Shown here in pieces: positions 1 through 64,000 of a DNA stretch of 64,000 nt (positions within the stretch are counted from its first letter, which is position 1; the number at the start of each line of letters is the position of its first letter). A program made the translations under genes and the position numbers. This stretch comes from an uncultured delta proteobacterium (GTDB lineage: Bacteria; Desulfobacterota; Binatia; JACPRU01): assembly GCA_963745025.1 (NCBI GenBank), contig CAVUWD010000016.1, positions 224,001-288,000 on the forward strand, given 5' to 3'. The notes under the pieces were generated by a model that saw nothing but the letters and a program-made list of their open reading frames with translations, did not search any database and had not been told where the DNA came from.

Positions 1-37
1 TTGGCGGTGAGACCACCGCCGCGCGCGATCATCGCGC

Positions 38-1483
38 TCAAACGGAGCCGCTGGCCGAGCTTCCCTGCGGAACGGCGGGCTTTCGCGCGATCGCGATCAG
101 CGACATGCCGAACGGAAGGCGCCACCGGCTCTCCAGCCGGAAAAGCGGCACGAGAAGGTCGTAGAGCGTCAGCTGCACGGGAGGAAACGTCGTGCGCTTG
201 AGCAGTCGACTGTTCAGGTACCACCCGAAGACGCCGAGGAGGTTGAAAAACCAGCTCCCCTCGATCTCGAACCCGGCGCGACCGAGCTTGTCCAGGAGCT
301 CGGCTCTCTCGTAGCGGCGGAAATGATCGAGAGCACGGTCGAGCGAGCCGTAGAGCGATTGCAGCGCGGGCACGAGCAGAATCAATCGGCCGCCGGGCTC
401 GAGCAGCTCGTGGAAGGTTCGCAAGGCCCGTTCGTCGTCTTCGATGTGCTCGAGCACGTTCAGGCAAACCACCGTGTCGATGCGCTCCGCGCCGGGGAGA
501 TCGACCGCGCCGTCGGTTTCCGTCGCCGGCGGCCGGTCGCCGAGATCGAACCGGCCGATCGTCACGTGCGTGTATGAATCGAAGAGGTGATGAAGAATCC
601 GCAGATATTTGGCGTCGAGGTCGGTGGCGATCACGCGCTCGCGGCGCAGCAGAAAGCGGGTCATGTTGCCCACCCCGGCGCCGACCTCGAGCACGCGGCG
701 ACCGACGTAGGGCTCGAGCTGCTCCCACATCCAGCGGTTGTAGCGGGAGACTTTCTGCATGCGCTGCAGAATGCGATATCCGGCGCGCTCGTTTTCCTCG
801 TCGTCGACGAAGGCGTAGCGCAAGATCGTCGCGATCGCGGCGAAGCCGTCCCTCCAGCCGATCTTCTTGCCTTCCCAATAGTCGCGGCCGTGATACGAGA
901 CGGGGACCTCGTACACGCGAAAGCCGAGGCGGGCGATCTTGGCGGTGATCTCGGGCTCGATGCCGAAGCGGTCCGAGCGCAGGCGCAAGCTCTTCACCAC
1001 CTCGCGCGTCATCATCTTGTAGCAGGTTTCCATGTCGGTGAGGTTCAGGTCGGTGACGAGGTTCGAGAGCAGCGTGAGGAAGCGGTTGGCGAGCTGATGC
1101 CGGAAGCGCAGCACGCGCCGCGGCCATCCGAGGAAGCGGGAGCCGTAGACCACGTCGGCTCGGCCGTCACGGATCGGCTCGATCAGCTTGTGGTAATCCT
1201 CAGGATCGTATTCGAGGTCGGCGTCCTGGATCACGACGACGTCGCCAGTCGCTTCCTCGAATCCTCGTCGCACGGCCGCTCCCTTGCCGCGGTTGTCGGG
1301 CTGGTAGAAGATGCGCAAGTTCGGCTCGGCGGGAAGCGCGGCGAGGAACTCGCGGGTACCGTCGGTCGACGCGTCGTCGACGACGAGGATCTCCTTGTCG
1401 AGTCCGACTGCCCGGACGCGCTTCAGGCATTCTTCGATGGTCGGGCGTTCGTTGTAGACCGGGATGACGACGGAAACTCGCAT
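38..1483 (-). CDS. Glycosyltransferase family 2 (DPM1-like) fused to C-terminal class I SAM-dependent methyltransferase
   Basis: MRVSVVIPVYNE, VDDASTDGT, NRGKGAAVRRG, QDADLEYDP, DMETCYK; C-terminal VLEVGAGVG and CLNVLEHI. Start trimmed to ATG at 1483. Confidence 0.9.
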   Translation of the reverse strand: MRVSVVIPVYNERPTIEECLKRVRAVGLDKEILVVDDASTDGTREFLAALPAEPNLRIFYQPDNRGKGAAVRRGFEEATGDVVVIQDADLEYDPEDYHKLIEPIRDGRADVVYGSRFLGWPRRVLRFRHQLANRFLTLLSNLVTDLNLTDMETCYKMMTREVVKSLRLRSDRFGIEPEITAKIARLGFRVYEVPVSYHGRDYWEGKKIGWRDGFAAIATILRYAFVDDEENERAGYRILQRMQKVSRYNRWMWEQLEPYVGRRVLEVGAGVGNMTRFLLRRERVIATDLDAKYLRILHHLFDSYTHVTIGRFDLGDRPPATETDGAVDLPGAERIDTVVCLNVLEHIEDDERALRTFHELLEPGGRLILLVPALQSLYGSLDRALDHFRRYERAELLDKLGRAGFEIEGSWFFNLLGVFGWYLNSRLLKRTTFPPVQLTLYDLLVPLFRLESRWRLPFGMSLIAIARKPAVPQGSSASGSV

Positions 1484-1855
1484 GGCAACGACAGAGCGGG
1501 TTCGTAGCGAAAATCGTGGGCCGACGCGAGTCAGCCGCCGGGCCCACCCGCATGCGGATACCTCGTGTCGCGTCAGCTGGCCCCCGCAGAACGCGCGGTA
1601 ATCTGCCCCCGTACGATGGCGGAACCGATCGCCCGATCGATTCCATGGCCTTCCCGGAGATTCACGACGGGTTGACACCTCGACCAGCCGGGAACGATCC
1701 GCGGCGCGAGGCGGCTGCCGCGCCCCGCTGTCGAGAATCGCGACGCGTGCCGGGGCCGGTGACCCGAGAATGATGTCGGAGGATCGTCGGTCGGGGAAAC
1801 TCCGGCCGCGGCAACTCGCTCTGTCCGCATCGATCCGCTATGGACCTGATTCGCC

Positions 1856-2992
1856 ATGTCTCGGTCCGAGATCTACGCGACGTGGGCACTGCTCGGCGCG
1901 CTGACCATACTCGTCTCGGTCCACTGGACCGTGTCGATCGACGAGTGGGCCTATCAATGGGTGCAGTATCACCGCAGCTGCGCCGTCGAGCGCGCCGCGC
2001 ACCGGATCGACCCGATCGTGCGCGCAGTCCTCGGCGTGCTGGTCGGCCTCGCGTTGGTGAGTGGCGGCTGGAGGCGTCCGTGGTACCTCATCGGTCTCCT
2101 CCTGCTCTTCGTCGTGGGAGCGGCCGCGACCGAGCTGATGAAGACCGCCATCGAAAGGCTGAGGCCCAACTCGACTCCGGGAACGATCACAGGGAATAGC
2201 TTTCCGAGCGGCCACATGACCGGCGCAACGATGGCAGCGATGATCGCCATCCTGCTGATCCGCGGGCGGGATTGGCGGCCGTGGATGCGCTGGTCGGGTT
2301 ATACGATGGCGGCCCTGGGCGCGCTGCTGCAAGGCGTCGGACGCCTTCTGACTGGCAGCCACTGGTTGAGTGACGTCTCGGCCAGCATGCTGCTCGCCGC
2401 GGCGTGGGTCCTCGCGGCGGGCCGGCTCCAGCGTTTGTCGCGCGTCGCCGTGGCCAGCCTGCTCGCCGTCGGCGGTATCGCCTTCGTCGTCTTCGACGAC
2501 CTGCCCGGAACGCGTTTCCGGCTACCGTCTGCTCTCGACGAGAATCGAAGTCCGCTCGCGTCGATCGAGTTCGGTACTCCCGAATCGCGCGCGTCCCTGG
2601 CGGGTCTCTGGGAGGACGGTCCCGCCGAGCCGATCGGCCCCGTGTCGTGGGCACGCTCGCCGGACGTCCGCGTGACTCTCCATGCGGTGAACCCGCCCGT
2701 CGGCATCTTGAAGGTGACGCTTCGCCCGGCGGCAGCGACGGAGAAGCGCAGCCTATGCGCGCGACTGGTGATCTCCGTGAATCAGTGGGTCGCGCCCGAG
2801 ATCGCTCTCGCCCGAGGATGGCGCGAGTATCACGTGGAGCCGCCGGCGGGGGCTTTCCGCGTCGGCGACAATACGATTCGCTTCCACATCGGGGCGGAGG
2901 GCGAAGCGAGCGGCGAAGACGCGGCGAGCGGGCTCGCCGCGTTCCGCTATTTGCGGCTGTATCCGCGCGAAACGGCTTCCGGTTACCGGTAA
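1856..2992 (+). CDS. PAP2-family phosphatase membrane protein with C-terminal soluble beta-rich domain
   Basis: K...ERLRP, SFPSGH, GRLLTGSHWLSDV motifs plus multiple hydrophobic helices. Confidence 0.85.
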   Translation: MSRSEIYATWALLGALTILVSVHWTVSIDEWAYQWVQYHRSCAVERAAHRIDPIVRAVLGVLVGLALVSGGWRRPWYLIGLLLLFVVGAAATELMKTAIERLRPNSTPGTITGNSFPSGHMTGATMAAMIAILLIRGRDWRPWMRWSGYTMAALGALLQGVGRLLTGSHWLSDVSASMLLAAAWVLAAGRLQRLSRVAVASLLAVGGIAFVVFDDLPGTRFRLPSALDENRSPLASIEFGTPESRASLAGLWEDGPAEPIGPVSWARSPDVRVTLHAVNPPVGILKVTLRPAAATEKRSLCARLVISVNQWVAPEIALARGWREYHVEPPAGAFRVGDNTIRFHIGAEGEASGEDAASGLAAFRYLRLYPRETASGYR

Positions 2993-3120
2993 AGAGTTCG
3001 CGGTGTCTCGTGCAATACCCGGTAGCGGGCCGCCGGCATTGAGCCTACGAGGTCGGTCGTGGCACCAAACGCAACGGACGTCTCGCCGGACGGGTGCAAT
3101 CGGGCGAGTCCGAAGCGAGG

Positions 3121-3465
3121 TCAGTGAACCGTCCGGTCTTCCTCGTTATCGTCGACCGAGGCCGCCCCGCGCAGCGATTTCGCCAGGCGCCGCATCTCCT
3201 CGAGCACCGCCTCCGATTGCTCGACACGTCGCTTGCCCTGGCACACGACCTCGTCGATTCCGGCGAGCCGCTGCTGGAACTGATGGATCGCCGTCGCCAT
3301 CCACCCTGCGAATATGGCCACGCCGACGAGCAGCAGCCCTTGGCCGAGATCCCCGCCGACGAGACTCGGAAGCGCGAGCAGCGCCGAGCTCACCGACAGG
3401 GCAACAGCGACTGTGAGGAACAGGCGCGCGACGACTTCAGCCGGGAAGAGCTTCGAGAACTTCAC
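3121..3465 (-). CDS. Small hypothetical membrane protein (2 TM plus coiled coil)
   Basis: Two hydrophobic segments followed by a charged helical tail; GTG start at 3465 assumed. Confidence 0.5.
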   Translation of the reverse strand: MKFSKLFPAEVVARLFLTVAVALSVSSALLALPSLVGGDLGQGLLLVGVAIFAGWMATAIHQFQQRLAGIDEVVCQGKRRVEQSEAVLEEMRRLAKSLRGAASVDDNEEDRTVH

Positions 3466-3601
3466 GACATCATCATACGCCGCTCGCGGGGACGGAGGGA
3501 AGAGAAACGTTGCGTCCGTAGTTGAGTCGTCGAGGCGAACGCTGCGAATCCCGGTCCAGAGCTTGGACGACTCGATACGTGCGCAACGTCCCCGTATCTG
3601 T

Positions 3602-5035
3602 TCATCGCGACTCGTTCGCGCCACCTTCGCCCGTCTCCGGCGTGAGCGTGATGAACAGGGTCGACTCGCCGCGTTGCACGAGCAGCAGCACTGGCCTTTC
3701 GGGCTTGCGGTCCGCGATCACCTTGTCGAAGGCCTCGGGCGTGGTGACCGACTTGCGATCGACCTCTCGGACGACGTCTCCGGGACGGATCTCCGCGTTG
3801 TCCGCAGGGCTGCCCGGATCGATGCTCGTCACGACGACGCCCTTGGTGTGCGGCGGAATCCCGAGCCGCTCGGCGACCTCCGGCGTGATCTTGTCCACGT
3901 GCAGGCCCAGGCGGGAGGTGGGCGACGCGGCTTCGGCGGCGATCTCCTTGTCCTTCAGCTCGCCGATCTCCGCCGTGATGGTCTTTTCCTGCCCTTCGCG
4001 CAGGACCTTGAGCTCGGCGCGCGTGCCGACCGGGGTCTCGGCGACTCGGATCGGCAGATCGCGGCTCGAGGTGATTTCCTTCCCCTGGTAGGCGACGATC
4101 ACGTCGCCGCGTTGGATCCCCGCCTTGTCAGCCGGGCCCTCCTTGGCGACGTCGGCAACCAGCGCGCCGGTCTCTTGCTTGACCCCCATCGCCTTCGAGA
4201 TCTCCGGCGTCACGTCCTGGATGGCGACGCCCAGCCAGCCGCGCACGACCTTGCCGCTCGTGCGCAGCGAGTCGGCGATGTGCGCCGCCATCTCGATCGG
4301 GATCGCGAACCCGATGCCGATGTTGCCACCGCTCTGGCTGTAGATCGCGCTGTTGATGCCGACCACCTCCCCGCGGACGTTGAGCAGCGGGCCGCCGGAG
4401 TTGCCCGGGTTGATCGAGGCGTCGGTCTGGATGAAGTCGTCGTACGGGCCAGCGCCGATGGCCCGGCCCTTGGCGCTGACGATTCCGGCGGTGACCGTCT
4501 CGCCGAGCCCGAACGGGTTGCCGATGGCGACCACCCAGTCCCCGACGCGCAAGTCGTCGCCGTGGGCGAGCTTGGCGGCCGGCAACGGATGATCGGTCTG
4601 AATCCGGATGAGCGCGATGTCGGTCTTTTTGTCCTTGCCGACGATCTTCGCCTTGAAGCGCTTCTGATCCTGCAGGATCACCTCGACGACGTCTCCGGCA
4701 TTGCCCACGACGTGGGCGTTGGTGAGGATCTCGCCATCGGGCGAAATGATCACACCCGATCCCAGGCTGCGCTCCTTGTAGCTCTTCGGCATCTGATCGA
4801 AGAAGCGGCGCATGAACTCTTCCATCGGATCCCCGGAGTGGCCGCCCGGAATTTCCGGCCGCTTCACCGTCTGCGTGGTCGAGATGTTCACGACGGCGGG
4901 GATCACGTCCTGCACGATGTCGGCAAATGAGGACGGGGGCGTGCCGTGCCCGGGCTCGGCCGCAGCGGCAGCAAGGGGCAGCGACCAACAAAGCGCGGCC
5001 ACGAGCGTCCGCAGCAACATTCCCGAACCGTTCAT
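3602..5035 (-). CDS. degP: DegP/DegQ (HtrA, Do family) serine endoprotease with two PDZ domains
   Basis: SLGSGVII, LTNAHVV, DIAL, FIQTDASINPGNSGGPL; GAAGGAGG RBS upstream of ATG 5035; signal peptide. Confidence 0.95.
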   Translation of the reverse strand: MNGSGMLLRTLVAALCWSLPLAAAAAEPGHGTPPSSFADIVQDVIPAVVNISTTQTVKRPEIPGGHSGDPMEEFMRRFFDQMPKSYKERSLGSGVIISPDGEILTNAHVVGNAGDVVEVILQDQKRFKAKIVGKDKKTDIALIRIQTDHPLPAAKLAHGDDLRVGDWVVAIGNPFGLGETVTAGIVSAKGRAIGAGPYDDFIQTDASINPGNSGGPLLNVRGEVVGINSAIYSQSGGNIGIGFAIPIEMAAHIADSLRTSGKVVRGWLGVAIQDVTPEISKAMGVKQETGALVADVAKEGPADKAGIQRGDVIVAYQGKEITSSRDLPIRVAETPVGTRAELKVLREGQEKTITAEIGELKDKEIAAEAASPTSRLGLHVDKITPEVAERLGIPPHTKGVVVTSIDPGSPADNAEIRPGDVVREVDRKSVTTPEAFDKVIADRKPERPVLLLVQRGESTLFITLTPETGEGGANESR

Positions 5036-5233
5036 GAATCGGAAACCTCCTTCGCCGGATCCCGCCGGCAGAAAACGCCAAGCCGCGCTCCATGCGCGAA
5101 AGACACGCCTTATGGACCGGATTCTGTCATACATCAAGGTGGCATAGGAGCCGGGGCGCTTCACGGTCCTGCAGCTTTCGCGGGCGCGATGAGAACACGG
5201 ATAGACCTCGGGGAGCCCGAAAGGCGGAAAACC

Positions 5234-5908
5234 GTGAGACTTCCTCCTGCGCTCGTGGTTCTGGCGCGCCATCCCGAAGCGGGAGGGGTCAAGACTCGGC
5301 TGGCGGCTTCGATCGGTGACGGGGCGGCGGCCGCCCTCTACCGGGCGTTTCTCCTCGACCTCGGACGCAGGCTCGCCGCCCATCCCGCGTGGGTCCTTCA
5401 CTGGGCGTTCGCGCCCGCGGACGCGCCGTTCGCCGCCGATATCGCCGGCGGCGAGAAGGCATTCGCGCAAACGGGCGGCGAGCTCGGCGATCGCATGGCC
5501 AGGGCCATCGAGCAGGTACTTGTCGAGGGTCATCGCAGTGCGGTGCTGATCGGATCCGACGTCCCGCACGTGCCGATCTCGACGCTCGAGGACGCTTTTC
5601 GGCATCTCGCGGCCGGCGCACCGCTCGTGCTCGGTCCTGCCGAAGACGGAGGCTACTTTCTCGTCGGCGCGACCTCGCTTCCGCCGATCTTTTGCGACAT
5701 CCGCTGGGGGGGCTCGGGCGTGCTCGAGGCGACGATCGCGGCCGCCCGGCGTGCGGGCATCGAGCCCGCGCTCGTCGCGCCGACCTACGACATAGACGAC
5801 CGCGAGGATCTGGAACGCTTGAGGGCCGAGATTCTGGCGGGGCGCGTCGGTGATCTGGCCGCGACCGAAGCCGCGCTGGAGCGCGTTCCCAGTCTCCGGT
5901 ATACATAG
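5234..5908 (+). CDS. DUF2064 / TIGR04282-family (CofC-like) nucleotidyl/glycosyltransferase
   Basis: ARHPEAGGVKTRLA, QTGGELGDRM, LIGSDVP, LGPAEDGGYFLVG, YDIDDREDL; GTG at 5234. Confidence 0.85.
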   Translation: MRLPPALVVLARHPEAGGVKTRLAASIGDGAAAALYRAFLLDLGRRLAAHPAWVLHWAFAPADAPFAADIAGGEKAFAQTGGELGDRMARAIEQVLVEGHRSAVLIGSDVPHVPISTLEDAFRHLAAGAPLVLGPAEDGGYFLVGATSLPPIFCDIRWGGSGVLEATIAAARRAGIEPALVAPTYDIDDREDLERLRAEILAGRVGDLAATEAALERVPSLRYT

Positions 5909-5956
5909 AACGATCGTAACAATCTGATGTCGATCGGAATCGAATCTCCACGCGAA

Positions 5957-6761
5957 ATGCCAGCCGCCGATAGCGGAGATTCCGCATCGCCCGTCGTCGT
6001 CCCGATCGAGTCCGAACGCACTCGACGTCCTGTGGAGCGACTTTCGCTCTGCGCTATCGGAGCTGACGATCTTTGGAAGACGGGCTGACCCCTCGCGCCT
6101 ATCGATCGGCCGCGCGGCTCTCTTCTACCCCGCAATCGGCCTACTGATCGGCATCGCGGTGAGCCTACTCGACTGGGTGGTGCGCGCCTTCGTCGCGCAG
6201 GAGATCACCAACGTTGTGCTCGTCGGCGCCCTGGCGCTGCTCAGCGCCGGGCGTCAGCTCGACGGCTTCGCCACCACCGCCGACGGCCTGATCGGCTTTC
6301 GCGGCCGCGAGTGGGCGATTGCAACGATCCGCGACCGGCGGCTCGGCAGCTCGGGAGCCGCGGCGATTGCCTTCCTGCTGATTCTCAAGGTGCGGGGCCT
6401 TGACTTGCTGTCCGATCCGATGCGCGCGGTCGGCGTGCTGTTGTCGCCGATGATCGGGCGCGCGGCGCTCGTCTGCCTCGCGTACGGCTCGCGTGCCGCT
6501 GGCTCGGCTGCCGAGGCAGCTCCGTTCGATCCGGCGATCGGCCTGCGCGAGCTCGGTGGCGCAAGCGCCTTCGTCGCCGTGGTGACGCTCGCGCTTGGCG
6601 GCGCGCTCGGGCTGCTCGTGCTGATCGTCAGCGGGCTCGTGACCCTCGTACTGCGCTTCTATCTCGATCGCAGACTCGGCGGCGTTACCCCGCAGAGCCT
6701 CGATGCCGGTGCCGAGATCCTCGAGACGGTGGCGCTGATCGTGTTCGCGCTCGCGTCGTAA
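5957..6761 (+). CDS. cobS: Cobalamin synthase CobS-like membrane protein, divergent, with start or frameshift problem near 6010
   Basis: The 6159 frame extends upstream as DFRSALSELTIF...IGRAALFYPAIGLLIG; also LDGFATTADG, IRDRRLGSSG, RRLGGVT. The only upstream ATGs (5927, 5957) are in another frame. Confidence 0.7.
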
Positions 6762-6827
6762 GAGGCGGCTACCGGTTTCCGGCAAGGCCTTCTCGGGTGT
6801 CTTGCCGGTCGCCGGTAACCCGTAGGC

Positions 6828-8189
6828 TCACGTCGTGTAGGCCGTCTCGCTGTGCTGCGAGAGATCGAGACCCATGCGCTCGTCGTCGATGGGCGCGCGG
6901 AGCGGCGTGATCGCATTGATGATCGTCAGTAGCAGGAAGCTGCCGACACCGCAGAAGACGTAGGTCGCGACCACCGCGATCAGCTGCTTCACCATGAGGC
7001 CGGGGTAACCGTACAAGAGACCGCCGTCGAGCCCGAGCGTGAGGGTCGGGATCGCCGAGTTCACGTCCTTGGTCGCGAACACGCCGGTCAAGAGAGCGCC
7101 GAGCGTCCCGCCGACCATGTGTACGCCGACGACGTCCAACGCATCGTCGTAACCGAAGCGTGCCTTCAAGCTGACGGCGGTGTAACAGATCGCGCCGGCA
7201 AGGCCGCCGATGACGAGGGACGCCATCGGCGTCACGAATCCCGAGGCGGGCGTGACGGCCACCAGGCCGGCGACCGCGCCGGACGCCGCGCCGAGGATCG
7301 TCGGCTTGCCGGATCGTGACCATTCGGCGAACATCCAGCCGAGCGCCGCCGCGGCGGCTGCCGTGTTGGTGTTGACGAAGGCGAAGGCGGCGAGCTCGCT
7401 CGAGGAGGTGGCGCTGCCCGCGTTGAACCCGAACCATCCCACCCACAGCAGCGACGCTCCCACGACGCAGAACGGCAGGTTGTGCGGCGGCATCGGCGTC
7501 TCGGGGTAGCCGACGCGCTTGCCGAGGTAGAGCGCGGTCACGAGCGCGGAGACGCCGCTCGAGATGTGAACGACGGTGCCGCCGGCGAAGTCGATGGCGC
7601 CCACCTTGGATGCGATCCAGCCCCCGCCCCAGACCCAATGGGCAAGCGGATTGTAGATGAACGTCGACCAAAGCAGCATGTAGAGCGCAAAGGCGGGGAA
7701 GCGGAGCCGCTCGGCGAACGTCCCGGAGATCAGCGCGGGAGTGATGATCGCAAAGGTCCCCTGGAAGGCGACGAACACCATCTGCGGGATCGTCGGCGCG
7801 GCTGAGTTTGCGGTGCCGAGGATGCCACGCAATCCGAAGTTCGCCGCGCCGCCGACGATGCCGCCGATGTCCGGGCCGAAGGCCATCGAATATCCGAAGA
7901 GCACCCACGTCACGCTGATCAAGGCGGCGCAGAAGAAGCTGTGCATCAGCGTCGACAGCACGTTCTTCGAGCGCACCAGACCGCCGTAGAAGAGCGCGAG
8001 CCCGGGGATCGTCATCATCAGCACGAGCACGGAGCTGGTGAGCATCCACGCGGTGTCGCCGGTGTCGAATTTCGGGGCCGCGGGCGCCGCGGCCTCTTCC
8101 GCCAACGCGGTCGCGGCACTGATCAGAGCGCCGAGGCCACCGGCAGCGGCCACGCGCAGGGCTGTGCTCCGACCATAAAATATTCTCAT
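6828..8189 (-). CDS. amtB: Ammonium transporter AmtB
   Basis: GDTAWML, PGLALFYGGLVRSKN, DFAGGTVVHISSG, LWVGWFGFNAGS, DDALDVVGVH; GGAGGAGG RBS before ATG 8189. Confidence 0.97.
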   Translation of the reverse strand: MRIFYGRSTALRVAAAGGLGALISAATALAEEAAAPAAPKFDTGDTAWMLTSSVLVLMMTIPGLALFYGGLVRSKNVLSTLMHSFFCAALISVTWVLFGYSMAFGPDIGGIVGGAANFGLRGILGTANSAAPTIPQMVFVAFQGTFAIITPALISGTFAERLRFPAFALYMLLWSTFIYNPLAHWVWGGGWIASKVGAIDFAGGTVVHISSGVSALVTALYLGKRVGYPETPMPPHNLPFCVVGASLLWVGWFGFNAGSATSSSELAAFAFVNTNTAAAAAALGWMFAEWSRSGKPTILGAASGAVAGLVAVTPASGFVTPMASLVIGGLAGAICYTAVSLKARFGYDDALDVVGVHMVGGTLGALLTGVFATKDVNSAIPTLTLGLDGGLLYGYPGLMVKQLIAVVATYVFCGVGSFLLLTIINAITPLRAPIDDERMGLDLSQHSETAYTT

Positions 8190-8244
8190 TTTATCCTCCT
8201 CCACCGAGCGGGGGAGGTACAAGAGCGAAAAACCTGGGCTCGCG

Positions 8245-8697
8245 TCAAGAGAACGAGGGCAGCACGGCGCGGCGCAACGCGTCGAGGTCGACCGGTTTCG
8301 AGAAGAATTGGAAGGCGCCGAGTCGGAGCGCGAAGTCTCGGCTCTCGGGATCGGTCTGTCCCGAAAGCACCACGACACGGATTCGTCTGGAGCGGTAGCG
8401 GAAATCGTCACGCAGCCGCCGCAGGACTTCCCAGCCGTTGACGCCGGGCATCTTCAGGTCGAGGACCAGCGCGACCACGTTTTCGCGATCGAGGATCGGC
8501 CAGATCTCGCCACCGTCGTCGACGGGAATGGCGACGTAACCCTCGTTCGTCAGCGCACGCTGCAGGACGAGTCGAATCGTTTCGTCGTCGTCGGCGATGA
8601 GCACGATGGGAGACTCGGGTTGGGGGGCGAGAGAGGGAGCAGGGGAGGAGAGGCCGCGTCGGCGGCTCCCCCTCGCTCTTCCCCTGCTCGGCAGCAT
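8245..8697 (-). CDS. Single-domain response regulator (receiver)
   Basis: VLIADDDETIR, LVLDLKMPGVNG, VVVLSG, FFSKP; start uncertain. Confidence 0.85.
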   Translation of the reverse strand: MLPSRGRARGSRRRGLSSPAPSLAPQPESPIVLIADDDETIRLVLQRALTNEGYVAIPVDDGGEIWPILDRENVVALVLDLKMPGVNGWEVLRRLRDDFRYRSRRIRVVVLSGQTDPESRDFALRLGAFQFFSKPVDLDALRRAVLPSFS

Positions 8698-8704
8698 GGA
8701 AACT

Positions 8705-10451
8705 TCAGGCGGCTGCCCGATTGACGTGGATACCGACCATATCGGGGTAGCCGTGAGCGCCCATCTCGGGACCGTCGAGGCCCTCGAGCTTCCGTCTCCT
8801 CGCTGACGCGGATCGGCGTGATCAGGTCGCTGAGCTTGAACCAGACGTAGGCCATGCAGAAGCCGAAGACGGCCACCACGGCGGCGTCGATCAGCTGCAT
8901 CGACGAGCTGCGACGCGTCGCCGTAGAGCAGGCCGCGCACGCCGTCCGAGCCGTACGCCTTCACCATCGCGTCGCGGACCACGCCGTTCCAGCCCGCGCC
9001 GTACTCTCCCGTTGGCGAAGATGCCGACGGAGATGACGCCCCAGAGGCCGTTGACGCCGTGAACGGAGATCGCGCCGACCGGGTCGTCGACGCCGCGATT
9101 GTCGCAGAAGAAGACGCTGAAGACCACGAGCACGCCGGCGATGACACCGATGATCGCCGCGCCCAGGGGTCGACGAACGCGCAGGGCGCGGTGATCGCCA
9201 CCAGGCCGGCCAGCATGCCGTTGCACATCATCGACGGGATCGGGCTTCATGCCCTTGCCAGCATCATGGTGAGCATCGCGGCCGATCGGCGCCGGTGACG
9301 CTGGCGAGCATCGTGTTGACGACCACGAAGCTGATCCGCAGGTCGGTGCCGGCGAGCGTCGAGCCCGGATTGAACCCGAACCAGCCGAAGGCCAGGATGA
9401 ACGTGCCGAGCGATCGACCATCGGCATGTGGTGGCCGGGCATGGCCTGCGGCTTGCCGTCGACGTACTTGCCGATGCGCGGGCCGATGACGATCGCGCCG
9501 GCCAGGCCGATGACGCCGCCCATCGCGTGCACGACGCCCGAGCCGGCGAAGTCGACCGCGCCGTGGCCGAGGCCCCAGTTGATGCCCGACCTGGGCCAGC
9601 CAGCCGCCGCCCCACACCCAGTTGGCGTAGAGGCAGTAGGGCAGCGCCACCCACAGGCCGTAGAGGCAGAAGTTCTTCCACGCCCAGCGCTCGGCCATCG
9701 CGCCGGTCGGAATCGTGGCGGTGGTGTCCATGAACACCATCATGAAGAAGAACAGCGCCATCACGCTGACGTCGTCACGACGCCGTTCAGGAAGAAGCCC
9801 TTCGTGCCCGATCAGGCCGTATGTGAACACGCCCGTGGCGTTGCCGGCGGCATCGGTGGCCGCGCCGAGTCCCCAGCCGCTGTTCAGCACCGACGTGCCC
9901 GGTCCGAGCGACGAGTACCAGCCCGGCGCCACCGGGCCGTTGAACCAGTTGCCCCAGCCGATCGCGAAGCCGTAGGCCCAGAACGCGAAGCAGCCGAGCG
10001 GGTAGATCATGAAGTTCATGCCGATCGTGTGCGCCGCGTTCTTCGCGCGGCAGAGCCCGGTCTCGACCATGCAGAACCCGGCCTGCATGAACATGACCAG
10101 GAAGCCCGGCGATCAGCACCCACACGATGTTGATCGAGAACAGGTTGTGGGCGATGCGATCGTAGAGGTCGGTCAGCGCCAGCGAGGATGGCACGTCGCC
10201 CTTGCCGTCGCCGGCCGGCGTCGCCCACACTCCCGCGGCCGCGCCGGTCGGATCGGGCCACAGGGGCTTCGCGGGATCGGGGCTCGCCGCCGTGAAGTAG
10301 GTCGGTAGCTGCGGACCAGCCGGAGCCGGCGCGGCCGCGGGTCCTGCTCGGGCGCCTTCTCCTCCGCCGCGAGCCTGCCGGGCGTGCCGGCGAGCAGCGC
10401 GGCGATCCCCAGGGCACCGAGGAATCCGAGCGTCGCTCTCGAATGCTTCAT
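8705..10451 (-). pseudogene. amt: Second ammonium transporter (divergent Amt subfamily) broken by many frameshifts; pseudogene or assembly error
   Basis: Amt motifs spread across all three minus frames: MFMQAGFCMVETG, IPTGAMAER, DFAGSGVVHAMGG, GWFGFNPGS, NGMLAGLVAITAPC, DDPVGAISVHG; ends ...GYPDMVGIHVNRAAA* at 8705. Confidence 0.9.
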
Positions 10452-10482
10452 TGGCTCTCTCCTCCTCTTTTCTCGTGGCGAG

Positions 10483-12086
<1,604 letters not shown>

Positions 12087-12153
12087 GCTGCCCTCCCCAC
12101 CGTCGATCGTTGATCGTGTGCCGCCACTGGATTGGTGCGGTCGATCGACGGTA

Positions 12154-12170
12154 AGCAAGACCAACGCCAG
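12154..12170 (-). promoter_or_regulatory. Sigma54 (-24/-12) promoter for the porin-glnB-amt operon
   Basis: Minus strand CTGGCGTTGGTCTTGCT = GG-N10-GC, about 70 nt upstream of porin ATG. Confidence 0.75.
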
Positions 12171-12278
12171 ATCCCCGGCGATCGGTCGCTTCACGGGATG
12201 CCGTCGATGCCATCGCGGTTTTTTGGGAGTTGGTTCGAGCGGATGACCGGGGATCGTGAGTCGGGGCGCGGAGGACGC

Positions 12279-12313
12279 TGCCCGACAATTCAGCATTGCC
12301 TAGAGAATCGGCG
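12279..12313. promoter_or_regulatory. Tandem NtrC-like enhancer sites
   Basis: TGCCCGACAATTCAGCA and TGCCTAGAGAATCGGCG (TGC-N11-GCA/G) lying between two sigma54 promoters. Confidence 0.45.
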
Positions 12314-12385
12314 GCCTCTCGCGCGCAAGTTCACACCTGACGCGCGACCACTTCGATCGGCAGCACCATTCCGCGCTCGCCTTCG

Positions 12386-12402
12386 TTGGTATTGCCCTTG
12401 CA
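12386..12402 (+). promoter_or_regulatory. Sigma54 (-24/-12) promoter for second P-II operon
   Basis: TTGGTATTGCCCTTGCA = GG-N10-GC. Confidence 0.7.
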
Positions 12403-12629
12403 CCCAAAAACGCGGAGGGTTGACCCGTGAGTCTGAGGATGGATCTGCCGAGGCCCCTCGACGGATTCACAGTTCGACCGAAGACGAGATGCGAGGGCGG
12501 GCGGGCTAATTTCGCAACTCGGTCGCCGTTCTGTTCATGAACCGGAGCTTCTTTCGCCGTCGCGGTCGGACGGTCACCGCACAGTTCCTGAAGCGGGTCG
12601 GTCTCGGCCCGGCCGCCCGGGGCGAGTGC

Positions 12630-12968
12630 GTGAAGAAGGTCGAAGCGATCATCCAGCCGTTCAAGCTGGACGAGGTCAAAGCCGCTCTGGCGGCCGAGGG
12701 CATCCGCGGCATCACGGTCATGGAGGTCCAGGGGTTCGGCCGCCAAAAGGGGCACCCGGATCTCTATCGAGGCGCCGAATACGCCATCGACTTGCGTAAC
12801 AAGATCAAGCTCGAAATTTTCGTTGCTGCGTCTCAAGTGGCCACCGTCTGCAAGACGATCGAGCAGAGCGCCAGGACCGGACGCATCGGCGACGGGAAAA
12901 TCTTCATCAGCCAGGTCGACGAGGTCGTGCGGATTCGCACCGGCGAGCGCGGAACCGAGGCACTGTGA
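12630..12968 (+). CDS. glnK: Second P-II nitrogen regulator
   Basis: [44 protein letters not shown]; GTG start gives the canonical 112 aa. Confidence 0.93.
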   Translation: MKKVEAIIQPFKLDEVKAALAAEGIRGITVMEVQGFGRQKGHPDLYRGAEYAIDLRNKIKLEIFVAASQVATVCKTIEQSARTGRIGDGKIFISQVDEVVRIRTGERGTEAL

Positions 12969-13111
12969 GAATCGCAATCGCGGCGGTGGCCACCGTGGTG
13001 GTGCTGCTCGTCGGCGTCGCCGGGGCGCCTCCGCTGCCCGTGGCTATCGGCGGCCTGGCGGCGTTCGGGTGGATCTGGTGGCGCTCGGGGCGCGGTGCCG
13101 CGAAGCTCTGA
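12965..13111 (+). CDS. 48-aa two-helix membrane protein (below ORF-track cutoff)
   Basis: GTGA overlap with P-II stop; translates MRIAIAAVATVVVLLVGVAGAPPLPVAIGGLAAFGWIWWRSGRGAAKL. Confidence 0.6.
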   Translation: MRIAIAAVATVVVLLVGVAGAPPLPVAIGGLAAFGWIWWRSGRGAAKL

Positions 13112-13135
13112 ACGGAGGCTCGCCCGGCCGGCGCC

Positions 13136-14506
13136 GTGTCAGGCGCCGCGCTTGGCCATCAGGATCCGGCGCCGCAGCGCGAGCACGGTCTCGTCTCGCC
13201 GGATCCAGCAGCGCGTCTCGACGTAGAGCACGCCGCGGCCCGGCCAGTGCTGGACGAGCTCGCCGACCGCGTAGTCTTCGAAGAATCGTCCCCGCCGCTG
13301 CATGCGATTCCCTGCTTGCGGTCTCTTCCGAAATGGGACAATTTCGACAAAGGCAAGTTCGGCATGTCGTTAGAGCTCCGAGAAGAAACGATCGACGCCG
13401 TCCTCCGCGAGGCACGGACGCTTGCGCCTGCAATCGCTCTACCGTCGCGCGACGACTCGGGACGCGAGCTTTCCGTCGCCGAGATGGTGGCGTTCTTCTA
13501 TTCCAAGCATGACGCCGAGAGCCTCCGGGCGGCGGCCGTCGCCCGACGCGGGCGGCGTGCCTTCGATCTCGAGACGTTCTCGCCCCTCTACCTGACCAAT
13601 ACCTGCGACTCCGAATGCAAGATGTGCGGAATGCGGAGGGACAATCGGGAGCTCGAGCGGCAGACCGCGAATCCCGCGGAGATCCAAGGACAGCTCGAGA
13701 TCCTTTGGGCACGAGGAGTCTTGGCGGTCGCGCTGCTCACCGGCGAGTACCAGCGCGATACCCGACAGTGGTCGATCGCGCTGACGCGCGACGCGCTCCG
13801 CCGGGCGCTCACGCTCGGCTTCCGCCACATATTGATCAACATCGGGTCGCTCGACGAGCGCGAGCTCGCGGATCTGCTTGCCGACGTCCCGCGCGGCGCC
13901 GACGGCCGCACGCTGCCCAAGGTGACTCTCTGCACCTTCCAGGAGACCTACGACCGCGAGACCTACCGCCGCTTCATGGGTGACAATCGCGAAAACCCGC
14001 GCGCCGACTTCGAGCGGCGTCTGGAAAACTTCGATCGCGCCGCGCGTGCCGGGATGCGTGTCGTCAATCCCGGCGTGCTGCTCGGTCTGTGTGCCGATCT
14101 CGCCTACGAGCTCACCGCGCTCGCGCTGCACGTTCGCCATCTACTCGCGCTCGGGCTCGAGGTCTACGTGTCGGTGCCGCGCCTGCGCCAAGCCTCCGGC
14201 GCCGAGAACTCGCGCGGTGTGTCCGACGACGAATTCGTCCGGCTCGTGGCGATACTCTCCTTGGGTGTTCCCGAGGCGAAGATCGTCATCACCACGCGGG
14301 AGTCGTCGGAAGTGCAGCGTCGGGTGTTGCCGATGGTGAGCGTGTTGTCGGCGGGCTCGTCGGCGGTCGCGCCCTATACCGAGACGGGAGCGCGCTTCCC
14401 GCTCGAAGCAAGCCAGTTCAAGGTCATCGACCAGCGACCGATCGAAACGATCCTCGCCGAGTACATCGCCGAGGGGGTTCGCTTCGAAAACTACCAAGCG
14501 CCGTAG
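13136..14506 (+). CDS. Radical SAM aromatic amino-acid lyase, NosL-like (tryptophan lyase / 3-methyl-2-indolic acid synthase family)
   Basis: TFSPLYLTNTCDSECKMCGMR, LLTGEY, NIGSL, TLCTFQETYDRETYRRFMG, VNPGVLLGL, SVPRLR, ITTRE, SAGSSAVAPY, SQF..D.R; start uncertain. Confidence 0.85.
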   Translation: MSGAALGHQDPAPQREHGLVSPDPAARLDVEHAAARPVLDELADRVVFEESSPPLHAIPCLRSLPKWDNFDKGKFGMSLELREETIDAVLREARTLAPAIALPSRDDSGRELSVAEMVAFFYSKHDAESLRAAAVARRGRRAFDLETFSPLYLTNTCDSECKMCGMRRDNRELERQTANPAEIQGQLEILWARGVLAVALLTGEYQRDTRQWSIALTRDALRRALTLGFRHILINIGSLDERELADLLADVPRGADGRTLPKVTLCTFQETYDRETYRRFMGDNRENPRADFERRLENFDRAARAGMRVVNPGVLLGLCADLAYELTALALHVRHLLALGLEVYVSVPRLRQASGAENSRGVSDDEFVRLVAILSLGVPEAKIVITTRESSEVQRRVLPMVSVLSAGSSAVAPYTETGARFPLEASQFKVIDQRPIETILAEYIAEGVRFENYQAP

Positions 14507-14551
14507 GCGCGGGTGGACGTCTCGGCCGGGCGGTCGTCCAGCGGATCGGGC

Positions 14552-15910
14552 TCAGGCCTTCATCAGCCGGCGGCGCCGGAGCCGGGTCCGCAGCACGCGG
14601 CCGAGCACGTTTAGGGCCGTCGCGGCATCCATCCTCGGCCACTCCAGGAGCGCCTCCATGACGCTCGCCGGCTTGCGTCCGGGCCTTCGCCAATCCGCGA
14701 TCTGCGTCGGCTTGTAGACCTTCGGCGTGCGCACGAGCGCGGTCGGATCCAGCAGGTCGCCGCGTCGCGCGGCCTCGGCCACCACCGGTACGCCGAGCTT
14801 CTCGCTCGCCGCGCGCACGGCCCGAACATCGATCGCGGGTCGAGCGCCGTCGACTTCCACGCAGAACACCACGTCCGCCGCGCGAATGACCGCGAAGAAG
14901 ACGCGCGAACCGTGCGCCTCCGCCAGATCGTAGCCGCAGTCGAGGATGTCGGCGGGGTAAACGCGCTTGCCGGCGAAATCGGCCACCTCGTCTTGCCGAC
15001 CGAGCAGGTCGATCGCCGGCTCGGGGCGGCCGCAGGCGCAGGGAATCACGCGGATGAAGTCGCGCGTCAGGTAGCGGACGAGCGGCATGGCCTTCGGGCC
15101 GAGGTGGGTGAGCGCGAACACGCCTGGCTCGCCGGGCTCGACCGGCTTCAGCGTTTCGGGATCGAGCACCTCCGCCACGAACAGGCGGGTGTCGAGGTGA
15201 AGCGTTCCCCGCTGGCAGGAGGCGCCGAGGAACAGCGTCTCGTTCGAGCCGTAGATCTCGCGCACCGTGACGCGCCAGTCGCGTTCGACCATGCGTCGCA
15301 TGGCGGCGGGCAGCGGCGCTCCGGCGAGCACCGCCATCTCGAGCGAGTCGAGCTCGCGAGCGGGATCGATGCCGAGCGTCAGCGCGAGCTCCCGGAGCAA
15401 GAACATTTCCAGCGGCAGACAAGCGATGATCTGCGGCCGCAGCGTGCGCAGAAAGTCGAGAGCGCGGGGGAAGGGGACGTCCCAGGAGAGGTTTCCGCAC
15501 GGAATGTGGCAGCCCCCTTGGAGCTGGAGTGCCGACTCGATGCAGAAGGAGATCGGCGCGAAGGAGGGGAAGCGATCGAGGAAGATCTTTCCCGGCGTCC
15601 ACTCGGGAAACCATCGCGCCACCGACTGCCCCATGATCGCGAATTCTTCCTTTCGGTACCAGCAGGCGATGGGCTGTCCCGTCGTTCCCGTCGATTCGTG
15701 ATAGTGCCAGAGTTCTTCGCGCGGCACCGCGAGCATGCCGAACGGCGTCGCCTCGCGGAGATGGTCTTTGCTGGTGACCGGCAAGCGATCGAGGTCGGCG
15801 AGCGAGCGCGCCTCGCTCTTCTTCAAATGCTCGGCGTAGAAGGGTGCGCGGCGCGCAAGCGACACGGTCTCGCGAAGGAGCGCCTCGGCGTCGGGATGGG
15901 TCGCGTACAC
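14552..15910 (-). CDS. Phenylacetate-CoA ligase (PaaK)/IaaL/F390-synthetase-family adenylate-forming enzyme
   Basis: LPVTSKDHLR, HESTGTTGQP P-loop, LAGAP, IYGSNET, MPLVRYLTRD, CACGR, LGRQDE. Confidence 0.88.
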   Translation of the reverse strand: MYATHPDAEALLRETVSLARRAPFYAEHLKKSEARSLADLDRLPVTSKDHLREATPFGMLAVPREELWHYHESTGTTGQPIACWYRKEEFAIMGQSVARWFPEWTPGKIFLDRFPSFAPISFCIESALQLQGGCHIPCGNLSWDVPFPRALDFLRTLRPQIIACLPLEMFLLRELALTLGIDPARELDSLEMAVLAGAPLPAAMRRMVERDWRVTVREIYGSNETLFLGASCQRGTLHLDTRLFVAEVLDPETLKPVEPGEPGVFALTHLGPKAMPLVRYLTRDFIRVIPCACGRPEPAIDLLGRQDEVADFAGKRVYPADILDCGYDLAEAHGSRVFFAVIRAADVVFCVEVDGARPAIDVRAVRAASEKLGVPVVAEAARRGDLLDPTALVRTPKVYKPTQIADWRRPGRKPASVMEALLEWPRMDAATALNVLGRVLRTRLRRRRLMKA

Positions 15911-15915
15911 GGGCG

Positions 15916-17613
15916 TCAGAACCGCGCCCAGAGCGGCGTCGGGTGAGGCGGTAACGTGTCGACGACGACGTCGAACTGGGCGAGCAGCGTTCCCTCCGCC
16001 TGCCGCAGAGCCGCGAGCGAGACGTTGTAGTCGATCAGCGCCTGGATCTCGGCGGCGCGCGCCGCGGTGACTCGCTGCTGGAAGTCCAGAATGTCCTTGG
16101 TCGTCGCCAGGCCGACGTCGTAGCGCTTCTTCTGCTGCTCGAGGTTTTCCTCGGCGAGCTCACGTGCGAGGCGCGTGACGGTGATGCGTTTCGAGTTCGA
16201 GCGCACGTTGCCGATGGCTTTCCGCGCCTCGAGCGTGACGTTGGCGAGGAGCTGGCGATAGGAGAGCTCACCACGACGGAGGTCGATCTGGCTCTGGACG
16301 TATTCCGCCTCGGCGGTCGTGTTGCCGAGCGGGACCGTGAAGGACAGGCCTCCCGAATAGGAATTGAAGTCGTCGCTCGCCAGCCGATCGAGGCTCTTGC
16401 CGTAATCCCCGGTGAACGGCGTGACCACCGTCTGGCCGGTCTGCGGATCGGTCTGCGGAACGCCGCGTCCCGACAGACCGTTGAGCCCGTAGCTGGCGTT
16501 CAGGTTCAGGCCGGGTAAGAGATTGTTGCGGTTGATCTTGGCGAGAATCTTGCGGTTCTCGATGTCGTAGCGCGCCTGCAGCACCTCCGGACGTCGCTCG
16601 ACCGCGTCGACCAGGATCTCCTGCTCGTCTACGGTGACGTCGCGAACCTCTGGGCTGTCGATCGGCTCGATCGGTCGGGGCACGAAGGCACCCTCGGGGT
16701 TGCGCTGGAGGAGCAGGCGAAGGCTGTCGGACGCGATGCTCACCGCGTTCTCGGCACTGATCACTCGCGCCTCGCGGCTCGCCGCGTCCGCTTCCGCCTC
16801 CTTGACGGCGACCGGCGGAAGAGTGCCCGCGCGGACACGGGCCTCGTTCTCCCGGAGGAGCGTCTGCGCGAGCCGCAGGCCATCCTGCTCCGCCTTGAGG
16901 TTTTCCCTTGCCTGCACGACGCCCCAGTAGGCCTCGACGACCTGCCGCACGAGCGCCACGGCCCGAGACAGGTACTGGTAGTAGGCGACGCTCGAGTTCG
17001 CCTCCGCGGAGCGCACGAGTAGGATCGTCAGGTCGATGCCGAAGTTCTTGAGCAGCGGCTGCGACACGCTGAACAAGACAGTCGGAAGGTACTGGGGGCG
17101 CAGGCCGTAAAACCGCGAGTTGGTATCCGTCTCCGTGGAGCTGCCGGCGATGGTGAACGTCGCTCCCGAGCGCAGCAGCTTTTGCAGCGACAGTGCGTAG
17201 ACGTAGTCTTTCTCGCGGAGCACTTGCGCGCCCTGCAGAACGGAGCTCGCAGGAACGACCGAGCGCTCGACGGTTCCGCTCGCCTGGAACGTCGGGTCGA
17301 AAATGCCGTTGGCGCGATCGACGTCGGCGCGCGCGAACTCGGGTCCGAGGCGCTCGACGGCGATTCCCGGATTGTTCTGGAGCGCAGCCGCAACTGCCTC
17401 GCGCAACGACAGGCGCTCGAGCGTATCGTCGCGGCTCTCGAGGTAGGCTCGTGGCTCGGGCTTCGGCTGGATGCTTTCGCTCGTCCACTGCTCGCGGAGC
17501 TGCTTCGGGAAGGAGGGAATGGGGAAGTCGTCGCTGGCCGATCCGGCGAAGACTGCGGTCGGAACGATCGAGCAGACGAGCAGCGCGGCGCCGATGACGA
17601 CGAATCGGTTCAT
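15916..17613 (-). CDS. TolC-family outer-membrane efflux protein
   Basis: Signal peptide, LSLREAVAAALQNNP, SQPLLKNFG, VVEAYW, RYDVGLATTKDILD; ATG 17613 with GAGG RBS. Confidence 0.9.
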   Translation of the reverse strand: MNRFVVIGAALLVCSIVPTAVFAGSASDDFPIPSFPKQLREQWTSESIQPKPEPRAYLESRDDTLERLSLREAVAAALQNNPGIAVERLGPEFARADVDRANGIFDPTFQASGTVERSVVPASSVLQGAQVLREKDYVYALSLQKLLRSGATFTIAGSSTETDTNSRFYGLRPQYLPTVLFSVSQPLLKNFGIDLTILLVRSAEANSSVAYYQYLSRAVALVRQVVEAYWGVVQARENLKAEQDGLRLAQTLLRENEARVRAGTLPPVAVKEAEADAASREARVISAENAVSIASDSLRLLLQRNPEGAFVPRPIEPIDSPEVRDVTVDEQEILVDAVERRPEVLQARYDIENRKILAKINRNNLLPGLNLNASYGLNGLSGRGVPQTDPQTGQTVVTPFTGDYGKSLDRLASDDFNSYSGGLSFTVPLGNTTAEAEYVQSQIDLRRGELSYRQLLANVTLEARKAIGNVRSNSKRITVTRLARELAEENLEQQKKRYDVGLATTKDILDFQQRVTAARAAEIQALIDYNVSLAALRQAEGTLLAQFDVVVDTLPPHPTPLWARF

Positions 17614-17731
17614 GGATCCTCGCCGCTTATGCGCCACCTCCAGGGAAGTCAAACCAGAGGGTTGCAATTGTCTTCGCATGGCCTTTTCCTTATGTTTGGG
17701 GCGGTGACGAGGACCAGCGCCGCGAGGGGCC

Positions 17732-17974
17732 GCAGCGTACGCTACCAACGGGCTCTTCTTCGGTGAGTTCCTGGCAGGCCGAGAATTGCTGCTCGAGTAC
17801 ATCGAGCGGATCGAGATCATCCGCGGACCGGTATCGGCGCTCTATGCTCAGGCCGTCGCAGATCGGCGTGCGGGCCTCGATCGTCACCGCGTCGCCGCCA
17901 ACCGACGGGTCGAAGATCAGTTGGGTGTGAATTTCGTACCCGCCTTCCGTCACGACGTGGAGATCCGCGAGTGA
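17732..17974 (+). pseudogene. Remnant of TonB-dependent receptor plug domain
   Basis: Reads AAYATNGLFFGEFLAGRELLLEYIERIEIIRGPVSALY, then loses similarity. Confidence 0.6.
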
Positions 17975-17996
17975 AAGGCTCTGTCCTGATCGTTTC

Positions 17997-19691
17997 GTGA
18001 GCCCGCTCGCTTCATCATCGAGCTCGATGCCGGCCGCCCCCGCCCGCGCTCGAACCGCGGTGTTTGGCCGCAACCCTCGAGGACTCGGTTTGCGCGCGAA
18101 GTTTCTGATGCTGGCGAGCATCGGTTTCATCGTCAGCGGCGTGGTGTTCGGCTGGGCATTCTCGCGACAGTACCAGACCCTGCTGCGCTCGGAGTTCCAA
18201 AAGCGCGGCGAAACGCTGGCGCGTGGCCTGGCAGCCAACGGTCGGCTCGACGTCTGGGCGGAGAACAAAGAACGGCTGGCGCGCCTGGCGGAGAGCGCTC
18301 GCGAGGAAGCCGACGTGGTGGCCGCATCGGTCTATAACGCGCGCGGCGAGGTGTTGGCCCGCGTCGAGAAGGTTCGTGGCGCCGCGGCAGAGCGGGCGCC
18401 GGTCGTGCCCAGTTTCATCGCCGTGGAGGCGAAGACGCTGCCGGACGGAGCGCGCGCGCTTTCCGTCCTCGCGCCGGTGGAGCTGCAAGTCGAAGCCGGC
18501 CGCGTTCCCGACGAGTCCGCCGCGCGGCTCGGCGGATCGAGCGGCAAGCCGATGCGCGCCGAGGCGCTCGGCGCGATCGAGATCGTGTTCGGCCTGCGCG
18601 CCGTCGAGCAGCGTATCGCCGACGTACAGGCCACGACGATGACGATGACCGCGGGAATCGCCGGCATCGGCATCGTGCTCGTGTTCTGGCTCTCGCGCGT
18701 TTTCGTGGTGCCGATCGAGCGCATGGCCGTCGCGGCTCGGCGGATCGCCGCCGGCGACTTCCGCGGGAGTGCGACGGTCCGCCGCAGCGACGAGCTCGGC
18801 GAGCTCGCGGAGGCGTTCAACACGATGACCACGACTCTCGCGGAACGCGAGGAGGAGCTCCGCCGCGTGAATCAGTCGCTCGAGCACAAGGTGCGCGAGC
18901 GCACTTCCGAGCTCCAGATCAAGCAATCGGAGCGAATCGCCGCCCACGTGGAGCTCGAGCGCGCGAGTCGGTTGAAGTTCGAATTTCTCGCCAACATGTC
19001 GCATGAGCTGCGCACGCCGCTGCATGCGGTGAATGGCTTCTCGGAGCTCTTGCTCGAGCAGAGCTCCGGGCCGCTCGTACCGAAGCAGCAGCGATACGTC
19101 GAGAACATTCTCGCCAACGGCAAGCACCTGCTCCAGCTGATCAACGATATCCTCGACCTCTCGAAGATCGAGGCCGGACGGATGGATCTGCGGCTCGAGG
19201 AGTTCTCGCTCCAGCAAACGATCGAGAGCGCCGTCAGCGTGATCGAGCCGCTCGCCCAGAAGAAGGGGCTCGCGATCGAGGTGTCGATCGAATCCGGGCT
19301 CGATCCCGTGCGGCTGGACCGGGGCAAGACGAAGCAGATTCTGTACAACCTGATGAGTAACGCCGTGAAGTTCACCGATGCGGGACGAATCACGATCTCC
19401 GCGGCGCGTGGCGGCCGGGGGCGGGGAGGGGTGGAGGTGGTCGTCGCCGATACGGGCATCGGCATCCGCGCCGACGACCAGAAGCGGATCTTTCGCGAGT
19501 TCGAGCAGGTGGATGGCGCCCATTCGCGAAAATACGAGGGAACCGGTCTCGGCCTCTCGTTGACGCGCCGCCTCGTGGAGCTTCAGGGAGGGAGCATTCG
19601 CCTGGAGAGCGAGCTCGGCCGCGGCAGCCGATTCATCGTTCGACTGCCGGCGAACCCGGAGGCGCCGCGAAACGGAAGCGAGGGGAGGTAG
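17997..19691 (+). CDS. HAMP-domain sensor histidine kinase
   Basis: 2 TM, DELGELAEAFNTM HAMP, FLANMSHELRTPL H-box, NLMSNAVKFT, DTGIGI, GTGLGL. Confidence 0.95.
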   Translation: MSPLASSSSSMPAAPARARTAVFGRNPRGLGLRAKFLMLASIGFIVSGVVFGWAFSRQYQTLLRSEFQKRGETLARGLAANGRLDVWAENKERLARLAESAREEADVVAASVYNARGEVLARVEKVRGAAAERAPVVPSFIAVEAKTLPDGARALSVLAPVELQVEAGRVPDESAARLGGSSGKPMRAEALGAIEIVFGLRAVEQRIADVQATTMTMTAGIAGIGIVLVFWLSRVFVVPIERMAVAARRIAAGDFRGSATVRRSDELGELAEAFNTMTTTLAEREEELRRVNQSLEHKVRERTSELQIKQSERIAAHVELERASRLKFEFLANMSHELRTPLHAVNGFSELLLEQSSGPLVPKQQRYVENILANGKHLLQLINDILDLSKIEAGRMDLRLEEFSLQQTIESAVSVIEPLAQKKGLAIEVSIESGLDPVRLDRGKTKQILYNLMSNAVKFTDAGRITISAARGGRGRGGVEVVVADTGIGIRADDQKRIFREFEQVDGAHSRKYEGTGLGLSLTRRLVELQGGSIRLESELGRGSRFIVRLPANPEAPRNGSEGR

Positions 19692-19755
19692 TTCATGGGC
19701 GGGGCGCCCCCTCACCATTTGCCCAGATGCCGAGATGATCCACGACCACCCGGCG

Positions 19756-19784
19756 TTGACGGAAGCCGGGTCATTGGCTAGAGG
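19756..19784 (+). promoter_or_regulatory. Sigma70-type promoter candidate
   Basis: TTGACG-N17-TAGAGG ending about 7 nt before the riboswitch. Confidence 0.45.
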
Positions 19785-19791
19785 AGCCACT

Positions 19792-19890
19792 GGAAGTGCG
19801 CAACTGGCGAAGTGGATGCACCACGAGGGAGCGCGCTTCTTCCACTCGTGATCGGGTGGATGAGTCGAGCGGGTCGCACGCCTGGGCCTC
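19792..19890 (+). ncRNA. ZMP/ZTP riboswitch (pfl motif)
   Basis: P1 GAAGTGCGC/GCGCGCTTC enclosing AACTGGCGAA-GTGGATGCACCAC-GAGGGA; downstream GGGTCGCACGCCTGGGC with CGCCT pseudoknot partner of TGGCG. Confidence 0.9.
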
Positions 19891-19922
19891 CGCGGGAGCG
19901 ATGAGGTGCCGGGCTTTTTTTT
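19880..19922 (+). terminator. Intrinsic terminator (riboswitch expression platform)
   Basis: GCCTGGGCCTC...GAGGTGCCGGGC stem followed by T8; overlaps P3 of the aptamer. Confidence 0.75.
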
Positions 19923-19958
19923 GGACGGAACGATGATGAAGATGATGAACAGGAAGCG

Positions 19959-21113
19959 ATGATGATCAAGAGATACCTGCTGACCCCAGGGCCGACGCCA
20001 GTACCTCCGGAGGTGGCGCTGAAGATGGCCGAGCCGATCATCCACCATCGCACTCCGGAGTTCAGCAAGATTTTCTCCGAGGTTCGCGGCGGCCTGCAGA
20101 GGCTCTTCCAGACGGCAGGGGACGTGCTCGTGCTGGCCAGCTCCGGCACCGGCGCGATGGAAGCATCGGTGGTGAACCTGCTCTCGGCGGGGGACCGCGT
20201 CATCGTCGTGAACGGCGGTAAGTTCGGCGAGCGCTGGACGAAGATCTGCCAGAGCTATGGCGTCGTGGTCGAGGAACTCAAGGTCGAATGGGGCGAGGCC
20301 GTGGCGGTCGACCGCGTGCGCGCGGCGCTCGAGCAGTTTCCCGACGCCAAGGCGCTGCTCGTCCAGGCGAGCGAGACCTCGACGACCGCCGTTCATCCGG
20401 TCGAGGAGATCGCCGCGCTCACCAGAACCCGCGAGACGCTGCTCATCGTCGACGGCATCACCGCGGTCGGCGTGTACGACGTGCCGATGGATCGCTCCGG
20501 AATCGACGTGCTCGTGACGGGATCGCAAAAAGCGCTAATGCTGCCCCCCGGCCTCGCTTTCGTGGCGCTCAGCGAGCGCGCCTGGAAGCGCGCGGACAAG
20601 CCGCATCTGCCGAGCTTCTACTTCGACCTGAATCGCGAACGGAAGAACCAGGGGGACAATACGACGGCGTACACGCCGGCCGTGTCGCTCGTCTTCGGAC
20701 TCCATGCGGTGCTCGAGATGCTCGAGCAGGAAGGTTACGAGAACGTGTTTCGCCGCCACGCGCGGCTCGCCGCCGCGACGCGTGCCGCCGGAGCCGCGCT
20801 CGGCTTGAAGCCGCTCGCGCCGCTCGCGCCGAGCCCGGCGGCCACCGGTCTCTACATGCCGGCCGGCCTCGACAGCGGCAAGCTCACCAAGTACCTGCGC
20901 GACAAGGTGGGCGTCAGCTTCGCCGGCGGGCAGGATCATCTGAAGGGCAAGATCGTGCGCATCGCGCACATCGGCTACTTCGGCGATTTCGACATCGTGA
21001 CGGCGATCGCGGCGCTGGAGATGGCGCTCACCAAGTTCGGCGCACGCGTCGATTTCGGCAGCGGAGTCGCGGCTGCGGAGCGCGTGCTCGTGGAAGGCTT
21101 GCCGTCCGTGTGA
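19959..21113 (+). CDS. Class V aminotransferase (alanine-glyoxylate/serine-pyruvate family; probable phosphoserine aminotransferase role)
   Basis: LLTPGPTPVP, SSGTGAME, SETST, VDGIT, TGSQKALMLPPG; directly upstream of serA. Confidence 0.92.
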   Translation: MMIKRYLLTPGPTPVPPEVALKMAEPIIHHRTPEFSKIFSEVRGGLQRLFQTAGDVLVLASSGTGAMEASVVNLLSAGDRVIVVNGGKFGERWTKICQSYGVVVEELKVEWGEAVAVDRVRAALEQFPDAKALLVQASETSTTAVHPVEEIAALTRTRETLLIVDGITAVGVYDVPMDRSGIDVLVTGSQKALMLPPGLAFVALSERAWKRADKPHLPSFYFDLNRERKNQGDNTTAYTPAVSLVFGLHAVLEMLEQEGYENVFRRHARLAAATRAAGAALGLKPLAPLAPSPAATGLYMPAGLDSGKLTKYLRDKVGVSFAGGQDHLKGKIVRIAHIGYFGDFDIVTAIAALEMALTKFGARVDFGSGVAAAERVLVEGLPSV

Positions 21114-21127
21114 ACGGGAAGAATGTC

Positions 21128-22723
21128 ATGACGACGGAAGTCCACAAGGTACTGATCACCGATTCGCTCGCCGAGCAGGGACGCGCGATTCTCGAGCGCG
21201 TTCCCGAGATCCGCATGGACTACCGCCCGGGCCTGAAGCCCGACGAGATTCGCGCGATCATCGGCGAATACGACGCGTTGATCGTGCGCAGCGGCACGCG
21301 CGCGACGGCCGACATCATCCAAGCGGGGACGTCGCTGAAGGTGATCGGGCGGGCCGGCATCGGCGTCGACAACATCGACGTCGAGGCGGCGAGCAAGCGG
21401 GGGATCGTGGTGATGAATACGCCCGGCGGCAACAACGTGACCACCGCCGAGCACGCGCTCACCCTCCTGCTGGCGATGGCGCGCAACATTCCGCAGGCAT
21501 CGGCGTCTCTCCGCGCCGGCAAGTGGGAGCGAAACAAGTTCACCGGAGTGGAGGTTTGCGGCAAGACGCTCGGAATCATCGGCGTCGGCAACGTCGGCTC
21601 GGTGGTCGCGGATCGCGCCCAGGGCCTGAAGATGAAGGTGATCGCATACGATCCTTACCTCACCGCCGAAGCGGCTGCCCGGAGCGGCATCGAGCTCGTC
21701 TCGCTCGACGACCTCTACGCGCGCGCGGACTTCATTTCGGTGCATACGCCGCTCACCGCGGAAACGCGTGGGCTGATCGGCAAGGACGCGTTCGCGAAGA
21801 TGCGAAAAGGGGTACGGATCGTCAATTGTGCGCGCGGAGGAATCGTCGACGAGCTGGCGCTCGCGGAAGCGATTCGCGCCGGCCAGGTGGCCGGTGCCGC
21901 GCTCGACGTCTTCGTGGAGGAGCCGCCGCCGAAGGACCACCCGCTGCTCGCCCTCGACGGGATCGTAGCCACGCCGCATCTCGGCGCCTCGACGGACGAG
22001 GCACAGATCAACGTGGCGATCGCCATCGCCGAGCAGGTCGTCGACTTCCTGACCCGCGGCGAGGTACGCGCGGCGGTCAATTTTCCGAATCTCTCCGCCG
22101 AGCGGCTTGCCGTGCTCCAACCGTTCCTGGCGCTCGGCGAGAAAGTGGGCTCGCTGCAGGCGCAGATGGTGCCGGGTGCTCCCCGCGAAGTCGACATCGA
22201 GAGCAGCGGCGATGTGGCCGATCACGACATGAAGGCGCTGACCGCGTCGGTCCTGAAGGGGCTACTGTCGCCGGTGATGGAGTCGGGCGTGAACTATGTG
22301 AACGCGCCATTCATCGCGCGCGAACGCGGCATTCGCGTGGTCGAGTCGCGGTCGAGCGTCCCGTCGGACTTTCTCAATTCGCTGACCGTGCGCGTGAAGC
22401 GCGACGGTGAGACTACTGCGGTGACGGGAGCCGTGTTCGGCAAGAAGACCCTCCGCATCGTGCGCATCAACAAGTTCTACATGGAGGCGGTTCCGCAGGG
22501 ATACATCTTGATCCTCAACAACCGCGACGTCCCGGGCGTCGTCGGGGGTGTCGGCACTCTGCTCGGCGCGCGCGGGATCAACATCGCAGGGATCGAGCTC
22601 GGCCGCGACGAGAGCGGACAAGCGATCTCCTTCTTCCACGTCGACGAGCCCGTGCCGCCGCCGGTGCTCGCCGAGCTCCGGCGCCTGCCGGCGATAACCT
22701 CCGCGCAGCTCGTCCAGCTCTGA
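21128..22723 (+). CDS. serA: D-3-phosphoglycerate dehydrogenase
   Basis: LIVRSGT, GRAGIGVDNID, GVGNVG, NCARGG, TPHLGASTDEAQ, C-terminal ASB and ACT domains. Confidence 0.97.
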   Translation: MTTEVHKVLITDSLAEQGRAILERVPEIRMDYRPGLKPDEIRAIIGEYDALIVRSGTRATADIIQAGTSLKVIGRAGIGVDNIDVEAASKRGIVVMNTPGGNNVTTAEHALTLLLAMARNIPQASASLRAGKWERNKFTGVEVCGKTLGIIGVGNVGSVVADRAQGLKMKVIAYDPYLTAEAAARSGIELVSLDDLYARADFISVHTPLTAETRGLIGKDAFAKMRKGVRIVNCARGGIVDELALAEAIRAGQVAGAALDVFVEEPPPKDHPLLALDGIVATPHLGASTDEAQINVAIAIAEQVVDFLTRGEVRAAVNFPNLSAERLAVLQPFLALGEKVGSLQAQMVPGAPREVDIESSGDVADHDMKALTASVLKGLLSPVMESGVNYVNAPFIARERGIRVVESRSSVPSDFLNSLTVRVKRDGETTAVTGAVFGKKTLRIVRINKFYMEAVPQGYILILNNRDVPGVVGGVGTLLGARGINIAGIELGRDESGQAISFFHVDEPVPPPVLAELRRLPAITSAQLVQL

Positions 22724-22728
22724 CCGCG

Positions 22729-24081
22729 ATGCGCCGCGATCCGAAGACCCTCGTCGTGATCGGTGCCCAGTGGGGCGACGAGGGGAAGGGGAAGATCGTC
22801 GACCTGCTGGCGGAGCGATCCGACATCATCGTTCGCTTTCAGGGCGGGAACAACGCGGGCCACACGCTCGTGGTCGGCGGCGAGAAGACGGTCCTCCACC
22901 TCGTGCCGTCCGGAGTGCTGCACCACGGGAAGACGTGTGTGATCGCCAACGGAGTCGTGGTGGATCCGCTGGTGCTGCTCGACGAGATAGACGCGTTGCG
23001 CCGCCGGGGGTTCCTGGCGCGCGACGAGGATCTGCGCATCTCGGAGCAGGTGCATTTGATTCTGCCGTACCACAAGGCGATCGACCTCGCGCGCGAGCGC
23101 CTTCGCGGGCAGGGCAGGATCGGTACGACGGGGCGGGGGATCGGTCCAGCCTACGAGGACAAGATGGCGCGGATCGGGATCCGCATCGTGGATTTGCTCG
23201 AGGAGGAGACCTTTCGCGAGAAGCTCTCGGCGAACCTCGAGGAGAAGAACGCATACCTCCGTTCCATTCTCGGGGAAGACGCCTTCGCTTTCGACGGGAT
23301 CTTCGAGTCGTATCGCACGATCGGGGAACGCCTACGGCCTCACGTCGCCGACACGTCTCGCTTACTCGATCGGGAGATCCGCAGCGGCAAGCGTGTGCTC
23401 TTCGAGGGAGCGCAGGGCACCATGCTCGACGTCGATCATGGGACCTACCCGTTCGTGACGTCGTCCAATTGCGTCTCGGGCGCCGTGTTTGCCGGAAGCG
23501 GCATCGCCCCGGGATTGCTCGGTCGCTCGCTCGGCATCACCAAAGCATACACGACGCGCGTGGGAAGCGGGCCGTTCCCGACCGAGCTCGACGGGGCGAT
23601 CGGCGACAGGCTTCGCCGAGACGGCGACGAGTACGGGGCGACGACCGGCCGGGCCCGCCGTTGCGGCTGGTTCGATGCGGTCGCCGTGCGCCACGCCGTG
23701 CGGCTCTCCGGTCTCGACGGCCTCGCCATCACCAAGCTCGACGTGCTCGCCGGTCTCGATCCCTTGCGCATCTGCGTTGCATACCGCTCGGGCGAGTCGA
23801 CGATCGACCACGTACCGGCGGGCGCCCGTGCGCTCGCGCGGGCCGAGCCCGTCTACGAGGACTGGCCGGGCTTCGGCAGCTTATCGAGCGTCGGCAGCCT
23901 CGAGGAACTGCCGGCGAACGCGCGCCGCTATCTCGATCGGATCACGGAGCTGACCGGGGCTCCCGTTTGCATCGTCTCGGTCGGCGCGCGGCGCGAAGAC
24001 ACGATCGTGATCGACGACCCGTTCGCATGGGCGGCGGGCGCCAAACCCGGCTGCGAGCCCAACAACCTTCCATTGACTTAG
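22729..24081 (+). CDS. purA: Adenylosuccinate synthetase
   Basis: GAQWGDEGKGKIVD, GGNNAGHT, FEGAQG, GTYPFVTSS, YTTRVGSGPFPTE. Confidence 0.98.
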   Translation: MRRDPKTLVVIGAQWGDEGKGKIVDLLAERSDIIVRFQGGNNAGHTLVVGGEKTVLHLVPSGVLHHGKTCVIANGVVVDPLVLLDEIDALRRRGFLARDEDLRISEQVHLILPYHKAIDLARERLRGQGRIGTTGRGIGPAYEDKMARIGIRIVDLLEEETFREKLSANLEEKNAYLRSILGEDAFAFDGIFESYRTIGERLRPHVADTSRLLDREIRSGKRVLFEGAQGTMLDVDHGTYPFVTSSNCVSGAVFAGSGIAPGLLGRSLGITKAYTTRVGSGPFPTELDGAIGDRLRRDGDEYGATTGRARRCGWFDAVAVRHAVRLSGLDGLAITKLDVLAGLDPLRICVAYRSGESTIDHVPAGARALARAEPVYEDWPGFGSLSSVGSLEELPANARRYLDRITELTGAPVCIVSVGARREDTIVIDDPFAWAAGAKPGCEPNNLPLT

Positions 24082-24310
24082 CCCGCGCTTCTCACGTATT
24101 TCCCCTGCAATAGCGAGGGCCTGCGTGCCTTCTTGAGAGCGGCCTCAAGCTACGTGAAATCGCTCACCCGAACGTCTTCGCCGACGCTGCTTGACCTCGA
24201 GACACAATCTTCGCAAGACTACGAATGAAGAATCTATCCGCCTCCGGAAATCTGCTGCGGAAGGGTGAAACACAAGCGCGGGAGGATAACCCGCGGAGTC
24301 AGGGGGTCGT

Positions 24311-25600
24311 ATGAGCGGTCGAGGTGCAGCGGTGCTTGCTGGATTGGTCGGGGCGTTCCTGTGGATGGCGTCGCCGGCGGCGGGAGCCACGAGCCTGGTG
24401 GACCAGCTCGACGGCTTGTTCGGCCAAACGGGGGTCACGCTCGACGTCCAACCGGTCAATCCTGCCTTTCCTCCCCACACGGCGCACTTCCAAAGCGCCA
24501 GCTTGCAGCAGCTCGGCATCCTCACCAGCACACTCTCCGCAGAAGCGGCCGATTTCCCGGCCATCTCCACCGTTCCCGGATTCACCTACCGGTATGACGA
24601 GAAGCTCCAGGTGTTCGAGCCGGCGACAGGATCGCTCGGGCCGATTTTCGTCGAGCGCCCGGAGACGGTCGGCAAAGGGAAGTTCGAGTTCGGTCTTTCG
24701 TACGCCTACGTCGATTTCAAGCAGCTCAACGGGACAGATCTCGACAAGCTCAACTTCACGCTCAGTCACAACGACTGCTGCGGCGGTCCGAACACGCCCG
24801 ACTTCCCGGCGTTCGAAGACGACACAATCACTGTGAACCTCGAGAAGTTCAAGCTCACCTCGAACGTGATCACGCTCACCGGCACCTACGGTCTGACGGA
24901 CCGCTTCGACGTCAACCTGCTGCTGCCGGTCGTCTACACGGACATGGATGTACGGGGTGTGGCGACGATCCACAACACCACGCAGCCGCCGATCCATTTC
25001 TTCGACAACGCGACGCGGACCATTCAGCAAGTGCGCTCGGTGAGCGACAACCACCTCGGCGTCGGTGATCTGCAGCTACGCTCGAAGTATCGCCTCGATC
25101 CGATCGCGGGCTTCGGCACGGCCGTCGGGTTGACGTTCCGCCTCCCCTCCGGCTCGCAGGACAACTTCCAGGGTTTCGGCGATTTCACGCTGGAGCCGTT
25201 CGCCGTGACCGCCCGTGACTTCGGTCGCATCAACGTGCACGCGAGCACGGGCTTCCAGATCGATCCGCAGAGCCTCGACCGGACCCGCGTGCGCTACGGC
25301 GGCGGCGTTGCCTGGCAGGCCCTCGATCGTGTGGCGATCGTCACCGACATCATCGGCAGCTCGAACATCACCTCGGAGAAGGAGACGATCGACGTCCCCA
25401 CTTTCGATCAGCAAGGGAAGGTCATCGGCTCCCAGACGGTGACGACCAGCCTGCATGCCGACATCGTCGACGTCGTCCCGGGCATCAAGGTCAACATCGC
25501 GGGGTCGGCCGTCGCATTCTTCTCCGCCTTCGTACCCCTCAACGACAGCGGGTTGCGCGCCAGCTTCATCCCGACCGGCGGCGTCGAGATGAGCTTCTGA
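24311..25600 (+). CDS. Putative outer-membrane beta-barrel (MetA-pathway/'transporter'-like family)
   Basis: Signal peptide, alternating beta-strand pattern, GVGDLQLRSKY, FRLPSG, C-terminal F. Confidence 0.7.
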   Translation: MSGRGAAVLAGLVGAFLWMASPAAGATSLVDQLDGLFGQTGVTLDVQPVNPAFPPHTAHFQSASLQQLGILTSTLSAEAADFPAISTVPGFTYRYDEKLQVFEPATGSLGPIFVERPETVGKGKFEFGLSYAYVDFKQLNGTDLDKLNFTLSHNDCCGGPNTPDFPAFEDDTITVNLEKFKLTSNVITLTGTYGLTDRFDVNLLLPVVYTDMDVRGVATIHNTTQPPIHFFDNATRTIQQVRSVSDNHLGVGDLQLRSKYRLDPIAGFGTAVGLTFRLPSGSQDNFQGFGDFTLEPFAVTARDFGRINVHASTGFQIDPQSLDRTRVRYGGGVAWQALDRVAIVTDIIGSSNITSEKETIDVPTFDQQGKVIGSQTVTTSLHADIVDVVPGIKVNIAGSAVAFFSAFVPLNDSGLRASFIPTGGVEMSF

Positions 25601-25784
25601 GACATCTCGTCGGGGACGTTACACGTCTGCGCAACCGCGGAGATGACCTTGCCGAGCGTCAGCTCGGCCTCGAGCTCGTACGTGCGGCGAACTCCGGCGG
25701 ATGTCCTGGTCTCCCCATGCTGTCCTCCTTCGGACAGCAGCATCAGAGAATCCAAGAATAGGACTCCGCGAAAGCGAGGACACA
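25601..25784 (-). mobile_element. Degenerate IS3-family left end (orfA fragment)
   Basis: TG-starting end TGTGTCCTCGCTTTCGCGGAGTCC, GAAGGAGG RBS, ATG 25718 reading MGRPGHPPEF, then (frameshifted) RRTYEL...GKVISAVAQTCNV, resembling an HTH_Tnp_1 start. Confidence 0.4.
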
Positions 25785-26023
25785 CCAGATCGACACGAAA
25801 GAGGTCCGCCAGTTAAACCGCTTCCCGCTCCCGATCTGCGACGACGATCGGATTGAAGCGCCCGCACTATAGGAATAGAATGAAATAACGGCACGGTGGA
25901 ACACTCTATATCGCCATCGCCGATCGCCCAACCTACGCACAAAGGGCGATAGCAGATGTCAACACGAGTGGTGTCGATCCTCAAAACACTCGGGTCGCGA
26001 CAGTCCGGTTTCGGAGAGCCGCC

Positions 26024-26488
26024 ATGAACGCTATGCGTTGGAACGAAGATTCGATCCGTGACTTTTTCCGGCATGATCACGAACGCTTGGACCGATTGCT
26101 TGCCGAGTTCCGAAGTTCGAAGCGGACTGACTTCGCCCGCGCCGCAGAAGCGTTCCGCAAGTTTGCAGCGGGGCTCAAGCGCCACATCCGGTGGGAGGAA
26201 GAAGTTCTCTTCTCTGCGTTCGAGACAGACGACGAGAACCGCACGAGTGGCCCCACAGTGGTGATGCGCGCAGAGCACCGAAAGATCGAGGAGGCCCTTC
26301 AGAGACTAGACGATTGCGTCCGCGATGGAAATCCAGACTGTGACGAGGACGACGCCCGTCTCCTCGAGATCCTGCAGGCTCACAACTTTAAGGAAGAGCG
26401 AGTGGTTTATCCCCTGGTCGATCGGATGCTCGGCGCTGCTGAGAAGGAGGCGCTCCTTCACCGCATCCACGCCCTCTCCTCGAGCTGA
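26024..26488 (+). CDS. Hemerythrin/HHE cation-binding domain protein
   Basis: DHERLD, RHIRWEEEVLF, VMRAEH, HNFKEERVVYP. Confidence 0.9.
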   Translation: MNAMRWNEDSIRDFFRHDHERLDRLLAEFRSSKRTDFARAAEAFRKFAAGLKRHIRWEEEVLFSAFETDDENRTSGPTVVMRAEHRKIEEALQRLDDCVRDGNPDCDEDDARLLEILQAHNFKEERVVYPLVDRMLGAAEKEALLHRIHALSSS

Positions 26489-26740
26489 AGCTCACGCGCC
26501 ACTGCCTTGTTGGAGGCGGACTGAAACGCGAGCGTACCGAACGAGCTGGGCGCTCGCACACTAGACGACCTCGCTCGCTTCCTCGTCGCTCGGAAGCCCG
26601 ACTCGTCGCGCCACCTCGGCCTCGGAGTATCCCCTCTCGAGAAGCCGAGCCGCGCGCATCCGCCACTTCTCCAATCCAACGAAGTCCCGCGCCGCATCTC
26701 ACCTGGAAATCCCATGCGTCGCCGATCCCCGGGCGATCCC

Positions 26741-28126
26741 TCAAAAGTGGAACGATACCTCGGCCGTCCCGTTTGGCGTCCAGTCGGTGGTCAGACCTTC
26801 GCGATTGAGCGGAACGATGGCGTTGAAGCCGAAGACCAGGTCCTTGTAGGGGTTCAGCTTGATGCCGGGGATGATCTCGAATTTGTGGATGTCATCGCCC
26901 GACACCTGCAACCGGGCGACTTGGTCGAGCAATATGGTCATCCAACTGGTGGCTCGAAATTCGCCGCCGACGGAGTAGTCGAAGCGGTCCCGGTCACTGT
27001 CGTCCACGTCGGCATGAAAGCCCAAGTTGACATGACCGGCCAACAGGTCGTTTGCCATGGAGGCGACGACGCGCGGATCGAAGCGGACTGAACCGACGCC
27101 TTCGAGGTTGTCCTGGTCCCCTGTGGGAAGTGACGTGTTGAGGAGGAGCCCGAGCTCGGCGGGCCCGACCATGCCGAAGTAGTACTTGGTGCGGAGCACG
27201 ATGTCGCCGATCCCCGTACTGTTCTGGGTGAAGCTTACGCCGGAGTGCGGGGCGAAGACGGCGTCGACGTCCGATTCCCTTATGTCGTTGAGGCTCCGGA
27301 ACGGATGCAATTGCCCGTCGTTCTGCAATTCGAGGAGCGTTCCCTTCGGGGCTGGCGCGCCGCTCGGCAAAACCGTGTCCGTGGTCAGTCGCGCGAAGAA
27401 GTTCGAGACCGCCTTCCCTTTGAAGTCGGTTTGAACGATGGGTATGAAGATGCCGACGTCGAAGTTGTCGAAAACCCCGTACTGTGCCGAGAAGCCATAG
27501 AACTGCTGGCGCAGCTTGAAATTGAAGTACATCACGTCGACGAGCTCTGCGCCTCCCAAGTCGACTCCGAGACTCGAGAACGGAATGGGTCTCGAAGCCA
27601 GAACGAACACGCTGTCGCTCGGGAAATCATTGAAGTGCGTGTAGTCGAGATAGGAATAGGAAAAGCCGAACGTCAGCGTGTTGCGCCCGTTGGTCGGGGC
27701 TTCCTGCGAGATGGCCGGAGCCATCGGACGCTGCGCTCGAGTGAAGATTTCGAGCTTGGGATCGAACGTGTAGAGCACGCTGATCGATCCCGAAGGGATC
27801 GGGACGCCGTCGAGCGACGAACGCGCTTCGTTGGAGAACGTGTCGAACTCGGGAATGGTGGTTGACAGCCCTTGAAACGCCGGCACTCCCGCGCCTTGCA
27901 GGATCGCAGTCGCCGTGTACCGCTGGGCGAGCGAGAAGAAGCCGGAGATCGACTTGTCGACCGGTCCGAAGGCGTTGCCGAATTGTTGCTGAAACTCGCC
28001 GAGCGGCACGTACTGGGTTTGTGCGTGAACGCTCGGAGCGGTTAGGATCGCCATCGCTCCTACGACCAGCCAGCTCGCAATTCGTCGGGATTTCGCCCGC
28101 CCCAATCCCGGAGACCTAGTCGCCAT
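26741..28126 (-). CDS. Putative outer-membrane beta-barrel, paralog of 24311-25600
   Basis: Signal peptide, YTFDPKLEIF, FGFSYSYLDY, GIGDIVLRTKY, SLPTGD, C-terminal FHF; GGAGGGG RBS. Confidence 0.7.
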   Translation of the reverse strand: MATRSPGLGRAKSRRIASWLVVGAMAILTAPSVHAQTQYVPLGEFQQQFGNAFGPVDKSISGFFSLAQRYTATAILQGAGVPAFQGLSTTIPEFDTFSNEARSSLDGVPIPSGSISVLYTFDPKLEIFTRAQRPMAPAISQEAPTNGRNTLTFGFSYSYLDYTHFNDFPSDSVFVLASRPIPFSSLGVDLGGAELVDVMYFNFKLRQQFYGFSAQYGVFDNFDVGIFIPIVQTDFKGKAVSNFFARLTTDTVLPSGAPAPKGTLLELQNDGQLHPFRSLNDIRESDVDAVFAPHSGVSFTQNSTGIGDIVLRTKYYFGMVGPAELGLLLNTSLPTGDQDNLEGVGSVRFDPRVVASMANDLLAGHVNLGFHADVDDSDRDRFDYSVGGEFRATSWMTILLDQVARLQVSGDDIHKFEIIPGIKLNPYKDLVFGFNAIVPLNREGLTTDWTPNGTAEVSFHF

Positions 28127-28446
28127 ATCCCCTCCGTCCGTTTGAAGGCGCTTCATACCATCCAAGCGAAGCAGTTTGCCATCGGCCGAGCAGTCCTCAT
28201 ACCGGGACCTGGGGATAGGCGGTATTAGCACCCGAAGTTGTAAGGCCTGACCTCGGACGCACGGCGCCCCCCACTTCCGCCTCGGAACGCCTCTTTTCCA
28301 CGATGCGCGCACGGCGCTCATCAGCCAGGTCGGGGTCTTCAATCCTCTTGGAAGTCGAAAAATTCCAGGAAGCTCCTACCCGTCGCGGTACGTTGAGCCA
28401 ATCATCTTCGCTGCGGCTTGCAGGTTATCGCCGGCGTGCACGGGAC

Positions 28447-31400
28447 TCACGGCGTGGCGACCCACCGCCCGTTGGCGAGGTGAAGGTGCTTGGTGATCCG
28501 GGGCAAGGCGCGCTCCATCGCCGTGCCGCGCGGATCGGTCCAACGATCCGTGCGATCGAAGCTGACGACCACCTCGTCGCCGCTTGTGCGTATCGACGGA
28601 TTCGTGCAGGACACCTTGAGATCGCTCATCGATGCGAGCGCATCCCGCATGCGCGCCGCTTCCGTCTCGCTCGTGAGGTGGCCGAGCGTGAGCAGCGCCT
28701 CGACGTCCTTCTTCTCGAACGCCGTGCAGTAAGCCTGGATCCAGGCCTGAGCCCCAGCACGGGGATCGGGCTTGTCGACTTCTCTCTTCAAATCGGGAGT
28801 CGGAATCACGGGCCGGACCGACAGGTTCCAGGTGTTTGCGATCGCCGCTCCCCAGGGCGCCGTTGCGCGCACCTCGATCACGTACTCGCCCGGCGACTGG
28901 GGCTGGAAGTCGTAGGCCGGCCCGTCTGCGCCTTGGGCGGGCTCGCCATTGACCCTCCAGAGGAACGCGAGTTTCTCGCCTTGCGATAGATTGACCGGCG
29001 CTCGAAAACTGACCTGGACGCCGGGTTTTCGCTCGACGCTCCGGTTCGCAGGCTCGAGCGCGGCGAAGCCGAGCGGCGGGGCCTCGATTTCGACGTCCCA
29101 GCTTCGGAGCGGGGTCGGTAATCCTTCGCGCACTGCCACGACGTCGAGGCGCTTGCGCCCGGGAGTCCCGGTAACCTCCTTGCCAAGGACGATGCTTCGT
29201 CCGCGCCCTACCGTCTCGCCGCCGAGCTGCCACAGCAGAGACCGGTCGTCGCCGTTCTTCAACGAGGCATCGAAACGGGGCTCGGATCCGGTGCGCACTC
29301 TAACGGTCCGTGTCGTCGGCCGTGCGCTGGCTAGGACCAACGGCTGGGGACGTTCTGCCACCGTGGGCTGCACGACCGGAGGCAGGGTCGCCTCGACGGC
29401 CGGAGGTATTGTCGCCTCGACGACCGGCGCATTGGTGGGCGGGGCGGAGATCGGGGCCAACGTAGGCTCGAGAGGTGGCGCGACCGTCGCACGGGCTTCG
29501 ACCGCCACGGTCGGCTCTGGTTCGCGAGACATCGTCGGCTCGGAGATGGGGGGCGTCCGCAAAGCTCCTGCGATCTTGGGCTCGGACGGTGTCTTAGGGC
29601 GACCGATCCAGACGAGGGTCCCTACGAGGCACGCCGCCGCCGCCCCACCTCCAATCGCAACGGCTCTCCAGGCGAAGCCGCTAACCGGCGCAGTCGCCTG
29701 CTGAGCGGCGGCCTGTTCGAGAAGCGCGCCGACCGATGACTCGATCTCGTCGAGCCGCCGGCCGGCCTCACTCTCGTTGGCTACGGCGAGCGCGTCGTCG
29801 GCGGCAGCGAGCGCCCTGCGGATCGCCTTGAGCCGGCGCCGCGTCCGGCGAGTGGTCGGGAGGTGACCGAGCCGTTCGACGACCGCGGCCCGCCGCCGAC
29901 CGAGGGCGGCCAGGCGCTCGACGCGCTCGTCTTCCTCGATCTCGGCGCAGAGCTCCGCGAGGGCATGCTGGCCCGCGGCGAAGCGGCTCGCAGCCTCGGC
30001 GAAACGCTCCGCCTCGTAGAGCTCGAGACCGCGATCGACGTCGTCTCGACCCCGGGCGAATCGCTGATCGCGCGTGGCACGCTCGCCGAGACGTTCGGCC
30101 GCCGCCAGCGCGGCTTGTGCTCGTTCGCGGGCTGCGCTGGCTTCGTCGCGTGCGCGCTTGAGCTCGAGCTCGGCGCGCGCCTCAGCGATGCGCCGATCGA
30201 GCTCGGGGAGCGACTCCTCGAGAATGCGGATCGCTTCCGACGGGTCTCCTTGACCCGCGTGCTGCTCCGCAGAGGCGAGGGCGTCGAGCAATCGGCGACT
30301 GTGCGGGGCGTCGAGGGCTCCGGCGCCGAGAGCGCCGAGTGCTCTGGTCCTCTGGGTCGCCTCGGCGCGGACTGAGGTGAGGCGCGCGAGGATGCGCTCC
30401 CGCTCGATCCTTTGGGAGATGGCTTGGGCGAGATCGCTCAGACGCTTGCCGGCGGAGCGAAGCGGCGGAAGCGCCGCTGCGTATTCGCCACGGCCGAACT
30501 CCGATTCGGCGCGGTCGGCCTCATCGACCGCAGCCGCGAGCTCGGAGGCCTCCGCGCCCGCGGGCGTGCCTGCGGAAGCAACCGCCGCGCGCGCGCTGCG
30601 TAGGGACTCCAGCGCCGCCTGCGCGGCGGGCTCGGCATTGCGGTTCCGCTCGGCGGCGCGCCTGGCGATTTGACTTTCGAGCTCCTCGACCGCCGTGAGC
30701 GTGCCTTCGAACGCCGCGAGCGCCTCGAGGTGTCGCCCCTCCGCCACCAATCGCTGCGCCGCATCGGCCGCGGCGTGTGTCTGGGCATGCGCGGGGTCGG
30801 TGGGATCCATATCCGGCGACGAATCAATCGACGCCAGGCGCGAGCGGAGGCGCTCGGAGAGATCGTCGACGTGCTGCGAGAGAAGCCGTACCCGACGCCG
30901 ATCCACTTCGGCGAGCAGGGCCATTCCGGCGGCCGCGGCTTGCGATGCCCCCTCGAAATCGCCTGCGGATGTGGAGGCGCGCGCAGCCCTCGCCCGGGTC
31001 TCGGCGAGATCTACGTCGGCCAGGCCGGCTGCTTCGCGCAGCTGCTCGGGAAGGGGCGCAAGCTCCGCGTGGGTCGAGGCGATCGCCGCCTCGAGGCGAT
31101 CGCACGCCGCCAACGCATCGAGGCGCAACTGCTCCCGTCGAGCCGTCTCGTGAGCCTCGCGCCACGCCCGCTCGGCCTGGGCGAGCGCTTGGCCCCCGCC
31201 CGTGAGGTCGCCGACCTCGAGCGCCCGCTCGAGAACCCGAGTCGCTTCGACGGCGGCCACCACGGACTGGGGTGCAAGTCGTTCGGCACCGGCGGCGAGA
31301 GCGACCCCTCGCAGCTCGGCGAGCGCGGCGAGGCCACGCACAAGCCGGTTGCGCTCGGCGGCGCGCAGGGTCTGTTCGCGCTCGGCGGCGCGCAGGGCCT

Positions 31401-33270
31401 GTTCGCGCTCGGCGGCGCGCAGGGCGATTTGACTTTCGAGCTCCCCGACCGCCGTGAGCGTGCCTTCGAACGCCGCGAGCGCGTCGAGGTGTCGCCCCTC
31501 CGCCGCCAGCCGGTGCGCGGCATCGGCCGCCGCCTGAGTCTCGGCATACGCCCCAGCGCTGGGTTCCAGGTCCGGCGACGAATCGATCGACGCCAGACGC
31601 GCTCGCAGGCGCTCCGACAGCTCGTCGACCCGCTCGGCGAGGCGCTGGGTGCGCCGCCGGTCGACTTCGGCGAGCAATGCGATTCCGTCGGCTGCGGCTT
31701 GCGATGCCCCCGCGAAATCCGCCGCGGTGACCGAGCTGCGGGCGGCCTTTGCTCTGGCTTCGGCGAGGCCCATGTCGGCGAGGGGGATGGCGTCACGCAG
31801 GTGCTCGGGAAGGCGCGCGACCTCCGCGCGGGTTGCGGCGATCGCCGCCTCGAGGCGATCGCAGGCCGCCAGCGCATCGAGGCGCAACTGCTCCCGTCGA
31901 GCCGTCTCGTGAGCCTCGCGCCACGCACGCTCGGCCTCGGCGAGCGCCCGGCCCCCGCCCGTGAGATCACCGACTTCGAGCGCCCGCTCCAGAGCCCGAG
32001 TCGCTTCGGCGGCCGCCGCCACGGACTGCGGCGCGAGTCGTCCGGCGTCGGCGGCGAGCGCGTCCGCGCGCAGCTCGACGAGCGCGGTGAGGCCGCGCGC
32101 CAGCCGGTCGCGCTCGCGGCCCTCCACAGACTCGTGCGCGGCGCGAGCGAACGCCTCCACCGCGGCGCGCAGCGATGGAAGCGCCGGCTTCGGCCGATGG
32201 TCGGCGATCGCCGCATCCCCCTGTGAGAGCAGCTCATCGCCCTCCGCGAGCGAGCGCGCGGCGAACTGCTCCGCGCCGCGCTCCACGGCACGGGCCCGCT
32301 CCGACTGCGCTAGATCTCGCGCCTGGGCGGCCTCCGTGACGATGCGTTCCGAATCCTCCTCCAGGATGCGGCGCATCACCGGGCGCATCTCACCCACGCT
32401 CGGGAAGCGGCGGTCGCGGTCGACGGCTACGCAGCGCTGGATCAACTGCCGGAAGCGCTCCGGCGTGCCTTCGGGAAAGGGGATCTCGAGGTCCTTCAGG
32501 TCGCGCTGAACCATGCGCATGAGCACGGTGTGTTCAGTCATGCCTGCAAACATGTGGTGGCCGGCATACATTTCGTAGACCACCATGCCGAGCGAATAGA
32601 TGTCGGCGCGCGGATCGATGTCCTTGCCACGGCGGATCTGCTCCGGCGAGGCGTATTTAACGGTGCCGATCACCTCGGTGAGCGAGTGGCCGCTATCCTG
32701 GTCGGACAGTACCTTGGCGATGCCGAAGTCCATGATCAGGACTTTCAGCCGGCGCTCGCCGCTCTCGTTCTCGACGCGTACCATGATGTTGCCGGGCTTG
32801 ATGTCGCGGTGCACCATCGGCTGCGGCCGGCGGGTCTCGGGGTTGACGAAGCGGTGGGCGATCTCCAAGCCCCGCACCAGCTCGAGGCCGATCTCCATGA
32901 CCTCCGAGAGTGGCAGTCCGCGCCCGTGCTCGGCGACGTAGCTGGCGAGGTATTCTTTGAGGGTCTGCCCTTCGATGAAGGGCATGACGAGGTAGGGGAA
33001 CTCGCCTTCCTCGCTGTAGGAGAGCACGGGTACGATGTTCTCGTGCTCGAGCATGCACATCTTCTCCGCTTCCTGCCGGAAGCGCCTGGCCACCACGGCG
33101 TCGCTCGCGAACTGCGGAAGAACGGTCTTCAAGGCGCGGATGCGGCTCACGGCACCGACCTGTTCCCGCACCTTGTAGACGACGCCCATGCCGCCGAAGC
33201 CGATGATCTCGACGACCTCGAATTTCCCCCCGACGTTGGCGCCGGGCGAAAGAATGGTGGCGACGGCCAT
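28447..33270 (-). CDS. Large membrane-anchored Hanks-type Ser/Thr protein kinase
   Basis: IGFGGMGVVY, ALK, HRDIKPGN, DFGIAK, GTVKYASPEQ; long helical repeats; TM segment; Pro-rich linker; beta-sandwich and NTF2-like C-terminus. Confidence 0.93.
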   Translation of the reverse strand: MAVATILSPGANVGGKFEVVEIIGFGGMGVVYKVREQVGAVSRIRALKTVLPQFASDAVVARRFRQEAEKMCMLEHENIVPVLSYSEEGEFPYLVMPFIEGQTLKEYLASYVAEHGRGLPLSEVMEIGLELVRGLEIAHRFVNPETRRPQPMVHRDIKPGNIMVRVENESGERRLKVLIMDFGIAKVLSDQDSGHSLTEVIGTVKYASPEQIRRGKDIDPRADIYSLGMVVYEMYAGHHMFAGMTEHTVLMRMVQRDLKDLEIPFPEGTPERFRQLIQRCVAVDRDRRFPSVGEMRPVMRRILEEDSERIVTEAAQARDLAQSERARAVERGAEQFAARSLAEGDELLSQGDAAIADHRPKPALPSLRAAVEAFARAAHESVEGRERDRLARGLTALVELRADALAADAGRLAPQSVAAAAEATRALERALEVGDLTGGGRALAEAERAWREAHETARREQLRLDALAACDRLEAAIAATRAEVARLPEHLRDAIPLADMGLAEARAKAARSSVTAADFAGASQAAADGIALLAEVDRRRTQRLAERVDELSERLRARLASIDSSPDLEPSAGAYAETQAAADAAHRLAAEGRHLDALAAFEGTLTAVGELESQIALRAAEREQALRAAEREQTLRAAERNRLVRGLAALAELRGVALAAGAERLAPQSVVAAVEATRVLERALEVGDLTGGGQALAQAERAWREAHETARREQLRLDALAACDRLEAAIASTHAELAPLPEQLREAAGLADVDLAETRARAARASTSAGDFEGASQAAAAGMALLAEVDRRRVRLLSQHVDDLSERLRSRLASIDSSPDMDPTDPAHAQTHAAADAAQRLVAEGRHLEALAAFEGTLTAVEELESQIARRAAERNRNAEPAAQAALESLRSARAAVASAGTPAGAEASELAAAVDEADRAESEFGRGEYAAALPPLRSAGKRLSDLAQAISQRIERERILARLTSVRAEATQRTRALGALGAGALDAPHSRRLLDALASAEQHAGQGDPSEAIRILEESLPELDRRIAEARAELELKRARDEASAARERAQAALAAAERLGERATRDQRFARGRDDVDRGLELYEAERFAEAASRFAAGQHALAELCAEIEEDERVERLAALGRRRAAVVERLGHLPTTRRTRRRLKAIRRALAAADDALAVANESEAGRRLDEIESSVGALLEQAAAQQATAPVSGFAWRAVAIGGGAAAACLVGTLVWIGRPKTPSEPKIAGALRTPPISEPTMSREPEPTVAVEARATVAPPLEPTLAPISAPPTNAPVVEATIPPAVEATLPPVVQPTVAERPQPLVLASARPTTRTVRVRTGSEPRFDASLKNGDDRSLLWQLGGETVGRGRSIVLGKEVTGTPGRKRLDVVAVREGLPTPLRSWDVEIEAPPLGFAALEPANRSVERKPGVQVSFRAPVNLSQGEKLAFLWRVNGEPAQGADGPAYDFQPQSPGEYVIEVRATAPWGAAIANTWNLSVRPVIPTPDLKREVDKPDPRAGAQAWIQAYCTAFEKKDVEALLTLGHLTSETEAARMRDALASMSDLKVSCTNPSIRTSGDEVVVSFDRTDRWTDPRGTAMERALPRITKHLHLANGRWVATP
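30649..32115. repeat. Intragenic direct duplication (period 759 nt = 253 aa) with nested 27-nt tandem repeat at 31351-31424
   Basis: GGCGATTTGACTTTCGAGCTC at 30664 and 31423; LRAAEREQ(A/T) repeated in protein. Confidence 0.9.
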
Positions 33271-33272
33271 CC

Positions 33273-34013
33273 CTAATCCGGTGCGCAGCGCACCGCGATC
33301 GCCGTGGCGTTATCCTTGCCGCCTGCTCGATTGGCCGCCGCGATCAGCTCCCGGCACGCCGCTTCGGGATCGTCACGGTCGGCGACCAGGATCCCTTTGA
33401 TCTCGCTCTCGGCCAGCATCCCCGAAACGCCGTCGCTGCAGAGCAGGTAGAGGTCGCCGGGCCGGACGTCGAGCTGCTGGACGTCCGGCGACACGTCTCC
33501 GGCCGCGCCCAGGGCCCGCGTCAGCACGTGCCGGTACGGATGCACGCTCGCCTCGGTCTCGGAGATGTCGTGGTTGCGAAGCAGATCCGAGACCACGGTG
33601 TGATCGGTGGTCAGCAACTCGAGCCGGTCGTCGCGCAAGCGGTAGGCACGGCTATCGCCGACGTGCACCACGGTTCCCCGCCCGGCTCCGTCGAACAGCA
33701 GCGCGACGAGCGTGGTTCCCATGCGGCTGAGATCGCTGTCCTGCGAGGCTCGTGCGACGATGCGGCGGTTAGCGTCGCGCACGGCATCGACCAGACGAGA
33801 GACTGCTTCGGCCGGGTCGGCAATGTCTCGCGACGGCATGCAGCGTTCCTCGACCGTCGCCACGGCCATCTCGCTCGCCTGCTTGCCACCCTTGTGCCCG
33901 CCCATGCCGTCGGCGACCACGAAGAGGTTGCGCGTCGGGAAATAGCCGCTGCTGTCCTGGTTTTCCTGGCGGACTAGCCCGATGTCGGAAAGCGCGAAGC
34001 TCTCGATCTTCAT
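33273..34013 (-). CDS. PP2C-family Ser/Thr phosphatase
   Basis: SDIGLVRQENQD, VADGMGGH, MGTT, HVGDSRAY, LCSDG, GGKDNAT. Confidence 0.95.
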   Translation of the reverse strand: MKIESFALSDIGLVRQENQDSSGYFPTRNLFVVADGMGGHKGGKQASEMAVATVEERCMPSRDIADPAEAVSRLVDAVRDANRRIVARASQDSDLSRMGTTLVALLFDGAGRGTVVHVGDSRAYRLRDDRLELLTTDHTVVSDLLRNHDISETEASVHPYRHVLTRALGAAGDVSPDVQQLDVRPGDLYLLCSDGVSGMLAESEIKGILVADRDDPEAACRELIAAANRAGGKDNATAIAVRCAPD

Positions 34014-35194
34014 CTGTTGCGCCGGGCTCTCTCGCTCACGACCAACCCCAGTCCCATGACCACGAAAAAGATCTCCAGCACCTCGCTGTCGCCGAAATTG
34101 TACTCGACGAGGCCTGCCACGTGAAAGCCCACGAAGCTCGCCAGTATCGCAACGGCGAGGGCCTCGAGCGCCCTGTCTTCCGCAGGGACTCTGCAGTAGG
34201 CGCGCCAGGCGAGAATGGCAAACGTCGCCATCCACCACAGGAACATGCCGAGCCCAAGGTAGCCGTCCTCCAGCGTGATCTGCAGTAGGTTGTTATGCGC
34301 GTGCTTGTGATGCTGGGGGATGTTGGCGTAGTCGCGCAGGATCTCCCCGTTTTTCCGCCCTACTCCCATCGGGAAGCGTTTGACGATGTCGATCGCGGCG
34401 ACCCAGATGTCGTAACGGTTGCCCGGCAGGAAGAGGTCTCGCGCCGAGTTTGCGACCCTCGCGCGAACCGGCGGCACCGCCGCCACCGCGAGCGCGGTCA
34501 ACAGTCCAGCGACCAGCACGAGCCGCCGCGATGCCAGCAACCCGACCATCACGACCGCCGCGACGGCGCCCAGCCATACGCCACGCTTCAGATTGAGGGC
34601 CAGCGCCACCCCGTACAGAGCGAGAGCAAATCGCAGCGGCCGAACGGGAAAGACTCGGCGGAGGAGAAGAGGCAGCGCGAGGCCGACAGCGAAGAGTAGC
34701 TGTCCGGACTGTGTCATCTGCCCGAGGAAAAGCCGCGGCAGCGGAAACGGTGACAGCGCTCCGAGGACCGTGTAGGCGGAGGTCACAGCGATTCCGACGA
34801 GAAAGCAGAGGACGAGCGAGAGCGAGCGATCGACGGCGCGCGCGTACGCGTAGACCAGGTAGATGACGACGATCTGCAAGTACGTACGCAGCCCATACAG
34901 GCTTTCCAGCGGATCGAGCCCGAGGAACGCGGCCAACAGCGAGGAAAGCGCGAAGCACGCGATCGGCAGATCGAGCGGTGTCCGCACACGCGGCCGCCCT
35001 CGTGTCCACCAATCGATGGCCGCCGCGGTCGCGGTGAAAACCAACAGCAGCTGCGAGACGAAGATCGAGAAGGGGATGGACAGCGCAAACGCGCGCAGCA
35101 GCCACCAGGTCACGGCGTCGAGGTTGTTTCGTAGCCACGAAAGTCGGCGTGCCGCCGGAGCGGCGGGCAGGGCGGATGCGGGCTTGCTCACCAT
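34010..35194 (-). CDS. O-antigen ligase (Wzy_C) family membrane protein
   Basis: Multi-TM; KRGVWLG, RYDIW, PMGVG, HAHNNLLQ. Confidence 0.85.
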   Translation of the reverse strand: MVSKPASALPAAPAARRLSWLRNNLDAVTWWLLRAFALSIPFSIFVSQLLLVFTATAAAIDWWTRGRPRVRTPLDLPIACFALSSLLAAFLGLDPLESLYGLRTYLQIVVIYLVYAYARAVDRSLSLVLCFLVGIAVTSAYTVLGALSPFPLPRLFLGQMTQSGQLLFAVGLALPLLLRRVFPVRPLRFALALYGVALALNLKRGVWLGAVAAVVMVGLLASRRLVLVAGLLTALAVAAVPPVRARVANSARDLFLPGNRYDIWVAAIDIVKRFPMGVGRKNGEILRDYANIPQHHKHAHNNLLQITLEDGYLGLGMFLWWMATFAILAWRAYCRVPAEDRALEALAVAILASFVGFHVAGLVEYNFGDSEVLEIFFVVMGLGLVVSERARRNR

Positions 35195-36879
35195 CCGGCT
35201 GCCGCGCCCCCCTTGCGCGGGTCGGCGATGCCGACCAGGCTCCCGCCGCTCACCCACACGGCCTGCACGGCGCCGAGATCGCGGGCCTCGACGAGCTCGT
35301 GGCCGAGCTTTCGCAGCCCGGCGACGATCGCCGGATCGAGGGCGGGCTCGAAGAACAAGCGCGGCGGAATCGCCTGGTCGTGAATGCGCGGGGTGGCCAC
35401 GGCGCGCTCGAGATCCATACCGAAGTCGACCATGTTCACGATCGTCAGCAGCGTGGACGTGATGATGCGCGGGCCCCCGGAGGCGCCGATGGCGAGGAGG
35501 GGAGCACGGTTACGCAGCACCAGTGTGGGGCTCATGCTCGACAGCGGTCGCTTGCCGGCGTGGATCGCGTTCGCGTTGCTACCGACGAGGCCGTAGACGT
35601 TCGGCGCGCCGGGCGCGGAGGAGAAGTCGTCCATCTCGTTGTTGAGGATGATCCCCGTACCGGGCACCAAGACCATCGATCCGAAGGCGGTGTTCACGGT
35701 CGAGGTAACCGCCGCCGCATTGCCGCGGACGTCGATCGCCGAGGTATGCGCGGTGCCTCCCTTTTCGGCGGGCGCCGCAGCCGGAACGGGGGGCGGAGAG
35801 GCGGTCCGCCGCCGCAGCTCCTCGGTGTGCGCGGGGGAGAGTAAACGCGCCATCGGTACATCGACGAAGTCCGGGTCGCCGTACGATTCGGCGCGATCGC
35901 GGAACGCGAGCGATTCGGCCTGAGCGACGCGGTGGAGGGCGAAGGCGCTGCGCGGTCCTTCGCTGCGCAGATCGTAGCCGTCGAGCACGTTCAGGATCTC
36001 GAGCACGACGCCGCCGGAGCTCGGCGGCGAGGCGCCGATCACCGTCAGGCCGTGATAGTACGTGGTAAGCGGCTCACGCAGCCGTTCGCGGTAGCCGCGC
36101 AAGTCCGCAGCGGTGAGGATTCCCCTCTCGGCCGCGATGGCCTCGGCGATCGCCTCGCCGATCGGGCCTTCGTAGAAGGCGCGGACACCCTCGGCGGCGA
36201 CGGCGCGCAGCGTCGCCGCGAGATCCCGTTGCACGAGGAACTCGCCTGCGGCGTAGGGCTCCCCGCTCGGCTTTAAGTATACCGCCGCGAGCGCAGGGTG
36301 GCGACGGATCTCCTCGGCGTTGCTGCCGAGCTCCGCCGCCAGGTGGCTACCGACCGGGAACCCTTCCGCGGCAAAGCGGATAGCGGGCGCCAGCACGGTA
36401 GCCAGCGGCAGGGTCCCGAAGTCTCGCAGCACGCGGGCGAGTCCCTTGACCTCGCCGGGGACGGCGATCGCAAGCGCGCCGCGCAGCGAAAGGCGGGGAT
36501 CTGGGTGGCCATCTCGTACGTACATGTTCGGCGTGGCTGCCGCCGGCGCCGTCTCGCGAAAGTCGATGAAGTGAGCCTCGTGGGTCTTGCCGTCGTAGAC
36601 CAGGGCGAAGCCGCCACCGCCGATCCCGCAGGAGGACGGGTTGGCGACGCCGGTGGCGAATGCCGCCGCGACGGCGGCGTCGATGGCATTGCCCCCGTGT
36701 TCGAGCATCTCGACTCCCGCCTTGGCCGCGAGCTCGTGCTCCGCGGCCACCATGCCGCGCGAGGCGGTTGCGGCCGCAAGCGGCCGCACGACTGCGCCGA
36801 TTAGCAGAAGCGCAAGCAGGAGCTGTCGGGGAAGAAGCCGCAAGCGGGCCCGTCTCGTGAGGCAGAGCGAAGCGATCAT
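35188..36879 (-). CDS. ggt: Gamma-glutamyltransferase
   Basis: GGNAIDAAVA, GIGGGGF, DFRETAP, PPSSGG, GTAHTS (Thr nucleophile), LNNEMDDFS, RPLSSMSP. Confidence 0.96.
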   Translation of the reverse strand: MIASLCLTRRARLRLLPRQLLLALLLIGAVVRPLAAATASRGMVAAEHELAAKAGVEMLEHGGNAIDAAVAAAFATGVANPSSCGIGGGGFALVYDGKTHEAHFIDFRETAPAAATPNMYVRDGHPDPRLSLRGALAIAVPGEVKGLARVLRDFGTLPLATVLAPAIRFAAEGFPVGSHLAAELGSNAEEIRRHPALAAVYLKPSGEPYAAGEFLVQRDLAATLRAVAAEGVRAFYEGPIGEAIAEAIAAERGILTAADLRGYRERLREPLTTYYHGLTVIGASPPSSGGVVLEILNVLDGYDLRSEGPRSAFALHRVAQAESLAFRDRAESYGDPDFVDVPMARLLSPAHTEELRRRTASPPPVPAAAPAEKGGTAHTSAIDVRGNAAAVTSTVNTAFGSMVLVPGTGIILNNEMDDFSSAPGAPNVYGLVGSNANAIHAGKRPLSSMSPTLVLRNRAPLLAIGASGGPRIITSTLLTIVNMVDFGMDLERAVATPRIHDQAIPPRLFFEPALDPAIVAGLRKLGHELVEARDLGAVQAVWVSGGSLVGIADPRKGGAAAGW

Positions 36880-36938
36880 CGGGGGTTCTACGGGGCGGTG
36901 ATGGTCATTTCAACCGTGATGATTTATGTACGCCCGAA

Positions 36939-38132
36939 ATGCCCACCGAAGCTCGCAACGGGCTTTCCATCCGGGAAGAGGAATTCCTGGAAAAGAGCTT
37001 CTACCTCGACGAGTTCCACGAGAAGACATTACTGCTCGCCATCGCCCCGGGTACGGTCGACGAAGCCCTGCTCGGAGGCTTCATCGCCACGGTCCGCGAG
37101 CTGATCCGCGAGGAGGTACGCCTGGTCCTGGTGGTCGGCGATGCCGAGACGGCGCGGCGGCTCGAGACGCGGTTTCGCCGCCTTGCGGCGGCGAGCCTCT
37201 TGGAGCCGCTGTTTGCGGATGCCAACGAGGGTCGACGACCGACGATCGTCGTCGAGTCTCGTGCTCCCGAGCCGGACCTGGCCTCGCTGATGCGGTTGTG
37301 GAGCTTACTGCGAGGTGGGCCGATCGCGGTCGTGTGGGTGCCCCATGCTCCGTGGATGTCGCTCGCGGGATACGCCGTGAAACTCGCCGCGCGGTTGAAG
37401 GTGCACAAGCTCGTCCTCATGGATCCCGAGGGCGGTGTGGGCTCGGACGGCGCACTGTCGTTCCTCGACGAGAGCGTGCTCGCCACCTTGCTGGGGGCGG
37501 GACAAGCGGAATGGATCGGCCTCGGTCACCGCCGAGCGCTGATCCAGGTGATCCGCGAAGGATTGCTCGAGGGTATTCCCTCGATCAATCTTTGCACGCT
37601 GAGCGGGCTGGCTCGCGAGCTCTTCACCTACGAGGGCTCGGGGACGTTGTTCACGCTCGAGGATTACTGCCGCGTCGAACGGCTCGGCATTGACGACTTC
37701 CGCGAGGTCGAGCGGCTGCTCGAGCGCGGGCGACGCGAGGGATTCTTGAAGATCCGTAGCCCCGAGGAAATCGGCGAGATCCTGTTCACCGGCTATGGCG
37801 CCACGATCGCGTCCGGTCATCTCGCGGGGGTGGGATCGCTCCTTTGTGAGCGCTACCAGGCCGAGCACTCGGGCGAGATCGTAGCCCTCTATACCGTCAG
37901 TCGGTTCAAGGGCGAGGGAGTCGGCGCCAAGCTGCTCGCCCGCATCCTCGCCGAAGCGCGCAGCCGGCAGCTGCAAAGCGTGTTCGCCTGTACGACGGAA
38001 GAGCGCGCGGCGCAGTTCTTCCTTCGCCACGGCTTCCGCCAAGTCATGCCGGCCGAGGTCCCCGCCGCCAAGTGGATCGGCTACGACGTGGAACGCATGC
38101 GGCATCTCACCGTCTTGCGGCTCGATTTGTGA
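36939..38132 (+). CDS. ArgA-like amino-acid N-acetyltransferase (degenerate AAK plus GNAT)
   Basis: ELFTYEGSGTL linker typical of ArgA; GEIVALY, KGEGVGAKLL, FFLRHGF. Confidence 0.75.
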   Translation: MPTEARNGLSIREEEFLEKSFYLDEFHEKTLLLAIAPGTVDEALLGGFIATVRELIREEVRLVLVVGDAETARRLETRFRRLAAASLLEPLFADANEGRRPTIVVESRAPEPDLASLMRLWSLLRGGPIAVVWVPHAPWMSLAGYAVKLAARLKVHKLVLMDPEGGVGSDGALSFLDESVLATLLGAGQAEWIGLGHRRALIQVIREGLLEGIPSINLCTLSGLARELFTYEGSGTLFTLEDYCRVERLGIDDFREVERLLERGRREGFLKIRSPEEIGEILFTGYGATIASGHLAGVGSLLCERYQAEHSGEIVALYTVSRFKGEGVGAKLLARILAEARSRQLQSVFACTTEERAAQFFLRHGFRQVMPAEVPAAKWIGYDVERMRHLTVLRLDL

Positions 38133-38962
38133 AGACCCCGGTCGCATATTGTGGGCTCGACGTCGGGATCAGCACGACCGACGCGGTGGCTGGCTGGGCC
38201 GCCGAGCGCTCGGTGAGCCTGCCCACCGTTGGTGTCGAGCGGACGGCGCAAGCGGCGCTCGAGAGGCTGTTCGAACGGAGCGGCGCACCCGCAGGCGAGG
38301 TGGTGATCGCCGCGACGGGAGCCGGTTCTCACCGTTTGCCGGACCGCCTATGCGGATTCGAGCTCCGTCGCATTTCGGAGATCACGGCCATCGGCCGGGG
38401 GGGAATCCGTCTTGGCGGGGGCAGGCAAGCGCTCGTCGCGTCGCTGGGAACCGGCACGGCCCTGGTTTCGGTGCGCGACACGGAGATCCGTCATGTCATC
38501 CCCGGAAACGGGGTCGGCGGCGGCACGCTGCTCGGTCTTTGTCGGGCGCTGCTCGGCACGGACGATCTCGCGGAGCTCGGCGATCTCGCCCGCCGCGGTG
38601 ACCGGCTGCGTCTCGACATCACGATCGGCGAGGCCATCGGCGGGCCGCTCGGCGGGCTTCCGCAGCAGGGGACGGCGAGCAACTTCGCCAAGTATGCGTG
38701 CGGTGCGCGGCGTGAAGACGTGGCCTCAGCGCTCGTTAATCTCGTCACGGAGGCGGTCGCCTGGAGCGTGCTTCTCGGTCTTCAGGCTGCGGGCCACGTA
38801 CGGGCCGTGCTGACCGGCAAGCTCTTGCTCGTCGAGACCGTCCGCCAACGGATCGACGAGATCGGCTCCGAGCTCGGTGGCGTGTTCGTCGTGCCCGAGC
38901 GCGCCGACGTCGCCTCGGCGCTCGGAGCACTCTGGGCGATCGAGGAGGAGCGCGCCTCGTGA
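38129..38962 (+). CDS. Type II pantothenate kinase-like (CoaW/Fumble family)
   Basis: DVGIST, ATGAG, SEITAIGRG, SLGTGT, GVGGGTLLGL, GDR..LD, TASNF; GTGA overlap with upstream gene. Confidence 0.8.
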   Translation: MKTPVAYCGLDVGISTTDAVAGWAAERSVSLPTVGVERTAQAALERLFERSGAPAGEVVIAATGAGSHRLPDRLCGFELRRISEITAIGRGGIRLGGGRQALVASLGTGTALVSVRDTEIRHVIPGNGVGGGTLLGLCRALLGTDDLAELGDLARRGDRLRLDITIGEAIGGPLGGLPQQGTASNFAKYACGARREDVASALVNLVTEAVAWSVLLGLQAAGHVRAVLTGKLLLVETVRQRIDEIGSELGGVFVVPERADVASALGALWAIEEERAS

Positions 38963-39435
38963 TCCGCACGCTCTCCGTCTTGGGGCTGCTGGCAATCCTC
39001 CTTTGCACCTGTCAGCGCGGTCGCGACCGAGCCACCGAGGAGATCGTGGAGCGCGCGATTGCGGCCCAGGGACGCGAATCGAAGGTCGACATCGATCGCG
39101 AGCACGGATCGATCTCCGTGACGATCGGCGGCGCGACGAAGCCGGCCGGCTGGCCTTCGGTCGTGCCGATCTATCCAAACGCGAACCGTGCGAAGGTTGA
39201 CGAGGACCGAGGTAACGCGCAGCGCCTCTCGGTCGTCACCGAGGACACGCCCAGGGAACTGGAGCAATTTTATCGCGCGCAGCTGGCGAACGAGGGATGG
39301 CAGCTGGAGGCCACCATCGACCGTTCCTTGCGCGCGCGCCGCGGCAACGAACGCCTCGAGCTGCGTGTCTCGGCTCGCGACAAGGGAAAAGGAAGTCGCG
39401 CGGACATCGAATACACGCCGGCCACGCCTGGATGA
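38959..39435 (+). CDS. Hypothetical lipoprotein-like exported protein
   Basis: N-terminal hydrophobic segment ending LLCTC; PAGWPSVVPIYP; FY...L...GW. Confidence 0.65.
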   Translation: MIRTLSVLGLLAILLCTCQRGRDRATEEIVERAIAAQGRESKVDIDREHGSISVTIGGATKPAGWPSVVPIYPNANRAKVDEDRGNAQRLSVVTEDTPRELEQFYRAQLANEGWQLEATIDRSLRARRGNERLELRVSARDKGKGSRADIEYTPATPG

Positions 39436-39461
39436 GTCGCGCTCAGGGAGGAAAGCGATCC

Positions 39462-39767
39462 ATGGCAGTATACCTGAAATCGGTGGCAGTGCTGGTGGTA
39501 GTGCTCGGCGTGCTGACCGGGTCGCAGTTCCTTCGGCGGGTGGTCCACGACGAGGAGTTTCAACGAGCCGCGTTGAGGAAGGAGCGCAACGCGGGAAACA
39601 TCCTCTTCGAATCCGAGTACCGTGTCGCCGAGGCCGGACACATCTTCCTCATCTATTCCGCAATGAGCTGCTTTTTAATCGCGCTGATCGGCGGCTCGCT
39701 CCTCTGGGGCGTCGGCGCGCTGCACTCGAAGGCTGACAAAGGCAGCCCGTCCGGATCCGCTCCGTAG
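39462..39767 (+). CDS. Small hypothetical membrane protein
   Basis: GGAGG RBS, two hydrophobic helices. Confidence 0.6.
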   Translation: MAVYLKSVAVLVVVLGVLTGSQFLRRVVHDEEFQRAALRKERNAGNILFESEYRVAEAGHIFLIYSAMSCFLIALIGGSLLWGVGALHSKADKGSPSGSAP

Positions 39768-39774
39768 CGGAACG

Positions 39775-40329
39775 CTAGAGATCCGCGGGACGTCGCGCGC
39801 GCACCGTGACGTCGATCTTCAGCTCTTCGGCGATGCGGTCGAGATCCGCTTCGAGCGTGGCGAGCCCAATCGAGGAAGGCACACCCATCTCCACGCGCAT
39901 CGTATAGATCGGCGTGCCGCTCTCGGGTTCCGGCCGAGAAACCGTCTTCATTTCGCGGATCGTGATGTCACGCTCGGCGAGCAACCGACAGACACGAGCG
40001 ACGATGCCCGCTTTGTCCACACCAGTGGCGAGAAGCTCGTAGACGTCGCGGCGCGCGGTGTGGCCGTACGGCATCGGTGGCCCTTCGAGCGGGCGGAAGA
40101 ACACGGTCAGACGCCGCTCCCACTCGAGCCGCTTACAGGCGCTCGACAGGCGCCGCTCGAGGTCGTCGCCGCTTCCGGTGAACAGCAGGAGCACGGCGAA
40201 TTCTCCGCCGAGAATCGTCATGCTCGAATCTTCGAGGTTGCAGCCGTGCTCGAAAATGAGCTCGGCGAGGTCGGCGACGATTCCCGGGCGATCCTTGCCG
40301 ATCGCCGATAGGGCGTACCAGCGCTTCAT
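39775..40329 (-). CDS. Double ACT-domain protein (GcvR-like)
   Basis: AIGKDRPGIVA...CNLEDSSM and GVDKAGIVA. Confidence 0.88.
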   Translation of the reverse strand: MKRWYALSAIGKDRPGIVADLAELIFEHGCNLEDSSMTILGGEFAVLLLFTGSGDDLERRLSSACKRLEWERRLTVFFRPLEGPPMPYGHTARRDVYELLATGVDKAGIVARVCRLLAERDITIREMKTVSRPEPESGTPIYTMRVEMGVPSSIGLATLEADLDRIAEELKIDVTVRARRPADL

Positions 40330-40434
40330 GGGGGCGAGGAATAGGGCAATCGAGCGCGGGAGACAAGCAACGAACGGGCTCGCGAAGCCGCCGCCGATTG
40401 CCGGTTCCGGCGAATCCTTGTAGACGAGCGCGAC

Positions 40435-41082
40435 ATGATTCTTTCCGAGTTCGAGTCCAAGGAGTTGCTCCGCTCCTACGGAATCTTCACGGTGGAAGAG
40501 ATGCTGGCGCGCGATGCCGACGAAGCCGTGCGCCGTGCGAACGAGCTCGGCTATCCGGTGGCGGTCAAGCTCTGCGCGACCGGACTCGCCCACAAGACCG
40601 AGCGCGACCTCGTCCGCCTCGGGCTCGCACGGGATGATGAAGTTCGGGCCGCGGCCGCCGACGTGCTCGGCCGGCGCGAATCCCACGAGAGCGACGCGCA
40701 GCTTCTCGTGCAGCGGATGATAGGCGGACGGAGAGAGCTGATCCTCGGCTTGACCCGGGACCGGCAGTTTGGCCCGTGTGTGATGCTCGGCCTGGGCGGC
40801 ATCCTCGCCGAGGCGGTTCGTGACGTGGTGTTCCGGGTAGCGCCGCTCACTTCGGTCGACGCCTCGGAGATGATCGAGGAACTCAAGGCCGCTCCTCTCC
40901 TCGGCGCGTTTCGCGGTGAGCCGGAGGTCGACCGCGAAGCGCTCGCTCGCGCGCTCGTCGCGCTCGGCGTGATCGGCCTCGAGCACCCCGAGATCACCTC
41001 GATCGACGTCAATCCGATGATCCTGGCCGGACGACGACCCATTGCCGTCGATGCGCTGATCGAGCGGACCTCGGTGCGATGA
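40435..41082 (+). CDS. ADP-forming acyl-CoA ligase, beta (ATP-grasp) subunit
   Basis: LSEFESKELL, GYPVAVK, HKTE, RDRQFGP, DVNP. Confidence 0.9.
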   Translation: MILSEFESKELLRSYGIFTVEEMLARDADEAVRRANELGYPVAVKLCATGLAHKTERDLVRLGLARDDEVRAAAADVLGRRESHESDAQLLVQRMIGGRRELILGLTRDRQFGPCVMLGLGGILAEAVRDVVFRVAPLTSVDASEMIEELKAAPLLGAFRGEPEVDREALARALVALGVIGLEHPEITSIDVNPMILAGRRPIAVDALIERTSVR

Positions 41083-42551
41083 GCGCCGTCGAACGTTTTC
41101 GTCCGCTCTTCTATCCACGGGGAGTGGTGATCTCCGGCGTCTCCGCGCATCCCGGGAAGTGGGGATTCCTCTTCCTCCATCACCTGCTGCGGTTCGGCTA
41201 CGAGGGGAGGCTCTTCCCGATCAACCGCAAAGGTGTCGAGGTCCTTGGCCGCGCCACGGTTCGGAACATGGCGGACATCCCGGCAGGCGAAGCCGATCTG
41301 TTGATCGTGTGCACGCCAACCGCGATCAACGTCGAGCTCGTGCGCGCGGCAGCCCGCAAGGGCATGCGCGCGGCGTTCGTTGCCGCCGCAGGCTACGGCG
41401 AGGCCGGAGAGGAGGGCCGGCGGCTCGAAGCCGAGCTGGTGGCGGTGGCCGACGAGGTCGGCATGCTGCTCGCGGGTCCGAACGGGCAGGGTCTCGTCTC
41501 GACCGGCGCGCGGCTCTGCGCGCAGATGGTGGCGCCCTACCCACCGCCCGGGCGAATCTCGGTTGCGAGCCAAAGCGGCAACCTGGTTTCGTCCTTCTGT
41601 CATTACGCGAGCATGACCGGCGTGGGCATCTCGAAAGCGATCTCGTGCGGCAACTCCGCCCAGCTCACGATCGATGACTACGTCGACTATTTCGCCGACG
41701 ACCCCGAAACTGCCGTCACCTTCGTTTACCTGGAGGGGGTCCGTGATGGCCGGCGCTTCTTCAAGCGTGTGGCGCGGGCTTCGTCGCGAAAGCCGATCGT
41801 CGTGCTCAAAGGAGGTGCAACCGCGTTCGGACAGCGTGCGGCCTCCAGCCACACCGGCGCGCTCGCCAGCGACGACCGCATTTTCGACGGTGTCTGTCGA
41901 CAGCTCGGGATGTCGCGCGCCGAGACGCTCGAGGAAGCCTACGAAGCCGCGGCGACATTTGCTTCCCAACCTCTTCCACGTGGCAAGCGCGTGCTCGTCT
42001 TCACAGCCGCTGGGGGCTGGGGCGTACTCTGTGCCGACGCGTGTGTCCGAGCCGGCCTGGAGGTCGCTCCGCTGCCGAGCGATCTGCTCGCCGAAATCGA
42101 TCCGTTGCTACCCTCGCGGTGGAGCCGTGGAAACCCAGTCGACATGGCGGGTGGCGAGTCCCGCGACACGATCCCGAAGCTCCTGGACCTGGTCACTCGT
42201 CATCCGTCGGTCGACGCGGTGATCTATCTCGGACTGGGCATCCAGGCAGCCAATGCCCAGGTGCTCAAGAGCGGTCCATTCTATCCCGGCCACGGCCTCG
42301 ATCGAATCGTGGCGTTCCACGAGCGCCAGGACGCCCGCTACGCGGAAGTCGCGCGTGAAGTGAGCGAGCGATATGCGAAGCCCGTGCTGTGCGCGAGCGA
42401 GCTCGTATACACGGACCGGGCAGGAACCAATCCCGCGCCGCGTGCGGTAGCAGCGGGGGGACGGATCACCTATCCGTCGGCGCACCGTGCAGTGCGGGCG
42501 CTCGCGCACCTCGTACGTTACGCGGAGTGGCGTCGCCGACGCGGGCAATAG
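41079..42551 (+). CDS. ADP-forming acyl-CoA ligase, alpha (CoA-binding) subunit
   Basis: GPNGQG, SQSG, YLEG, ASSHTGALA (phospho-His), NPVD. Confidence 0.9.
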   Translation: MSAVERFRPLFYPRGVVISGVSAHPGKWGFLFLHHLLRFGYEGRLFPINRKGVEVLGRATVRNMADIPAGEADLLIVCTPTAINVELVRAAARKGMRAAFVAAAGYGEAGEEGRRLEAELVAVADEVGMLLAGPNGQGLVSTGARLCAQMVAPYPPPGRISVASQSGNLVSSFCHYASMTGVGISKAISCGNSAQLTIDDYVDYFADDPETAVTFVYLEGVRDGRRFFKRVARASSRKPIVVLKGGATAFGQRAASSHTGALASDDRIFDGVCRQLGMSRAETLEEAYEAAATFASQPLPRGKRVLVFTAAGGWGVLCADACVRAGLEVAPLPSDLLAEIDPLLPSRWSRGNPVDMAGGESRDTIPKLLDLVTRHPSVDAVIYLGLGIQAANAQVLKSGPFYPGHGLDRIVAFHERQDARYAEVAREVSERYAKPVLCASELVYTDRAGTNPAPRAVAAGGRITYPSAHRAVRALAHLVRYAEWRRRRGQ

Positions 42552-42580
42552 AAAAGGGCGGGAACCCTCCCGCCCTTTTC
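42551..42580. terminator. Bidirectional intrinsic terminator
   Basis: Perfect inverted repeat GAAAAGGGCGGGA-ACCC-TCCCGCCCTTTTC between convergent genes. Confidence 0.85.
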
Positions 42581-42608
42581 CATGCCATTCCGGCCCCGTT
42601 TGAAACGA

Positions 42609-42938
42609 TCAGGCGTTCTTGAACAAGGTTTGCATCTTCATTGCCAAGCCCATGTCGCCGGCGATCTTCAACTTGCCCTGCATGAACGCCATCTGGCCAT
42701 TCAGCTTGCCGAGCGTGAGATCGACGTAGTCCTTTCCGGCCATCGTCATGGTCATCTTCGGTGAGGGGTGGGTTCCTTCTTTTACCTCGAGCTTCCCCTC
42801 CTTGATGATCGCATGGTACTGCCCGCTGTCGTCCCCGGTCAGGTTGAACTGAATCACGGCATCCATGCCCTTGGCCGCGTCGGCGTTGAAGCGATTGGGC
42901 ATTTCCTTGAAGATGTCTTTCACCGTCACGTCTGCCAT
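42609..42938 (-). CDS. SCP2 sterol-binding domain protein
   Basis: IQFNLTG, GKLNGQMAFMQGKLKIAGDMGLAMK; AAGGAG RBS. Confidence 0.93.
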   Translation of the reverse strand: MADVTVKDIFKEMPNRFNADAAKGMDAVIQFNLTGDDSGQYHAIIKEGKLEVKEGTHPSPKMTMTMAGKDYVDLTLGKLNGQMAFMQGKLKIAGDMGLAMKMQTLFKNA

Positions 42939-43011
42939 TGCTCTCTCCTCCTTAGCAGTGGGGCTCTGGATCAAATGATTGAATCTACATAGTGAGGGTC
43001 TGCGCGTTGTG

Positions 43012-43263
43012 TCAAGAGGCCGATACACGTGCGCCCGCGCCGGCTGAACGGACGCTGCGATCGCCTTCCTCGACGAGCTGAATCTCGTCGTAGTGCACCG
43101 ACCAGTTCGTACCATTGTCCCAGAGCACGCGCAGCGGGACGTTGAAGCCGTCGCGGAACTGACCCGTCACGATTCCACGCTCGCCGCGCCGCAGACGCAA
43201 GTATTGGTCCTTGAGATGAACCACCAGTTCGACTCGCTTCCCCATCAGGTTTTCGCAACTCAT
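43012..43263 (-). CDS. Small hypothetical protein (SH3-like beta pattern)
   Basis: GGGAGG RBS; GKRVEL...GERGIV...LRVLWDNG. Confidence 0.55.
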   Translation of the reverse strand: MSCENLMGKRVELVVHLKDQYLRLRRGERGIVTGQFRDGFNVPLRVLWDNGTNWSVHYDEIQLVEEGDRSVRSAGAGARVSAS

Positions 43264-43379
43264 CGGTTGACCTCCCAGCGCGCGATCTCGCGAGCCCACC
43301 AAAGTCGACCGAAGGTAGCAACAAAAACTTTGGGGTTCAATCGCCCGTTGTGCTAAGCGACGCCCTCGGAACCGGGACG

Positions 43380-43967
43380 ATGACGGCCGACGATTTCCGC
43401 AAAGACAAGTACCTCCGCGCCACCGGATACAACTTCTACGTGTGGGCGGCGGTGAACGTGCTGATCACCTGGCCACTCTACTCGGCGCTTGCCGGGAATC
43501 CCTGGCCGGACTGGCTCGCCGGCCTCTATCCGTTCGGGCTGATCGGCACGGGAATCTTCTTTTCCGTTCTCAATGACAACCGGGTGCAGAAGATGTGCGG
43601 CGACCCGAATCCAACTCCGCTGGTCGAAGCAGGCACCATCTGGGGGCCGATTTTTCTGATCGGATTCATACTCACGGTGGTCTTCGTGGTTCGGGGCCCG
43701 GCCGCCTATATTCAACCCTTGTGGCTCTGCCTCGTCGGAGCCGCGTACCTGATGTGGGGAAATTTCGGCGTTCCCGAGTTTCGCTGGTTCGGCCGGATAC
43801 TCGTCATCGCTGGAGGAATCGCCGGCTTGTCGATTCGGCCGGCCGACATCCCTCCACACCTGGCTTCGTCCTCCGCGCTCGCGGTCTGGGTGGCGTTCAT
43901 GGGCGCCCTGTGGGTGCCGTTTGGCGCGCACATCAACCGCAAATACGTCCACCCGAGCCCGCGATAG
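43380..43967 (+). CDS. Hypothetical multi-pass membrane protein
   Basis: About six hydrophobic helices with typical codon usage. Confidence 0.75.
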   Translation: MTADDFRKDKYLRATGYNFYVWAAVNVLITWPLYSALAGNPWPDWLAGLYPFGLIGTGIFFSVLNDNRVQKMCGDPNPTPLVEAGTIWGPIFLIGFILTVVFVVRGPAAYIQPLWLCLVGAAYLMWGNFGVPEFRWFGRILVIAGGIAGLSIRPADIPPHLASSSALAVWVAFMGALWVPFGAHINRKYVHPSPR

Positions 43968-43969
43968 GC

Positions 43970-46045
43970 TCAACCACTCGAGCCTTCGAGCACAGCAGAT
44001 CGGGCGCCGTAGAGGGCCTGGTAGACGCGGCGATGCGCGAGCACGCGCTTCACGTAGCTGCGGGTTTCGCGGTAACTGATGCTCTCGACGAATTCGTCGT
44101 CCTCGACGTCCGGATCGCGACGCTGCCACTTGTCCACGGCGGCCTCGCCGGCGTTGTAGGCGGCCAACCCGCGCGCCAGATCACCGTCGTACCGGCTCAG
44201 GAGCTGTTGCAGATAGAGGGTCCCGAGCGCGATGTTGTCAGCGGGATCGAAGAGGCGCTCGGTGCGGAAATCGGCCTTGCCGCTCTCCGTGGCAAGACGC
44301 TCCCCTGTCGAGGGGAGAATCTGCATCAGACCGAGAGCGTTCGCGGACGACCGCGCTTCGCTATCGAAGAGACTTTCCTGCCGGATCAGGGCCGCAACGA
44401 GATAGGCATCGAGCGAGCGGGCCGCGCTTTCCCGCTCGACGACCGGCCAGAAGGCGAGGGGATAGCAAAAGCGGAGCCACGGGCTGTCGAGACCGCATCC
44501 GCCGGCGTGGACGGCGCGTCCGACCGATTGCCGATACCCCCCCACGTCGAGCCAGGCGTGGATCAGAAAGCCATCGCATCCGGAGATCCGCTGTTGAAAG
44601 ACCGCCAACTCACCGCGCGCCAGCGGCAGAAGGCTCATTGCTTTCAGCTCGTCGTACCGCGCGAGATGGGGATCACCGCTGGTGCACGCCGGTTCGAGGG
44701 GCTCGTGGGTCGGTTCGCGCGGAATTCGGCCGGCCAATGCCGAGCCCTCGCGGCGCCCGAGGCGTTGCTCGGCGAGCGTGGCGTAGTAACTCTCGGGATA
44801 TTCTCGGAGCAAGCTCTCGTAGCTAGCGGCGTCGCCGGAAGCCCTTGCCTCCCAGTAAAACGCCGCCGCCCTGTCGGACGAGCCCCGCTCGGCGAGATCC
44901 GCGAAAAGTTCCGCGGCGCGAGCACGATTTCCCGCTCGATATTGGCACCAGCCAACGCGGAATCGCGCCTCCGAGGCGAGCGGGCTCTCTGGGTAACGCT
45001 TCGCGAGCCGCGCGAATTGCTCGGCAGCCAGCGAGCAATGCCTCGCCTCTTGGTGAATGCGAGCGATTGCATAGATGGATTCCGCGGCTTGCGAGCCGCG
45101 GGGATATTCGCGGGCGTAAAGACCGAGAAGGCGGAGTGCGGCCACGTCGTCGTCCCGGTTCCAAGCGAGCGAGCCCAGCCGAAACAGTGCTCGAGCAGCG
45201 ACGGGATGGCGGGGATAGGTGGCGCGAATCCGCTCGAGCACCCGCTCACCCGCCTCCCGCTCGCCGCTTTGCAGGAGCGCGCTAGCTTCGAGCCACAGAA
45301 GCTCCGGGAGCTCGCTCTGCGAGCGGAAGCGCTCCTCGGCACTCTGCACGAGCTCGAGAGCTCGCGTCGCCTCTCCCTCTGCAAGCAGAAGCGAGATCTC
45401 CTCCCGCGCCGAAGCCGCCGTGGCCAGAGCGACGGTGTCGCGATCCGCCCACGCCTGCTCGCGGGCAGCGAGAGCTTGTGGCGACTGCGGATAGCGGGTG
45501 CGGAGCTCGGCGGCGAGGGCGCGCGCCGTAGCGACGTCGCCGAGCCGATCGGCGGCCTCGCTGGCGAGGGCCAGCGCGGAAGCGCGCTCGTTCGCGTCCC
45601 TCAGGTCCCGACGTGCGGCCTCGAGCTGTTTCGCCGCGGCTTCCCAATTGCCTTCCGCAGCCCGCGCACGCCCCACCGCGAGCTCGGCCTCTCCCTTCCA
45701 GACGGAGTCGGGAAAGCGGTCTTCCAGCGCGTGCCAGGTGGTGAGGGCGCCGGCTCTGTCGTCACGCGCCTCTGCGATCTTCGCGAGGTAGCGAAGCACG
45801 TAATCGGCGAGCTCTGGATACACCGGCGCGAGCCGCCGCAAAAGCGCATCGGCGGATGCCAGGTCACGTCGGTCGTAGAGCGATAGCGCAGCGTGAAACA
45901 GCTCGCGACGCTCCGCAGGAGTGCTGCCTTCGGGGATCGCGGCGGCGAGCGCTGGTGAAGGCGCGGTGGGGGGCAGCGGGCTCGGCTCCGGCGCGCAGGC
46001 GGCAATGAAGAAGAGGAGTGACGCAACCCACGTTCTTCTTTTCAT
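43970..46045 (-). CDS. slt: Soluble lytic transglycosylase (Slt-like) lipoprotein with TPR repeats
   Basis: Lipobox IAAC, TPR-like repeats, ALIRQES, GLMQI, AAYNAG, ETRSYVKRV. Confidence 0.92.
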   Translation of the reverse strand: MKRRTWVASLLFFIAACAPEPSPLPPTAPSPALAAAIPEGSTPAERRELFHAALSLYDRRDLASADALLRRLAPVYPELADYVLRYLAKIAEARDDRAGALTTWHALEDRFPDSVWKGEAELAVGRARAAEGNWEAAAKQLEAARRDLRDANERASALALASEAADRLGDVATARALAAELRTRYPQSPQALAAREQAWADRDTVALATAASAREEISLLLAEGEATRALELVQSAEERFRSQSELPELLWLEASALLQSGEREAGERVLERIRATYPRHPVAARALFRLGSLAWNRDDDVAALRLLGLYAREYPRGSQAAESIYAIARIHQEARHCSLAAEQFARLAKRYPESPLASEARFRVGWCQYRAGNRARAAELFADLAERGSSDRAAAFYWEARASGDAASYESLLREYPESYYATLAEQRLGRREGSALAGRIPREPTHEPLEPACTSGDPHLARYDELKAMSLLPLARGELAVFQQRISGCDGFLIHAWLDVGGYRQSVGRAVHAGGCGLDSPWLRFCYPLAFWPVVERESAARSLDAYLVAALIRQESLFDSEARSSANALGLMQILPSTGERLATESGKADFRTERLFDPADNIALGTLYLQQLLSRYDGDLARGLAAYNAGEAAVDKWQRRDPDVEDDEFVESISYRETRSYVKRVLAHRRVYQALYGARSAVLEGSSG

Positions 46046-46063
46046 GTCCCGGCTTCGGCTACC

Positions 46064-46696
46064 ATGGGCCGCTTGGAGCCGCAACGCAACGAACGTCGAT
46101 CGGAGTGCTGGATTCTCGCCTCGGCCTCGCCACGGAGAGTAGACCTGCTCGAGCGCGCAGGTCAGCGCTTCGAGCGCGAAGCAAGCGCGGTCGACGAATC
46201 GGCGCGAGCGGGAGAGGGCGCCCTCGAGTTCGCAGTACGAGTGGCGCACGACAAGGCCCGCGAGGTCGCCGGCCGTCGTCCCGGGCGCTGGGTTCTCGCC
46301 GCCGACACGGTGGTGATCGTCGACGGCGAGCCGCTCGGCAAGCCACGTGATGCGACTGACGCGCGAGCGATGCTCGCGCGCCTTTCGGACCGAAAGCACG
46401 AGGTTGCCACCGCGTTCGTGCTGCTCGATTCCGCAGGACGAACCTTCGCCACGGAAGTCGTCCGTAGCGAGGTGACGTTTCGCCGGGTCGCATTCCCGGA
46501 CATCGAGGCATACGTTCGGACGGATGAGCCGCTCGACAAGGCGGGTGGCTATGCGATCCAGGGCGGCGCCCGAGCCTTCGTCCGGGAGCTCAGGGGATCG
46601 CTCACCAACGTCATCGGCTTGCCGATGGCCGAGGTCGAGGCCGCGCTGCGGGCTGCAGGTCTCTGGATCGAAGCGCCCGCGGCGTGCGAACGATGA
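46064..46696 (+). CDS. maf: Maf-family nucleoside triphosphate pyrophosphatase
   Basis: ILASASPRR, AADTVV, LGKP, DKAGGYAIQG, NVIGLP. Confidence 0.95.
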   Translation: MGRLEPQRNERRSECWILASASPRRVDLLERAGQRFEREASAVDESARAGEGALEFAVRVAHDKAREVAGRRPGRWVLAADTVVIVDGEPLGKPRDATDARAMLARLSDRKHEVATAFVLLDSAGRTFATEVVRSEVTFRRVAFPDIEAYVRTDEPLDKAGGYAIQGGARAFVRELRGSLTNVIGLPMAEVEAALRAAGLWIEAPAACER

Positions 46697-48222
46697 GCTC
46701 GACGATTGCAGAGCGCTATGGCTCTGTCGTCGCGCGGGCTGCCGAAGCGGCCGTGCGCTCGGGAAGAGCCCCCGCCGAAGTCACCATCGTCGTCGCCGCA
46801 AAAACGTTCGGCGTCGACAGGCTACGAGAGGTCGTGGCTGCCGGCGCCCGAGAGATCGGCGAGAATTACGTTCAGGAAGCGCGCCGCAAAGCCTCGGAGC
46901 TCCGTCTGCCGCAAGTGCGCTGGCACATGATCGGAAGGCTGCAGCGCAACAAAGTGAAGCAAGCACTGCCGCTCTTTCATCTGATCCACTCGCTCGATCG
47001 GCTCGATCTCGCCGAGGCTCTGGACTCCGCGGCCAGGCTGCTCGGAAGGACTGCGCGTTGTCTCGTCGAGGTCAACCTCGCGGGCGAGAGAACCAAGGGC
47101 GGCGTCTCCCCGGACTCGCTTTCCGCGCTGCTCGAGGCGGTGGCGCCGTTCGCTCATCTGTCCATCGAGGGCCTGATGGCGATCCCGCCGCCCGGCTCGA
47201 TCGATGGCAGCCGCCGATCGTTCGCTCGCCTACGCGCGCTGCGGGACCGGCTCGTCCATTTGCGTCTTCCCAACGTCCAGCTTAAGGAACTTTCCATGGG
47301 GATGTCCTCGGATTTCGAAGATGCCATCGAAGAAGGGGCGACCCTAGTGCGGATCGGAACCGCGATCTTCGGGCCGCGTGGCGACATGACGAAGCGACCA
47401 AAAAAGCTCGGTTTCATCGGCGCCGGCAACATGGCCGGTGCGCTTCTGAAGGGGGTTCTCGCGGCCGGTCTGTACCGTGCGGGGGGCCTCTGGGTGACCG
47501 ATCCGGTGCCCGATCAGTGTCGACGGGTGCGGCGTCGTTACGGCGTTGGCGCGGCTCGAGACAACCGAGAGCTGGTGCGCGGCTCGCAGATCGTCCTACT
47601 CGCGGTCAAACCGCAGGTACTTCCGGAGGTGCTCGAAGAGATCAAGGGCGATGCCGGCTCCCGCCAGCTCTTCCTGTCGATTGCCGCCGGAGTGCCTCTC
47701 CGTCGGCTCGAGGCTGGCCTCGGCGAGCGCGTCCGCGTCGTTCGGGTGATGCCGAACGCACCGGCTCTTCTCGGCAAGGGAATGTCGGTGCTGGTCAAAG
47801 GTTCGCGCGCGACATCCGGGGATCTGCGGCTTGCGCTGCGAATTTTTCGTGGAGTCGGTGACGCGGTAGCCGTGGATGACGAGCAGCTTCTCGATCCGGT
47901 GACGGGCTTGAGCGGAAGCGGACCGGCCTACGTGTATCGCTTCGCGGAGGCGCTCATCGAGGCGGGTACGCGCCAGGGGATCCCGGCGGAAGTGGTCGGC
48001 CGGCTCGTGTTCCGAACGCTCGACGGCGCCGCCGCGATGCTGCTCGAAACGGGCATGACGCCGAAGGAACTGCGTGAGATGGTGAGCTCACCCGGCGGGA
48101 CGACTCTCGCAGGCCTGGCGGCGCTCGACGGAGGCGGGTTCATGGATGCGGTGATAGCAGCCGTTGCCGCGGCCACGTATCGTTCGCGAGAGCTGGGCGC
48201 CGGTGAAACGGTTGGGGGGTAG
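46693..48222 (+). CDS. proC: In-frame fusion of YggS (PLP homeostasis protein) and pyrroline-5-carboxylate reductase ProC (ProC part from ATG 47386)
   Basis: GENYVQE, HMIGRLQRNK, LSMGMSSD, LVRIGTAIFG continue without a stop into GFIGAGNM, RVMPN, SGSGPAY, SPGGTT. Confidence 0.9.
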   Translation: MSSTIAERYGSVVARAAEAAVRSGRAPAEVTIVVAAKTFGVDRLREVVAAGAREIGENYVQEARRKASELRLPQVRWHMIGRLQRNKVKQALPLFHLIHSLDRLDLAEALDSAARLLGRTARCLVEVNLAGERTKGGVSPDSLSALLEAVAPFAHLSIEGLMAIPPPGSIDGSRRSFARLRALRDRLVHLRLPNVQLKELSMGMSSDFEDAIEEGATLVRIGTAIFGPRGDMTKRPKKLGFIGAGNMAGALLKGVLAAGLYRAGGLWVTDPVPDQCRRVRRRYGVGAARDNRELVRGSQIVLLAVKPQVLPEVLEEIKGDAGSRQLFLSIAAGVPLRRLEAGLGERVRVVRVMPNAPALLGKGMSVLVKGSRATSGDLRLALRIFRGVGDAVAVDDEQLLDPVTGLSGSGPAYVYRFAEALIEAGTRQGIPAEVVGRLVFRTLDGAAAMLLETGMTPKELREMVSSPGGTTLAGLAALDGGGFMDAVIAAVAAATYRSRELGAGETVGG

Positions 48223-48225
48223 CCG

Positions 48226-48528
48226 ATGTTCATGCTTTCCAATTTCCTGATCGCTGCCGCGAGCGTGCTCGGGATGCTGATCACGCTCTACACCTACGTG
48301 ATTATCGCGCGGGCGATCATCTCTTGGGTCAATCCCGACCCGTACAATCCGATCGTGCGCTTCCTCTACAACGTGACCGAGCCGGTGCTCTATCGAGTGC
48401 GGCGGACGATTCCGTTCTCCTATGCCGGAGGGCTCGATTTCTCGCCGCTAATCGTGCTTTTCGGGCTGTATTTCTTGCAAATCTTCCTGGTGCGGAGCCT
48501 CCAGGACTTCGCGGTCACGTTGCGCTGA
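48226..48528 (+). CDS. yggT: YggT family membrane protein
   Basis: SWVNPDPYNPIVRFL..VTEP, GLDFSP. Confidence 0.95.
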   Translation: MFMLSNFLIAAASVLGMLITLYTYVIIARAIISWVNPDPYNPIVRFLYNVTEPVLYRVRRTIPFSYAGGLDFSPLIVLFGLYFLQIFLVRSLQDFAVTLR

Positions 48529-48544
48529 CCGCCCGCGGCCTGCA

Positions 48545-48573
48545 TTGACAATGGTCCGCACCCTGATTAATTA
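48545..48573 (+). promoter_or_regulatory. Sigma70 promoter, probably leaderless transcript
   Basis: TTGACA-N17-TAATTA ending 7 nt before ATG 48581; no SD sequence. Confidence 0.55.
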
Positions 48574-48580
48574 AAACCTA

Positions 48581-48880
48581 ATGCCCGTGTACGAGTACGG
48601 CTGCGAAAGTTGCGGTACGTTCGAAGCCACCCAGCGGATCACTGATAAACCGCTGCGCCGCTGCCCCACGTGCAAGGGCAAGGTCGCAAAGCTGATCTCG
48701 AGCACGTCGTTTCAGCTCAAGGGATCAGGGTGGTACGTGACCGACTATGCGGGTAAAAAGGACGGCAGCGGGACGAATCTGAAAGAAGACGCCAAGCCAA
48801 ACCCAACGGTCGCTAAGGAGTCGAAAGACTCCACCCCTGCCAAGAGCAGCCAGGGAAAAACCGAGGCGACCGCCGCCTGA
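48581..48880 (+). CDS. FmdB-family zinc ribbon protein
   Basis: [12 protein letters not shown]...CPTC...[13 protein letters not shown]. Confidence 0.93.
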
Positions 48881-48952
48881 CGGACGATCGCCTCGCGGTT
48901 GACCGACGCGCGCGACGCTCTTGGGCGAGAAACCGCTAAAAGCTTAGTTTGC

Positions 48953-49354
48953 TCACGCCGCGTGAGTGTTCTTAGCGGTCACCAGATCGTCCACCTTCTT
49001 CTCGAGAGACGAGAGCCGCTTGGCGAGCAACTCGACCTCGTGCTTCGAGGGCAGGCTCAGTCGGCGCACCCACGAATCGACGCGATTCTTGGTTTGGGAC
49101 TCGATCTGCGAGAGGATCTTCTCGGCGCGCGACTCCAGCGTCTTCAGCGCCTTCTCCGCGCGCTTCTGGATGTCATTGCGGATTGCTTTGGCCTGGTCGA
49201 GCAGGTTGTCGAGAATTTTCCGCTGATCCTTGCTGATCAGCTTGCTCGCCTCCTTGCGGGCGCGAGTAAACAGTTTCTCGCCCTCGGACTGGAGATCTCG
49301 AATCGATTTCTGAACTTGAGCCAGCCCGGGGAACGTTGCCGCTTTTGATGACAT
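48953..49354 (-). CDS. Phasin-like (PHA granule-associated) protein
   Basis: Lys/Glu-rich amphipathic helices; C-terminal LSLPSKHEVELLAKRLSSL; AAGGAGG RBS. Confidence 0.75.
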   Translation of the reverse strand: MSSKAATFPGLAQVQKSIRDLQSEGEKLFTRARKEASKLISKDQRKILDNLLDQAKAIRNDIQKRAEKALKTLESRAEKILSQIESQTKNRVDSWVRRLSLPSKHEVELLAKRLSSLEKKVDDLVTAKNTHAA

Positions 49355-49455
49355 TCTGGGAGTCCTCCTTGTTACGTCTTCGTGTTGTTTCGCGATGCCT
49401 TAAATTTTCTAACACGCCGCGTCAGAATGTCAAGGCGCATCGCGCGCATGCATGT

Positions 49456-49554
49456 TGTGGATAAAATGTGAAGGAGATCGGGAAACGCACGCTTCGACGG
49501 CGAGAAATTCATACTAAAAGCAGCATATTCTCAAGCATGAGAACGTGTGGATAA
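49456..49554. promoter_or_regulatory. Two perfect DnaA boxes
   Basis: TGTGGATAA (reverse complement TTATCCACA) at 49456-49464 and 49546-49554 flanking an AT-richer stretch. Confidence 0.6.
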
Positions 49555-49605
49555 CCCGACGTGACTGCGATTGACAATGGCGAGGTCTCGGCTGTCGCGA
49601 GGAGC

Positions 49606-50892
49606 ATGGTGCGCACGCTCGTCCGAGCGAGTTTGTCAGTCGCTCTGGGCATTCTCTTCGGATCCGGCGCCGCGCCCGCGCAACCCACGCCCGGTCCCTC
49701 CACAAGCGTCACCGATGCCGCGGAGGCCCAGCAACTGGTCTTCCTTCTTCAGTACGTGGGCAGCGACTATGGGGGCGCCGTCGCGAACGGACGCATCGTC
49801 GACGAAGCCGAATACCGCGAGAACCGTGACTTCGCGGCACTCATCGTCGAGCGATTTGGCCGACTACGCTCGTCGATGCCTCCGGCCAAAGCCTCGCCGC
49901 TCGAGGTCGCCGTCCGGAAGCTCGATGAGCTCGTCTCGGCTCGCGCCGATGCCCGCGTGGTCAAGGGAGTGACCGAGGCGGCCATCTTGCTTGCCGTCCA
50001 GGCGTTCGATCTCCGCTCGTTTCCGCGGGAGCGACCCGACCCCGTCCTGGCGAGCCGTCTCTATGCCGAGAGCTGCACCCCGTGCCACGGTGTTAGCGGC
50101 GGCGGCGACGGGCCGCGAGCTAAAGAGCTCAACCCACCTCCGGCCCGGTTTACGGATCCTGCGCGCATGAATACGGCGGCGCCGTATCTCTTCTACAATG
50201 CAATCACTCTGGGAGTCCCGAACACCTCGATGGCGTCGTTCTCCGATTCGCTGTCGGATCAGGAGCGGTGGGATCTCGCTTTCTATCTCTGGACCTTCGT
50301 GCTTTCACGAGGCGAGGGCGCACCCCCGCCGCTCACGCTGTCGCTTCGAGATCTGGCGACGCGCTCGTCGGCAGATCTTGCACCCGAGGTGCTCCGGCAA
50401 GCGGCGGCGCGCGGGCAGTCGATCGACGGCCCGCGGGTGCTCTCGTGGCTGGCGCACTTGCGCGTACACACCCCGTCACTCAGTCATCCGCAAGAACAGC
50501 TGGCGCGGCTCCGGCAGGATCTCGAGCGCAGCGTCGCGCTCGTGGCACGGGGAGATACGGACTCGGCGACCGACTTGGTGACCAACGCATATCTCGCCGA
50601 GTTCGAGCCGCTCGAAGCCGAGCTCGACCGACGAGATGGGGGCGTACGACAGCGCTTCGAACACGGCCTCATCGAGTTTCGTGCGGCGGTGCGGCGCGGG
50701 GACCGGCAGGCGGCGCTCGCCATCGTGCAAACACTCGAAGAGACGGCCGGGCAGGCGGAACAGCTGCTCGTTCCCGGCGGAGCTCGGAAGGGCCCGAACA
50801 CTCGTCTCGCGCTCGTCCTTCTGCTCATGGCGGCGGCTCTCGGAGGCGTGCTGCTGGTGTGGCGGATTGGCAAGGAAACGGGCGTAGGCTAA
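49606..50892 (+). CDS. Monoheme cytochrome c protein resembling the N-terminal part of PbrT/FTR1 iron-lead permeases
   Basis: LLQYVGSDYGGAV...EY.E, CTPCHG, GDGP, TSMASF, AYLAEFEPLE; single C-terminal TM; GAGGAG RBS. Confidence 0.8.
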   Translation: MVRTLVRASLSVALGILFGSGAAPAQPTPGPSTSVTDAAEAQQLVFLLQYVGSDYGGAVANGRIVDEAEYRENRDFAALIVERFGRLRSSMPPAKASPLEVAVRKLDELVSARADARVVKGVTEAAILLAVQAFDLRSFPRERPDPVLASRLYAESCTPCHGVSGGGDGPRAKELNPPPARFTDPARMNTAAPYLFYNAITLGVPNTSMASFSDSLSDQERWDLAFYLWTFVLSRGEGAPPPLTLSLRDLATRSSADLAPEVLRQAAARGQSIDGPRVLSWLAHLRVHTPSLSHPQEQLARLRQDLERSVALVARGDTDSATDLVTNAYLAEFEPLEAELDRRDGGVRQRFEHGLIEFRAAVRRGDRQAALAIVQTLEETAGQAEQLLVPGGARKGPNTRLALVLLLMAAALGGVLLVWRIGKETGVG

Positions 50893-50936
50893 GGAAGCGG
50901 CGTTCTCGCGGCATCGAGAAAAGAGGGAGAGCGAAC

Positions 50937-51305
50937 GTGGGCATTCTCGACGGCAAGGTTGCGATCGTGACCGGCGCGGGCCGCGGTCTCGGTCGCCCGC
51001 GGGCGGTCGCGCCCCGCGCCGTGACGCGAACGACGGAGACGCTGTTCGCCGCCTTCGGCGACGAGGCGATGGGGGAGACCAAGCCCGGCAGCGTGTCGGC
51101 GCTGGTGACGTTTCTCGCCAGCGAGCGGGCCGTCCGCATCGACGGACAAGCGTTCGTCATCTATGGCGGCCTCATCCGGTCGCCACAGGGCTGGCAGCCG
51201 GTCGCGTCGATCGAGAATAGTAGGGCATGGCATCTCGACGACGTTCGAACGAGCATCTCCGGATTGTTCAAACCCGCCCCCTCGAAGCTGCCCCCACTTG
51301 GTTGA
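50937..51305 (+). pseudogene. SDR oxidoreductase remnant with large in-frame internal deletion
   Basis: LDGKVAIVTGAGRGLGR joined directly to the C-terminal part (APRA.TR...VTFLAS...IDGQAF); no YxxxK. Confidence 0.8.
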
Positions 51306-52902
51306 GCTGGCACCCTCGCCGGCTCTCTCGATCGACGCCACGTCGCCCGCGCCGCGAAGCTTCGTCGCGCGCATCGCGCTGGCATTGGTCGGCGGCTTCG
51401 CCATCGCGGCGAGCTTTCTCGATTTCTCATTGTGGCCGATCGCCTGGACCGCGTTCGTGCCGATTCTGTTGGCGCTCTCGGGTCCGTTGCGTCTCGGCCA
51501 AGCGGTGGCGCTTGGCTTCATCGCCGGGCTTGCGACCAACGTGCCCGCCTTCCGATGGCTGGTGGAAACCATCCACGTCTTCGGCGGCTTTCCGCTCTGG
51601 CTGAGCGCCGTCTTCTACGTCGCGTTGTCGCTCTTCTGCTCGCTCGAGTTCGTGCTCTTCGCGCTTGCCCTCCGTAGGGCCCCGCGCGGCGCGGCCGCGA
51701 TATATCCCGCGCTCTTTTGGATCTCGCTCGAATTCTTCTTTCCGAACCTCTTCCCCTGGCGGATCGCCAACTCGCAGCTGCGCGTTCCGCTGCTGTTACA
51801 GATCGGCGATCTCACCGGCCCGTTCGGCCTCAGCTTTGTAATGGTTTGGGTGAGCGCCGCGCTCGCCTCGGCAATCGAAGTCGGTACCCGCTCCGCGCGC
51901 GCAGCGTTGCTGCTTTCGAGCGCGGCGACGCTCGGCGTTGCGGCGTACGGACTCGTACGGCTGCCCGCAATCGATCACGCGATGGCGATGGCTCCGGCGG
52001 TCCGGCTCGGCATCGTGCAGGGCAACCTCACGACCGAGGAGAAGCAGGACGTTCGCTACTTCGAGACCAACCTCGAAACCTACAAACGGTTGTCGCAAGA
52101 GCTCTCTCCCGCGCCCGACGTGATGATCTGGCCAGAGAGCGTGATCACCGAGCCTCTGCCACGGACGTTGCGCATGCTGTCGGCTTCGGGGCGCCAGATT
52201 CTGGGGCTCCGCTGGCCGCTCTTCACCGGAGCGCTCACCTACGAAGGTGAACCGGATCGCCCGAAATACTTCAACAGCGTCATCCTGTTCGATGCCGGGG
52301 GTGGCGTGCTCGGTTTGTCCGATAAACAGATTCTCATGCCATTCGGGGAATACATGCCGTTCGGCTCGGTTTTGCCATGGCTGAAACGGCTGAGCCCGCA
52401 GACCGGCGATTTTGAGGCTGCGACCGAGGTCGTGCCGCTCGACGTTCCCGGCATCGCGCGCTTCGCGCCGCTCAACTGCTACGAAGACCTGCGCGCACCG
52501 ATCGCGCGGCAGGCAGTTCGCCGGGGCGCGGCGGAAATTCTCTTCGCCGTCGCCAACGACGCCTGGTTCGGAGACACGATGGCGCCTTTCCAGCACGAGG
52601 CGCTGGCGCTGTGGCGGGCGGTCGAGAATCGACGCTTTCTCATCCGCGTCACCAATACGGGCGTCACCGACGTGATCGATCCGGCAGGACGAGTGCTGCT
52701 GCGGCTGCCAGTGTTCCAGGCCGTCGCGACGGTGGCGGAAGTGCGCCGGCTGCGTCTCGATACCCTCTACACGCGATTCGGCGACTGGTTCGCCTGGCTC
52801 GTCACGGCGGCGGCCCTGTGGGTGCTGCTGCCTTCGGCAAGATCGCCAGGCCGTTCGGAACACCCCATCCTCCCTCGACCTCCAAGCGGAGCCCCGGAGT
52901 GA
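51298..52902 (+). CDS. lnt: Apolipoprotein N-acyltransferase
   Basis: VQGN, IWPES, YFNS, KQILMPFGEY, LNCYED, NDAWFG, RAVENRR, NTGVT; start uncertain. Confidence 0.93.
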   Translation: MVELAPSPALSIDATSPAPRSFVARIALALVGGFAIAASFLDFSLWPIAWTAFVPILLALSGPLRLGQAVALGFIAGLATNVPAFRWLVETIHVFGGFPLWLSAVFYVALSLFCSLEFVLFALALRRAPRGAAAIYPALFWISLEFFFPNLFPWRIANSQLRVPLLLQIGDLTGPFGLSFVMVWVSAALASAIEVGTRSARAALLLSSAATLGVAAYGLVRLPAIDHAMAMAPAVRLGIVQGNLTTEEKQDVRYFETNLETYKRLSQELSPAPDVMIWPESVITEPLPRTLRMLSASGRQILGLRWPLFTGALTYEGEPDRPKYFNSVILFDAGGGVLGLSDKQILMPFGEYMPFGSVLPWLKRLSPQTGDFEAATEVVPLDVPGIARFAPLNCYEDLRAPIARQAVRRGAAEILFAVANDAWFGDTMAPFQHEALALWRAVENRRFLIRVTNTGVTDVIDPAGRVLLRLPVFQAVATVAEVRRLRLDTLYTRFGDWFAWLVTAAALWVLLPSARSPGRSEHPILPRPPSGAPE

Positions 52903-53605
52903 ATACGCTCAGCTGCGTGCTCGGTCCGCCGTCGAGATTGAGGGCGCCCCAGCAGCCGAGGCCCCCGTCCACGGGAGGGCGGACGAGATTCTCCGCGAGA
53001 TCGGAGAGCGAGATCGGAGCCGCGAAGACGACGATCATCACCGTCCCATCCCCCGGGAGGCAGATCGAGGTGCGACGCGAGACCTGCGGCTTCAGCTGGA
53101 GGGCCCTGCCGTTGACCACCAGCCGAGGACCGGACTGCAGCGCCGTCTCGACCGCAGCGGGGAGGGGATCCCGCGCGTGCTGGATGACTGGCGTGCCCAT
53201 CGAGATCAGGAACAGGCCCTGGTCCACCTTGCGAAGCGGACTCGTCTCTTTCCCGTCGCCGACGACGAGGCCGAGCGGATGTGCCTTCTCGTCGAAAAAG
53301 CCACCATTGACTACCACGTACGCTTGGGATTCGGTGCGCATCGTCGCGACGCGGGCGACGGTCCGGTCCGGCCGACGCGCGTCGACGACCGTCATGTGAA
53401 CGATGCGGGGATCGGCCCGAAACACGTGTCCGGCGATCGACGTGCCCTCGTCGGCGGTCTTTATGCTCCAAGGCCGGTACCACAGTCCGGGGGCGAGGGC
53501 CGTCCATTCAGTTGAGCGCGGCTCGTCGGCAGCGATCGTTGAAGCGAGCAGCGCGATCGCCATCGGTGCGCGCGCGAATGCGAGTCTGTGAGCGGATGGC
53601 CGCAT
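52802..53605 (-). CDS. Phosphodiester glycosidase (NAGPA/DUF2233) family protein
   Basis: VNGGFF, QSGPRLV, RRTSI, ALNLDGGPSTQ; signal peptide. Confidence 0.85.
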   Translation of the reverse strand: MRPSAHRLAFARAPMAIALLASTIAADEPRSTEWTALAPGLWYRPWSIKTADEGTSIAGHVFRADPRIVHMTVVDARRPDRTVARVATMRTESQAYVVVNGGFFDEKAHPLGLVVGDGKETSPLRKVDQGLFLISMGTPVIQHARDPLPAAVETALQSGPRLVVNGRALQLKPQVSRRTSICLPGDGTVMIVVFAAPISLSDLAENLVRPPVDGGLGCWGALNLDGGPSTQLSVFTPGLRLEVEGGWGVPNGLAILPKAAAPTGPPP

Positions 53606-53653
53606 CCGCGTCAGTCTGGCACGAATCCGCCGAGCGGAGGAACACTCCTCGTC

Positions 53654-54790
53654 CTAGAAACCGCAGAGATCGGCAACGCGCGCGCGATGAAACGATGGAT
53701 CGCCGAAGGCGAGCTCGTTCCATTTGGCGCGCTTGAACCAGAAATGCAGATCGTGCTCCCACGTGAAGCCGATACCGCCGTGCATCTGCACCGCGCGATT
53801 CGACGATCGAGAATAGATTTCGCAGAGCGCGGCTTTCGCCATCGATGCGGCGCGGCTCGCGTCGCGCGGCAGGGCATCTTGAGCATGAGCGGCGTACCAC
53901 AAGAGCGAGCGAGCGGGCTCGATGTCCGCCGCCATCTCAGCGGCCATGTGCTTGATCGCCTGAAATGAGCCGATCGGCCGCCCGAACTGCTCACGTGTCT
54001 TCGAGTACTCCACGGCCATCTCCAACACTCGCTCCGAGCCGCCGAGTGCGTCGGCCGCTAGGCCGACGGCGCCGAAATCGAGCACAGCCTCGAGCGTGCC
54101 CCAGCCCGCGCCGACGCGTCCGAGGACGTGGTCGCGCTCCACTTCGACGTTGCGAAGCTGGACCTCAAAGACCCGCCGCGTCCGATCGATGGTCTCGAGC
54201 GGGCGCACCGTGAGCCCCGGCGCGTGCCGATCGACGAGGAACAGAGTGACACCGACCGCTCCCTCGCTCCCAGCGGTGCGGCAGGCGGTGAGGAGCACGC
54301 CGGCATTCTCCGCATAGGGGACGAAAAGCTTCTTGCCGCTCAACCGATAGCCCGACCCTGAGCGCCGCGCGCGACAGTGGATTCCCGCGGGCCCGATGCG
54401 GTCGTCTTCTTCGAGAAGCGCGAGCGTCAAGGTCAATTCACCGGCCACGAGCTTCGGCAAAAGAGTCTTCTTTTGGGCTCGATCCCCGGCCTTCACGATC
54501 GCCGCGGTGGCGAGGAGCGCCGAAAAGAGGAACGGCCCCGGTACGGCCGAGCGTCCGAACTCGCAGAGGAGAATCGCCATGTCGAGCACGCCGAGGCCGA
54601 GCCCGCCCTCAGATTCGGGAACGAGAAGCCCCGGCCAACCCATGTCCGTGATCCTTCGTTCGAGGCCCTCGGAGAGTCCGTGCGGACTCTCGGCCGCTTG
54701 GCGGACGACGGTGGGTGGGCACTCCCGCGTCAGGAACTCACGGGCGCTTTGCTGAAGCAGTTCCTGATCCTCCGATAAGCCGAAGTCCAC
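53654..54790 (-). CDS. Acyl-CoA dehydrogenase family (likely non-catalytic partner subunit)
   Basis: DFGLSEDQELL, LSGKKLFV, REQFGRPIGSFQAIKH, QMHGGIGFTWEHD. Confidence 0.92.
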   Translation of the reverse strand: MDFGLSEDQELLQQSAREFLTRECPPTVVRQAAESPHGLSEGLERRITDMGWPGLLVPESEGGLGLGVLDMAILLCEFGRSAVPGPFLFSALLATAAIVKAGDRAQKKTLLPKLVAGELTLTLALLEEDDRIGPAGIHCRARRSGSGYRLSGKKLFVPYAENAGVLLTACRTAGSEGAVGVTLFLVDRHAPGLTVRPLETIDRTRRVFEVQLRNVEVERDHVLGRVGAGWGTLEAVLDFGAVGLAADALGGSERVLEMAVEYSKTREQFGRPIGSFQAIKHMAAEMAADIEPARSLLWYAAHAQDALPRDASRAASMAKAALCEIYSRSSNRAVQMHGGIGFTWEHDLHFWFKRAKWNELAFGDPSFHRARVADLCGF

Positions 54791-54795
54791 TTCTC

Positions 54796-56004
54796 TCAAC
54801 TCCCCTTCGGCATGCCGAGGCCGCGCTCCGAGATAATGTTCTTCTGGATCTGAGAGGTGCCGCCGCCGATGATCAAGCCGAGCGTGAACATGAACTCGTA
54901 GGGCCAGATGCCACGGTCGACGACGTGCTTGGACTTGCGATCGAGCACGCCGTAGTCGCCCATCACCTCGAGTGCGAGCGCGCAGATCGCGTGATTCAGC
55001 TCGGTGGACACAAGCTTGTTCACCGACGCCGCGATGCCGGGCGAACGTCCCCGCAAGAGATCGGTGAGCTGTCGGTACGAATGATATTTCATCGATTCGA
55101 CGCGGATCGCGAGAGCCGCGAGTCTCTGCCGCAGCAGCGGATCCGCGCTCGCCGGCTTCCCACCGCGTTTGCGCGTCCGGGCGAGGTGCAGCAGACCGTC
55201 GAACATCTGTTGCGTCCGGATCGTCGAGCCGAGCATGTTGCGTTCGTGGGAAAGCGTGGCATTGGCAACCTGCCAACCCTGATTCAGCTCGCCCACGAGA
55301 TTCTGTCTCGGTACCTTGACGTCTTCGAAGAAGACCTCGTTGAAGCCCTTGTCCCCCGTCATTTGCACGAGCGGTCGGATCGTGATCCCGGGGCTCTTCA
55401 TGTCGATCAACACGTACGAGATGCCCTTGTGCTTTGGAGCGTCTGGATCGGTACGCACCAGGCAGAACATCCAATCGGCGAATTGCGCGTTCGATGTCCA
55501 GACCTTCTGGCCGTTGATCACGAAGAAGTCGCCGACGAGCTCGGCGCGAGTTTTCAGCGAGGCGAGATCCGAGCCCGAGCCCGGCTCGGAATACCCCTGG
55601 CACCAGATCTCGGCCGCAGAGAGGATCGTCGGCAGGAATCTCCGCTTCTGCTGTTCGGTGCCGAACTGCATGAGGGTCGGGCCGACCATCTGCACGCCCA
55701 TCATGCCGATGAGGCTCGGCGCGTGCGCCTTGACCATCTCCTCGTTGACGATCGTCTGTTGCATCAACAGTTTTCGGCGATCGCCGTTCGGCTCGGCTCG
55801 ACCGCCATACTGCTTCGGCCAGCCCATCGCCAGGTAGCCTGACGCGCAGAGCTTGCGCTGCCAGGCCTTGAGCGCGGCGATTCGTTTCGGGTCGCCGAAC
55901 TCGGCCGGCTCAGCATTTCGTTCGCGTCGCGGGAGGTTGACCTTCAGCCAGTGACGCACCTCGCGTTGGAACGCGGCTTCTTCCTTGGTGAGCGCAAGAT
56001 CCAT
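54796..56004 (-). CDS. Acyl-CoA dehydrogenase family (likely catalytic subunit)
   Basis: WCQGYSEPGSGSDLASL, NGQKVWTS, FNEVFFEDV, LSHER, IGGGTSQIQ. Confidence 0.95.
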   Translation of the reverse strand: MDLALTKEEAAFQREVRHWLKVNLPRRERNAEPAEFGDPKRIAALKAWQRKLCASGYLAMGWPKQYGGRAEPNGDRRKLLMQQTIVNEEMVKAHAPSLIGMMGVQMVGPTLMQFGTEQQKRRFLPTILSAAEIWCQGYSEPGSGSDLASLKTRAELVGDFFVINGQKVWTSNAQFADWMFCLVRTDPDAPKHKGISYVLIDMKSPGITIRPLVQMTGDKGFNEVFFEDVKVPRQNLVGELNQGWQVANATLSHERNMLGSTIRTQQMFDGLLHLARTRKRGGKPASADPLLRQRLAALAIRVESMKYHSYRQLTDLLRGRSPGIAASVNKLVSTELNHAICALALEVMGDYGVLDRKSKHVVDRGIWPYEFMFTLGLIIGGGTSQIQKNIISERGLGMPKGS

Positions 56005-56314
56005 GACCGACTGTTCTCCCGTGGGGCGTTGCGGCGGGCCACCGGTCGCCGACTGATACCGGATACCGCTGGCGAAAGCCAATAGGAGAAAGGCTCCCTG
56101 CGTATGGCTCGTTCGCATCGCGTCATCCGCGCAAGCCCTAGCCGCGGAGGAATTTCCCTAACCGCATTCGCGGGAAGCCTTCCGGGAGGAGTCGCGCCGA
56201 CTACGACACGCCTGCCGAGCGTGATTCCCATGCCTGATAACTACATTGACGGTATGGGGGGAGTGAAGTAGATCTCACGCTGGCTCGCCGGCCCCTCTCT
56301 GCCGGAGGTGCTCC

Positions 56315-56554
56315 ATGATGTGTCGAGTGTCGTGCAAGTGTTGCCATATTTCCTGCCTATGGACGGACGACCCTAAGGGCTTCTTGGAGACCGTGTGCCT
56401 ACGTTACCGCCACTGTCAGGCGAAGCTAAGCGACGAAGGTTTCGACGAGCCGGTAGTCGTCAAGCGGGCGAAGTCGGTTCCGCCGAGTCGGGTCTCCGCC
56501 GGCAAAGGGGTGATCGCGAGAGTTCAGGGGCGACACTCGCCAGCTCGGCATTAG
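56315..56554 (+). CDS. Small Cys-rich hypothetical protein
   Basis: TTGACG-N17-TAGATC promoter at 56246-56274, GGAGG RBS; 7 Cys in first 34 aa. Confidence 0.55.
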   Translation: MMCRVSCKCCHISCLWTDDPKGFLETVCLRYRHCQAKLSDEGFDEPVVVKRAKSVPPSRVSAGKGVIARVQGRHSPARH

Positions 56555-56803
56555 ATTCGTGCGTTCGCGTCGATGGACGCACCTGCTGCGCAGGAACCCA
56601 CCCCGAACCCACCCCGCAATCCCCGTCCCTAGCGCCCCTTTTGGTGGTCCCGTTCACCCAACGCCGTAGAACGGACGAGGCAGGGTTCGCGCCTCGCCCC
56701 ACCGTTTGGAACAAACCGGCCGCTGCACCGTTTGATCTGGCGCGAGACCGGTTCGCCGCGCAGTTGCCAGCCGCTGCGCTCTCGTGCCGTGGTCGTCACG
56801 ACG

Positions 56804-57577
56804 TCAATTCGCCATGGACCGGGTCTCGGATCGCTGACGTCGCCAGCGGTCGAGTGTCGCACGAATCTGCCCTTCGACTTGGTCGAGGAGGCTTTCGCCG
56901 TCGTCTCCCGGACGGCGCTGGATCGGCTCGGCGATCGACACTCGCACGCGCACCCCGAAGGGCACCGGCATCAGGTTGTGACGCAGCAGCCGCCACGACC
57001 CGTCGATGACCACAGGAAGCACCGCGGCCTGCGGCGCCGCGCGCAGCAGCTCGAGCGTGCCGCGCGGCTTGAAGACGCCGAGCTCACCCCGCCGAGCGCG
57101 AGTTCCTTCGGGAAAGATCACCGCCGAGACACCGCGCTGCTCGACCTGTTGCCCGAGCCCGCGGATTGCCGCCAGCGCCTGGTCGGCATCGGTGCGGTCG
57201 ATGACCGCGTTGCCGCCGTGTCGGAGATTGTAGGAGATGCTCGGAATCCAGCGAGCGAGCTCGCGCTTGGCGACGTACTTAGGAAAGTTTGAGAAAAGAA
57301 GCGCTCCGAAGATCGGCACGTCGAACATGCTCTGGTGGTTGGAGACGATCAGGTAGGGCGTCCAGGGCTTGACCTCGGCCGAGCGATCGACCTCGAGGCG
57401 GGTGCCACACAGGCGAAAGGCGCCGAGCAGCGACTTCTGCAGCAATCCGACGACGATCTCGTGCGGCCGAGGTCCGAACAGTCGTGCGATGCGCTGGAGC
57501 GGATCGAACAGACCGAGCACGAGCCCGAAGGTGATCAGGAACGGTACCGTGAACAGCCAGTCGACGACGCGCCGCAT
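56804..57577 (-). CDS. 1-acyl-sn-glycerol-3-phosphate acyltransferase (PlsC family)
   Basis: SNHQSMFD, AKREL, IDR, IFPEGTR. Confidence 0.93.
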   Translation of the reverse strand: MRRVVDWLFTVPFLITFGLVLGLFDPLQRIARLFGPRPHEIVVGLLQKSLLGAFRLCGTRLEVDRSAEVKPWTPYLIVSNHQSMFDVPIFGALLFSNFPKYVAKRELARWIPSISYNLRHGGNAVIDRTDADQALAAIRGLGQQVEQRGVSAVIFPEGTRARRGELGVFKPRGTLELLRAAPQAAVLPVVIDGSWRLLRHNLMPVPFGVRVRVSIAEPIQRRPGDDGESLLDQVEGQIRATLDRWRRQRSETRSMAN

Positions 57578-57761
57578 AAGGAAGTCTGGTCTCAGAAGGT
57601 CATCCAGGAGGGAACGGTCGGTGGCTCGGAGTTACCAGGTGGGTAGCTGCTCCGTCAAACGTGACTTCGTTCGACGGAATTACGGAATTACGCCGTTGTG
57701 CCTACGGTGTCGAACTGCTATCAAGATGGGATTTACTCGAGGCCCAGGAAGGACGAATCCA

Positions 57762-57986
57762 ATGACGACGCATACCCGATACGTTCTCAAGCACCCGCGC
57801 GGCTCGATTTTTGCGAGTGTCCGCGCAGCTGAGCGACTGACGTTCGTGATGGAAACCCTGGCGGTCGTCCATGCATCGAGCGATCGTGAGGCGCGCGAGC
57901 GCGCCGAGTTGGTGCGCCAGAGCTTCGCGGCGGCGGGGAAGGGCTACCTGCCCGGTCCGGAGCCGGCTCTCGCGCGCGTCGCCTAG
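57762..57986 (+). CDS. Small hypothetical protein
   Basis: AGGAAGGA upstream of ATG; coding-like GC3. Confidence 0.5.
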   Translation: MTTHTRYVLKHPRGSIFASVRAAERLTFVMETLAVVHASSDREARERAELVRQSFAAAGKGYLPGPEPALARVA

Positions 57987-57998
57987 TATCGGTCGCGG

Positions 57999-58238
57999 CT
58001 AGGCGCCGCTGACCATCTTCGCGAGCTTGTCAAGAACGTTCTTCAGCGCGCGCTGGTAGCGCTGCTTCGTCCACGCCTCGCCGGTCCGCATCTTCAACCA
58101 GCCGAGCTTGACTGCGTCGGGCTTGTTGCCGATCTCACCGGTCGAAACCTCGATCACCGCGCGTTCTTCAGGACCGAGCGCGCGAAGATACTCACCTTTG
58201 AGCTGATCGAGAAAGCCCTGCTTCAGATCGATCTTCAT
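57999..58238 (-). CDS. Small hypothetical protein
   Basis: Protein-like composition and high GC3. Confidence 0.7.
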   Translation of the reverse strand: MKIDLKQGFLDQLKGEYLRALGPEERAVIEVSTGEIGNKPDAVKLGWLKMRTGEAWTKQRYQRALKNVLDKLAKMVSGA

Positions 58239-58346
58239 CCGCTCTCAGGCGAAACTAGCGACACGTCTCATCCACCTAAGATCATGAAAGCAGCAGCCTT
58301 TGCTTGTCAAATTGTGACACAGGTTCGAATCGTGTAGGGAATCCGG

Positions 58347-59234
58347 ATGCGCGTTCTCGTCTCCGGCGCGTCCGGGTTCGTCGGCCGTGCCGTCTGCCGC
58401 CGACTCCGAGAGCGCGGCGATGCCGTCGAGCGACTGGTGCGTGGGGAGGGTGATGGCGTGCTTTGGGATCCCAAAACGGGGCGCTTCGATTCGGCGGCCG
58501 CCGCAGGCGCCGACGCGATCGTTCATCTCGCCGGCGAGAGCGTCTTCTCCGGGCGTTGGAACGAGGAGCGGAAAGCGGCGATCCGGGAGAGCCGCGTCGC
58601 CGGGACCCGGCTCCTCGCCGAAGGGCTCGCCCGGCTGGAGCGGCCGCCGCGAGTGATCGCCTGCGCCTCGGCGATCGGCTTTTATGGAGACCGCGGCGAC
58701 GCCGAGCAGACTGAAGCGGACCCGCTCGGTCGGGGGTTTCTTGCCGAGGTCTGTCGGGATTGGGAATCCGCCTGTGAGCCGGCCGTGAAGCGAGGCATTC
58801 GTGTGGCCAACTTGCGGATCGGGCTGGTGCTCAGCACACAAGGTGGAGCGCTTCGCAAGATGCTGCCGGTCTTTCGGCTCGGCCTCGGCGGCCGAGTCGG
58901 TGACGGCCGCCAGTGGATCAGCTGGATTACGCTCGACGATCTCGTGAGGATCGTCGAGCAGGTGCTCTTCGACGACGCGCTCGCAGGGGCGGTGAATGCG
59001 GTCGCGCCGCATCCCGTGCGCAACGGCGAATTCACGCAGGCGCTGGCGCGCGTCCTCGGCCGTCCCGCCGTCCTGGCCGTTCCCGCCTTCGCGCTGCGTC
59101 TCGCTCTCGGCGAGATGGCGGACGAGCTCTTACTCCGCGGAACCCGCGCCGTTCCGAAGCGGCTCTCCGAGCGCGGCTTTCGCTTCGAGCATGCGGAGAT
59201 CGAGCCGGCGCTCCACGCGCTGCTCAAGGATTGA
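58347..59234 (+). CDS. TIGR01777-family NAD(P)-dependent epimerase/oxidoreductase (YfcH-like)
   Basis: VSGASGFVG, HLAGE, ASAIGFYG, FLAEVCRDWE, GRQWISWI. Confidence 0.95.
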   Translation: MRVLVSGASGFVGRAVCRRLRERGDAVERLVRGEGDGVLWDPKTGRFDSAAAAGADAIVHLAGESVFSGRWNEERKAAIRESRVAGTRLLAEGLARLERPPRVIACASAIGFYGDRGDAEQTEADPLGRGFLAEVCRDWESACEPAVKRGIRVANLRIGLVLSTQGGALRKMLPVFRLGLGGRVGDGRQWISWITLDDLVRIVEQVLFDDALAGAVNAVAPHPVRNGEFTQALARVLGRPAVLAVPAFALRLALGEMADELLLRGTRAVPKRLSERGFRFEHAEIEPALHALLKD

Positions 59235-59302
59235 GAGTCGGGTGACGGAGGCTTCGTGAACACGAAGGCCGGCGCGAGGAACTACCCGCGTGGTGAACGA
59301 GA

Positions 59303-59509
59303 TCATGGAGCCGTCGTCGTAGGGGATGCTTCGAGCGGCCGGCCGTAGGCGTCGGTTCTCCGGCCGCCGCGCTTGCGGATGGTCTTCTGGGTATCGGAGT
59401 TCACCCAGGGCTGACCCATCGTGCACGGCTGCGGGTAGCCGTGTTCCTCTACCGTCTCGTAGGTCGGAAAAGCGCCGCGGTCGAATCGCGTCATCATACG
59501 CTTGGCCAT
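59303..59509 (-). CDS. Small hypothetical protein
   Basis: ATG 59509, high GC3, divergent from ileS. Confidence 0.45.
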   Translation of the reverse strand: MAKRMMTRFDRGAFPTYETVEEHGYPQPCTMGQPWVNSDTQKTIRKRGGRRTDAYGRPLEASPTTTAP

Positions 59510-59618
59510 GGGACGTCTCTGTCTGCCAGAATCGCTTGCGAAGATAAAGCGCACCGGCGCGGAGGCGCGGAGAGCTCAAATTGAATTGGCAGGGACCTGT
59601 TGCTATGTGCGGGAGACC

Positions 59619-62438
59619 GTGCCGACCGCCGCCGAGAGTTCGATCAATTACAAAAACACGCTGAATCTTCCCAAGACCGACTTCCCGATGCGGGGAAACC
59701 TTCCGAAGCGGGAGCCGGAAACCATTCGGCGCTGGCAGGAGATCGATCTCTACGGGAAGCTGCAAGCCGCTCGCGAGCAGGCGAAGGGGGCATTCCTTCT
59801 GCACGATGGTCCGCCCTACGCGAACGGCAACATCCATCTCGGTCACACGCTGAACAAGATCCTGAAGGACATCATCGTCAAGTTCCGAGTGATGGCGGGC
59901 GCCCGAGCTCCCTACGTCCCGGGTTGGGATTGCCACGGCCTGCCGATCGAGTTGGCGATGGAGAAGACGCTCGGCCGCAAAAGCGACGTTTCGAAGGTCG
60001 AGTTCCGCAAGCTTTGCCGCGAGTATGCCAGCCGCTACGTCGGCATCCAGCGGGAGGAATTCCGTCGCCTCGGCATCATCGGTGACTGGCAAAATCCGTA
60101 CCTGACCATGGATGCCCGCTACGAGGCCATCGAGGTGCGCGAGTTCGGCAAGCTCCTCGAGAGCGGCGCGGTCTATCGCGGCCGCAAGCCGGTCCTGTGG
60201 TGCGCCTCTTGCGCGACCGCGCTCGCGGAAGCGGAGGTGGAATACGAGGACATCTCGTCAGCTTCGATCTACGTGGCCTTTGCGCTAGTACCCCCGCTTC
60301 CGTTGCCGCTCCAGCCGTTCGCCGACCGCAACCCCGAGATCGTGATCTGGACGACGACGCCATGGACGCTGCCGGCGAATCTCGCGATCGCGGTCCATCC
60401 CGGCCTCGAGTACGTGGTCGTCGACGCGGGATCCCGTGCGCTGGTTGTCGCGCACGGGCTACTCGAGCCGTTCCTCAAGGCCATCGGCGAGGTCGGTGCG
60501 CGGGTCCTTGCCGAGTTTTCCGGCGCCGCGCTCGAGAACGCGCGGGCCCGCCATCCGTGGATCGATCGTGAATCGCCCATCATTCTGGGTGACCACGTTA
60601 CACTCGAAGCGGGAACGGGTTGCGTTCATACCGCGCCTGGACACGGTCAGGAAGACTACGAGGTCGGGCTGCGCTATGGGCTCGACGTCTATGCGCCCGT
60701 GGATGCCGAGGGCCGTTTCACTTCCGACGTCGAGGAGTATGCGGGTGAGCGGGTGTTCGACGCCGATGCGGGCATCGTCGCACGTCTGCGGGAGTCGGGG
60801 CGACTCCTCAAGGCCGAGCAGCTCGTGCACAGCTACCCGCATTGCTGGCGGTGCAAGAATCCCGTGATCTTCCGCGCCACGGACCAATGGTTCGTGGCGA
60901 TGGAGAAAAATGGGCTCCGGCGCCGCGTGCTCGAGGAGATCGATCGGGTCCGCTGGATCCCCGCGTGGGGCCGGGAGCGCATCCGAGGCATGATGGAGTC
61001 CCGTCCGGACTGGTGCATCTCGCGGCAGCGAAACTGGGGCGTGCCGATCGTCGCCTTCTTCTGTGCGGGTTGCGGCGAAACATCGGCCACGCGCCTGATA
61101 GCCGACCACGTCGCCGATCTCTTCGAGCGCGAGGGGACGGATGCGTGGTTCGAGCGCTCGGCGAAGGAGCTGCTACCTGCCGGGACGCGCTGCGGAAAAT
61201 GCGGCAACCGAGAGTTTCGCAAGGAGCAGGACATCCTCGACGTCTGGTTCGACTCCGGCATGAGCCACGCGGCCGTGCTCGAGCAACGCCCTGAGCTGCG
61301 CTCCCCCGCCGACCTCTATCTCGAAGGCAGCGATCAGCACCGCGGCTGGTTTCATACCTCGCTCTTGACGTCGGTTGCGACGCGCGACCGCGCTCCCTAC
61401 GAAGCCGTGCTCACGCATGGCTTCACCGTCGATGCCGAGGGTCGGAAGATGTCCAAGTCGGCGGGCACTGGGCTTTCGCCCCAGGACATCGTCGAAAGCC
61501 ACGGAGCCGAGATCCTGCGGCTCTGGGTGGCGGCCGAGGACTACCGGGACGACGTCAGGATCTCCAAGGAGATCGTCGGGCGGCTGATCGAGTCGTTTCG
61601 CCGGATCCGCAATACCGCTCGGTTCCTGATCGCCAATCTCTACGACTTCGATCCTGCGCGCGACGCGGTCGGACCGGACACGCTCCGCGAGCTCGACCAC
61701 TGGATTCTGGCGCGAACCCGGGCGCTCGTCGAACGCTGCCGGAGCGCGTATTTCGATTACGAGTTCCACGTTGTCTACCATGCGCTCAACAACTTCTGCA
61801 GTGTGGACCTGAGCGCGCTCTACCTCGACATCGCCAAGGACCGACTCTACTGCTCGCGCGCCGACGGCGCGGCGCGCCGCTCGGCGCAGACTGCGCTTTG
61901 GCAGATCCTCGACGTGCTCGTGCGACTCATGGCACCGATCCTTTCGTTCACTGCCGAGGAGGTATGGGGCTACGTGCCTGCGACGACCGCCAAGCGAGAA
62001 AGCGTCTTTCTCGCGGATTTCCCGTCGGCCGGCCCCGAAGTGACAGACGCCCCCATCCTCGCGACCTGGGAGCGGCTGTTGGCGGTTCGCGACGCTGTCA
62101 CCAAGGCGCTCGAGGATGCGCGGCAGGGGGGTCGCATCGGCCATTCCCTCGACGCCTGCGTACGCCTCTCCTTCGCGACGGATGGGGAGCTCGGCACGCT
62201 TCTCGGCAGTCGCTTGGCGGAGTTGCCGACACTGCTCATCGTTTCCCAAGTCGAGCGGGCGGACGATCTCGGCGCCGATGCCGAAAGCCCAATCGTTCCG
62301 GGGCTGCGAATCGCCATCGAGCGCGCGGCGGGACAGAAGTGCGCGCGCTGCTGGAACTACCGCACCTCGGTAGGCACTGACGACAGGCACCCGACGATCT
62401 GCGCCCCTTGCGTGAGCGCGCTTGTGCATGTCGGCTGA
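59619..62438 (+). CDS. ileS: Isoleucine--tRNA ligase (type 1)
   Basis: TLNLPKTDFPMRG, DGPPYANGNIHLGH, WDCHGLPIE, KMSKS, C-terminal CxxC...CxxC zinc finger. Confidence 0.98.
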   Translation: MPTAAESSINYKNTLNLPKTDFPMRGNLPKREPETIRRWQEIDLYGKLQAAREQAKGAFLLHDGPPYANGNIHLGHTLNKILKDIIVKFRVMAGARAPYVPGWDCHGLPIELAMEKTLGRKSDVSKVEFRKLCREYASRYVGIQREEFRRLGIIGDWQNPYLTMDARYEAIEVREFGKLLESGAVYRGRKPVLWCASCATALAEAEVEYEDISSASIYVAFALVPPLPLPLQPFADRNPEIVIWTTTPWTLPANLAIAVHPGLEYVVVDAGSRALVVAHGLLEPFLKAIGEVGARVLAEFSGAALENARARHPWIDRESPIILGDHVTLEAGTGCVHTAPGHGQEDYEVGLRYGLDVYAPVDAEGRFTSDVEEYAGERVFDADAGIVARLRESGRLLKAEQLVHSYPHCWRCKNPVIFRATDQWFVAMEKNGLRRRVLEEIDRVRWIPAWGRERIRGMMESRPDWCISRQRNWGVPIVAFFCAGCGETSATRLIADHVADLFEREGTDAWFERSAKELLPAGTRCGKCGNREFRKEQDILDVWFDSGMSHAAVLEQRPELRSPADLYLEGSDQHRGWFHTSLLTSVATRDRAPYEAVLTHGFTVDAEGRKMSKSAGTGLSPQDIVESHGAEILRLWVAAEDYRDDVRISKEIVGRLIESFRRIRNTARFLIANLYDFDPARDAVGPDTLRELDHWILARTRALVERCRSAYFDYEFHVVYHALNNFCSVDLSALYLDIAKDRLYCSRADGAARRSAQTALWQILDVLVRLMAPILSFTAEEVWGYVPATTAKRESVFLADFPSAGPEVTDAPILATWERLLAVRDAVTKALEDARQGGRIGHSLDACVRLSFATDGELGTLLGSRLAELPTLLIVSQVERADDLGADAESPIVPGLRIAIERAAGQKCARCWNYRTSVGTDDRHPTICAPCVSALVHVG

Positions 62439-62994
62439 GTCGGGGCAGAGCGAGATGCTGCGTGGTCGTTTTGTCAGCCCGATCGCCGTCGGTCTGGTCG
62501 TCATCGTGCTCGATCAGGTGACGAAGCGCGTGATCCGGGACCGTGTGCACGTCCGGGAATCGATTCCGATTCTCGATGGCTTCCTAAACATCGTGCATGC
62601 CCGCAATCCTGGCGCGGCATTCAGCTTCCTCGCCGACGCCCCGGCGTGGTTCCGCGGGCCGTTCTTCATCGCCATCACCGTTACGGCGATCGGCGTGCTG
62701 TTCTACGTGATCAGCCGACTCCCCGCGGAGGATCGCCTGATGCGGATTGCGCTCGGTGGAGTCCTCGGCGGCGCCGTCGGCAATCTGATCGACCGGCTGA
62801 CCTATGGCGAGGTGACGGATTTCATCGACGTCCACTGGCGCTCGCATCACTGGCCCGCGTTCAACGTCGCGGATTCGAGCATCACGATTGCCGTCGGGGC
62901 TGTCATCCTGCACTCATTGTTCCTCACGCGCTCGGACGCGAAACGAGCGCGCTTCAAGGCGTCGAACGCACCGCCGGACGCACCGCCGCCTTGA
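62428..62994 (+). CDS. lspA: Lipoprotein signal peptidase II
   Basis: DQVTK, NPGAAFS, GNLIDR, VTDFID, FNVADSSI; alternative start at 62455. Confidence 0.96.
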   Translation: MSAESGQSEMLRGRFVSPIAVGLVVIVLDQVTKRVIRDRVHVRESIPILDGFLNIVHARNPGAAFSFLADAPAWFRGPFFIAITVTAIGVLFYVISRLPAEDRLMRIALGGVLGGAVGNLIDRLTYGEVTDFIDVHWRSHHWPAFNVADSSITIAVGAVILHSLFLTRSDAKRARFKASNAPPDAPPP

Positions 62995-63056
62995 CTCCGG
63001 CGTGTGCGCGACATTAACCTGCCTAACGTGTTGAAAGATCTAGGGAGGAAAGTAAA

Positions 63057-63404
63057 ATGCGGAAAAATCTTGCTATGACGGCGCTTTTTTGTGTGCCGCT
63101 CATTGCGGGTTGCGCCTCTGGCAGCCTGTCGAAGCGTGAGACCGGAGCCCTCGGGGGTGGCGCTTTGGGTGCGGGCGCGGGCGCTCTGATCGGCCACGCT
63201 ACCGGTCATACCGCGGGCGGCGCCGCGATCGGCGGCGCGCTTGGTGCGCTTACCGGGGCCGTTGTCGGCGATCAGCTGCAGGCTCAGGACCAGAAGTCCG
63301 AATCCCAAGACGAAGAGCTTCGCAGACAGCGCCAGGAGATCGAGCAGCTGAAGAGGCAGCAGAGCCAGAATCAGAGCAACGATAGCGACTACGAGCGCTA
63401 CTGA
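63057..63404 (+). CDS. Glycine-zipper lipoprotein
   Basis: Lipobox IAGC; GALGGGALGAGAGALIG...GAAIGGALG; GGAGG RBS. Confidence 0.85.
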   Translation: MRKNLAMTALFCVPLIAGCASGSLSKRETGALGGGALGAGAGALIGHATGHTAGGAAIGGALGALTGAVVGDQLQAQDQKSESQDEELRRQRQEIEQLKRQQSQNQSNDSDYERY

Positions 63405-63439
63405 ATTCGTCCTTCATCCGAACAAGTGAGGGGGAGTTG

Positions 63440-64000
63440 ATGAGACCGATGACTGGTGTGCCCGCGGCGTTGGCCGCAGGCGCGCTCCTGGTCGCTTCGT
63501 GTTCCGGTCCGCCGTCGAAGCGTGAGTTGGGCGCGCTCGGTGGAGCGGCGCTCGGAGCGGGAACGGGAGCCATCATCGGTCATGCGACCGGGAACACAGC
63601 GGCGGGCGCGGCGATCGGCGGTGCCCTCGGCGGCCTCGGCGGTGCGGTGGTCGGCGACCAGATCCAGGCGGGGGATCAGAAGCTCGACGCGCGCGAACAG
63701 GAGATCGCGAAGAACCGCGCGCTGATCGAAGAGCTCAAGAGGAAGAACCTAGAAGTGCATGAGACGAATCGCGGTGTCGTCGTGAACCTTCCCGACGTGC
63801 TGTTCGAGTTCAACAAGTACTCGTTGACGGGCGATGCCCGCGCCAAGGTGCGGGACATTGCCGAAGTGCTAGACGGGCCGCGAGTGCAGGGTCGTCAGGT
63901 GTCGATCGAGGGCCACACGGATTCCATCGGCAGCGACGAGTACAATCTCCGATTGTCGCAGCATCGAGCGGATGCCGTGAGCAATGGGCTCGAGAGCGAT
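63440..64000 (+). CDS. OmpA-family lipoprotein with glycine zipper (runs off window end)
   Basis: Own translation from ATG 63440: lipobox VASC, Gly zipper, NLPDVLFEFNK, IEGHTDSIGSDEYNLRLSQHRADAV. Confidence 0.92.
   Translation, partial: MRPMTGVPAALAAGALLVASCSGPPSKRELGALGGAALGAGTGAIIGHATGNTAAGAAIGGALGGLGGAVVGDQIQAGDQKLDAREQEIAKNRALIEELKRKNLEVHETNRGVVVNLPDVLFEFNKYSLTGDARAKVRDIAEVLDGPRVQGRQVSIEGHTDSIGSDEYNLRLSQHRADAVSNGLESD

Follow-up and report, generated by a model that had tools for sequence, protein, structure and literature searches.

The window, a 64,000-nucleotide stretch of a contig from an uncultured member of the Binatia, contains three neighbouring open reading frames, read at 13136..14506 (+), 14552..15910 (-) and 15916..17820 (-), which a preliminary description had taken as a candidate module for making, activating and exporting an indole acid. 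With the start codons argued for below, the features are as follows:

13139..13303, minus strand: 54-aa ORF that lies between a P-II gene and the lyase gene; conserved in three related genomes (G001, G002 and G003)
13364..14506, plus strand: radical SAM aromatic amino acid lyase assigned to the NosL branch, 380 aa, with Pfam, NCBIfam and PDB matches
14507..14551, no strand: convergent intergenic gap of 45 nt between two stop codons
14552..15910, minus strand: 452-aa aryl-acid adenylating ligase of the PaaK-like (short ANL) type, its gene convergent with that of the lyase
15916..17613, minus strand: TolC-family outer membrane channel, 565 aa, with two OEP repeats, 5 nt upstream of the ligase gene

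The spacings originally given are correct: 45 nt (14507-14551) separate the stop codons of the lyase and ligase genes, and 5 nt separate the TolC stop codon (15916-15918) from the GTG start of the ligase gene at 15910. The TolC start had been placed at 17613, and a signal-peptide-like N-terminus indeed follows from that Met. For the lyase gene the end at 14506 stands, but the start at 13136 is replaced on the basis of homolog conservation. The true lyase is most likely the 380-residue product of 13364..14506 rather than of the longest ORF from 13136, because similarity of that 456-aa ORF to its relatives starts only around residue 70-78, an in-frame ATG lies at 13364, and positions 13139-13303 are overlapped on the opposite strand by the small ORF conserved in relatives. 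This 54-aa ORF gives separate short matches in the three related genomes and matched no Pfam family; it weakly resembles a MaoC-like protein of another relative, G005 (E 0.001, single comparison), and is possibly the remnant of a MaoC-like hot-dog gene. No terminator-like site was detected in the 45-nt intergenic gap, and its predicted fold is not better than that of shuffled sequences (z = +0.76).

Families of the lyase and the ligase

The lyase carries Radical_SAM and BATS domains (Pfam), and its profile scores decrease from the NCBIfam MIA (3-methyl-2-indolic acid) synthase family TIGR04158 (273.5 bits) to ThiH (TIGR02351; 157.7 bits, cut-off 380) and HydG (111 bits), which upholds the label "NosL-like" that it had been given. 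Against the PDB, the single sequence scores 255 bits with NosL (E 6e-75), 105 with ThiH and 98 with HydG, and the family profile scores 341, 125 and 167 bits, respectively; the NosL structures matched at 255-341 bits are 4R33 and 6HTK. The cysteines of the radical SAM CX3CX2C motif (C81, C85 and C88) are unchanged in 14/14 aligned homologs, and so are R312 and Q318. Gln318 is located at +6 from the conserved Arg312, as in NosL, whereas HydG has an Arg at +6; over this Arg/Gln segment the alignment with NosL is gap-free, Q against Q, while that with HydG requires inserted residues. Two markers of the selection between tyrosine and tryptophan are a one-residue insertion in beta8 and an Arg at the position of ThiH R306 (PMC9046217, section 9); the same paper states that it was not possible to pinpoint what determines the C-C bond to be cleaved. 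In the window's lyase the Arg contacting the substrate amine (R323 of Streptomyces actuosus NosL) is present, and both the beta8 insertion and the R306-type Arg are absent; both markers are thus in the NosL (tryptophan) state. Judged by sequence, the enzyme belongs to the NosL branch and not to ThiH or HydG. Nevertheless, its TIGR04158 score does not reach the cut-off of 400 bits, and a relative from clade II (see below) obtains 226.8 bits, whereas the outgroup lyases pass it (L090, 580 bits; L091 from Nitrospira, 457 bits; L092 from Amycolatopsis, 553 bits). Because of this score we place the lyase in a sister subfamily of the MIA synthases, and its chemistry may differ from MIA synthesis.

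The ligase is a PaaK-like ANL enzyme by its AMP-binding domain (PF00501), its P-loop (STGTTGQP) and its short architecture. Its best NCBIfam matches are BagE/FevW (155 bits), PaaK (139), the DVU_1553 family (99) and FlxY (86), all far under the cut-offs, and its best PDB matches are PaaK (9s3l, 157 bits), AjiA1 (6wuq, 149) and a PaaK-like protein (6siw, 147). Among solved or curated proteins, those closest to it adenylate aryl acids, in agreement with the family first proposed for it. It shares the short ANL fold with the PaaK of phenylacetate catabolism, and solved PaaKs are among its best matches (105-157 bits); unlike a true PaaK, it obtains only 138.6 bits with TIGR02155 (cut-off 646.3) and lacks a paa operon context. 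The earlier remark that no other paa catabolic genes are present holds for the surroundings of the ligase gene but not for the genome, whose true PaaK (672.7 bits) and PaaA (516.4 bits) are encoded together on another contig, C6.

In nosiheptide biosynthesis the MIA made by NosL is adenylated by NosI, as the preliminary description stated, and NosI loads it onto the carrier NosJ (PMC5585349). The resemblance extends to the radical SAM cysteines, the conserved Arg, the Gln at +6 and the missing beta8 insertion of the lyase, and to the pairing of a lyase gene with an adenylating-enzyme gene, which follows the NosL-to-NosI logic (PMC5585349). There are also differences. The lyase falls below the cut-off that actinobacterial and Nitrospira relatives pass (457-580 bits); the ligase is PaaK-like and has no significant similarity (E 0.78) to the ANL protein encoded after the lyase in Amycolatopsis, at the NosI position, so that its likeness to NosI would be a functional analogy only. 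No thiopeptide genes (YcaO, NosN-like HemN-type radical SAM, NosI/J/K) were found in the window or in the Binatia loci, and no carrier protein was recognised nearby, whereas the outgroup locus L090 has a thiopeptide-type context with YcaO and a HemN-like gene. The setting in the Binatia is one of lipid clusters, in an uncultured phylum of Gram-negative type.

Pairing of the lyase and ligase genes across the Binatia

We sampled 301 genomes of the class, counting the lyase at E<=1e-30 and the ligase ortholog at E<=1e-50. Of these, 61 have the lyase and 63 have the ligase ortholog; both genes are present in 59 genomes, the lyase only in 2, the ligase only in 4 and neither in 236. The pair thus occurs together in 59 of the 65 genomes holding either gene, although these counts ignore kinship and, the genomes being related and non-independent, are overstated; one of the 59 (G182) is unpublished. 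The ligase-only genomes include two nearly complete ones, G055 (99%) and G225 (98%); in G055 the lyase may be unassembled, since the ligase gene lies 506 nt from a contig end.

Both genes are on one contig in 42 genomes. They are at most 500 nt apart in 27 of these, with 17 pairs on the same strand and 10 on opposite strands; another four pairs are separated by 0.5-5 kb, ten by 5-50 kb and one by more than 50 kb. Close pairs occur in three orientations, and the adjacency has survived three or more rearrangements. In the window's family the gap is 21-91 nt in six of seven genomes and 3.6 kb in G001, and in clade I the genes are direct same-strand neighbours in all 17 sampled genomes with a one-contig pair and a gap <=500 nt. 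Of 76 lyase loci on genome contigs, 31 have the ligase gene immediately upstream in the same orientation, 13 have it on the other strand and 1 (Nitrospira) has it 2.6 kb upstream; 31 have no match within the locus. The best match of the window's ligase in five genomes (G006, G015, G023, G031 and G035) is in each case the copy by or near the lyase gene (299-816 bits), and the next paralog there scores at most 111 bits. The lyase tree splits into clades I and II with SH-aLRT supports of 93 and 95, the ligase tree shows the same split with 100 and 100, and both recover the window's family as a subclade with a support of 99; the two trees mirror each other, the pattern of genes that have co-diverged. 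Outside the Binatia, the TIGR04158-level lyase of Amycolatopsis (L092) is followed by an unrelated ANL ligase and then a Trp halogenase, and the Nitrospira locus (L091) contains, on one strand, a PaaK-like ligase, a HemN-like radical SAM enzyme, a methyltransferase and the lyase.

A functional coupling of the lyase and the ligase is therefore very probable, despite their opposite strands in the window. The comparison across relatives called for in the preliminary description finds the orthologs linked rather than generally unlinked, and the proposed make/activate pairing holds on co-occurrence, on proximity (27/42 within 500 nt) and on the mirrored trees.

Lipid and polyene clusters around the pair

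In other Binatia families, the pair is located inside type II FAS/PKS-like lipid or polyene clusters of an aryl-polyene (APE) or ladderane-like kind. Gene contents were counted within +-8 kb of the lyase gene in 29 clade I loci and in 28 clade II loci outside the window's family. An LPG_synthase_TM gene is present in 27/29 clade I loci and a TIGR04072-like B12-binding radical SAM gene in 16/29; the clade II loci include a deacetylase (15/28), B12-binding radical SAM (12), KS (11), CLF (11) and KR (9) genes. One of the clustered B12-binding radical SAM enzymes reaches TIGR04072 (395.6 bits, cut-off 360). A TIGR04072-like gene occurs in 43 of the 59 pair-holders, against 12 of the 242 other genomes of the class, and 16 pair-holders have no such match at the threshold used.

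The window itself is without any cluster gene, and the APE-type set (KS/CLF, KR, DH, acyltransferase, LolA-like and RND export) is absent within 8 kb in its family (0/6 loci). This set is found in other families and elsewhere in the same genome: contig C19 encodes KS, CLF, a LolA-like protein, MMPL, a deacetylase, LPG_synthase_TM, GT2 and a methyltransferase, and contig C13 an LpxL-like protein and a B12-binding radical SAM enzyme. The C19 cluster also has its own benzoate-CoA-ligase/FadD22-like gene, a type found within 8 kb of the lyase gene in 6/28 clade II loci. Beside the pair, no carrier protein or acceptor gene was recognised.

Like known APE clusters (PMC8253772, Table 1), the relatives' loci and C19 combine KS/CLF, KR, hot-dog dehydratases, a SAM methyltransferase, an LpxL-like/lysophospholipid acyltransferase, a glycosyltransferase, LolA-like and lipoprotein genes and an RND/MMPL transporter. 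In APE clusters, too, the first step is the action of a dedicated ligase on an aromatic acid (ApeH, which adenylates the starter acid and loads it onto the ACP). However, the known starters (4-hydroxybenzoate) come from chorismate and not from a radical SAM lyase, and the Binatia clusters add B12-binding radical SAM enzymes, LPG_synthase_TM and a polysaccharide-deacetylase-like gene. Ladderane-type and Desulfotalea FASII-like clusters (Kuenenia, Desulfotalea) share the TIGR04072-level B12-binding radical SAM enzyme, FabF paralogs, a deacetylase-like gene, an MMPL-like transporter and a PaaK/F390-like ligase, the latter being a regular member; the cluster descriptions in PMC2649909 mention no NosL-like lyase, and the comparison is one of context and not of function.

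From homology, the tryptophan-type markers, co-occurrence, synteny and co-divergence we infer a substrate, a product, an order of steps, an acceptor and a lipid destination. The lyase and the ligase would form a conserved two-enzyme module of the Binatia that feeds an aryl-polyene/ladderane-like membrane-lipid pathway, a reading to which we give a probability of roughly 0.55. The radical SAM enzyme would bind L-tryptophan in the manner of NosL and convert it into an MIA-type indole-2-carboxylic acid. This acid would be adenylated by the PaaK-like ligase, which would hand it either to a carrier protein or to an acceptor linked to a lipid, thereby supplying an aromatic starter or cap to the type II FAS/PKS-like pathway. 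That the product is a tryptophan-derived indole acid is slightly favoured, and that it enters a lipid or polyene is a little more probable still. In the window's family the pair would have become detached from the lipid cluster, now on C19 of the same genome, and have landed beside an older TolC-serA neighbourhood, which makes the link to TolC secondary.

Competing readings, export and significance

The most serious alternative retains the pathway but not the consecutive steps. The ligase would be a generic cluster component, acting on a polyenoic, fatty or benzoic acid or in chain anchoring, the lyase would have another task there (for instance to provide a small fragment or to modify an amino acid bound to a lipid), and the two would travel together merely as pathway members. 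In anammox and Desulfotalea FASII-like clusters, PaaK/F390-like ligases have been proposed to take part in attachment to glycerol (PMC2649909), and since the cluster descriptions there report no NosL-like gene, the pair's ligase may act on another acid. The scores of the ligase with the DVU_1553-family and FlxY profiles (86-122 bits) and the wide spacing often seen in clade II (5-50 kb in 10/42 genomes) point the same way. Yet where the cluster has been broken up, in the window's own family, it is exactly the lyase and ligase that remain together, and the close clade I pairs are without exception direct same-strand neighbours. Adenylating enzymes also accompany NosL-type lyases in Amycolatopsis and Nitrospira, and the two genes co-occur more tightly with each other (59/65) than with the cluster marker (43/59), which 12 genomes have without the pair. 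We consider this alternative possible but improbable.

The model of the preliminary description, in which an indole acid becomes a CoA thioester or an amino-acid amide, an auxin-like compound or signal exported through TolC, would require that the pair was re-purposed from lipids in the window's family. Indeed, in none of the six loci of that family does a lipid gene fall within 8 kb of the lyase gene, and the affinity of the ligase to aryl-acid adenylating enzymes suits such a product; some of these enzymes form esters or amides without CoA. Moreover, in four related genomes (G000, G001, G002 and G003) the TolC gene adjoins the ligase gene on one strand, with gaps of 5, 8, 11 and 27 nt, respectively. 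This spacing suggests co-transcription, which is probable in the window and is taken as incidental in our main reading.

The protein has the two OEP repeats (Pfam) and the signal peptide of a TolC-family channel but remains below every NCBIfam TolC cut-off (119.5 vs 225 bits). Its distribution and position, though, are independent of the pair. A homolog occurs in 191/301 genomes of the class, including families without the pair (f8, 48/49; f19, 7/7; f15, 5/5). The TolC gene adjoins serA without the pair in G023, a genome of another family, lies apart from the pair beside O-methyltransferase and GTP cyclohydrolase I genes in G004 and G005, and was not found with the window's TolC as query in the pair-bearing G006; only in the four genomes named above does it adjoin the ligase gene. 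Unlike in a TolC-dependent export module, no inner-membrane pump or adaptor gene adjoins it, and it is not conserved with the genes that would make the cargo. TolC is thus likely not a dedicated part of the module, and the TolC side of the proposed synteny fails. An auxin-like secreted signal is unlikely because elsewhere in the Binatia the pair sits inside lipid or polyene clusters with their own MMPL/LolA-like export genes, and the window's family still holds such a cluster at another site, with a TIGR04072 gene in 5/7 family genomes plus G000. As a whole, the export model is unlikely.

Many homologs of the lyase bear the label "2-iminoacetate synthase" in public sources, and it could be asked whether the enzyme is the organism's ThiH-type tyrosine lyase, a source of dehydroglycine from which thiazole is built; its position next to the ligase would then be irrelevant. 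The genome encodes ThiG (386 bits), but its best ThiO match is below the cut-off (134 bits, limited to profile positions 1-221), and besides the lyase nothing like ThiH or HydG was found in it. But ThiG is present in 292/301 genomes of the class and the lyase in 61, the ThiH profile score is far from its cut-off, both tyrosine-selection markers (PMC9046217, section 9) are in the NosL state and no thi gene adjoins the lyase gene, so that this assignment is very improbable. Finally, a coincidental adjacency of functionally unrelated genes, which the opposite strands without a shared promoter and the featureless gap might suggest, is contradicted by the co-occurrence, synteny, orthology and co-divergence data and can be practically dismissed.

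To our knowledge, the only pathways in which NosL chemistry, the conversion of tryptophan into 3-methyl-2-indolic acid, has been described are those of thiopeptide antibiotics. About one fifth of the sampled Binatia (61/301) are now seen to have a sister subfamily of NosL, tied to a PaaK-type ligase and mostly located in lipid/polyene clusters. The tight TolC adjacency illustrates that such spacing can reflect the accidental landing site of a mobile gene pair. We tentatively envisage that, in uncultured Binatia, lipids or polyenes of the membrane or outer membrane bear a tryptophan-derived indole-carbonyl head or cap, its acid made by the NosL-sister enzyme and activated by the PaaK-type ligase, and that in the window's lineage the pair, having left the cluster and joined a TolC unit by nitrogen-regulation genes, may in addition give rise to an indole-acid derivative that is free or secreted. 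Were this so, radical SAM tryptophan-lyase chemistry would be in use outside thiopeptide antibiotics for the first time, and the aromatic unit of aryl-polyene/ladderane-like lipid clusters would have a new supply route. If the inferred role in lipids holds, it would widen the catalytic range of the radical SAM aromatic amino acid lyases, give the orphan ladderane-like/DVU_1553/TIGR04072 cluster type a concrete, testable entry point and predict that a phylum widespread in soils and sediments makes lipids of a new, indole-bearing class.

Gene calls and surroundings of the locus

Three open reading frames (ORFs) lie where the preliminary description placed them: a NosL-like radical SAM gene (hereafter the lyase), a convergent PaaK-like adenylating gene (the ligase; together, the pair) and a gene for a TolC-type outer membrane channel. 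The observation of three genes at this locus is confirmed, and the coordinates bear out both the 45-nt gap between the lyase and ligase stop codons and the 5-nt gap between the TolC stop codon and the GTG start of the ligase.

6828-8411 (-), AmtB, nitrogen-regulation neighbourhood
about 10483-10820 (-), P-II, nitrogen-regulation neighbourhood
10845-12296 (-), BBP2/OmpL-like porin, nitrogen-regulation neighbourhood
12537-12968 (+), second P-II gene, nitrogen-regulation neighbourhood
13139-13303 (-), small ORF of 54 aa, conserved in three other genomes (G001, G002, G003)
13364..14506 (+), lyase, 380 aa, most likely extent; longest ORF 13136..14506
14552..15910 (-), ligase
15916..17820 (-), TolC, with two OEP repeats and a signal-peptide-like start at 17613

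The most likely start of the lyase is at 13364, since the alignment with its homologs begins only at about residue 70-78 of the long ORF, an in-frame ATG is found at 13364, and the conserved opposite-strand ORF occupies 13139-13303. In a single pairwise comparison (E 0.001), this 54-aa ORF showed weak resemblance to a MaoC-like hydratase, at the N-terminal and one C-terminal motif; it may be what is left of a gene. The region upstream of the lyase (6828-12968) is a nitrogen-regulation neighbourhood, and the porin-P-II-lyase order is kept across the window's family, i.e. the lineage of close relatives to which the locus belongs. An ammonium-transporter-domain gene at 8245-10094 (-) seems to be divided between two or more ORFs that differ in frame (9264-10094 and 8245-9231), the latter ending in a response-regulator receiver domain; it may represent a fusion of Amt and receiver domains with changes of frame, or reflect errors in the assembly. 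A 'hypothetical' ORF at 12300-12977 (-) was discarded as spurious, the real gene being the second P-II gene.

The GC content over 12-18 kb (0.65-0.68) is in line with that elsewhere in the window (~0.65); composition does not break at the locus, and nothing points to a recent foreign origin. Of 22 listed sequencing runs, none was an RNA data set holding this sequence. An Rfam scan of 12000-18500 (E<=1) returned a single chance-level snoRNA match; neither a riboswitch nor a leader precedes the lyase. Between 12400 and 18100, no promoter-like sites were predicted, and two overlapping terminator-like sites, both within the lyase gene, were found vs 3.3 expected; the fold of the 45-nt convergent gap gave z = +0.76. 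In the window, the ligase and TolC are likely co-transcribed.

Identity of the lyase and the ligase

The lyase, which combines Radical_SAM and BATS domains, is probably a tryptophan-using enzyme of the NosL branch. This assignment is based on its similarity to solved structures, its invariant residues and its alignment with NosL. NosL is by far the best structural match (255 bits, E 6e-75, for the single sequence and 341 bits for the family profile), vs 105 and 125 bits for ThiH and 98 and 167 bits for HydG. The three radical SAM cysteines, R312 (equivalent to NosL R323) and Gln318 are invariant in 14/14 aligned homologs. Over the segment containing the primary markers for the choice of tyrosine vs tryptophan, as given in section 9 of PMC9046217, the lyase family aligns to NosL without gaps and has a Gln opposite the NosL Gln at position +6 after the conserved Arg; HydG requires inserted residues and has an Arg at +6. 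Among NCBIfam models, TIGR04158 (3-methyl-2-indolic acid synthase, MIA synthase) scores 273.5 bits against a cut-off of 400, followed by ThiH (157.7) and HydG (111). This cut-off is passed by actinobacterial and Nitrospira relatives (580, 553 and 457 bits), but not by the window lyase, which we place in a sister subfamily of the MIA synthases, with a product that we infer. A role as the ThiH of the cell is rejected, ThiG being present in 292/301 sampled genomes of the class vs 61/301 for the lyase. The genome that contains the window has ThiG, no ThiO above cut-off (best match 134 bits, confined to profile positions 1-221) and no canonical ThiH (sites C5:903-1637 and C13:368523-369167).

The ligase, with its AMP-binding domain and intact P-loop, is a short PaaK-like adenylate-forming enzyme. 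Its best NCBIfam matches (BagE/FevW, 155 bits; PaaK, 139; DVU_1553-family ligase, 99; FlxY, 86) are all far under cut-off; among solved structures, it matches PaaK (157 bits), AjiA1 (149) and a 'PaaK-like ligase' (147) best. The catabolic PaaK is a different gene: the true PaaK (672.7 bits, cut-off 646.3) is found on contig C6 of the same genome, paired with PaaA (516.4 bits; C6:343235-346561).

Conservation of the pair and position of TolC

Public homologs of both enzymes come from metagenome-assembled genomes labelled Candidatus Binatia, Binatota or 'Deltaproteobacteria bacterium', and their annotation is limited to '2-iminoacetate synthase', 'MIA synthase' or 'phenylacetate-CoA ligase family'. 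We sampled 301 genomes evenly across the class and detected the lyase (E<=1e-30) in 61, the ligase ortholog (E<=1e-50) in 63, both in 59 and neither in 236; these counts take related genomes singly and ignore kinship, which overstates their significance, but the pattern is consistent over seven families. Only two genomes have the lyase without the ligase (G162 and G173, 61% and 78% complete) and four the ligase without the lyase (G055, G159, G225, G229). One pair-holder, G182, is unpublished; excluding it, both genes occur in 58/64. The ortholog threshold separates cleanly, as in five genomes the window ligase finds its best match in the copy adjoining or close to the lyase (299-816 bits), the next paralog reaching at most 111 bits.

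Both genes are on one contig in 42 genomes, with a gap of at most 500 nt in 27 (17 on the same strand, 10 on opposite strands), 0.5-5 kb in 4, 5-50 kb in 10 and 505 kb in 1; the remaining 17 of the 59 pair-holders are fragmented assemblies with the two genes on separate contigs. We also compared 76 lyase loci with 8-kb flanks from all GTDB species. The ligase immediately precedes the lyase on the same strand in 31 loci, is encoded on the other strand of the locus in 13 and lies 2.6 kb upstream in one (Nitrospira). It was not seen in the other 31, several of which are truncated by contig ends or have the ligase past the flank (13 kb from the lyase in L042). Adjacency thus persists in convergent, divergent and co-directional arrangements. 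The two trees share the same deep structure, with two branches, clades I and II, supported by SH-aLRT values of 93 and 95 (lyase) and 100 and 100 (ligase), and in both the window's family is nested within clade II, as a subclade with a support of 99. No fused lyase-ligase protein was found among longer proteins at E<=1e-20, which is weak evidence. The ligase orthologs are therefore not generally unlinked to NosL homologs, and co-occurrence, adjacency and tree agreement together give good support to the first half of the earlier proposal, a lyase that makes an acid and a ligase that activates it.

Two loci have unusual structures. In G001, of the same genus, a gene for a 1131-aa protein with zinc-ribbon, adenylate/guanylate cyclase, AAA (STAND-like) and TPR regions (L013:5427-8822) lies between the lyase and the ligase, 3.6 kb apart. 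In G004 (C11:27450-30179; L020/L063), each of the two genes is broken in two and has an in-frame TGA; joint decay or errors of long-read assembly may equally account for this.

The second half of the proposal, export through TolC of an auxin-like or signal compound, is not supported in either part. TolC homologs (E<=1e-40, near full length; tally including the unpublished genomes G086, G182, G207 and G212) occur in 191/301 genomes, including families that yielded no pair (f8, 48/49; f19, 7/7; f15, 5/5; f5, 3/3). TolC adjoins the ligase only in the window's genome and in G001, G002 and G003, with gaps of 5-27 nt. In G023, as in the window, its neighbour is serA, but both members of the pair are missing there; its neighbours in G004 and G005 are an O-methyltransferase and GTP cyclohydrolase I. 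In G006, where the pair is next to serA, TolC was not found with the window TolC as query. The most parsimonious account is that, in one sublineage, the pair relocated to a TolC-serA neighbourhood that already existed.

Proposed activation of the lyase product and probable link to lipid clusters

In nosiheptide biosynthesis, NosI adenylates the NosL product and loads it onto the carrier NosJ (PMC5585349). Comparable arrangements occur outside Binatia. In an Amycolatopsis locus, a lyase passing the TIGR04158 cut-off precedes an ANL ligase that has no relation to the window ligase (E 0.78), and a tryptophan halogenase comes next. A Nitrospira sp. locus (L091, 4514-8972) encodes on a single strand a PaaK-like ligase (DVU_1553 family, 115 bits), a HemN-like radical SAM enzyme, a methyltransferase and a lyase (457 bits). 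This set resembles NosI/NosN/NosL outside a thiopeptide context, and no YcaO gene is among the annotated ORFs of the locus. Separate ligase lineages have been recruited beside NosL-type lyases, which supports consecutive action of the two enzymes.

In clade I operons, the ligase gene is followed by the lyase gene and then by LPG_synthase_TM (HpnL-like, flippase-like). Genes for an LpxL-like acyltransferase, B12-binding radical SAM enzymes, a methyltransferase, hot-dog dehydratase pieces and a PLP decarboxylase flank these operons, as does a FADH2-halogenase-like gene. Clade II loci outside the window's family include a FabF-like ketosynthase (KS) with CLF, a FabG/FlxB-like reductase, a B12 radical SAM enzyme passing TIGR04072 (395.6 vs 360), lipid-kinase-like and deacetylase-like genes, an HpnN/MMPL-type transporter and LPG_synthase_TM. 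The pair is detached from such clusters in the window's family, where none of the six counted gene types lies within 8 kb of the lyase.

Gene types within 8 kb of the lyase (clade I; clade II, other families; window's family)
LPG_synthase_TM: 27/29; 11/28; 0/6
B12 radical SAM (TIGR04072-like): 16/29; 12/28; 0/6
Deacetylase-like: 0/29; 15/28; 0/6
KS: 2/29; 11/28; 0/6
CLF: 2/29; 11/28; 0/6
KR: 4/29; 9/28; 0/6

Genome-wide, a TIGR04072-like gene is present in 43/59 pair-holders vs 12/242 other genomes. The genome containing the window has an LpxL-like gene and a B12 radical SAM gene on contig C13, and a cluster on contig C19 (246000-266000; L099) comprising GT2, ABC, methyltransferase, GT1-like, benzoate-CoA/FadD22-like ligase, KS, CLF, LolA-like, lipoprotein, HpnN-like MMPL transporter, deacetylase-like and LPG_synthase_TM genes, a content that assigns it to a predicted aryl-polyene or ladderane-like lipid type. 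The lipid clusters have export genes of their own (MMPL/LolA-like).

Searches of the literature collection yielded no account of NosL-type enzymes within lipid or polyene clusters, nothing relevant on Binatota radical SAM enzymes or polyenes among the matches listed, and, for NosL homologs, just a tool for thiopeptide mining and the copper chaperone NosL, which is unrelated. A second aryl-acid ligase (benzoate or FadD22 type) is present in several clusters, including that on C19, and no acyl carrier protein (ACP) was identified beside the pair, the small ORFs that adjoin the clade I operon resembling pieces of hot-dog dehydratases; both points count against a simple 'starter unit' reading. The gene set of the lipid loci matches the inventory of aryl-polyene clusters in Table 1 of PMC8253772, a source that also describes the adenylation of 4-hydroxybenzoate by ApeH and its subsequent loading onto an ACP. 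It also matches the ladderane/Desulfotalea FASII-like clusters, PaaK/F390-like ligase included (PMC2649909). The product of the pair probably feeds a lipid- or polyene-type pathway.

Follow-up and report, generated by a model that had tools for sequence, protein, structure and literature searches.

A NosL-like radical SAM lyase and a PaaK-like ligase form a conserved two-gene module that is present in the window (the whole 64,000-nucleotide stretch of DNA analysed here). [quoted passage not shown] The role that is somewhat favoured is one in which the lyase would make an indole carboxylic acid from tryptophan, and the ligase would activate this acid and feed it into an envelope-lipid or aryl-polyene-like pathway. 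The features of this region are:

12537-12968, forward strand: P-II nitrogen regulator, upstream of the lyase gene (Pfam P-II, 96.4 bits)
13136-13363, forward strand: open frame 5' of the lyase ATG, probably an untranslated leader (unmatched by homologues; stop codons in the homologous loci L034, L035, L037 and L038)
13364-14506, forward strand: predicted NosL-like radical SAM aromatic amino-acid lyase, coding sequence of 380 aa with an ATG start (homologue lengths, upstream stops, profile and PDB scores)
13604-13627, forward strand: CxxxCxxC radical SAM [4Fe-4S] motif CDSECKMC, in which C157, C161 and C164 of the open reading frame correspond to C95, C99 and C102 of NosL
14552-15910, reverse strand: PaaK-like adenylate-forming aryl-acid ligase of 452 aa, whose gene converges with that of the lyase across a 45-bp gap (Pfam, NCBIfam, PDB and co-occurrence)
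15916-17820, reverse strand: TolC-type outer-membrane efflux protein of 634 aa, encoded on the strand of the ligase and 5 bp upstream of it (Pfam OEP, 155.7 bits)

The open reading frame at 13136-14506 of the forward strand, on which the original prediction was made, is present as claimed with coding-type composition (GC3 of 0.81), and encodes 456 aa counted from the first GTG. All of the motifs quoted for it are found in its translation (TFSPLYLTNTCDSECKMCGMR, LLTGEY, NIGS, TLCTFQETYDRETYRRFMG, ADFERR, VNPGVLLGL, SVPR, TTRE, SAGSSAVAPY and SQF). The lyase itself likely starts at the ATG at 13364, which is residue 77 of the frame and the point where the conserved part begins. The protein had been credited with an N-terminal extension of 60-80 aa, but this is an artefact of ORF calling, since the homologues are about 380 aa long (most of those listed have 377-395 aa, and they align to 83% of the long frame) and the upstream frame contains stop codons in four of five homologues from the same family. 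An Rfam search of 12900-13450 gave no match at E<=1, and the only riboswitch match in the window is a ZTP riboswitch located elsewhere. Scans of 12900-14700 gave no promoter-like sites and two overlapping terminator sites, which lie inside the coding region and score no better than shuffled sequences; the 45-bp gap between the lyase and ligase has no clear terminator. Twenty sequencing runs match part of the stretch, and the four of them labelled as RNA libraries, two of which are marked as probably DNA, match a share of only 0.05-0.06. The contigs from these libraries, X20 (218 nt at 14098-14315, one mismatch) and X17 (181 nt at 15292-15472), cannot show transcription, starts or ends.

The lyase has Radical_SAM and BATS domains (31.0 and 31.5 bits, both above the Pfam cut-offs) and scores 273.5 bits against TIGR04158, the NosL equivalog, which is under the 400-bit cut-off. 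The actinobacterial references L104 and P0131 score 650.5 and 573.5 bits with this model. The scores are lower for ThiH (TIGR02351, 157.7 bits, cut-off 380) and for HydG (TIGR03955, 111 bits, cut-off 312), and the HydG match ends at position 372 of 470. The best PDB match is likewise NosL (6htk/4r33, E 8.4e-75, 255 bits), as compared to ThiH (7pd1, E 5.5e-29) and HydG (E 1e-26 to 5e-24), so the claim that the protein is nearer to NosL than to either tyrosine lyase holds. The trees agree with it, as the lyase falls within a NosL superclade that separates from ThiH and HydG with a support of 100. Within the superclade, the clade containing the lyase has a support of 94-97. It (SH-aLRT 94) is sister to a group of 13 rows (97) that includes the cut-off-passing NosL proteins and their sub-cut-off kin. 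This clade consists of Binatia and Myxococcota and makes up some 70 of the 78 species-representative loci, and across the window's own family the lyase is 71-80% identical. The original prediction described the likeness to NosL as almost word for word. The NosL strings that it cited are visible in the PDB alignment, but the description is overstated for a protein that scores 273.5 against a cut-off of 400 bits, is 45% identical across 317 aa to the NosL scoring 650.5 bits, and belongs to a distinct sister clade. An ESM Atlas search returned unnamed Myxococcota clusters and one cluster named 2-iminoacetate synthase, a label that JGI pipelines also give to many of the lyase homologues.

The cysteines of the cluster motif are unchanged in all 12 aligned homologues. 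The alignment to PDB NosL also upholds the claim that the tryptophan-pocket residues are retained, with P88, Y90, C200, F202, R323 and S340 of NosL corresponding to P150, Y152, C266, F268, R388 and S405 of the open reading frame. These positions are constant in the 12 aligned clade members, except that S340 is a Thr in three of them. The tyrosine markers of ThiH and HydG, R306 and E158 (PMC9046217), are replaced in the lyase by Gln and Asn, the same state as in NosL. Of the 91 columns that reach 90% conservation or more across 63 clade members and do not vary among three cut-off-passing NosL proteins, 81 are identical between the two sets. The other 10 differ, and include a Thr in place of Val201, between the pocket residues C200 and F202. 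The authors who compared ThiH and NosL did not pinpoint the structural determinants of C-alpha-C versus C-alpha-C-beta scission (PMC9046217), and the product is therefore unreadable from sequence.

The ligase matches Pfam AMP-binding at 41.3 bits, which meets the cut-off. Its NCBIfam matches are all below the cut-offs, with 155.2 bits for BagE/FevW (cut-off 800), 138.6 for PaaK (TIGR02155, cut-off 646.3), 98.9 for the DVU_1553 family and 85.9 for FlxY. The PDB matches are a phenylacetate-CoA ligase (6e-45), AjiA1 (2e-42) and a NatL2-type PaaK-like ligase (5e-42). The closest characterised relatives are NatL2, AjiA1, ClxA and BagE/FevW, although none of the scores comes near the cut-off of its family, and aromatic acids are the substrates of all of the nearest characterised ones. 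According to the available text of PMC12519233, NatL2-type ligases activate aromatic acids as adenylates and couple them in a CoA-independent manner. The pathways in which NatL2, AjiA1, ClxA and BagE act (benzoxazoles, bagremycin) do without a radical SAM lyase, unlike the pair in the window. We know of no PaaK-like enzyme that accepts an indole-2-carboxylate.

The original prediction called the lyase a stand-alone enzyme, which does not agree with its gene context. The ligase gene adjoins it in the window, and among 41 related genomes a ligase orthologue (E<=1e-50) occurs in exactly the 11 that bear the lyase and is absent from the other 30. One of the 11, G031, has two copies of each gene. 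The ligase is present in 44 of 74 lyase loci and lies within 300 bp in 37, although kin are not independent and such counts of loci and genomes overstate the support. In the relatives the ligase gene usually precedes the lyase gene in the same orientation, separated from it by 13-17 bp.

The claim that the lyase lies outside any thiopeptide cluster is supported. Its neighbours are the P-II regulator, the PaaK-like ligase and the OEP gene, and the whole host genome (G000, 92.65% complete) yielded no YcaO in a search whose control was positive in 5 of 14 genomes. Lant_dehydr_N also had no match in this genome, but here the control was likewise silent. The host is a diderm, as had been stated, and an uncultured member of the Binatia, and the lyase probably does feed an undescribed pathway, again as proposed.

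The lyase shares with NosL/NocL (TIGR04158; PDB 4R33 and 6HTK; nosiheptide of Streptomyces actuosus) the radical SAM and BATS domains, the CDSECKMC motif, the pocket residues and an adjacent gene for an adenylating enzyme. It differs in its score below the equivalog cut-off, its 45% identity and its place in a Binatia/Myxococcota sister clade. The contexts differ as well, with NosL in a RiPP context and the relatives of the lyase in a lipid or aryl-polyene-like one. The true NosL of locus L104 has a HemN-like radical SAM protein, an alpha/beta hydrolase, an AMP-ligase and a P450 as neighbours, whereas no NosN-, NosK- or NosI-like gene lies beside the lyase in the window. In both L104 and L105 the true NosL gene is followed by an adenylating enzyme gene. 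The window ligase was considered as an orthologue of NosI, and this was ruled out by BLASTP against the NosI-like ligases of the two loci, which found nothing (E>0.7). The pairing of lyase and ligase in the two lineages is accordingly analogous and not inherited. [quoted passage not shown] The logic shared with these systems is a dedicated aromatic acid, an adjacent adenylate-forming enzyme and a hand-over. They differ from the window, where the ligase is PaaK-like and has no carrier gene next to it.

In the relatives, the pair is often found among genes for lipid or pigment synthesis. A flippase-like PF03706 protein is present in 42 of 74 lyase loci and adjacent in 34. Other families in the 74 loci are a B12 radical SAM enzyme (35), LpxL-like proteins (19), ketosynthases (18), 4CL-like ligases (16), polysaccharide deacetylases (13), halogenase-like proteins (13) and tyrosine ammonia-lyase-like aromatic amino-acid lyases (10). 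LolA-like, MMPL and PlsC-like proteins also occur around the lyase, and ACP-like ORFs are found in six loci. The matches to FlxA, FlxY and 4CL are all sub-threshold. A representative of the B12 radical SAM enzyme scores 386 bits against TIGR04072 ("ladderane-type", cut-off 360), a family that has no assigned function according to a review (PMC13459092). A TIGR04072-like enzyme occurs in 4 of the 30 relatives that lack the lyase, and two of the 11 lyase genomes, G001 (82% complete) and G004 (65% complete), yielded none.

This neighbourhood resembles the set of aryl polyene genes tabulated for E. coli (PMC8253772) in its ketosynthases, ACP, lysophospholipid/LpxL-like acyltransferase, thioesterase, methyltransferase, LolA-like and RND/MMPL proteins. 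The closest known clusters are those of the aryl polyene/flexirubin type and the "ladderane-type" ones with TIGR04072 enzymes; around the lyase in relatives there are also TAL-like, 4CL-like and halogenase-like genes. The literature searched does not link a NosL-type lyase to an aryl polyene or ladderane-type cluster. The association also varies between loci. In subclade B, the Polyangiaceae-type loci carry a different set, with methyltransferases, an AAT/TPR protein, a 4HBT thioesterase and a PLP enzyme, and 11 of the 37 loci flanked by 5 kb or more on each side, among them the window's own subclade, are without any lipid-cluster family. No ACP, ketosynthase or flippase gene is near the lyase in the window, and the aryl polyene families that occur in the relatives' lyase loci are found in the host genome on two other contigs. 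Contig C19 (250-265k) encodes glycosyltransferases, an AMP-ligase, an ACP, two ketosynthases, LolA, MMPL, a deacetylase and PF03706, and contig C13 (411.8-414.9k) encodes an LpxL-like protein, a B12 radical SAM enzyme and a PlsC-like protein.

In the favoured pathway, the lyase would bind free L-tryptophan, a substrate suggested by the retention of the NosL Arg, Tyr and Ser that serve the amino and carboxyl groups and the indole N-H, and would convert it to an indole carboxylic acid. MIA is the candidate product. Skatole is disfavoured, only indirectly, because the conserved ligase partner implies a product that is a carboxylic acid. The ligase would then adenylate this acid and hand it to a carrier protein, to CoA, or straight to an acceptor with a hydroxyl or amine group, in parallel with NosI/NosJ, ApeH and the ester formers of the NatL2/BagE type. 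More speculatively, the activated acid may enter, as starter or head-group, an envelope lipid or an aryl-polyene-like pigment, which a type II ketosynthase/ACP system may build together with the "ladderane-type" B12 radical SAM enzymes. LpxL/PlsC-like acyltransferases may attach it, the PF03706 flippase-like protein may flip it, and LolA-like and MMPL proteins may export it, in the window's organism perhaps with the TolC-like protein as well. The most specific form of this proposal, that the pair and the PF03706 protein that comes after it in most relatives place a tryptophan-derived indole-carboxylate starter or head-group on an outer-membrane lipid as an "indolyl" counterpart of the aryl polyenes, is tentative and would be rather a surprise.

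The lyase could also have the NosL lineage and the coupling to a ligase but a different chemistry, either with another substrate (halogenated Trp, Tyr, Phe, His or a Trp derivative) or with another acid passed to the ligase (indole-3-pyruvate, or one of the aryl-acetate or aryl-glyoxylate type). This is unlikely, but it is a serious contender. The sub-cut-off TIGR04158 score, the separate clade, the 10 clade-specific substitutions with one beside the pocket, and the halogenase-like genes at 13 of 74 loci are consistent with it, and arylacetates and benzoates are the classical substrates of PaaK-like enzymes. In the available text of PMC9850924, the R323K and Y90A changes redirect the product of NosL, S340A changes the recognition of the indole N, and point mutants can yield indole-3-pyruvate. 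However, these product-switch positions (R323, Y90 and S340) are all kept in the lyase, the tyrosine-lyase markers are missing, and 81 of the 91 jointly conserved columns are those of NosL.

A second alternative is that the pair makes a small diffusible tryptophan metabolite (a signal, an antibiotic or a siderophore-like acid conjugate) that is exported through a TolC-type protein, with the lipid clusters as no more than frequent neighbours in the relatives. The lack of any lipid-cluster gene within reach in the window's subclade is in keeping with this, as are the small aromatic esters and amides made by the relatives NatL2, AjiA1 and BagE. The TolC-type gene, possibly an export component, is directly upstream of the ligase here and lies beside it in three of six same-family loci (L024, L026 and L027, and not L025, L028 or L031). 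Against this, the pair in subclade C is operon-like with the flippase-like membrane protein (adjacent at 34 of 74 loci) and lies inside KS/ACP/LolA/MMPL clusters, and all of the lipid-cluster partners are kept elsewhere in the host genome. The alternative appears quite improbable.

It is very improbable that the lyase replaces ThiH, that is, that it cleaves C-alpha-C-beta to supply dehydroglycine for ThiG-dependent thiazole synthesis. The host genome does carry ThiG-ThiE and has neither an above-cut-off ThiH (found in none of the 41 relatives) nor an above-cut-off ThiO (best 134 versus 250.8 bits), and many homologues bear the 2-iminoacetate synthase name. However, ThiG is on another contig, in agreement with the claim that the window has no thiG. 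No ThiG or ThiE homologue was found across 78 loci (1.14 Mb), and no TPP riboswitch precedes the lyase. The genomes with a NosL-like gene outside the window's family (G015, G023, G031 and G035) all have an above-cut-off ThiO, in many relatives ThiH, ThiO and the NosL-like gene are all missing, and thiazole synthesis has no role for the partner ligase. This candidate was rejected on the missing thiamin-gene linkage and the co-occurrence with ThiO. ThiH and HydG share with the lyase its superfamily and fold family, but they belong to another clade and carry the R306/E158 markers that it lacks, and no thiG/thiE linkage was found for it; at 380 aa it is also shorter than the 470-position HydG model.

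That the lyase is what remains of a transferred actinobacterial NosL gene, now decaying or non-functional, is hardly credible, since the interruption of both lyase and ligase in G004 (an assembly 65% complete, in which frameshifts may be errors) and one metagenome contig that apparently skips the gene stand against an intact frame, complete catalytic motifs, 71-80% identity within the family and a deep, well-populated Binatia/Myxococcota clade with conserved synteny.

The literature searched does not treat NosL-like enzymes beyond the thiopeptide context, and in the papers found (PMC9046217, PMC9850924 and PMC5585349, in their available text) the rearrangement of tryptophan to MIA by NosL is described only for actinobacterial thiopeptide pathways. 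A sister clade with the NosL active-site residues is common in uncultured Binatia and Myxococcota, is coupled to an aromatic-acid ligase, and often lies within aryl-polyene or "ladderane"-type lipid clusters that have no known products. The lyase and ligase, two soluble enzymes with a predicted acid intermediate of known mass, offer a testable entry into what may be a widespread orphan envelope-lipid or pigment pathway of abundant soil and sediment bacteria. The assignment also corrects the frequent annotation of these genes as 2-iminoacetate synthase ThiH. An indolyl lipid, if it exists, would represent a previously unseen class of tryptophan-derived envelope lipids or pigments with a wide distribution in the Binatia and Myxococcota, and the first assignable input for "ladderane-type" B12 radical SAM lipid clusters outside the anammox bacteria.

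The P-II regulator upstream of the lyase is probably unrelated to it. It is part of an ammonium-transporter/porin neighbourhood, with Amt and porin genes also upstream of the lyase, and neighbours the lyase only in loci of the family to which the window belongs.

The lyase, a NosL-like radical SAM gene, lies in an open frame of coding-type composition (GC3 0.81), convergent with the gene for a ligase.

Lyase, partner ligase and adjoining gene in the window
13136..14506, + strand, open frame of the lyase, 456 codons from the first GTG
14552-15910, - strand, PaaK-like adenylate-forming enzyme (the ligase), 452 aa, convergent with the lyase, 45 bp between the two
5 bp upstream of the ligase, TolC-type OEP

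The translation exceeds the Pfam cut-offs for Radical_SAM (31.0 bits) and BATS (31.5 bits). All the motifs quoted in the original prediction are present in it, and the NosL strings given there are visible in the alignment with PDB NosL 6htk/4r33; the NosL-like ORF is real, far beyond chance. A search of a 5.8-billion-protein collection gave 884 homologues with E<=1e-10 among 8000 candidates scored. The gene itself is most likely 13364-14506 (380 aa), since homologues are mostly 377-395 aa long and cover 83% of the ORF (among the 120 matches listed), ATG 13364 (ORF residue 77) stands before a conserved M-x-(F/L)-E-L start, and the upstream frame contains stops in four of five same-family homologues translated (L034, L035, L037 and L038), being open but unconserved in the fifth, L036. 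The N-terminal extension once proposed for this protein is thus not real.

The lyase is almost certainly a NosL-lineage radical SAM enzyme, as had been proposed. It scores 273.5 bits with NCBIfam TIGR04158 (3-methyl-2-indolic acid synthase, cut-off 400), against 157.7 for ThiH (cut-off 380) and 111 for HydG (cut-off 312). NosL 6htk/4r33 is the top match among all PDB chains (E 8.4e-75, 255 bits), ahead of ThiH (5.5e-29) and HydG (1e-26 and 5e-24), and identity to the NosL of the actinobacterial locus L104 is 45% over 317 aa. The 380-aa lyase matched 829 of 1.84 billion 50%-identity representatives at E<=0.001 and 51 at E<=1e-30. A FastTree phylogeny of 158 rows was built from lyase ORFs in the fetched loci (330 aa or longer) and the 320-520 aa members of the 150 representatives listed, without shorter fragments or longer fusions; 65 rows hand-picked from these entered an IQ-TREE analysis (LG+C20+F+G4) rooted on ThiH/HydG. 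Reference labels follow NCBIfam scan scores: P0131 (573.5 bits) and L104 (650.5 bits) are true NosL by TIGR04158, P0132, P0136, P0138, P0139, P0140 and P0143 are sub-cut-off kin (222-354 bits), P0180 is HydG (538.9 bits) and P0242 is ThiH (521.4 bits). Both trees give the same picture, with support of 100 for the ThiH/HydG side and for a NosL superclade. Within the latter are a 13-row group of NosL and kin (support 97-99) and a Binatia/Myxococcota clade (97 in FastTree, SH-aLRT 94 in IQ-TREE), itself made up of three well-supported subclades: A (6 rows, including the window lyase), B (27 rows) and C (34 rows), the last two as counted in the 158-row tree. Near-identical clade homologues from the same source are named both '2-iminoacetate synthase (ThiH)' and '3-methyl-2-indolic acid synthase' in databases; judged by the family cut-offs, both names go beyond what is supported.

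The NosL active site is largely retained. Counted along the alignment with PDB NosL, the cluster residues C95/C99/C102 correspond to C157/C161/C164 of the ORF, and P88, Y90, C200, F202, R323 and S340 to P150, Y152, C266, F268, R388 and S405. These are invariant in 12 aligned clade members, except at the S340 position, where three sequences of family f9 have Thr. In NosL, R323 is a strictly conserved Arg facing the substrate amino nitrogen (PMC9046217), R323K and Y90A variants yield indole-3-pyruvate, and S340A admits N1-methyl-Trp (PMC9850924). The primary markers of tyrosine lyases are R306 and a one-residue beta8 insertion, and E158 is described as their only notable difference near C-alpha (PMC9046217); in sequence alignments (ThiH chain 7pd1 read with a numbering offset of +10) the lyase, like NosL, has Gln and Asn at the R306 and E158 positions. 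Columns that are invariant in three cut-off-passing NosL proteins and conserved to 90% or more across 63 clade members number 91. The residue is the same in 81 of them, and one of the 10 differences, Thr in place of Val201, lies between C200 and F202. Free L-Trp is probably the substrate. [quoted passage not shown]

The ligase has the P-loop STGTTGQP and an AMP-binding domain (Pfam, 41.3 bits). Its NCBIfam scores are all below cut-off (BagE/FevW 155.2, PaaK 138.6, DVU_1553 family 98.9 and FlxY 85.9 bits), and its PDB matches are a phenylacetate-CoA ligase (6e-45), AjiA1 (2e-42) and a NatL2-type ligase (5e-42). NatL2, AjiA1 and ClxA use aromatic acids, which they activate as adenylates and join to a phenol or an amine (PMC12519233). 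In a panel of 41 genomes (that of the window, G000, and 40 relatives), the lyase is present in 11 (G000-G006, G015, G023, G031 and G035) and a ligase orthologue (E<=1e-50) in exactly the same 11 and none of the other 30, a pattern rather than a statistic, as kin are not independent; G031 has two copies of each. A second set comprised 78 loci on one-genome-per-species contigs, several coinciding with loci of the panel, and 74 of these had a lyase match spanning at least half of a query. The ligase occurs in 44 of the 74 and within 300 bp of the lyase in 37, some of the others having no upstream flank; where both flanks reach 5 kb or more (n=37), it is found in 24, and either it or a 4CL-like ligase in 30. 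In subclade C the ligase precedes the lyase on one strand, typically with a gap of 13-17 bp, and in subclade A the two converge. This phyletic and positional pattern makes functional coupling of the two genes highly probable, and the lyase, previously described as stand-alone, is not so.

Individual loci vary. In the same-genus genome G001, whose locus belongs to subclade A, a 1131-aa gene (L024:5927-9322, - strand) with zinc-ribbon, adenylate/guanylate cyclase, AAA ATPase and TPR domains lies between ligase and lyase, which are 3.6 kb apart. In G004 (65% complete; C11:27450-30179, locus L031) each of the two is split by a stop or frameshift, reflecting either joint decay or assembly error. 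In the bog metagenome DNA run X1, a 1591-nt contig (13946-15536, 9 mismatches) spans the junction of lyase and ligase in the window's arrangement. Another X1 contig (90% likeness, depth 5.4) connects 13195 with 14537 through 16 different letters, skipping the whole lyase gene; this is not a supported joint, and its source could be a chimera or a related strain that lacks the gene.

A ThiH-like thiamin role for the lyase is conceivable because G000 has ThiG-ThiE but no ThiH or ThiO over cut-off, ThiH being over cut-off in none of the 41 genomes. However, ThiH, ThiO and the lyase are jointly absent from many relatives, all four lyase genomes outside the window's family have ThiO above cut-off, no ThiG or ThiE homologue occurs in the 78 lyase loci (1.14 Mb), and no TPP riboswitch was found for the lyase. 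A thiopeptide cluster finds no support, in agreement with the original prediction, as YcaO was not found in G000 (92.65% complete); a LanB_N search was negative, with its control equally silent.

True NosL loci also have an adenylating enzyme nearby. L104 encodes a HemN-like radical SAM protein, NosL, an alpha/beta hydrolase, an AMP-ligase and a P450, and L105 encodes NosL, an AMP-ligase, a Trp halogenase and an NRPS C-A-T module. NosI activates MIA as the adenylate and transfers it to the carrier NosJ (PMC5585349). On the BLASTP comparison the pairing of lyase and acid-activating enzyme is recurrent but analogous, because the L104 and L105 ligases have no similarity to that of the window. In L105 (Amycolatopsis sp. 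MAG; region 9800-17531), the lyase groups with P0131 at support 100, and adjoins the AMP-ligase, halogenase (532.6 bits) and C-A-T genes with no obvious thiopeptide set; given this context, MIA-type units may also enter non-ribosomal peptides.

Lipid-type genes surround the lyase in many relatives. ORFs of the 78 loci and the window were clustered, cluster representatives scanned, and neighbours counted by tblastn.

Gene families near the lyase in relatives (of 74 loci)
42, PF03706 flippase-like membrane protein, 34 adjacent, mostly immediately 3' of the lyase
35, B12-binding radical SAM, often 2-3 copies, representative TIGR04072 386 bits (cut-off 360)
19, LpxL-like/lysophospholipid acyltransferase
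18, FabF-like ketosynthase, often paired
16, 4CL-like ligase
14, FG-GAP/ASPIC protein
13, XrtA-type polysaccharide deacetylase, 10 adjacent
13, CmlS-like halogenase-type flavoprotein
11, methyltransferase
10, aromatic amino-acid ammonia-lyase, BagA/FlxA-like, sub-cut-off
8, 4HBT thioesterase

Other neighbours are LolA-like, MMPL, PlsC-like and Orn/DAP-decarboxylase-like proteins and, in 6 loci, ACP-like small ORFs. Item by item, these families cover a large part of the E. coli gene table for aryl polyenes (APE), which includes a methyltransferase, ketosynthases, a lysophospholipid acyltransferase, ACPs, an acyl-ACP synthetase adenylating 4-hydroxybenzoate, a thioesterase, a LolA-like protein and an RND transporter (PMC8253772). 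Beyond those genes, the relatives have the 'ladderane-type' B12 radical SAM enzyme, which a review describes as still of unknown function (PMC13459092). Polyangiaceae-type members of subclade B have a second context of methyltransferases, an AAT/TPR protein, a 4HBT thioesterase, an ICMT-like methyltransferase, an Ala_racemase_N PLP enzyme and an amidohydrolase. Lipid-cluster families, one or more, occur in 26 of 37 well-flanked loci; none was found in the other 11, which are those of the window's subclade, five Polyangiaceae-type and two actinobacterial loci.

On the upstream side of the lyase, the window (contig C16:224001-288000 of G000) carries P-II, a porin and ammonium transporters; beyond the OEP are a histidine kinase, SerC/SerA-like genes and PurA. 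The lipid machinery of G000 is located away from the lyase, on other contigs.

Lipid-type and related genes elsewhere in G000
C19:250-265k, three glycosyltransferases, AMP-ligase, ACP, two ketosynthases
C19:250-265k, LolA, MMPL, deacetylase, PF03706 protein, YceI
C13:411.8-414.9k, LpxL-like, B12 radical SAM (65% identical to a cluster representative), PlsC-like
C19:175k, TIGR04072-passing radical SAM, 394.9 bits
C19:141k, halogenase-like gene
C10:273.6-275.9k, FG-GAP/ASPIC

A TIGR04072-like enzyme (E<=1e-60) occurs in 13 of the 41 genomes, in 9 of 11 that have the lyase versus 4 of 30 that do not; the two lyase genomes in which it was not found are G001 and G004 (82% and 65% complete).

The activated acid product of the lyase would enter an APE/'ladderane'-type envelope-lipid pathway, for which the chances appear evenly balanced. 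In a speculative variant of this, direct acylation of a deacetylated sugar or other lipid head-group by the ligase may take the place of ketosynthase priming, because a NodB-type deacetylase and a flippase-like protein are adjacent in many loci and relatives of the ligase form esters or amides. The composite reading, in which a NosL-lineage lyase and its ligase partner feed a Trp-derived acid into an envelope-lipid pathway, is slightly favoured. Full-text literature searches, judged by title and abstract start and with subscription-only papers outside their scope, found, among the papers listed, none on a NosL-type enzyme in a Gram-negative lipid or aryl polyene context; a known kind of enzyme is met here in a new, widespread genomic context.

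Two further features of the window concern other genes. Two abutting ORFs at 8245-10094 (- strand) carry pieces of one ammonium transporter, the second also a response-regulator receiver domain; in a same-genus relative the transporter matches are contiguous, and the pair appears to be one Amt-receiver fusion gene broken by a frameshift or by mis-assembly. A ZMP/ZTP riboswitch (RF01750, 19790-19894, + strand, 47.1 bits, gathering score 39) lies just upstream of a class-V aminotransferase gene (19959-21113); next come a phosphoglycerate-dehydrogenase-like gene and purA (22729-24081).
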